Assembly (NCBI GenBank): GCA_965637545.1
Contig: OZ281495.1
Span: 25,296,001 to 25,360,000, forward strand
DNA: 64,000 nt
Source of the DNA: Phallusia mammillata
Taxonomy: Eukaryota
Direction of reading: 5' to 3'
A program made the translations under genes and the position numbers. Of the stretch, positions 1 through 64,000 are shown in pieces; the stretch's first letter is position 1; every line of letters begins with the position of its first letter. Under the pieces are notes generated by a model. The model ran no database searches and was not told the DNA's origin. It was given only the letters and a program-made list of their open reading frames with translations.

Positions 1-3000
1 CAACCGTAACGTTTGACTTCGCTTCTTCCTTGTTTCACGAGTATGGGTCCAAAGTAATCCACACCCACAGACGAAAACGGTGGCTCACCCGGAGTCGTGC
101 GCTCGACAGGTAAGTCGGCCATCATTTGTTTCGAGACTGAAGCATTTCTTCTTCGACAAAACACACAGTTTCCAAGGATTCTTCTTACTGCTACACCACC
201 TCGCACAATCCAATATCTCTGACGAACAATTGCCCAAGTGTGCGACATTCCGGAATGGCAAACATTAGCGTGTACCTCGCGAATAATCAAGGTAGTAATG
301 TGATGTGCGTTTGGGAGAATCATCGGGTGTTTAATTTCAAAGGGGATCGGTGCCCTTTCCAGACGGCCACCCACTCGCAACACACCATCAATCAAAACAG
401 GATTCAGTCTGTGAAGAGCCTTTGAGGGCAGTTTCTTCAAGACTTTCTTCTTTCCGCCGCGTTCTAAGTCTTCACACTTACACAAGGCGTCTATTTCTTC
501 AGAAAACTGTCTTCCTTGAACATATTTGACAATCGCTAGCTCAGCCCTTTCAAGATCAGCGACAGTCAGTCTTTTGGATAGCTGTTGGTTCTTCTGAGAA
601 CGCAGATAGTCAACGAATCGCTGGAGCCAAGCAACTGCCTTCTTTAATTTCTTCCATGAAGAATAGCGACAAATTAAATCATCAAACAAACACTGCTCCT
701 CTGCAACATGTACAGCCAACATTTTCTTCGGTTTCATGTTTAAATATTCCTCGGGAACATCTTTGGTATTCACAGGATTCGTAGGCCAGTGACGTTCATC
801 GCTGCCTAAAAACGAAGGTCCGGTAAACCAACGCTTGTTTTGGAGAAAAGCCTTTACAGTACACCCACGAGATGCGTCATCAGCTGGGTTTAGTGCAGTA
901 GGAACATGCTTCCACTGCGACGCGTCGGATCCTTCCTCAATTTTTGCCAGTCGGTTGGCGAAAAAGGTACAAAAACGCTTATTTACGTTGTAAATGGATT
1001 GCAGAACTGCAGTTGAATCGGTCCAAAACACGGATCGTCCGATATCCAAGTCAAGTTCCTGCCTTAAAACTTGGTCCATCTTGACAGCAAGAGTAGCTGC
1101 GGTCAATTCCAATCTGGGAATAGACACCATCTTCAAAGGCGCAAGACGGGCCTTTCCAGTAACAAAAGAACAATGCACATTGCCTTGTTCATCCACTGTT
1201 CGCAAGTATGCGACTGTTCCGTATCCACAGGAAGACGCATCTGCGAAATGATGCAGCTCGTGCGTCTTGACTTCAAGTCCAGTGGTCTGAAAACACCTTG
1301 TAATCTTAATTTCTGATAGACCTGGAAGCTCAGAAATCCATGCGTTCCATCTCTTTTCTATATCCGGTGGAACTTCCTGATCCCAGCCATAATTTTCTTT
1401 GCAAAGCTCCTGCAAAAGCTTTCGCGCATGTAATATTACAGGCGCAATCAAACCCAGGGGATCGAACAAGGAGCTGACCACGGAAAGTATTCCTCTCCTC
1501 GTTACAGGCTTCTTTTTGACCTTTACGTCAAATTCAAACACGTCGGAGCGAAAATTCCACAACACTCCAAGCACACGTTCCATGTGCTTTACATCAACAT
1601 TTAATATAATGGACTGTACAGATCTATCTTCGGTTGGGACTGACGACAACACACGCTCGCTGTTGCTCACCCATTTTCTGAGCCGAAATCCTCCGAGCTG
1701 CAACAATTCACGCAACTCTCCAGCCAATTTGATTGCATCGTCTTCGTTCCTTACGGACTTCAAACAATCGTCCACGTAGAAGTTTTGTTTCACTGTCGAA
1801 ACCGCTTCAGAACTGAATTTCTCCTTGTTATCTTCAGCAGTTTTCTGCAAACAGTACCCAGCACAGCAAGGAGACGAGGCTGCACCAAATATGTGCACCA
1901 GCATCTGGTAATCAACGGGTTCTTGCGATAAATCGCCTTCAGGCCACCAAACGAATCTTAGTGCAGATGTATCGATCGGATCAACCTTTACCTGGTGAAA
2001 CATCGCTTCTACATCGGCGACAAAAGCAACTGGTTCCTGGCGAAATCGGACAAGCGTCCCAAAAAGACTGTTGAGTAAATCTGGGCCTTGCAAAAGCTGG
2101 TCATTCAGCGAAATATTATGATATCTGGCGGCGCAGTCAAAGACGACCCTCACCTTTCCAGGTTTCTGCGGGTGTACAACCGGGTGATACGGCAGGTACC
2201 AAACAGCGCCATCTTACGGCTCCTTGTCGTCGCCCTTTAAACGTCTGGCATAACCCTCGTTCAAGTAGGTATCCAACGTTTGCTTGTACTTCTCATACAG
2301 CTGCGAATCAGTTTCCAATCGCCGTTTTAAGTATGACAAACGCTTCATTGCCATAGCACGGTTATTTGGCAAGTTTGGAGCACCTGGTCTCCATGGCAAT
2401 CGCAGTTGGTAGTGTCCGTCATGACACTTCACTGAGCTTTCCATCTGCTTCAATGCGTATCTGTCTTCTTTCGACAGTGTCGTTCTGGGTGATAACGCGG
2501 TTTGGCCAAAGTCGCTTTCCCACATGCATTTTATCTGTTGGTGCAACGTTTCGTCCTGCGAGGTTACAAAATTCACCCGTATCTGTGAACTTCTTGAACC
2601 ATTACTATGACAAGGACCTACAAGCGACCAACCGAGCATAGAACGCACGGCACTTGGCTCCTTTCTTCCGCCTCTTCGTTCATCATTTATCCAGAACACC
2701 TCGGGAACGTTCGCTCCAATCAGCAACATGACTTCCCCATGGGACAAGACAGGAAACTCTAAATTACGCAAGTGAGGCCATCGCCAAAGCGACCCTTCCG
2801 GTATTCTGTTTGGGGAGACTGGCAAACTGTCCACGCTCAAAACGTCGTTTAATCGTACGGATTGCTTCCCGTCGAGCGACGCCACCGTTAAATCGACGGC
2901 CAAACCCTCTCTTCTCTGTGACCTATCACTGACAGTGGTCAAGGAGTACGTTGTCTTTCTCCCCCCGACGTCTAGCTGCTCGATCGGTCGTTTGTCACAC

Positions 3001-4995
3001 AAGGTTGTAGTCGATCCTTGGTCCAAAAAGGCGTAAGTTTCCAGCTTTCTACCATTACTGGCTGTAACCATTACCGGCACTATGTTAAGGTACACACTCT
3101 CTGCTTGAGTGCTCATGCAAGTCCAGGTGACAGTTGCATTTGATGATGTGGGTTTCTCTTCTGAGGCCTGCGTAGACGCTTCGCGTACGGGTGCAGTTGA
3201 AGAAGTCTTCCATTCTGTCCAGTGCAGAAGGTTGTGATGCTTTCCACGGCATCCGCCGATGGTGCAAGAGCTTGGTAAACTACATGTTCTTGCTATATGA
3301 CCCTTTACGAAACAATTGTCACACAGCCGAACTTGACGCAGAAACTTTCTTCGCTCTACAAAGGTTTTCCGTTTGAACACGTCGCAATTGCCAAGGTCGT
3401 GTGATTTACTGCACAAAGGACATCCCTGCTTCTGAGGACTTCTCGGTTCAGCCTTACGCTGGTTTCCCGGAGCAACCGATGTCGCATGAGTCGATGCTCT
3501 TGTCCTCGTCGTAGGAGATTTGCTGCGCCTTTTCTGCGTATCTCTGTCCTTCCGAGGACCCAACACTCGACCAAACATCGTGGTTCCAATGTACGCTTCT
3601 TTCTTAACGAATTCAACAAGGTGACAGAAACGAGGCTCTTCCCCATTCCTTTCAATTTTAGCAGCATGTCTTCTCCATTGACTTTGCAGTGCAAACGGCA
3701 ATCGCTTTATTATATTCAGCATATTTTCAAAATTGTTGATGTCTGCGAAGTATCCCAGATGAGTCAGGGTCACTAGACACTCTTCTAATGCCTGTGCTAG
3801 ATCTATCAGTCCGTCAGTATCATCGGATTTCAGATAAGGCCAGTGACTTAGCTTATCCACGTACGCACGTGCGACTATGATAGGACGTCCATACCGCTCG
3901 AATAACAACTCTCGAGCCCTTCGGTAGCCTTCCGGAGGGTCAAGACCAATACAAAAGGCAATCATTGCGTGTGCTTCTTTTCGACAGTATTGGATCAGAT
4001 AATTAAGCTTCACACTGTCGCTGTCTACACGTCGACCAATATTTTCGTCAAAGCTTATCATGAAACGCGTGTACATTAGCGGATCACCTTCAAAATACAA
4101 CAGCTGTGGTCTGGGAAGCTCCATCCCTGCCTTCAAGACTGCAGCAACACGACACAGGTCACTCACCTCCGGCTCATGATTCAGCACTTCCGTTTTTGGT
4201 TTAGGTTCGCAACGCGAGGAGGACGGAATGTCCGTTACCTGCGCTTCTGAACTGCTTCTGTTAATATTGCCGGACTCCTTTCCTCTTTTACTACTTCGAG
4301 TTTGGACTCGGTGTGAAGAGGACTGGTAATTTAACTTGCTTCTCAGGCTGAAATCCAGCAAAACATGACCCAGATGAAGATGTCCTTTCCCATAAGTCAG
4401 CTTCCACTGTGGCAGCTTTTATCTTATGATCAGCTTCGAGAATTTTTAATTGATTTTCAGAGGATTTAAGTAAACTTTCTGCTTCCATCTTTTTCTGCAG
4501 AAACTCCTTTTCCAGAAGTGCGACCTCTTTTCTCACGCGCGCTTCAGTACGTTTGCAACTCGACCTCGAGCTAGCATATGAACCAGTCTTGCTTCTAGAA
4601 CCAAAATCGCTGGCAGACGGTTCCTTGCTTGAGTATTCAGGCGGTTTGGAACGCCTTACTTCCTCTAACCATTCTTCTGTGCGCGCATCAAATTCTTGCT
4701 TGCCACTTCGCAAACTTGAGAGCGCAGCATTAATTTTTCTTCTATCTTTTTTCTTTTTAACAAAATCCAGCCGTGTTGTATGTTTGCCAACACATTCGTC
4801 GTACAGGACATCAATGGCCGAAGTCTTCTCTTTTAACTGTTGCACATTCGAGGAATCAATCATAATTTCCTCTGCATCTTGATATGCCAAGTTCAGTCGT
4901 TTAACTAAATTGTCAAGAGTGTGTTGAGATTCAACCATCTTGATAGCTCTACCAACGATGTTAGAAAGTTCGAAGTTGAAAACCTTTATTTTCAA
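1..4995 (-). mobile_element. BEL/Pao LTR retrotransposon gag-pol (Gag, CCHC knuckles, aspartic protease, RT, RNase H, start of integrase); truncated by the window edge
   Basis: ORF 4995-4291 (Gag N-terminus) overlaps ORF 4361-2214 (CPLCSKSHDLGNC and CDNCFVKGHIARTC knuckles, protease AFLDQGS). After an in-frame TAA at 2216-2214 the same frame continues with [23 protein letters not shown] (1778-1767), RNase [15 protein letters not shown] (about 1260-1205), [17 protein letters not shown], the integrase HHCC region and VGVDYFGP (about 70-45). Confidence 0.97.
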
Positions 4996-5049
4996 CGAGT
5001 TGAAAAACTTTATTTTTCAACAGTTTTTCCGTAAGTTGAAAAACTTTAA

Positions 5050-5530
5050 TGTAACGACCGCTAGGTGCGCAGCCTGGCCCTGCGCCGTTCGTCACACTAG
5101 ATAACCCTTTTTGTAAAACGCGCCCGTCCTACAGCCTGTCCTCCAAGACGACCCACTCTTGCATTTGCAACGAATGTTCTTTTTTGGCGATAAAAGGCAA
5201 CGCTGACGAATAAACCAAGACGACAACGTCAGTAGCAACGGCAACGGTTTTTCTGTAACCACAAATAACATACATAAGCCAGACGTACACATTATGACGT
5301 CATAGCGACAATCACACAATAAGCAGTTTTAACAGTACACACAGGTCTTACTTAAATCCACGTTAATCAGTCACATTTTACATTAAAATTACTTACAATT
5401 ACTCATAACAAGTCAAGTTACTGTTAAAATACACATTAACACAAGTTAAACACAAATCAAGTAAGAACATAAAACATACCAACTGTTGGGTAACCACGGA
5501 TTTACTAGCACGCGGCTAGAGGTTCCACAA
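5050..5530 (-). repeat. Candidate 5' LTR of the BEL/Pao element
   Basis: Begins TGT at 5050 (ACA terminus on the minus strand) just upstream of gag. The right boundary is not fixed because the second LTR lies outside the window. Confidence 0.45.
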
Positions 5531-5955
5531 CTGACAATTCAGCATTTTAGCTATTGCTCTTAACATTTACAGTTTCACTATAAACAAAATAGTCACAAGA
5601 AATTAGGATAAATTCACTTAAATTGAATGCAAACCTAGCAACTAACGCAGCTCACAAAAACGTGGCGTTCAAAGCACATGCTCTGTCGCGGATGAATATT
5701 TCAATACGTCACGAATAAAGGAGAACTTAAATCAGCCAAGCGGAACAATTAATTCTCGCTGTAACAGCACAACTGTTTTATATATGGGTTTCATCCTGCC
5801 CTGTACCGAGTACGAACATCGATTAGGTTTTTTTTTCCGTTTATGGGTCGACTCAGATCATTTTAGGTAAAGCAATTTGTTCATGTTATTGTACTTTTTT
5901 TTATTAATAAATTTCGTCATTTGTTTTGTATTTGTTGACAACTTAGCACATTTAC

Positions 5956-6721
5956 CTTTACATGAAGGTTTTCATCTAGTAAAACATTTGCAGTTTTCAA
6001 ATTAAGGTGCAAAATTTACGGTCTTTGCCCGTGAAGAAACATCATACCTTCGATTAACTAAAACACCAAAACAGTTATAAAATTAGCTAGCCTATTCAGT
6101 TACGATCCTGATCTTGTTACCTCCTTTGCGACTTGACATTTCCAAGGCCAAACTTTCCGTCTCGATGCAGCGGTATTTGTAAGAGGCTTAAGGTGACGGA
6201 AAAAATCAAAGCAAGATCCATTGCTGGCATATTCCATCACAACGCAAAACCCTTTGTCGTTACATTGCATTCCAACCACTTTTATTATTCGATCATGCTT
6301 GAGTCGCCAAAGGAACATCGCTTCGTGTTTAATAAGCTCCCGGTCCCTGTTGTAATTAAAATACGCGACGAGAAAATGTAGAAAAATTCTTTGACTCTTT
6401 TCAACAAAAACTTGCAGATTTCATTTATCGATAAGTTCTTGAATATGTTGCCTATAAAACTGTGGCAAACAGTTTCCAAAGAGATTTACGCAAATTATTA
6501 ATAAAGAGATTTACGCAAATATTATTAAAAGAAAACGCTGCTTACTTTTCATCAATGCAACCATTCAACAGCGTTTTGACTGCAACTTGTTTTACAGCAC
6601 GAGCTTCATCTTTCGTTGTTGTATATTCACACAAGGTTACTTTTCCAAATCCACCTTGCCCAATCGTTTTAATGTATTTCAAATGGTCTTTATGAATTTC
6701 TGGTATTGAAACAGGCTCCAT
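5956..6721 (-). pseudogene. Inverted paralogue of the RIPK-like kinase, exons 1-3 only, inactivated
   Basis: Exons 6721-6546, 6346-6121 and 6057-5956 match plus-strand exons 1-3 with the same phases. Exon 3 has a TAA at 6018-6016, is one codon shorter, and has catalytic HLD changed to HLN (6003-6001). No exon 4 (DFG) is seen before the BEL element. Confidence 0.88.
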
Positions 6722-7738
6722 GATTACAGCAACCAAACTGAGGCTTACTAAAACGATCAATGTCAAAAACTGGCGACAGTCCCTGAAAGTAAATGTTTAT
6801 TCGATCTCTCGTGAAAAAGATTTTTCTTTATCTCGCACTTGCTCATTCAAAAATCGCAAAAAGAACTGACTTGAAGCGAAAGTCGTTAAATTAGAAGCCA
6901 TAGTCAATAAAATCGATAGCATGGCGGAACATTTTGTTTCCAAATTTGAAGTTTTAAAATGTTGCACAAAACATTTTTCCTGGTTAAACATGAATGTATA
7001 CAAATTACAGTTTACGCACAACTCGTCCCGACTCGTCCCGAACCCTGAAGTACAAATAAACTCAAATACAAACAATCGGTCAGTGCCTAGTTTTGCTTTA
7101 AAATTACGAAACAAATATCGGAACCGGGTCTTGCCGAAACCATACAAAAACAAATATATAGCTTACTCTTAATATGGCCCGTAATATATATATCTTTTCC
7201 GTTAATTAAAGTTTTTGCACGTCTTGGGATCCTTCCAGAATCGGACCCCAACTTTTTTACAAATTTAGACACCCCCCTGTCGATTTTACATTGCTGTAAA
7301 AAGATACGGTAAATGATGTGTATATTGTTGGCAGAACATGCAGATATTAAAAACATGCAGTCACCGACATGAAGGGTAAAGAATTCAGAAAATTGTCTCG
7401 TTAGTCGACAGGCTAAATATTAAATGAAATATGATCGTTGGGCACCTCTGATGACCCTTTAAGAAACTTGTGGCACCCAGGGTAACGACTATTTTATTAG
7501 CGTACACATATTCCATACTATTGACTCACGATCGAACATGTAACCATAAAGAAACCTGATGTAAGTTTACAGTGTTTTTTTATCTTCTAAAAAAGGAAAA
7601 CAGTGAAAACATTTTACTGGTGGTATGTTGTCAACAGTCTATATCTGGAATGACTAAATAATGTCACAACCGCTAACGGCGGTGCAACGCATATTTACGT
7701 ATTGTCATTCAAACTGCAAAAAAAAAAAAAAAAAAAAA

Positions 7739-7847
7739 TGGGCAGGAACTTGGCCGAATGGTCCGGCGCGCCTGACCCACATACAGACATAAAAAAAAAA
7801 CCTGATCGGGATTCGGCTCCGGGAGAGTCCTGGGTTCGAACCCCGTG

Positions 7848-7880
<33 letters not shown>
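7739..7880 (+). mobile_element. tRNA-derived SINE with poly(A) tail
   Basis: Pol III A-box TGGCCGAATGG (7751-7761), B-box GGTTCGAACCC (7833-7843), A33 tail (7848-7880). It is preceded by an A21 run (7718-7738). Confidence 0.7.
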
Positions 7881-7882
<2 letters not shown>

Positions 7883-8202
7883 TATATTCTTTTAAGCGTG
7901 AAGAATGTGTGTAATGTTTTTTTTGTACTTAACGGAAGTCCATGTCGAGCCAGGAAAATTTCTTATTACTAAATGATTTTGAGGCTTCAATTTGTAAAAT
8001 AAAATGTTCCGCTTTGTTACCCACTAAGATTTATTGACGTTTCACCTCAGTGACCCTGGCGATTTTTTATTTTAAAACGAGAAACCGCAAGATGGTGAAA
8101 AACTTTTTATGGGAGATTGAATAAACACCCACGTTCGGGTAGTGCTGAGGCCAGTTTTTGGCGTTAATTGATTTGGTGAGCTTCAGTTTGGATGCTGTAA
8201 TC

Positions 8203-10859
8203 ATGGAGCCTGCTTTCATACCAGAAGTTCATGAAGATCATTTGAAATATCTTGAAACGATTGGGCAGGGAGGATTTGGAAAAGTGACTTTGTGTGAATA
8301 TACAACAACGAAAGATGGAGTTCCTGATGTAAAGCGGGTTGCAGTCAAAACGCTGTTGAATGGTTTCATTAATAAAAAGTAAGCAGCTTTTTCTTTTAAA
8401 TATGTTTTTACTTGTGTTAATTGTTTCGAAAACTGTTTGCCACAGTTTAATAGGAACAAATTTGTTGACAAATGTAATCTAATACTGTATCTGGAAATGA
8501 ATCAAAGAATGTATTCTACTTATTACCATCACGTATTATAATTACAACAGGGACCGGGAGCTTATTAAACACGAATCAGAGCTTCTTTGGCGACTCAAGC
8601 ACGATCGAATAGTAAACATGGTGGGAATACAATGTAACGATGATGGGTTTTGTATTTTGATGGAATATGCCAGCAATGGATCTTGCTTTGATTTTTTCCG
8701 GCACCTTCGATCTTTTACAAACACCGCTGCAAAGAGACGGAACGTTTGGCCTTGGAAATGTCGAGTCGCCAAAGAGGTAACAAAATCAAAGGAAACATAA
8801 CTGAATAACTAGTGTTATGACTGTTTTGGAGTTTTAGTTGATCGAAGGTATGATGTTTCTTCACGGGCAAAGATCAAAGAAAATTTTGCACCTTGATTTG
8901 AAAGCTGCAAATGTTTTACTCGATGAAAACCTTCATGTAAAGGTAAATGTGCTCTTAGTTGTTAACAATACATTAACTTAAACAGATCGCTTTATTCAAG
9001 CTTTAAAAAAATCCATTTAAATTTTATTACGGCAACAAACACTTGTACAATCACTATAGTAGGTTGCTCGACATACATGTCTAAACAACATTAAGTCTTC
9101 CAGGCAACCAATTGTCATCGTGTGGGGCAACGGAAATAATAAAAAAACAATTGCGTAATATATTAACCAGCTGGGTAAGGAGTTTTTCGAAGTTTAGTTT
9201 AGAGTAGACGGTTTGAAACCTGATTGACGTTTTTATTATAGGCCAGCCAGGGTAAAAACCACATTAAACTATATTTGTTTTTAGATTTGCGACTTTGGTC
9301 TTTCACAAATGCACACTCTATCAGCTCTATCAGGATCTGTGTGTGTTTACCACTTACCTGGTAAGACCTTGTTATCACATTAAATCTATAGTAAGTCCTA
9401 ATTGTCGCCAGAAAAGTGGCAAATCTAAACCGATTGTGTAAACCGATTCAACCAATTCTAAAACTTTGCAATATAACTGTTTTGCACTCCAGGAGAGGAG
9501 GTAAAACAGCAGAAAGGCAAAGTTGGCGGAACATTTAGTCACATTGCTCCAGAACATTTGATTGACCCAAACCGAAAACCTACAGAAAAGTCTGATACAT
9601 ACAGGTTGTTTACTATACTCTAAAGTTGAATGATCTGAAACTGTTCTTTTGAACATATTACATGAGTCAAAGGTTTATCTAAATCCTAACTTAATTAATA
9701 CGGTACGCCAAATCGTTTGTTTTAAAATCATGTCACCAATGCGAAAACACAAGTCCATGCCGAAAACACACACAAGCTATAAAAGCATACCATAAAAAAA
9801 TACTTCTGTTTTGTTGTGCTAATACAAAATGGAGTCCAGTCGAAAAAATTGACGAAATGATCTAGTAACGGAGAATAAGAACAATATAATTTATATATTT
9901 AGCTTTAACAATTAATGTGCGTCGCAAACTTTTGTGCAGCACTTTTCATTTCCTTTTATGCTTCAGCTTTGGCATCTTTATTTGGGAGTTGCTTACTAAC
10001 GGTGTCCCGTACCAAAGTAAGAAAACTTGCCTGTCATTTTTTTTTCAATCCCTATCACCTTGCAACACCTTCTTGTTTGTAGATACTTTAAACAACAAGT
10101 TGATTCCTGAAATGGTAAAGCAAAAAAATCGCCCTGATACAAATCAAATTCCTGAAGATGCTCCCAATTTCCTAAAGGAAATGATGGCGCAAAGTTGGGC
10201 TCACAATCCCGAAGATCGTCCATCGTTTGTTGGTAATTCTATCCCATTCAACTGTACCAATTTTCTTTTTTTATTTTCATTTTGTGGGAATATCTACATT
10301 TTTGTTTTTCCAATAGGCATGTTTTTCCTGTATGTATCAATAATGGCATGTATTTTAGAACTTGACAGAAACCTAAAACCACATTTCGATTCCATTGCCC
10401 CACTGGTAGAAGAGTCGACTCAGACCGTTAAAATCAGAAAGGTTTGTTACCAATGGTAACTTACCATAACATAAAATCTCCAGTAAAAATCTATTCATAA
10501 AGTTTGTGTCTTATGTAGCATCCATCGGTCTGTAATGGATCAACTCCCAACACAAGCAATTTGGAAATTTCCAGTATTTCTCTCAGTAAGTTGCCCCTAA
10601 CTGTTTTGCAGTTTTTTCAATTTTCTGATGTTTTCTCCTAACTTTTTCACCTTGTGTATTGCAAAATCCCTGTATTTTAGGCGCTGACAGGGCAATTCGT
10701 GGAAGAAACAATGCAAACGACTTTGAAAACTCCAGTCTCTCGCTTAGTCGGTCGCAAGTTCGCTGGCAAGCACCTTCTCCTAACCGACATAACACAGACA
10801 GTGGTTATCGTTCTGCGATTGGCGCTGCACCTAAGAACAGAGGAATGGAAGTCTTATAG
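8203..10859 (+). CDS. RIPK/TKL-like Ser/Thr protein kinase, 10 exons
   Basis: Exons 8203-8378, 8551-8776, 8838-8942, 9285-9360, 9493-9604, 9967-10016, 10083-10232, 10359-10441, 10519-10585 and 10681-10859, all GT-AG and in phase. Motifs: IGQGGFGKV, VAVK, VMEY-like hinge LMEYASNGS, HLDLKAANVLL, ICDFGL, GTFSHIAPE, SFGIFIWELLT, WAHNPEDRPSF. Confidence 0.9.
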
Positions 10860-11411
10860 TCAAATCTCCACGGGGTGATTGCTATTTACGGCCTTCATAA
10901 AATTTTAAACTTTTACTTGAAATAACCAACAGACGCAACGCTTCCCGGAGGTTGTTTGACATACAAACCACAAATTTTATACGTTTGGTTTGAAGGACTT
11001 ATTCCTCTTAACAATACTTTCTCAACATACCGCTGGGACTTTAAATGTCAAATAAGCCATAAAAGCAATTCCGAGTCCTGCAAGCAAATTTTGTAAAAAT
11101 TTTGCCCGGACAAAGGGTAACAAATGTTTACTACACTACTAAACAAATATCAAGTTCTTGATGGTGAAATTTCGTTCCGACGATATTTCATTGAAAGATT
11201 TATTCAATGGCAAACATGGCCACTGGCACAAAGGGACAAGAGAAGGGCACTCGTATAAATCACTACTTTACATAATAATCCATGCATGTAAGAAAGTATT
11301 TGCAAAAAATTGCCCTCCCTTGCCAAATTTCTCGTCGGCTCCATGCATGGTAACAAACAGTGTATATAGAGTTGTTGTTTTGTTACACGTACTTTCTTTT
11401 TGCAGCAAGCA

Positions 11412-14400
11412 ATGCAAAATATGTCTCAAAATCACTTCAACACCGAAAGTTCATGGGGTCACGCAAGTCTAGCCCAGACCAAACCAAAGCAAGTAGTATC
11501 TCATTTGACCCTGACGCCACCTCCTGTACCCCCAGCAAGAATACCAAGAACATTTTCAGCTACAGAACTTGGAACAAATACGAGCTTTGATACAGGTTGG
11601 TCATTTGAGACAACCTATGCAGTGAAACAAAAAAGTTGTTGTAAAATTTTGTATTTGTCCGAGTATCTATTTGACTTGGTAATTTCGTAACTGGTTATTT
11701 TAACATAAGATAATAAAAATTCTTGCTTTCCTTTGGACAACGAGACTGTGTACTGAAACTTGGGAATTGCTTCAATCAAGTTGCACTATTTTCAGAGTCG
11801 TTTCCAGTTCATTCTTACTGATCAGTCAAAACACCTCAAAAATCCACGCGCACCAAAGCAAGGAAGATGTCGTGTCGTATCCCATGGAAATGTGTCTCAA
11901 TTGTGATTGTTGTGATGTTGCTGCTGGGGGCGGTCATCTTTTTAGCAGTGTTTTTTGGCAAGACAAACGGTGAAGCAGACGGTGAAGTAGATTGTTCTTC
12001 GGCTGAAAATTTCTCTTCCAGAAATTGCACCATCGGTATGTTTTTACCAAGATGCTATACTATATCTAAATTGAACAACATTGGAAATTGGTGATGGCCT
12101 TCATATGCATAACACTCACAAAACCAATAAATCCATTTTATTAACAACTGGTACGTAAATCTCACAAAAATTCAATACACCGGTAGTAAAGGACTGGTGT
12201 CAGACGAGAAAATGCCACCAATTGGTTAAAACCGATAAAGTTTGGTAACAACTGCTAGCACGAAGCGATTTTGATTTGTTATATTTTTGTCATAGAGTTG
12301 TCGACGTGCCAGGTCGACCCGGTGGTGGGCGGCATCTTAATTTGCGAAGGGTTCTTAGCAAGTGAAGTCGACATTGGGGTCACGTGTCACATCACGTGTG
12401 ATCCAAATTACCAGCTGGTTGGTCCATCGCAACGCAAGTGTTTAGATAATGGAAGCTGGTCGCAATCCGATGCAAGATGTTTGCGTGGTTGGTTGTTATA
12501 ATATTATGAAGCATTATTCGTACACGACCGAAACTCTAAGCTTTTTGTAGAAATTTGTGATAGTGTTGATCAGGGTTTTTTTTAAGGTTTGGTTTGGGTG
12601 ACCGCTAAGTAGTTTTAAGAGACCGCAAGTGTCCGTTTCGGTCCCCCAAAACACCTTAAAAAACACTGGTGTTGATATTAATGGTATCCTACGATTGATC
12701 CCTAAATTGTTTACTGTCATTCGTTTTCGTTGGTCTTACAAATGGTTTATCAGGTGTCAATGCAGTTGGTAACGATAGGTCGTATACTGCATGCAACATG
12801 TTCCAGTTCATTAAAAAACAAATATGTATCTTTGAATTAGGTGTTTGGCCCTGAAAACAAAATATTGAACAATAATTCTTGTTTTGTAGACAGTGGCTCG
12901 ATGCTTTTATTATATTTTGTTTTGTTTGTTAAAGTCAAGCCGAAGTTGGTCAACTCGATACGCCATAAAAAAGATTCCCGCCAAAGTTAACCAAGAAATA
13001 TCCATTTTTTAATCACAATTAGATACATTACACGGATGCTAATTGTGCGTTCTTAGTTTGTCCGGAAAACAATCCTCCATCAGAAGTGGAACTGGTCAGC
13101 TGTACAAGAAACTTGGAGGACTCAGTGTGTAGTGTACGATGCGCTGGACGAAGAGATCCACAGGTAATATTTCGCTTTGCAACTAAAATATTAGGCCATA
13201 CTGCAAACACGCACATTCCTGAACCTTCAACAAATGTGTCGTTCAACTGGTGTTATGTTAAACAAAATACTAGTTGTTGTTTCAAGAACTTGTATTTGCT
13301 GACGTTTCGTCCACCAGAACGGTAGGACTTCTTCAGAGCAATGAGCGAATAATACAGCGGGCACAGAGACGAAAATGTATGGAAACAGCGGGATACGATG
13401 CACAATAATTACATTAGGACAAAGGCTTTCCGTGAAGAGTTGCGTGTGCTACAAAATGACAGAGCGTAACTAATGCACGATATTTGATGGGGAAGTCGGA
13501 CGCAAAATGTCGCGGAAAACTGCGCTGAGGTTTTTGCCATCGTTACGATTTAAAACATTTGAATTAGAATTTATGAGGCAACTTTCGAAGACCAATCTTT
13601 TCGACCAATTCGGTTCTTGTTTCAAAATTTGGGCATCGTTCCAATTAATGCGGTGGTCACATTCCAAGACGTGTTCGCATAAGGCGGACTTGTTGACGTC
13701 CATGTTTTTGACTGCCACTTTGTGTTCCTTGAGGCGCGAATTTAGATTTCGCTTAGTTTGGCCAATGTATACCATATCACAATCACGACAAGGGACCTGA
13801 TAAACAACTCCTGTACGATGTTGAATATGCAACCTGGTGGACGAAACACCTGTTCAGTATTCCTGAAAAAGAAAAGACGCGAGAAATTTTGTATTGAGTA
13901 ATCTATTACTTCTGCTTTTTTCAAAAGCATTTGATGTAAATAATGTAATTCAAAAGTGATAAATACATTTAAATATATTAAACGATATAACCAACATAAT
14001 GCTTAATCTACAAATTACGGTTTGAAGGGGCCAACGGTGCGCATATGTCAATCCAATGGCCAATGGAACAACCCTTATCCAACATGCAGCTGTCAAACTT
14101 AAGTTACAATTGCTACTACGGCTTGCAATGTGATCAGCAGTTGTTATACAGCAGCCTTGCTGACCGGCTTGAGTCCCTAACTGGCGATAAAGAACCTATT
14201 CACGTAAGGCATGCTACTGTAGCCAATGATACAGAAAATAGCTTACTTTGCCATTTTTTGGTGCAAAACTATCATTAAGTGGATAGAAAATACACAATAT
14301 GTTTAGTTTTGATTTTTGTGGTCATTTCATCATGTCAAAATTTGAGTTTAAATTTATAAAACCTTTGATTTGTCTAATTAAAAGGGTTATGTTCCGTAAC

Positions 14401-14837
14401 TGTTAAAAAGCCCAATACGAAAACCAGCTTTGCACAGAGTAAGACTTTTAACTGACGATTGTAAAAAAAACAATCAAATATAATTAGCATCTGTAATCGT
14501 TCTTTATTGAATCATCATGAATTGTTGTCGATCCTATCATTTTTTGCTCCTCCTATGTGTTTTTTACTGTTTTATAATGTGTATCATACACTTGTTTTTG
14601 CGGCAGCTTGCATATGGAGAACGATCAATCACGTGTGAAAGTGACGTTGATGTTTGGTTTATCAACTACGATTGTACTTGCCGGGACTCAACCAGCCTCT
14701 GGGACGGAACTTGCAACAATTATTTGAATCGTAGAGATGCCTGTCGCCATGCAGTGTCCATTTTGTTGCGTTATTATGTTTCTACTGGTTTTTACGAAGA
14801 ACCATGTGATCTTGCACAGTCTCACGCAGAATGTTGA
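11412..14837 (+). CDS. Predicted type II membrane protein: Pro-rich cytoplasmic N-terminus, TM helix, two sushi/CCP-like domains, Cys-rich C-terminus
   Basis: Predicted exons 11406-11595, 11826-12035, 12296-about 12487, 13057-13163 and 14607-14837 splice in frame. Basic stretch followed by VSIVIVVMLLLGAVIFLAVFF; sushi motif CHITCDPNYQLVGPSQRKCLDNGSWSQSDARC; second CCP-like unit ending SITCESDVDVW...C. Confidence 0.65.
13224..13858 (-). mobile_element. 5'-truncated Penelope-like element (GIY-YIG endonuclease + pLTR with hammerhead)
   Basis: ORF 13832-13470 contains GVVYQVPCRDCDMVYIGQTKRNLNSRLKEH (GIY-YIG). Short inverted termini TTTCGTCCACCAG / CTGGTGGACGAAA. A 9-bp direct repeat ATTCCTGAA flanks it (13215-13223 and 13859-13867). 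Confidence 0.88.
13298..13339 (-). ncRNA. Minimal type I hammerhead ribozyme (family A)
   Basis: Minus strand reads GCT-CTGAAGA-A-GTCC-taccgttctggt-GGAC-GAAA-C-GTC-AGC: intact core, stem II GTCC/GGAC, GUC cleavage triplet, stem I GCT/AGC. Confidence 0.85.
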
Positions 14838-15254
14838 CAAATTCGGAAATGTGTCTGAATGAATGTATAGAGTGCTGTTGTATATAGCCTATTTTAAAAC
14901 AAAAAACAAGCTACTAACACAACAGATGCAATTCTAATATGCACCACTCGATCTGATCCGAAATAAATATTAGCCTATATTTCAAAGTTACCTGTGTGGT
15001 TGGGAGGTGTGTTTATTTTTGATAAATGGTTGGGGTAATACTACAGGCAAAAACATCAGTTATTCGGTCGATAACTTATTCAAACAGTTGACTATCCCTA
15101 GTCTTGGGTCTAGTAGTGGATGGAAAGGATATTCGCATTCAACCTTACGTTTTGCAGGAAATCGACTCAAAATTAATGGAATTGTTCAGGATGGTGAAGC
15201 GGTCGACAAAAGATTCTGGCATTACAATATTGTTTTAGATCACCATCCATAGCT

Positions 15255-15345
15255 CCTTCGATAGCTCAGTTGGTAGAGCGGTGGACTGTAGTGGTGTTAA
15301 GCCTCAGAAATCCATAGGTCACTGGTTCGACTCCGGTTCGAAGGA
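15255..15345 (+). tRNA. tRNA-Tyr: tRNA-Tyr(GTA) with 18-nt intron (15292-15309)
   Basis: CCTTCGATAGCTCAGTTGGTAGAGCGGTGGACTGTAG-[intron]-ATCCATAGGTCACTGGTTCGACTCCGGTTCGAAGGA, followed by a T-run terminator. Nearly identical to metazoan tRNA-Tyr. Confidence 0.97.
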
Positions 15346-16226
15346 TTGTTTTTTATTGTTTACCACCAACTAGATTTGAAGCTGCAACGTGACGTTCTAT
15401 TTACATTCTTAATTACACCAAATTTCTGAGTTTTATCTTTTATCAAGTAAACATTTAAACAAATTTTGGCAATATTTTAAAAATCATCCAATAATCAAGT
15501 TAAAAATGAAACGCACGCGACACGCGTCATGTAACAAAAATACGTCACACGCGACGTGTTTGCAAAAATCCTGTTGTATTTGTAATGAAATTTTTATTTA
15601 TTTCTCGAGAATCGAGACTCGATTTTTTCGAGATTTCTCGAGAATTTCTCGAGAAGGAACTCTAGTAATGTTGTTGTTTTGTTGTTTAGTTTTATACTAA
15701 AATTGTTGTTCATTGTGTTGACTGTTGTATGATTATATCCATGATAACACGTAGCATAGTCTATCCTGTTTCTTACCCACACAAAATAAATTTACAGTGT
15801 CTGTTTTGCTTTTTAAAGGCAAAGTTTGTAATTTCTGTTGACGTTTTTTGAAATTTACTTCATGCATTCTGTTATGATTGTTTGCTCAACTTGTTAGTTT
15901 GAGGTTTAAAACAGGTAACACTAATTTACGGAATAATGAATGTTCGGAATGCTCATTAATTTACAGAATGATGGGAATGAATAGGGCCAAAACTAATGTA
16001 ATGAATGGTCGGAACAGAATAAACTGTGAGAATAGAATTCCGACCATTCATCATTACACAAACTAGTGTTACCCCTTTAAAACAGAATGCAAAGTTCATG
16101 TTGTTTACGTTTTCAGGTTGTTGCATCCATGGAGTAATGTATACAAGCTAAATTGATTGGTGTAGGAAATAAACCTTTTTTTTAACTTGCTTGGCAGTTG
16201 GCATATTTTAGTTGCCAATAGGCAAT

Positions 16227-19046
<2,820 letters not shown>

Positions 19047-19346
19047 GAATAATTACCTTTCAACCATATCTCTCCACTGATTTTATTTGTATCTGTGCTT
19101 ACTTTTATAGATGTATTTGTTTGTTATAACAGCACAAAATACAGAATTGCGCATATTGCCTATCTGGTCAAGTCAGCTTAAAAATACAAAACAGTCTATG
19201 TTCCATTAGGCAAAGGGTCTGCGAATACAGAAAATGTAATAATCAGGCACTGACAAATATAACACATTGCATCTTTATCAGTGGTTAAAAATAAAAAGAA
19301 CACTTTGGGGCTTGGCCTAGATTGCAATCTTGCTGGTTTGTTAGGT

Positions 19347-22300
19347 TTATATAGTGACTGAAGTTCCTATTACACCATCAAGTGTTATTTTGTCCGATGA
19401 AGGCACTGTTCCATCACTTTTGATTTCCCCTTCGAACATTTTCTGCAGCAGTACTTCTATGTTTTTGTGGCCTGAATGGAAAAAAAATACATTTAAAAAT
19501 ATAAAACCTAGTGAAGCATTATCCTCGCACCTTCATTGATTCTGAACTTGATTTTTGATCCATTATCATGCGCTGGATTTCTCTTCCCTGAGTAAGATGC
19601 TTCTCCAGAATCAGTTTCATCAATGAGCATATTTTTATCAGTGATAGTGCTGCTCATGTTTCTGGGCAACGGTGTAGTTTTAGTAAATGAATAAAACACA
19701 TCAGAAAAACATATTTGTCTCTACCATAATGCAATTCTTTAAATTTTTTAACAGTATTACATGTGCTTTCTTATGTAACCTACTCGTTAGCATCAAGACC
19801 AAGTTCATGGATTGTTTTTTCCACTTGACTTTCAATTTCTGTTTTGCAAAGTCCATACTCGAGAATGAAAGCTTCCAGTACAAAGGCTACAATTATGCTA
19901 AACAATAATAAAACAGTCAAAAACATAGGTGACGAAAAATCTCACTATATCAGATAAAAGTAAAAATTGTTTTTTAACAGTAAAAAACATTGGCTGATTT
20001 TAATGAAACTGTGATGCTTCTGTACAGTATCTTTAATTTTAGTTATTTTATTCTGAACTAACATGTATTTTATCTAACTTACTTCATGATGAGAATCACC
20101 ACAATCATATGAAACATCATGAAGTACAGTCTTGCTGCCTTACTGGTGACAAGAGTGTATCCCAAAGTGATAAGTGCACTGCCATAAGGAAGAATAAATT
20201 GCATACCGAACATATTTAATCACTAAACTAAAATTCAGGCATAAACGTAAAAAAACACACAAAAAGGATATTGTGCCACTGGTTGACCACTGTTAAAATC
20301 ACTAGTGTTACAAATGAGTGAAGAATGTCATTGAAATTATTGTTGCAGTATCCCATTCTATGAAATTCTGATTCATTTAGCACTTCATTGCCACAATACA
20401 ATTCATCAGGTTCTGTTGGATTTGGGAAAAACTTAATTTTGTCTTGGAAGGCTTCCATACCCACAATTGCAAATGCATAGTAGAGCATCTGAAAAAATAA
20501 CTCCTGAGATAAAATACCAAGCAAAATATTTGAAGTAAATTTGACTTTGGCCAAACCGCAAAAGATACTATACCTGTCCATTAATACAACAGACTTAGAT
20601 TGTGCCCCCGATATAGGAAGCTATTGCAGAACTGATACAGAGAACAGCATGTACACTTTCGGATTAAAACTTACCAGCAGTACAACTCCATATGTAAGAA
20701 GGGAAGGCATGATGTTCACTATAGTCATAATGATGATTCTGAAACCTTCTATGTTTCCAGCAATTCTTACCAATCTCAAGCACCTGAGTACCATAATAAA
20801 ATCCAAAACTTCCCTTGGAAATGAGTTCACTGCACAATTTGAAACAAAAATATATAAATTTGTGAAAAAACGTTAACTGTTTTTGGTGCAGTTTGACATA
20901 AATAGTACAGTATCTTTATAAATTTATTATAACGAAAAGTGTCTTACATTCATTTAGGCTTGCTTCTATGATGGTTGCAATGAAAGCTGCCATGATAATG
21001 GTAAAATCAAACCTACAAATAAAAAAGAAAAAAGTAATAATATAGAGCAATTTTTTGAACAACATCAGCAATTGCTTACCAGTTCCACAATCTATGAAAA
21101 CTAAAATACTCGCGAGGGCCATAGACATAAATTTTCAGTAAAATCTCCAAAATGAACATAGATAAAAAGAACCATTCTGTGTCTTCCGCATTTACACCAA
21201 TGCATACAGCATTAGCAATAATCAAAAGATCAAATGCCCATACAAACGCCCTGTTAAAAAATAACAATTAAAAAAGGTTTTTGTTATTCCAACCCAAGTA
21301 TACCTGTGTTTGACACATCTCTGGATAAAACGACTTGGTTTTGACTGGTATAAGTCAGGCACCATTTGCACAAACCAGTTGACACCAGTTGCATCTTCAA
21401 CCACATACACATTGAGCAAGTTTGCCACCTGCAAAAACTGATCTTTTTCGATTCCATTCTTTCTGGTGTCATCTTCGTTCATTCTGTTGTTCAGAACCTC
21501 CCAATAAAGGTTGATCTGAAATGCAAAACATGCCAAAAAAGTCAACAAAACATATAAAGCAGTGCACAAGGTTTTTTAAGATTGTTAAGGGTGTAGCTAA
21601 ATTCATTTTTTGCACACTCAGGGTTACAAACTAATAAATAAAACCTAAAATCTAATGTTCTATTATGCGATGTTTCATTATGTGATGTTTTATTTCATTA
21701 TATGTTTGGGCGATACTTCCCAATCAAACCTTAATATATGATGGTGGTGAAGATAAGTTGTGCATAACATCCATCCATGCTTGATAGGACACAAATGGCT
21801 TTCCACCTTCTAGTTCTTCCTTTAGTATTTCAAATGCAAGTTCCAGTCTATTTCTTTTCCATAAAACAGCTCCCCTGATTTCAGTCTTTAAAAGCAAATG
21901 TTTAAATAAATGTATGAAATAAGATCAAAAATCTATCTAGTCCTACTTAAAAGCATGAAAAAAGCTGTAATAACGATTCACAAATATAAATGTAATCAAC
22001 ATTCAACTTATGTCCACAAACAAACTGATCTTTAAGAAACAAGATTATTTAAAGTTAAAGCATCTAAGATTAATTGTAACAATACCTGCAAATGTGTTCT
22101 GTAACTATTGTAAATTACAGCCAGAAACAAGTTCATAAAAATGTAGGTGTTGATCACTATGTACACAATAAAAAACAGGGAAAACCAACCACTGTAATCA
22201 TATGCAGGCATCCTAAAAAATAAAAAAGGTAGTTGTCATGTCCATGCTCACATAGACACACTCTTTCGAAAGCACTTACATCACATCAGGACTATTTGCA

Positions 22301-24566
22301 GTTGTAACCAACACATACAGGTCAAAGAATGAATCCCAATAGTTAGTAAAATATTCATCACCACTTCTGTACATTAAGCCTCTAAACTCAAACAGTTTGA
22401 AGGCAAGAAGTGTAAAAAGTGCAATACTTGACAAAAACAGAATTAAAACATTCAAAATTTCAGGCACTGTATTGCGGATATTTCGAAAGGCTCTTCTAAC
22501 CTATAAATATAAATGAAGTTAATTTAAAAAAATTAGAGCATGTGTTAACGAATAGATTTACCTGCCGACTTTCATTCATGTTGATCATAAAAAGTGGTCT
22601 TAAACATCTTGATATTCTAATCCCTTTGTTGCTGGTGCTCATTGTGATAACATAGACAATCATGTCAATTAACGTAATCTGAATACAAAATGAAAGTTAA
22701 ATCTGAGTACAAAATGAAATTGTTTTTCAAACACAGCAATGTATCAAAAGATTATTTCAAAAGATTACCACAATTGTGAGGGCAATAACAATATTTTTCG
22801 GATCTGTTATAAGTGTCCGCCTTGGAACAAAACATGACAACTGGAACAGGCGAAATATAATTACTGCCAAGCAGAAAATCTCCATTATCATGGTTCCCTA
22901 GAAATATAAATAAAATTTTGTTTAAAACGTGTTTTTAGATTCATTTTGCATTAAATGCACAAGAAGAAACAGTTCGTTTAATTCCAAATTCATATTTCAA
23001 TACGAACACACACATCAAAGTGACTTTAATAACTTAAAAAACAGCACACAATGAAATACTTATTACTTACCCAGTATGGAATGTAGCATCCAGGAACCTC
23101 TGGTTTTTCAAAAAGTGCAAGAAACAAAAGCAACCACATGAATAATACTGTACCAAACTGTAGCACAGGACGACTGTACGTTCTGTAACTGAGTAGTGAT
23201 GCATCATCAGTGTTGTATTCCAACGTTCGACCAAGTATTGCATCTTCAATGCAAGTTGCACCAAGCAGAATATTCTGTCGGATACAAAGCGAAAAATTAA
23301 ATTGTTTACTAAACGCGAAACGTAGACGCGACAAATTTTGCTATATTTTTACAATGTAGCCCCTAATTTGAAAAAGGTTGTTGATTTTCAAATTACCACG
23401 TGGATATGTTTGTTTACATTTTACGCTTGGGTGACTTCAGCTGATAATTTGTTGAAACAAAAACGCACAACCCTAATCCGGACCTTGAGCAGAATTACAA
23501 AGGAAGCAACTAAATATTATTACCGTAATTGCCAGCAACTGTTTACAATGACTTTTCGCAAAATGTTTAGTAATATTTGGATTGTATGTCACATTACACG
23601 AGTTTGTCCGTTAATTAAACGCAGTAACATTTATTTTTTGGAATTGCTAAAAAAAATCATTTAAGAAACTGTTTTGATGCACGTCTGTTGAAATGGTCAG
23701 TCGTGATACCAGGTATTAATAATCGCGAACAAAACGGAACCAAGGGTATTTTATAGTAGATGTAAAGATAGATGTTAAAATGGTTTTGTATCATTCTGGC
23801 TGCAGCCCAAAATCTCTATAATTCATTCTACCAGCAATATTTAGGCTACTGCTAATTGTGTTTCAAAATATTTGATATAATGGTCATTCGACCTAACCCC
23901 TATCTTGGAACGCTACTTCGACGCTGAAATATTTTTTTACCGTTATAGCCTACAACATATATTAGGTTACCATACGTCCTCTTTTTGAAGGATATGTCCT
24001 CCCTTTTAACAAAAACTAAATTGTCCCCGGGGACAAGAAAAAGTACGTTATGCCTTTGAAAACAGACAAATATACATCTTCAGCTTATTTTTTACACATT
24101 TTTATAATACAAGCTTATTTTAGTGTTGTGATAAACGTTTAACTTTATTCAAACTATAATGTAGGCTATACCGTCTAACTTCTGACGCTTTTTTGGGGGG
24201 CCCTTATAGTATATGTTCTTTTCAACAATGTGTCCTCCTTTTTGGGGATGGAAATATGGTAGGCCTAACATATATTACTTGGTGGTCAGACTCACGTACC
24301 TTTGACTTTTCTTCATGATATCTTGTTTCGGGAAACGATTTGCTTTTACCTCCCCCATCACCGGGTATTTCGCTTCCGTCGCCGGGAACTCTTTCGCTAA
24401 AGCCTGGAGTAGGCTCTGGTTGGGCCAAGTTAATAAAAACATTCACATTTTCCTGGTCAACTGTGTGGTTTGCAAGCGGTTTTACTGCTTTCTTTTTGTC
24501 CGCCAACTCTGCCTCTTCGACAAAATGTCCTTCAAGCGACACTGGCAACTCTTTGCCCTCAGCCAT
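19347..24566 (-). CDS. TPCN3: Two-pore channel, TPC3-like, multi-exon
   Basis: Exon 1 (24566-24300, MAEGKE...EKSK) splices in phase 0 to NILLGATCIEDAILGR (from 23274). Later motifs: PEILNVLILF, YFTNYWDSFFDLYVLVTTANSPDVM (pore I), VLRCLRLVRI (IIS4), FNDILHSFVTLVILTVVNQWH (pore II), AFVLEAFILEY and EVLLQKMFEGEI; stop at 19349-19347. The TPC family is secure; the TPC3 subtype is from recalled motif similarity. Confidence 0.85.
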
Positions 24567-25587
24567 TATAATGTATAAACCTAATTGTAGAAACCCTATC
24601 CGTTCGCCGACACTGGGCAGAAATGCATTACACAATGCAATGGCGACGTCGCGTTGGCGCGGGGCAAATAAACTGCAGTTGAATGATTGACAAAATCGCA
24701 TCGCCGCTTGTTTACAAAAATCATTTACTGCAAGGGGTTTAATTGATGCTTCGGTTACCACCACCATCGTTAAAATATAAGAGTTGTTGTATGTGGGTAA
24801 AGCTATTTTCACCTCAAAATCTGTTTTTGAACGACGTACTCTGCGACGAATTGCTACAGATGCAATGCGCAAATCAACAATATTACTTAAGACTCAATGT
24901 GTGGGATTTGGTTTTAATAAAATAAATATATGATGAGCAAAAATATGCAAAATGACTTCTATGTACGAGACGCAGGTAAAAACTTAGCCAGCATTCAGTT
25001 TTTGATCAATCTTGCAGTCTCTCTTATGTAGGATTATGTATTAAAATCTTGCAGCTGGTTGCAAAAATTACCAAAAAATGACATTAGCACTTATTACTTT
25101 CTTTACATTGCAAAGCACATAGATTGATAAAACGGACAGAAATTTTTGTCGTATACGAATCTCAAACAATTTTGTTTGATAGAACTGCGATGATCTTGTG
25201 GTACGGACGGTGACATAATTTAACCACTGAAGGGCGACAAAGAATACTATAGCTGTATAACAGTGATTATCATTATTCTAACCATAATTAAATAGGAATA
25301 ATCGAAGTTTGAGCATGAAAAGAATATGTGCAAACCGAAATTAACAGGTAGATAAAAAATTTTGCTTAAACAACTGAGCGACAAAGAATATAGTTCCTGG
25401 AAATCGATATAAAAATGAGTGGTAAAATAAACACGCTAAAATAAATAAAACCAGTAAAACAGGAAAACAATAAAACAAGGGATTGATGTTACTAACTGAC
25501 AAAGCTTCCTCAACCTAGCTTGGTCACTCGTTTTTAAAGATAAACAGTCTTTTGACTATGTCACATTGTTGCCTCACAACCTAAAGC

Positions 25588-25680
25588 AATGGTTCTCAAC
25601 TTTTCGTGGACCGTGGCCCCCTGAAAGTAATTTTGGACCTCGTGGCCCCTTCAAGTAACCCTGTAGAACCTGTGACACCC
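25588..25680 (+). mobile_element. Fragment of a Charlie/hAT-like element end
   Basis: CAATGGTTCTCAAC terminus followed by GGACCgTGGCCCC repeats. A complementary-type end (GTTTGAGAACCACTG) occurs at about 31774-31788. Confidence 0.4.
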
Positions 25681-25939
25681 TTAAAAAATGTAAATGGCAA
25701 TCTCATGTTGGAAAAACAGGTCGAATAGAACAAACAAGAATCCGTAATCGTAAAAACCCTCAATATAGACAAATAGTATGTAAAATAGTCGATTAAATTA
25801 GGGAATAAAGTTAAAAAGGAAATGGATTTTAGTGGATGTTTCTGGTGAATCCTTTTCAGGCCAAACAAAGAACAACTGGATGCAGAAACATGCATTTACG
25901 TTGACCTTGCTGAAGCGAAATTACGCAGCTTAGACAAAA

Positions 25940-26130
25940 GAGCTTGTAAAGACTGCCATACAAGAAAAAACCTAATGCTGGCCCAACCCAAAGCCCTGCA
26001 AGAGTTAAGAAATCTAGTTAACAAACAAGATATAGTAATATGCAAAACTGACAAAGATGGCAAAATTGTGTTACTGGACTTTAAAGACTATGAGTACGCG
26101 ATAAAAAAAATATTTGGAAAAGTTTGATAT
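25940..26130 (+). mobile_element. Degenerate Penelope-like reverse transcriptase N-terminal fragment
   Basis: Reads RKNLMLAQPKALQELRNLVNKQDIVICKTDKDGKIVLLDFKDY, resembling the PLE RT N-terminal NL..E..AL..L....DIVI..ADKG..VV.D...Y motif; ends in a stop. Confidence 0.6.
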
Positions 26131-26674
26131 CCTGCCAATCGATGATACCACTTTTATACAACAGTGTGGTGCAACTAGAGAAACCTGCGAATGTTGTGCA
26201 AAAAATAACTCTACATTGAAGCTATTGCAGTGAGATACTGTCAATCAGGAATCAGCGAATACTGTCGGGGCAGCACGCAATATATGGATGCCGTGAAAAA
26301 GTGGAAAGAAGCAAACTTAAACAGAGCTGAACACAAGGACGTCGCATTATCATAACGGCTGCAGACGTCGTTGCATTGTACCAAAGCCTCCCGAGGATCA
26401 AAGATGCAGTTTTCGAAGCGCCAAAAAAAATCTAGTTACGAGCAACATCAAATTTGCCAAAACCTGGACCTGGGACATCACAACGGCAACAAAGTCAAAA
26501 AAGAACAACAGCATAAGACTTGTCTGGTCAACTGTAAAAAAATACAAAGCAGCTTTATTGCGACATTAAGCCAGGAACCACATTAATATTTTGAAAAGGA
26601 AACCTGACATCGCCACATGTTTCGGTATCATCTTTGTTGAAAGCCCTAGAAAAGAAAATTTAGACATGCGCGAG

Positions 26675-27114
26675 CAGAGTTGCAAGTCGGGCCGGGCTTT
26701 TCGGGCCGGGTTCGGGTTCGGGCCGGGTTCGGGCCGGGTTCGGGCTTAGGTATTTGTGAGAAAACGGGCTTAAAACGGGCCTGACTTTACGTTCCGTGTC
26801 CGCCATCGTTTTTAAATAAAATCACTCAGCTAAGTAACAATTCTCTGGCTTTGACCCAATGCCCACCCTCCTCTAAAACGTATTGTTTACCCCATTGTCT
26901 ACTATTGTTCATTGTGTTTGTTGTCTTTCTCTTTTTTCTATCTCATCCTTTGTTGCAAGGCTTTCGTGGATAGGCCTGTCAATCAAAATTTCGGGCCTAA
27001 ACGGGCTTTGCAAAAACGTTTCGGGTTCGGGCCGGGCTTCGGGCTTATACTTTCGGGTTCGGGCCGGGTTCGGGCCGGGTTCGGGCTCAGATTTCGGGCC
27101 CGCTTGCAACTCTG
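26675..27114. mobile_element. hAT-type MITE with internal (TTC)GGGCCGGG repeats
   Basis: 12-bp TIR CAGAGTTGCAAG / CTTGCAACTCTG; perfect 8-bp TSD TGCGCGAG (26667-26674 and 27115-27122). A related remnant is at about 40215-40282. Confidence 0.92.
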
Positions 27115-27439
27115 TGCGCGAGGCCAAATGGCAAAAAATATTGGACGCCAAAATAAATATTTAAGAAATGGTCCTGCTTCGAGTACGTTAAAAATTTCAT
27201 CGGCACCCACCGCTATTGGTATATCCCTGCATACGCGTGCCTGTCCCACTTTTTACGTCTTATCTTTAATTTTTCTCCCTCGATTCGGTGCCCAGAGTTG
27301 CGCTTGTTTTGTTCGGGTTTTGACTTACAGGTTGGTTCAACAAGCTTTGTCAGTTAGTTACAGCAATCCCTTTTTTATTGTTAAACTGTTTTGCTGCTTT
27401 TATTTATTTTAGCGTGTTTGTTTTAGCACTCATTTTTAT

Positions 27440-27592
27440 TTAACAAAAATGTCGTTCAACTGGTGTTAATGTTAAACAAAAATACTAGTTGTTTCTATCC
27501 ATAACTTGTATTTTCGCTGACGTTTCGTCCACCAGAACGGTAGGACTTCTTCAGAGTTAAATATGCAACCTGGTGGACGAAAACGCCTGTAC
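27440..27592 (-). mobile_element. Miniature, internally deleted derivative of the Penelope-like element at 13224-13858
   Basis: Near-identical to 13230-13338 joined directly to 13822-13855, with the GIY-YIG region missing. Retains the HHR at 27557-27516. Flanked by a 15-bp direct repeat AGCACTCATTTTTAT (27425-27439 and 27593-27607). Confidence 0.85.
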
Positions 27593-27619
27593 AGCACTCA
27601 TTTTTATGTCGATGTTCAG

Positions 27620-27655
27620 AAACTGATGATGCCACATAGGCGAAATATATATTCC
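27620..27655 (+). ncRNA. Hammerhead ribozyme motif (family B)
   Basis: aaa-CTGATGA-T-GCC-acata-GGC-GAAA-TATATA-ttcc: intact core, 3-bp stem II, palindromic stem III, weak stem I. Confidence 0.7.
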
Positions 27656-29969
27656 TTTATTTGAACCGACTGATTCTCTTTTACCAAGGATTTTATCGCC
27701 GATTGGTTTTACTGTATTATAATTAAATTGGCAAGCAGTGATCGTCAGTTTAAGCCATGCTCTCGATGGTTTTGATCTATTACTTAAGTTGTCATTTTAA
27801 TATGAGCTGCACTCGAAAGCGGGCTAGAATTTTTCCCACACGACTGAAATGTGTTCCATGCTTATGTTCAAGAATTCGTCTGAATTATAGGGTTACTTAG
27901 TACCCATATGCATTTTTCGCGCAAAACCGATCTTCGATTGCTCTGGGTTACTATCAACAAGCAATGCGTTTCGGCATCGCATGTTACGTATACATAACTA
28001 AAAATGGCAAATATGCTCATAAATGTTGCCTGACTTTAAGACAAACCGCTGCTACGAAAAACCATTTGGGTTGGTTCGTGTTTGTGTTATATGAACCACT
28101 TAGCCTAAACAAGACATGCCTTGGAAAGTTTTTGTGACAAATATTGAGTTCATGACAGACACGTCACGCAGCCACGCGAGGACATACCTGATACAAATCT
28201 ATCGTCGTCGGTTATGGGGCCTCACGCCAGTAACATCAATTATTCAGACCTTTAGGAAAGTGCGAATCGACAGTTATTCTGTTGCCTCTTAGGGAACGAA
28301 TCCATGGCTTTTGAACTCCCTCAAACACACGCTCGTCATGGGAGAGTTCAAAAAACTTCGTTGCTTCGTGTTGGATTTCGAAAAACAATGGCTAAAAAGG
28401 GATTTACCTTTAGTTACAAAACTATAGACAGCCACATTATACAACCGTTACGAAAGTACACTAAACGATTTGGACTTCAAATTTATAAACCTTCATTTTA
28501 GGGGGATTTGATTAACAACTATAACAAATTCCATGATTTAAAACGCTCGTGTGATCGTTTACATTAAGAACAATAGATTCTTTAAAAATCAGATATTTGC
28601 GTTAAAACTATTTAGTGGGTGTTGTATATATACACAGTGCGTTGGCTTTTGAACATGAATAACACGAATTCCCAGTTAACTTTTTAAATAGACATACTAG
28701 TCGAGTAAACACTTATAACTTAGCTGCGTTTTTTTTACAGCGATTTTCACGCACGTATTAAGGTGTAGCCTACATCTTTACAGGAGAAAAGTTAATCAAG
28801 AATAACGTGCAGTAAAAGTACTCGACACGTAACAAAAACTACTATGCCTGCTGGTGAAAAATGTAAATGCTCAGAGAACGGTTGAATGTACAATGTTTTA
28901 TAGTTATGTAAATGACCACAAATTGTATATAAATGTTAATCAAAAGATGACGCAAAACGCTTGAAGCAGTGGCGCGTGAAGTTACGTGAACGCCCAGTCT
29001 CTCGTCGAGTGCAAATATTTTCCATCGAGCAACGTCACGCGCGTTGAAAAAAGAGTTGGGCGCGATGCGTCTTGGCCGCGCATTGTAATTTTACGATTAG
29101 TTGGCAAACAATGGCCAGTGCGCGAACTCTGCGAAGAACGAAGTCACAAGTTGCGACTGACTTATACAGTACCACTTGGAATGTTTGTTCAAAACAGAAA
29201 AAGTAAAACGGTGTATTTAGATTCCAAGCAGTTTGGTCAGGTTGGGTAGGTTGTAAAACACGTTCTCTTTTTGTAGATGAGCTATCTGTTATCTGTTTTT
29301 TTTTTATCTGTTTTTGGTATCCACAGCTTATGATCAATAGTCCCGGGATCAACTATGTTTTAGACTTGCTTTTGAAATACTAAAGCCAGGTGTGCTATGA
29401 TTTAAAATATTTGTAAATATCTAATGTAAAACGTCTTCTTAGTCGGTCAAATCTTAGTTGGGATGGTGCAAACTATGTCGTACATCTGGTTTCTGTAACT
29501 TTAGTGTGTTTTATCTCAACTTGCTGTTGCGGTGTAACTGCGCTTGCCTGTCGATTATACAGCTGGTCGCAGTCACTTTGTTGTTGATACATACACACTT
29601 TATGCACGAATTCAGTGCACAGTCGGAAAACCGCTGAAATCTTGTGACGCAGAAATAGCCGCGGGGAGCGAAGTGTGAGGAAAAGTTCGTTGGCCAATTA
29701 GTGCTGACTTCGCGTGCTTTGTTTCAGGCCGAGACCTTGTGCAGAATATACGTGTTAAGATATCTGCATCTTAGCGGAGGTGGTTTGTAAGATACTATCA
29801 AATGTTATTAAACAGTGTATTATTTCTTGACAGAAGTGCATTAAAAAGTTAATGCTTACTGCTGGAACTGTACAGTTAAAACGTTGAAACGATTCTACGT
29901 AACAATGCCCCTTGTCTGATCTGTTGACAAACGAAAAGTGGCGAAGAGCCTTCTTTAAAAACTAGAGAC

Positions 29970-51687
<21,718 letters not shown>

Positions 51688-54600
51688 GTGGGCTATAATT
51701 TATTATTTCTGTTTGTTAACATTTTTTTTCAGCTTTTTGTTTGGTGTATTATGGTACTAAATTGGGTATTTTTTACCATGTTTTTTAAAATATTCCAAAA
51801 TTAAACTGGAAAAGAGGAACATTTCAACTTATTTTAGAGGTTTTGTTGTTTCTTTGTGGGTTTAAAAAACAGAAACGTAAGCGTAATGAGCATCTAATTT
51901 ACAAGTCACCACAAGAAAAGGCAAAATTGCATTGAAAAGCGTCTTTCTAAACAAAGTTAAAACTGATAGCTATGTTTTTTTACATTTACCAGACAGCACA
52001 AGACTTACATTTAAAAATCAATATGTTTTTCTTGTGCAAAACTATGTGGAATCTATATAACCCACATGGAAAACCATGACCTAGAATGTGTAGCTTTTGT
52101 TGCAGTCAGACAGAATAGGCATGATGTGCGGTTTTTGCATCGTGATGTTAGCAGTTTATAAATTTAGGTTTTCTGTTCGAGTGAACCTCATGAAATGGCA
52201 AAAGCTCTTAGACACGCTTGTTTGTGTATTAACCTTTGAGCGCAGTTCGCCAAAAATGAGTCACAATGCGTTTACCAAAATTTGTGAACCTTCCAGATTG
52301 ATTGTGAACTTTTCTCGGCCGTTCAGGCAATCACTTAATCTGACCACACTTAACAATGCGGCACTGATGAATATTTTCATATTTTTATGCTGTGGATAGC
52401 TTTAATTTCGTAGGACAGGCTTGGTGATTTGATAATTACTTTGGCAAACATGAAATCAAAACAAATGTTTATGTTTCGATCAAACGTGGTTTTAATCTCA
52501 ACACAAGTGTATGCGTGCAGTTTTAAAATTGTTTGACTTTCGGGTGTGGTCGCTAAACTTCAAAATACTGTCTTAAATAGTTTCATCTGCGTTAAGTGTT
52601 GCGCAATCCTTTTCATTTTTCTAACGAGCAAAATGGCATTACTCGGATTATTTCGTGTTAGTTATATCTATCTGTTTTGTGTTTGATTGTTCATTCAACG
52701 CAAAGCCATTTTTCATTTTTTTTCTCTCGTCTGTCCATTTTTGATTGCAAAGATAAAATTTATCCCTAAGCAAACAAAAGTGATTGAAGCCTACACAACG
52801 ATAGGCTATTTCAAAAAGCGAACCTGGAGGATTCAAATGCTAAAATAAATATTCAAATCCAAAAAGTTGTTTCAAATCAAACAAAACGACTCGATTGATA
52901 TCGTGTTTGCTAACTGTACTCTTTCGCGTATTTTAATTTTGTGAAAAGTTTGTCAATCGCACTTAACCATTGATGCAATTAGACACATGCAGGCTATTTT
53001 TGATCCAGGGTGGTTGTTAGTTCCTGTTGACCGTTACGTTGCCGAAAATTAAAAAACTAAGGTTCGGTATTCTGAATTCCATGTAACCATTGCAAAAAAA
53101 ATAATAGTAAAATGCTTAAATTTAAAATAGTTAGGTTGCTTATACGTATCCAAACATTTTGGTTTATGTTCTGTATACTTCTAAACGAAGGTCAACTTTT
53201 CCCATTTGGGTGTACCTTAATTGGTTGGAAAGCTATGATGCACATATTTCTCGTCATACTTATTTCCAGCCCTGAATGGAAATAAAATGGTAAACGAGTG
53301 TTCTAAAACGAAGGGTTTGTGTACTTTTCATTTTGTACCTCAAGCCTGCCAAATACCTTATAAGGGCCCCAACACAGCCCATTTCCTAAAACTGACTTAT
53401 TTTAATTTCACCGTGCTGTTTTGCTAATATGTCAAGCGACGGTTGGGTAAAGTTTTATAGCTTGTATTTGATTGCTGCATATATTTGAATTCTCAAATGC
53501 GCAATAGGGGCATAAATCATTTTGCAATATCAAGACCAAATGACAGGATTAAGTGCTAAGCTCGGCGCAGGTTTGCGATTAGACTCATCAGAGCCACCTC
53601 TTCATTTATGATTTCACAGCATTAGTGTTACTAGTAACACATACGCTTCCGTTTAAGACGTAAATATTTTGCCGCCTTTTAAGCCCCTCCGGGCCGGGCA
53701 CGCACATTTTGCTGTGGTTCAGTGTCATCTGCGAAAGAATCGGTTTGTTTTTGTTGGGTTCAGCCAGATGGCAACTATCGCCGGTCTGGGTTACTACGAA
53801 TCAGTAATGATTAGTCGGTTAATATTGGTGTGTAAAGACATTAAAAATACTTTCTGCTATATACTTATGTTACAAAATGCCACGAGGTCAAAGGTCAAAT
53901 TTGCGATGAACTATATGACGGAAAAATGGTTCATTTACTTATTTGATTGAATTGGGCGGCCTGTGCCTATCTTATGGTTACAGCTATTGATAAGCTTGCA
54001 TGTAACTTGAAAGCAGCTCCACTTGCTGTTTTTTTTTATCTTGTACATGTTGGCTATGTCCAACAGATAAAAACCTTAAACGGTGTTCTTGTTGAACTTA
54101 GCGTGGGTGGAAATAGAGTAAGGTTTTCGAAATATTGAGCAAAAAAGGAAATTAGCGTGTCTTCGAAAACATGTTTCAAGTTAGATTGGGGTAAATTGCT
54201 CAAAATTTTGTAATGGCGTACTTTAAAAGCCACTGTGTAGGAAATCTGGCGACGGTTCTGATGGTTTGTGGTCAGCACAATTTTTCTTTTCAATCTCGCT
54301 TGACTTGAAATTCAAGTGACGTTTTACGTATACGATAAAAAAACTGTGCCAATCTAAATCACTTGACTTTAAACAAAACATGCAACCAGACATTCCATCA
54401 CCCTAAAATGACGATCCATAATTTGCCTAAGGCCGGTTCGTTCTCCTGAAAGTTCAGTTGGCCAATCTATGTAAAAAAAACTTTTGTGTCGTTTCACACA
54501 TGTCACACATCAGATCAAGTTGTTTTCTGTTTATTGATTTGACAGTGGTGGCAATGCGAAACAATAAATATAAACGGCAAAAAGCACGCAAGCGAAAAAA

Positions 54601-57557
54601 GTGCACATCGTACGTATAGTGTAAGTTAATTGAAAAATAATACGTTGATAAAAAAGGTTGCACCCTAGGACACTAAAGAACATTTCACTCTTACAAGAAT
54701 TTACCACTTTTTGCAACGTTCTTTATTCTTAAAAAAGTGTGGTATTTTGTGAAATATTTTAACTGTTTTCATATTTCAGAAAAAAAAGGCTAAACAATCG
54801 ATAAAGTGAATTAGTGTAATACCTAATGTGGATTGAATGGACAGCAACAGTGGTTAAACAGAGCGATTTATATATTGTTTTCTGTGTAAGAAAATTTTTG
54901 AATGAATATGTTTGTCAAGCACATTTTGCTACGCACAGCGTTAACTTTGCTTTACTTGCTTCGAAACAATGATGGATTTGACGCACAGAAAAAACTGCTT
55001 AAAATTTAATATATTTATGCAACATAGAGAAAGCGGACTCTGCAATAATGCGAAAATGGCTATGCGTCCAACGGGTAACTTTATTTTCGAGGCTGTTGAG
55101 ACCAGTTATTAAAAAAATCTCAAGAGTACCTTTGAAATGGTTACATCGCTCTGGGTGGATTACAAATCTGACAGACCACCCATGCGAATTAAGTTATCTG
55201 GCACTTGTGCTAGGAAAAATGCTGCGTTTGTGATTACGCCTTAAAACCAATTGCGGAGCAGCAAAGCTGTTTTATTCTTTGCTTTGTACGACATTTTTAA
55301 GTCAGGGCTTGAATCATACACTAAAACGATTTAAAACTTTTCGTTTGAGCACAGTGTATTTTGCACCTACAAAAGGGACAGCGCGGTCATGTGTATAGCT
55401 ATTGGTAAACATCAAACAATAATTTTGCCATAATTAATATAATCATTGTACCTTCGAAATGTCGTTCATCGTGAAATGGAAATAACTTGACAGTTGTACA
55501 GCAGCTATAATACAGTGATACATCAGATAGCAACTGTCCCGATCATCGGCGCCTTGCATTGCGAGTTAGAGGAAAACCGATTAGCGGTATTTCAACCATA
55601 ACCTCTTCATTTGTTATGTGCACATGCCCAAATGTCATGGAACCCTTTCCCTGTAAACAGTCGCAGCCGTTATCAGATAGTAGCACCTTCTGTGGTTCCT
55701 CGTCTCCTAGCCATTACGACCTTTTCTGACCGAATGAATTTTTTGGCACAGTGTCAAAGCCGTTTGCCGATCGATATCAAATAAAGAGCGAACAAGTCGT
55801 ATTGAGCTTTACCCAATCGTCGCACAGGTAATGCCTGCCAACTGGGTCCAAAAGGTGGCAATTGTTGAACTTGTTGCGGCCTGCGACCTGCATCTTGCGT
55901 TCACTGATGGTAAAGAGAACCTTGTGGCGGCGTTTCACTGTCTTGCATTCCCCAGACGGGTTCATCTTCACGTATGCGGGTCGATTGTACCGGCATTCGC
56001 CCAGAAAAAAGTACTGACTCATGCCGGGGTGGGAAATGAGACGCACAACTAGACCTGATACGTGTTCGGCTGTGCGTGGGTTATGAAGCTGCGTAAAAAA
56101 ATAAAGATTATTTTGTGATTACAGTATCCAAAGATCAAGTGTAATGAATAGGGCCCTTTTACATATATATTATACGTAAACTCTTTAATGAAGACTTTGT
56201 AAACCGTTTTGTTTAAGATACTTATATTTCACCTTTAGTATCCCTTTGGAATGGAAAATGTTATCAATTTAAATATATACGGCTTGTTTTTGTGCTTAAA
56301 ACAGTGAAGGTATTTTTTAAGTAACCATGACGGAGTGATAGCGTGTACGTTGCTATTTTGACAAACTTCTTTTTATTTTCTGGTGTTAATGATTTAGCGA
56401 AATAGTCTTTAATTCTGTCTCAGTTTCTTGTTTTTTGGTTGGAAAATTTCGGAAAAAGCCAAAACGTCAACGATTTAATCTTTGGGAAAGTACGTATCCG
56501 CAAATTTGAGGCTAAACCACCCGTCTTTTAAACGTGATAATAAGTAATGGAACAAACAACTAACCTTAATGTTTGTCGGACATACTTCGCGCTTTCCTTT
56601 GTTTTGAAGTTGTCCCTGGTAACTTCTTACAACCGGACCCCTTGTGACATCCTCATCCTGTTCTTTGGAAATGTTGACCGCCGCTGCCCGTGCGGCCGTG
56701 TCGTTCATAAAGCGACTTTTTTGCACCGACGTTAACATGTCCATCCAAGAAAATTTGACTCTCTGCAAAGAAAACAGGTTATAAGTACACTGACGTTTTT
56801 GTATCGTAAATAGCTACATTTGGCCCACTGGAATACTGAACAAGGCTTAACATGGTGTGTTGGGAGATTATACATAAAATGGTGTGTTGAAAGATTAGAC
56901 TTAAAAATAGTATGTTGGGATGTTTTCATACCACATTACATAACGAGGATGTATGAAAATCGTTTTGCAAGTAAGGTATCAACACTTTTTCTCTTGGTGA
57001 ACCCGCTAAACCAGTTCGTACCATTGGTGTATTACTTCAAGCACAATTTACCCAACAGCGTTATAAGCTATATAACAGCCATTCATTTTCTTGCAGCGCT
57101 CCCTTTTTGTGTACATCATCAACATTAGTGATTTGGAAGACGCACAATCTTTCGCCTTGGGCATGTCACCGTGCCTAGCGCTATCTTCGTTAATGCCCCA
57201 GCTTTGTTATTTGTTTAGAAGTCACGCGGTTAAGGAAGAGCTCTTCGAAACGATCGACTCTGTCAAATCTTCGCGTGCAAGCTCAAAACGTGCGATTCGT
57301 TAAAACCACCACATTTTTGCGCTAGAGAATAAATCATTTTTTGATTAAACCTACGACTTGTGGCCTTTACCGTAATTCTGAACTCTTTGAAATTGCCCTG
57401 TGTGGTTATTCGAAAACGGGTTAAAAATGAATTACACGCTCTCCATATACCAAATCTCGTAGTTTCTAATACCAGCGACCCCCAAAGAGTTCAAAGAGGG
57501 TGGAAAAACTCATATGGCATTAGCTGTTGACCAATTTCCCAGAACAACGTGAATCAC

Positions 57558-57573
57558 CTTATTCAAATAGAAT
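57558..57573 (-). other. Genomic copy of the spliced leader followed by a GT donor; possible orphan SL RNA gene or pseudogene
   Basis: ATTCTATTTGAATAAG|GTGATTCA: 16/16 SL match, GT immediately after, and TGAAT/ATTCA can pair around the donor. Confidence 0.75.
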
Positions 57574-60500
57574 GAGGACCGTAATAAAATGCGTCATAAT
57601 ACGCAAATGCTATTCACCTCGGTCACCGGCGAGGGGACACAATGATAATCGAAGAAGAACAGACTAAGATCACTCGCTCTGCAGTTGTTCCTATCCAGGC
57701 AGGCGTTGCATAGCATTAGTCCGCCAATGCTGTCCCATTCAGCCGCGCAGTGTTTTAAGCAAACCATGCACTGAGAGTTCTGCTGACCGCTTGCCACGAG
57801 ACAACAAAACACAGAAACTATCGTCACTGCGTATCTAATGCTGAGGTTCCCTGCAAACCGCAATGGAACCCGCGTCTTTCGCAATTCCATATCTTCTCGA
57901 ATCACTGTCACTGCGCAAGGATGCTGCGCGCGTTTAGGGTCGTTCTCATTGCAGCCTTAACGATGTGACCCTAGTTTTCTGCAAAAAGACATTGTCAGAT
58001 AAGATGTCAGGAAATTTCAATTGTTTTAGCCAAGACATTATGACTTTACTGGACTTTTTGCACCTTGCTCTTATCGAAGTCGTACACTGGTTTATCTCCT
58101 GAGCAAAAACTGAGTTTAACTTAACGGACAATCCCGCAGCAATGCACTGGGTGACCGAATCATTCGGCTTACCGCATAAACTTTCGACTAATAATCGCTC
58201 GTATACACCCAGATTATCCAGCTCTTTCTGTGACAGGCACCAATTAAGAATTTGTGACGGCTGCAAAAGCTCGTGCCAAATTTAAAGCATTTCGACCCAT
58301 TTTAACACCGATTCGAAACCCAAATTAAACAATTGTTTTTTATCTGGTAAACGGTGAAATCTGTTCTTCAAAGTGATTTGTCTGACAAAGTTATCTCAAA
58401 CAGAGTGTAACTTGTTTACGTTACAAAAATGGCACATCTTTGCAATGCAAACAATACACATTCGAATTTCCAAAATTCAAGCAGATATTATCCTATTGAA
58501 ATTGGTAGTTGGCTGATTGGTGCCTTGCATTATCAAGCGATTTTGAAAATATTGTTGTTGAACTGGTCTGTACAATTTTAACCACCCCACACGAATTTTT
58601 GATAAGCATTCTCTAGCAGCGGTTAAGTTTTAATTGCATGTAATTTCACAACATTGACTATTAATTTAATCAGCCCTTTAGCAAATGCCATATCGACAAC
58701 TTTACACTTCTGCCATGTTCCAAATAACACTACTGAAAACTGTTGACAGTCCTAAAACAAAACTATAAGTGTAAACAGACTTGGATGTACCACGTTGTAG
58801 CATGAGTTACAGCGACAATTATAGCCTTTGTTTATCCCTGTACTGAACTGTACTCGCTAATAACCTTACCTTACACACTGCAGAAATGCGGTGCTAATCA
58901 CCAATCCTATAAGTAACGGAATCGCATAGCAAGTTTATTTGGTATATAAAACTTCCAGTTACTTCTCCTCAAGGACTTTCGCTAATGTCGCTTCTACACG
59001 CCTTAAGACGAGCCACGACCATTATAGTTCTGATATGCGGACCTCTGTGCTCTCGCTTTCTCACTTGTACGTGATTAAGCGGAATTATCGATTTTCCGAA
59101 TTTCGTTTTTGAGGTTCGCCACGTCGCGTAATCGCATTCTTTCTCGCTTAATCGCGTTTACTCCACGACACAACTGCCCACCAACATCCGTATAGCGACA
59201 CGGGTGTGGGTTTTTTCTCGGACATCCACTGCAAAGTTGTATTTTGTAACGCCCAGACTCTAACTGTTTTCTACCCTAAGAATTTAGCGTCAATCTGCTG
59301 CTTCACAAAGTGCTACATTGCTCATATAGTAATTCAAAAGTTCCTCGGTATTTAGGGCAATGTGCTCATCTCGCGGTTAACCTAAAAGCTATTTGAGACT
59401 CCTTGATCTCGCTCGGCTCTCAGTGATTCAACATGGCGTATAAACAGCGCGAGATTTTTGCCGATTTATCACGCAGGTGTTTACGATACCCTGACAAATC
59501 TGCTCTGGAAAGTTGAACGGATTATCTCACCAGTACACAAGCAGAGTTGTTTTATGTGGCTTACAAACCTTTTAAAATCGCCTTACCCCACCACAACTAT
59601 TCGTCGCCGTCATCTGGGTCATTTGTGAGTGTTTTTTTGGCTTAAACTATACAGAATTATTGGTTGGCGGTGTTCGTAAGATTTTAATGCTTTGCGCCTC
59701 GGGGATAGCTGCAGTCTACTCGATTTTCGGTGAATCAGTAAAACCAAGGTTAAGAAGTATACCCAAACGTCCCGAAATCGGGTGACCTAAATGCATTATT
59801 GCGGATAATGCAGATACCAGACGGAACCAATTTCCGATCAGAATCTTTATCACCCAGTTAACGCTTCTTGCGCTTTATACCGATTTACGTCATCTTGCGT
59901 CATAAGTGAAGGTATTAAAAGCACGTTATAAGAGGCGTTGTATTTGGATTGCCTTTGATGACACGTGGTGCACGCAATTGTGACGTTTGCCTATTTCCCT
60001 TTCGTGAACAAATGAATACGGAAAACGTTAACTTCAACGGCAATGCGTCTTCTCACGCTTAACCCCATTCTAAAGGTATTCGCTTGCCTGAAACATCTCC
60101 GAAAGAGCCTAAAGTGTTATTATCCGGGCATATCCGAGAATCATAAACTTTCTAGCACGTTTGGAAATGTCGCACAGCCGGTTTTGGGACGATTTTTGAC
60201 CCTAAAGCGAAGATGCACGGACGCGATAAGTGTATCGTTGGCGCATAGGGCATTTTCACGAGTATGCAAAGCGCAACGTTTGGACGAGCAAACGACCACG
60301 ACTTTGACAGATAACGGCTTAGCTTGTTTATTTTTGTTACTTATCGTTTTTTCATATTTTACTTCGGTTGCTGGTCAAAGCGTTTCGTGTTTACGTACAT
60401 TTAACATTTTTAAGTCATACTATCTGCTATGCATCCAGCCAAAAGCAAACGTCTGTTTTCTTATCTCAACTGTCCCTTACGCCACCCTTGCCTAAGCGCA

Positions 60501-62619
60501 ATGTCGAGCAGACGAAAAATACCTATTACCGAATGACTTGGCATACCTGGACGTATTAAAGACTTGTTTCGATAAGATGGTATCGTGGCAACAAATTTGT
60601 GCCTCGTCAGATAATCTATACGCCGTCGCTGCATTGATTTAATTGGGGATGATCAGTTATGGGGCCACAGTGCCCATTAGTCAGAGAAGTGCGCATAGGC
60701 GTGAGATATTTATAGTACAAAATTCATAAGTATCGTGTTGTATACGATACGATGTGTACAACTTTGCAGACAGACTTTTATGCTGTTAATACTGATGAAA
60801 ATCGTAGATAAATTTTGATAGATAAACTTGACTTGCCCGCGGGGTTATTTTGCGAAGGGGTTCAAAAACGCCAAAGATGTCAACATACATACACGCGTGG
60901 TACTGAACGATACCTAACATGTCCTTGCAGTTTAAACACACGTGGTTGCCCGTGTTTGCCTTTTCGCCTTTTCTCGGCAACTAAAGTAACGAGATAAACT
61001 AACGGCATTGAACCACAGCGTCACATTTTGACATTTTGTCGGCTTCCAACGACGAGCACTGACTTTCACTGAACTTCCGTTCGTCTTTCTGGCAGGCAGC
61101 AATTCCTTGTCGGTGCTTGCAACTGTACAGTGCCAATTAGTGGCGTACACAGTCATAAACAGACCTGGAATCCACGATCTGCCGTCTTAAATGCTCGCAC
61201 CTAACCGCAAGCAGCTACCAGCCCTTCGGATCTGCGAAAAAAAGCGCGAGACCGACCTCTGAGTCGACGACGGCAATCGGCCTGAAGCAGAGTTTACACG
61301 TGAAACAAAGTCTGCGGATTCGCGTGCTTTCAAGTACAACACAGTTTTTAGAGATGCGATAAAGACACGCCTTGATTCAGTGTACTCCCTGTATTAGTTA
61401 AACGAGTCTTTTATTTCTTGAAACTGATTTTTTTATCTCTCGAGTTTGAATTTAGCTAATCTCTTGCGTTTATAACCAATTCTCCTTAAAATTGGCGTAA
61501 AATTAAACGAGTGTAACGGCAATGCGAAAACAAAGGTTGAACCCTATACGCTATCAAAAAAAGAGAAAATTTTGTAAAACATTTATTCACGAAAAATATC
61601 ATTTCGCTCAACAATAAAGTTTATTTCTCGTTTAAATAACCGAACAAAGTCTACAATACACGAAAAATTTGTAAAATGCAAAAGAAACACAAAGTAAATA
61701 GTGTTTTATATTATTGTAAACATAAACGTTAACTTTACAGTGGCCTTTTTGCACTCGTGTGCTGTGTTGAAGACATCACGAATAGAATTTGAAGAAAAAA
61801 GCCAATATATAACCAATGTTAAAAAAATTATAAAATAATGTACCACGCACTCAATTTGAATTGGCTTTAGGAAACAAGATAATTTAATTGGTAATTTTCT
61901 ATTTGTCAAATAGCCCTTGCACCAAAAATCGATAGATTCGGTTGAAAGACCGCACCGTATGGTTTTCACAAACCTTCAAGATCCTTAACAACGTCATTGA
62001 CAATGTAGAATCGACAAAAAGTCCCAATATAAACCTTCTTACTTGAATATAAAAAATATATGTACCAATCTATAAAGCAATTTCTCTTCAACAACTTCAA
62101 AGAATCACTCTTTTCACCCTACTCAATGTCTGTGGCGCAATCTGATTGGCAAAATGAAAACATTTCGCTTTAGTTCCTCATAACCATCATTCGACACGGC
62201 CCAGGGAGATTCACTAACTTCCAGCATTCCGACCATTCACTAAGAGGGATCTTTTTGCACAAATCCTTAGTCCCCGCTTGACTTGTCATGATGTAAACCA
62301 GTGCATGGTGTCGCTGTTTGACAGTCTGACAAGTCGAAGCATTGGTGTGGTAGCCGACTGGGGTGGACGATTTGCAGTAACCAACCTCAAAACGCTAAAA
62401 TGAACACAGAATAAAACCAAAATGGCCTCATATGTCAGATTAATTTGCCTATGGTTGCCTTTTAAGCGACTTGCGGCTGAATGTTTTCGATCGTTCAGTT
62501 TTAAATCATACAATAAACCAGTCATTGTACCTTCTGCAGAAACAAATAATCATAATAGGACGTAGATCAATATTTTTTGGAGAAGTGAAAGAATTTGAAC
62601 AAACCAATTGAATCTTGGG

Positions 62620-62724
62620 ACTAAGAATGGAAAATCATTTCCTAGAAACGAAATCAGTCCATGAATATCGTGGAATTATATATTTTGCCTAATTGACTTT
62701 TTCAGTTCCTTATTCAAATAGAAT
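62620..62724 (-). mobile_element. SL-headed degenerate family-B hammerhead element
   Basis: SL (62724-62709), then GAA-CTGAAAA-A-GTC-aatta-GGC-AAAA-TATATA-A-TTC, then a tail TTTCGTTTCTAGGAAATGATTTTCCATTCTTAGT homologous to 47388-47421. Confidence 0.8.
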
Positions 62725-64000
62725 CAAAAAGCGGACCAAAATGCGCTTTACGACGGTTCTAAAATTCGACGATGTCCTAGATCCAGAATATTCTGTGCTT
62801 GTGATATGGTGAGACGATTATAGCAGCATACTCGATGTACATTTCTTACCTGCTTATGTTTCAACTTGACCAGTCTCACGTTTTGCGTGGTGCCATGCAG
62901 CACAGCTGTTTCGGGTTCCTCAATCTGCATAGAACAACAATTATAATTTAGTTAAACTTTTCACCACAGTTCATTGGCTCGTTAACTGCAGTCACCACGA
63001 GGAGATCACTTTCGCATGTAAGGTCAATCATCGTTTATTACATCGTCTTGTCCAATATTGCTTATAATGACCCCTGGTCAGCATGTTGATTAAATCACGA
63101 CCTTCTTGTCCCCCAGGCGGTTTTCGAATTACCCAAAAGGCGACCCAGGGTCACAGGTCAATAGGCTGTACTTCTTTACCAGGAATTATATATTCGTGCC
63201 TATGTCGAGACGTAACTCATGATATAGACTGGATATTTTTGGGAGCTAGTCGCCCGAGATAGCAGTTTGAGAAAAAATGCTTAGTCACCGTCATGCATTT
63301 ACCTCCACGAAACGGAAACTTTTGGCTGATTGCATCATTATTTGTGTAAAGGTTGGCGATGACGCGTGTGTTTTATAATGCATGTAATCGTTGCGTAATT
63401 GTATTCACTATGATTTGTCGTGATTTATAGTTTTTTCAAGACCCCAAGAACACATGGAAATATATGCACGTTTCTTCGACACTATGCTGGATGATAAATT
63501 TGTTGTCGAAATTAGTTTTTGGTGTTTTTGAAGGTTCCACGTAAAGTAACAGATGCGAAAGATCTCACACTTGAAGTCAAGTTGTAATTAGACGTTGTGT
63601 TTGTGAAGTCTCGTGTCGTGCGGATAACCTCAACGCTGCAAAACTTAACGGTTTCATGCGATAGATGGGAATCAACGAAAATTCCGCGCGAAAAAACATA
63701 AAACCCGTTGTTTAAAAATCTTGTTTCCAGTTCCCAAACACTGTGTATTGTTTAAATAGCACTCGAGTGGTGGTATTCGCAAGTCTGTAGACATGAGAGC
63801 TTATTATACACTTGATTGAACCCGTAATTAACCAATACAGCACACTTGCCAAGGCGTCCACAAAATTGTCTAATTAAGGAGTATGTTGTGATTTTGGCTG
63901 TTGTTATACCATCGTCTGGGAAGTTTCGTACACAACTTCCAAGGGATTTTAATGTACAACCGGCTACTTACATAAGTTAATACACTTAATCTCTTTGGGA

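Follow-up and report, generated by a model that had tools for sequence, protein, structure and literature searches.

Short sequences that join a complete host spliced leader (SL) to a hammerhead ribozyme (HHR) are dispersed through this genome, and they are very probably retrocopies of RNA from the tails of Penelope-like elements (PLEs) that had been SL-trans-spliced at an acceptor within helix I of the hammerhead. Judged on sequence, the form with an AG and the form with an SL share one junction, this junction is an acceptor in helix I, the elements are PLEs, and the copies are dispersed between unrelated flanks. Both forms occur in the window, that is, the whole stretch of 64,000 nt that was analysed. 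The genome searched comprised 240 Mb in 312 contigs, and the work on the elements rests on 96 loci of 3 kb.

The limits of one inserted 105-nt unit are exactly window positions 62620-62724 (minus strand), where an exact 16-nt SL is followed by GAA, a decayed minimal HHR and a 48-nt tail. The SL (ATTCTATTTGAATAAG, 62709-62724, −) forms the 5′ end of the retrocopy, and its upstream flank is unlike that of other SL loci. The trinucleotide GAA (62706-62708, −) makes up the 5′ strand of helix I jointly with the last AG of the SL; in the covariance model (CM) alignment these bases pair with UUCC at 62672-62675 (GGAA/UUCC), and helix I covaries across families. The hammerhead stretch that follows (62668-62705, −) reads CTGAAAA-A-GTC-AATTA-GGC-AAAA-TATATA-A-TTCC down to 62668 and holds the boxes CUGAAAA and GGCAAAA, stem II, the UAUAUA palindrome and the 3′ strand of helix I. 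The CM match to this copy spans 62668-62715 (−), with 39.7 bits and an E-value of 2.6e-9. Since the two boxes carry the core mutations G8A and G12A, the copy cannot be an active ribozyme. The remaining 62620-62667 (−) is a family-C tail with the conserved GACTGATTTCG box, ending in ...CCATTCTTAGT, the 3′ end of the element. On the trans-splicing reading, the 105-nt unit as a whole is an old SL-headed retrocopy that has since mutated.

A second SL-headed copy was found at 45385-45442 (−); its SL (45427-45442) is followed by ATA and by a much degraded HHR (CTTATGT...AGAAACATATTC). It is too decayed to reach the CM threshold and corresponds to C2:25341398-25341442 in the genome pattern list. In both copies the SL ends exactly 3 nt before a CTGA-like box, as the earlier note had read them; the term ribozyme used there suits the family and not these two members, which, to judge from their mutated cores, are old and catalytically dead. 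Altogether, the window contains three perfect SL 16-mers (45427-45442, 57558-57573 and 62709-62724, all on the minus strand) and one match with 2 mismatches, against 0.09 expected. The SL at 57558-57573 (−) is followed by GTGATTCACGTTGTT..., which is single-copy in the genome and unlike either a hammerhead or an SL RNA gene; this 57.5-kb SL-headed sequence may be a host mRNA retrocopy.

The unspliced form is found at three further places in the window. A family-A PLE tail (27438-27839, +; limits drawn from the depth of DNA-run contigs) consists of a pyrimidine tract, an AG at 27618-27619, an intact HHR at 27620-27660 and a tail, and was scored by the CM with 63.5 bits and an E-value of 1e-16. 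Its junction ...gttcag|AAA-CTGATGA places an acceptor-like sequence where the SL sits elsewhere, which agrees with the earlier description of this copy. Just upstream, window 26634-27169 has a summed DNA-run contig depth about 1500-7000 times the single-copy level of 27 and is a separate high-copy repeat. A copy of another family (35100-35156, +; CM 44.4 bits) has the acceptor ..tttacag, with its AG at 35105-35106, about 10 nt before a UUGACGA-type core, and SL-headed relatives of this copy read SL|TTTTTATAGA-CTGACGA at the matching distance.

The third is a family-C unspliced, 5′-truncated copy (47284-47421, +) with its HHR at 47328-47374 followed by the tail. About 45 nt of its upstream part are pyrimidine-rich and match '...gtggttttaatag|GAA' of locus L069, and the acceptor AG has been lost by mutation (..ttactg|AA). 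Of the polypyrimidine tracts that the earlier note had seen before the 35.1-kb and 47.3-kb copies, the first ends in an acceptor AG and the second has lost it. The tails of the 62.6-kb and 47.3-kb copies had been thought to be the same, and they do share 78.5% identity and the end ...CCATTCTTAGT. This end is common to the 47.3-kb copy (w47335), L069, L087, L051 and L049, with unrelated sequence after each. A 30-nt fragment of family-C tail (47254-47283, −) abuts the 47.3-kb copy in inverted orientation and repeats, in reverse complement, the last 30 nt of its tail (47392-47421); it is the head-to-head, heavily 5′-truncated partner of this copy.

All five HHR motifs of the earlier note are where it had placed them (27620+, 35113+, 47335+, 45426− and 62708−), and the CM scores four of them: 27613-27660 (+), 35108-35156 (+), 47328-47374 (+) and 62668-62715 (−), with E-values from 1e-16 to 3e-9. 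The window ORFs near the copies (26912-27412, 43195-43587, 60043-60495 and 24222-24872) gave no Pfam match. Apart from these elements, the window holds a tRNA gene at 15255-15345 (+; 58.7 bits) whose anticodon loop is interrupted by 21 inserted nt, presumably an intron.

The CM was built from 33 HHR copies of this genome. These 33 distinct copies align on a type-I hammerhead core with invariant core columns, and the conserved boxes CUGANGA and GAAA stand in type-I order; the 62.7-kb copy (G8A, G12A) and the 45.4-kb copy violate them. An unpaired U follows A9 in more than 90% of copies (between A9 and G10.1; alignment column 18), and stem II starts with the pair G10.1-C11.1 (columns 19-34), which is GC in 27 of the 33. 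After GAA, the stretch A-UAUA-U forms a helix III of a single base pair, the loop of which is palindromic; A17 comes next, and the four or five bases after it pair with those just 5′ of CUGA to give helix I. Helix I occurs as GAA/UUC, AAA/UUU, AUA/UAU and CGA/UCG, and stem II as GCC/GGC and GCU/AGC. The core boxes alone had served to choose the copies, so that the helices provide an independent test of the fold. Pairing was observed in 84.5% of helix cells, versus 32-48% with the partners slid, and changes on both sides in 23 cells, a value reached by none of 500 shuffles.

The predicted homodimer of the intact window copy, formed via the AUAUAUAU palindrome, has an energy of −22.4 kcal/mol versus −13.6 for two monomers. 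With a palindromic helix III the monomer is predicted not to self-cleave, which fits the existence of intact SL-HHR-tail copies. Rfam hammerhead models gave no match in the window at the gathering score, in the 27-64 kb part at E ≤ 10 or in locus L007; the last matched miRNA-hairpin models instead, as a result of two SL-HHR copies lying head to head. Variants with a minimal helix III are expected to score poorly on the Rfam hammerhead models. Positions 2.4-2.5 of helix I are supplied by AG, or by the terminal AG of the SL itself, and since the SL also ends in AG, helix I is the same before and after the exchange. An extension of helix I past the cleavage site by the 3′ half of the SL was considered and set aside, being possible on paper in family A and not in families B and C.

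The exact 16-nt SL has 3860 copies in the genome, of which 3179 are followed by GT and about 681 are not. Most of the 3179 sites belong to the SL RNA genes proper (SL|GTAAGCATCAGC...), which form tandem arrays with a 553-555-bp period on one contig (C3, about 11.08-11.27 Mb) and in which the SL is joined to the consensus donor GTAAG. The SL gene repeat unit of C. intestinalis is 264 bp (PMC7986045), compared with the array period of 553-555 bp here. As the earlier note had it, the 16-mer is identical to the published Ciona SL (PMC7986045), and this match together with the donor-joined arrays establishes it as a genuine SL of this genome. Two further repeat types with SL+GTGCTGAT were found on contig C2 (7.99-8.83 Mb). 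The first, at L041-L045, reads SL|GTGCTGATGAAGTTAAACGCGTTTTGG... (L045, GTACTGAT...), with one conserved upstream sequence in common; the second, at L046-L047, reads SL|GTGCTGATGATAATG... and has a different shared upstream sequence. These repeats were rejected as PLE-type copies; they may represent variant SL RNA genes or belong to a larger unit that was duplicated.

Enrichment of HHRs 3 nt after the SL across the genome had been set beforehand as a test, and it was found. CTGA lies exactly 3 nt after a perfect SL at 112 sites, versus 0 for the reversed control pattern and a chance expectation of about 2.7, computed from the 681 SL copies without GT. About 11 of the 112 are of the GGTGCTGA type and are set aside from the discussion of PLE-type copies. 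When up to 2 mismatches were allowed, SL+NNN+CTGA was found 791 times versus once for the control. A perfect SL followed at 17-30 nt by RAAAYAT (the GAAA-AT box of the HHR) occurs 130 times versus 0, and nearly all of the matches listed are visibly hammerhead-like. Among the first 30 SL sites on contig 1, taken without selection, 14 are of the SL-HHR type and represent about 8 independent insertions. The strict hammerhead pattern CTGATGA-N9-16-GAAATATA gave 323 genome matches versus 3 for the control, and the genome-wide CM run returned at least 150 scored candidates, all with E < 2e-9.

The comparison of upstream sequences carries the main argument. Directly 5′ of the HHR stands a pyrimidine tract ending in YAG, and this AG plus the next 3 nt make the 5′ side of helix I. 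When 28 distinct strict HHRs were picked regardless of the SL, most had a family-specific upstream sequence ending in ...cag|GAA, ...tag|GAA or ...cag|AAA. The unspliced junction is ...atttcgattacag|GAA in family A, ...ttgcgtttttcag|GAA in family B, ...gtggttttaatag|GAA in family C and ...cag|AAA in other families. In SL-headed copies, the SL replaces everything 5′ of that AG (L071 and L072 in family B; L027, L049, L051 and window 62724 in family C). In the genome-wide set of 323 strict HHRs, position −3 is taken by YAG in 194 and by the SL (GAATAAG) in 26.

In some families the AG lies farther away, as in gacag|ACGA, cccag|GGCGA and tttacag plus about 10 nt (the 35.1-kb type), and their SL-headed members show the same distances: SL|ACGA, SL|AGCGA and SL|TTTTTATAGA. 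An AG at −3, −4 (ACGA), −5 (GCGA type) or about −10 thus corresponds to an SL at −3, −4, −5 or −10. At least seven junction classes have the SL exactly where sister copies have a pyrimidine tract and YAG, and the upstream contexts in which this genome shows a 3′ splice site within helix I number at least eight. Since the SL is found at the AG position proper to each family, it very probably arrived by trans-splicing and not by insertion into SL genes. The SL begins at its nucleotide 1, after flanks that are unrelated between SL-HHR loci and never resemble the SL arrays, and a complete SL exon is joined where the source has its AG acceptor, as is characteristic of an SL-tagged retrocopy.

The identity of the elements was established from their coding sequences. 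In L067, L070, L088/L089 and L093 (families A, B and C), the HHR is preceded on its own strand by an ORF that encodes a GIY-YIG domain and stops 330-450 nt before it; for L070 and L067 the domain scores above the Pfam cut-off. The L088 ORF (L088:1564-2649) also gave a weak RVT_1 match, located upstream of GIY-YIG; this ORF of 362 residues has 79 homologues (best E 5.6e-107) carrying PF00078, PF26215 and PF01541. Every PLE ORF seen is 5′-truncated. Since reverse transcriptase (RT) followed by GIY-YIG is the Penelope-like architecture, the elements are PLEs, and the link to this group that had been suspected for the window motifs is confirmed by the unspliced form being contiguous with RT/GIY-YIG ORFs. 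The SL-headed copies consist of the SL and the tail, about 100-220 nt, and in the sample of 3-kb loci none was found to run on into an ORF. Beside the PLE pair of L067, an ORF with a hAT-family dimerisation domain (L067:2-706, +; E 1.3e-20) represents the remnant of a DNA transposon.

Several features of the copies are those of retroposition. Within a family, the copies share one 3′ end, beyond which the DNA is unrelated; in the ATA family four copies end in ...GAACTTACAT, and family C ends in ...CCATTCTTAGT. Truncation at the 5′ side is common. At L040, a 99-nt SL-headed copy is flanked by a 12-bp target duplication (CCCCTGCATAAG), and at L087 a copy that lacks the SL and begins at CTGATGA has one of 13 bp. 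When 18 SL-HHR copies were scanned automatically for duplications, nothing but the L040 12-mer was clearly above the control; the target duplications, clean in two copies, are minor support for retroposition. Many HHRs are arranged in divergent pairs (minus/plus) with a spacing of 80 bp to 6.4 kb, and in the readable pairs (L067, L088) a short inverted, 5′-truncated copy abuts a longer one. Such inverted 5′-truncated partner copies are typical of PLEs. The inverted partners of SL-headed copies have varied start points, some with a partial SL (L007, L037, L049, L052, L056 and L058).

The SL also heads other sequences. It stands at position 1501 of loci with LINE-like elements (L003/L061, L008/L062), in which it is followed by an ORF1 of coiled-coil type and an ORF2 with Exo_endo_phos; the LINE family SL|GTTGCTTAGGT... 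carries the SL on 15 of its 24 genome pattern matches, at dispersed sites. In addition, two or three SLs or SL fragments stand in tandem at the head of some copies (L004, L006, L007), for example SL-TCTATTTGAATAAG-.... These tandem SLs suggest repeated rounds of splicing and retroposition and, by analogy, resemble the relict leaders of dinoflagellates. Loci L004-L006 have a conserved sequence upstream of the SL in common.

At the RNA level, assembled contigs of public runs were looked up, and contigs cannot prove a 5′ end. In X19, a run whose RNA label was guessed, one contig carries TTCTATTTGAATAAGG directly before window 27621 and ends inside the SL, and its junction joins the SL to GAA-CTGATGA. 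The SL-HHR junction that the earlier note had hoped to see in RNA is therefore present in one contig, of a run only guessed to be RNA. The upstream sequence of the unspliced form is present in contigs of X15 for family B and of X17 for family A. The contig data give a thin indication that fits trans-splicing of expressed copies.

In the proposed mechanism, transcripts containing a PLE, either its own or host read-through, would be SL-trans-spliced at the YAG acceptor to yield a capped RNA of about 100-220 nt made of the SL, the hammerhead and the tail. This RNA would keep the 3′ end used by the PLE reverse transcriptase, so that the PLE enzyme would presumably copy it in trans. Target-primed reverse transcription would proceed to the very 5′ end of the RNA and be followed by insertion, often beside an inverted, 5′-truncated partner. 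As the copies of a family share descent, independent trans-splicing events may number as few as one per junction class (at least seven) and not hundreds.

This last point bears on the strongest alternative, which we regard as possible but improbable, namely that each family captured the SL once or a few times and that SL-headed master copies were then transcribed and amplified as such. Copies do group into families that share one trinucleotide next to the SL, the LINE family with the SL on 15 of 24 matches has no unspliced counterpart among the others, and the tandem SLs of L004, L006 and L007 show that SL-bearing DNA was transcribed and spliced again. However, each of the at least seven junction classes has both AG and SL forms, and the SL-headed copies are short and show no sign of a promoter. 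Moreover, the first capture still requires trans-splicing and retroposition, so that inheritance of the SL alters the frequency and not the mechanism.

Much less probable is a switch of the reverse transcriptase, at the 5′ end of the PLE RNA, to an SL-bearing RNA as template, with no splicing involved. Template jumping is known for retroelement reverse transcriptases, and the partial SLs in inverted partners could be read in this way, but a jump would miss the exact last base of the SL exon and the exact point after the AG of each family, and the junction already exists in the contig from the run guessed to be RNA. Scarcely credible is the second origin that the earlier note had offered, a site-specific retrotransposon of the SLACS/CRE/NeSL kind inserting at the 3′ end of the SL exon in SL RNA genes. 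It would account for the direct fusion of the SL to element sequence, and such elements exist in kinetoplastids and nematodes. Yet the 5′ flanks differ between loci, the element lies 3′ of a complete SL exon without gene context (no SL-HHR copy examined was in an SL-gene context), the real SL RNA genes read SL|GTAAGCATCAGC in 553-555-bp arrays on one contig, and the junction falls at the AG proper to each family, also in the variants at −4, −5 and −10. The first origin offered there, SL trans-splicing at an acceptor next to the ribozyme followed by reverse transcription and reinsertion, is the one supported by the at least seven junction classes and the unrelated flanks. Finally, chance similarity or an artefact of assembly or cDNA contamination, which might be suspected from the lack of Rfam hammerhead matches and the degenerate SL-headed window copies, has a negligible probability in view of hundreds of diverged copies on chromosome-scale contigs versus control counts of 0-3, the covarying fold and the target duplications.

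To our knowledge, how PLEs produce their RNA template and what their hammerhead is for are unsettled questions in the field. Under trans-splicing and retroposition, the SL is a natural tag on PLE RNAs that were copied back into DNA. It marks RNAs starting exactly at the ribozyme-adjacent acceptor as substrates for reverse transcription and integration, it indicates that about 100 nt of tail is enough for mobilisation, and it offers a simple handle on the coupling of splicing and ribozyme in PLEs. Tentatively, and against the odds in our estimate, the helix-I acceptor may be a conserved working part of PLEs, with the SL giving a cap and a defined 5′ end and with the HHR and splicing acting as a switch. 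It may be speculated that the elements of this lineage need no promoter themselves and depend on the host SL at this acceptor, making use of whatever transcript reads through them. Folding of the ribozyme and splicing might likewise compete for the AG, leading either to a spliced, capped template or mRNA or to a cleaved RNA; this, too, is speculative.

A retroelement sequence adjoining the SL recalls SLACS, CRE, CZAR and NeSL-1, which insert into SL RNA genes. The copies described here were rejected as members of the SLACS/CRE/NeSL group: their 5′ flanks are unrelated, gene context is lacking and the junction is a splice junction.

The closest known relatives are the minimal HHRs that sit in the terminal repeats of PLEs (Cervera and De la Pena 2014, PMC4209133). 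All four of the published hallmarks are present here. The copies have a type-I core with an extra base between A9 and G10.1, the G10.1-C11.1 pair and a short helix I; a palindromic helix III/loop 3 implying action as a dimer; and, as in PMC4209133, many solo copies, pairs on opposite strands and a tail behind an RT/GIY-YIG ORF. Unlike the elements as described in the text consulted, copies in this genome are also headed by a host SL.

According to PMC4209133, the 3′ end of a spliceosomal intron in Drosophila virilis Penelope lies at the 5′ end of helix I of the HHR. The arrangement that recurs here, a 3′ splice site directly at helix I, so that spliced and unspliced RNAs carry different versions of this helix, is shared with the fly element. 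In contrast to its cis-spliced intron, the acceptor in this genome takes the SL in trans and the product is re-inserted in DNA. If the helix-I acceptor were a working part, the fly intron at the same helix could, speculatively and by analogy, be the cis-spliced version of the same device.

Retrogenes tagged by a relict DinoSL are well known in dinoflagellates (PMC6050394, PMC5585692). Both there and here, a retrocopy whose 5′ end in the DNA is an SL must have passed through RNA, and tandem relict SLs occur. The dinoflagellate retrogenes derive from host mRNAs of protists, whereas the tagged RNA in this case is a retroelement ribozyme tail, in a chordate lineage and without poly(A). Like retrozymes and HHR SINE-like repeats (PMC7229834), the copies are short non-coding HHR units probably mobilised in trans by an autonomous RT. 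Unlike retrozymes (PMC7229834), they show no tandem or circular-RNA organisation, and the units are, on the proposed mechanism, processed PLE pieces in which trans-splicing sets the 5′ end.

In Ciona, SL copies that lie dispersed have been termed SL RNA pseudogenes (PMC7986045, citing Yeats et al. 2010). In the present genome, no fewer than one in five of the SL copies outside the SL genes are retroelement retrocopies and not SL RNA pseudogenes. The retrocopy origin of dispersed SLs matters for the annotation of SL genes and trans-splice sites in ascidians. No description of SL-tagged PLE or hammerhead copies was found in the literature searched, and Yeats et al. 2010 may mention them among the Ciona pseudogenes. 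The PLE ribozyme and the SL-tagged retrocopy are each known from other systems; what appears to be new here is their combination in one.
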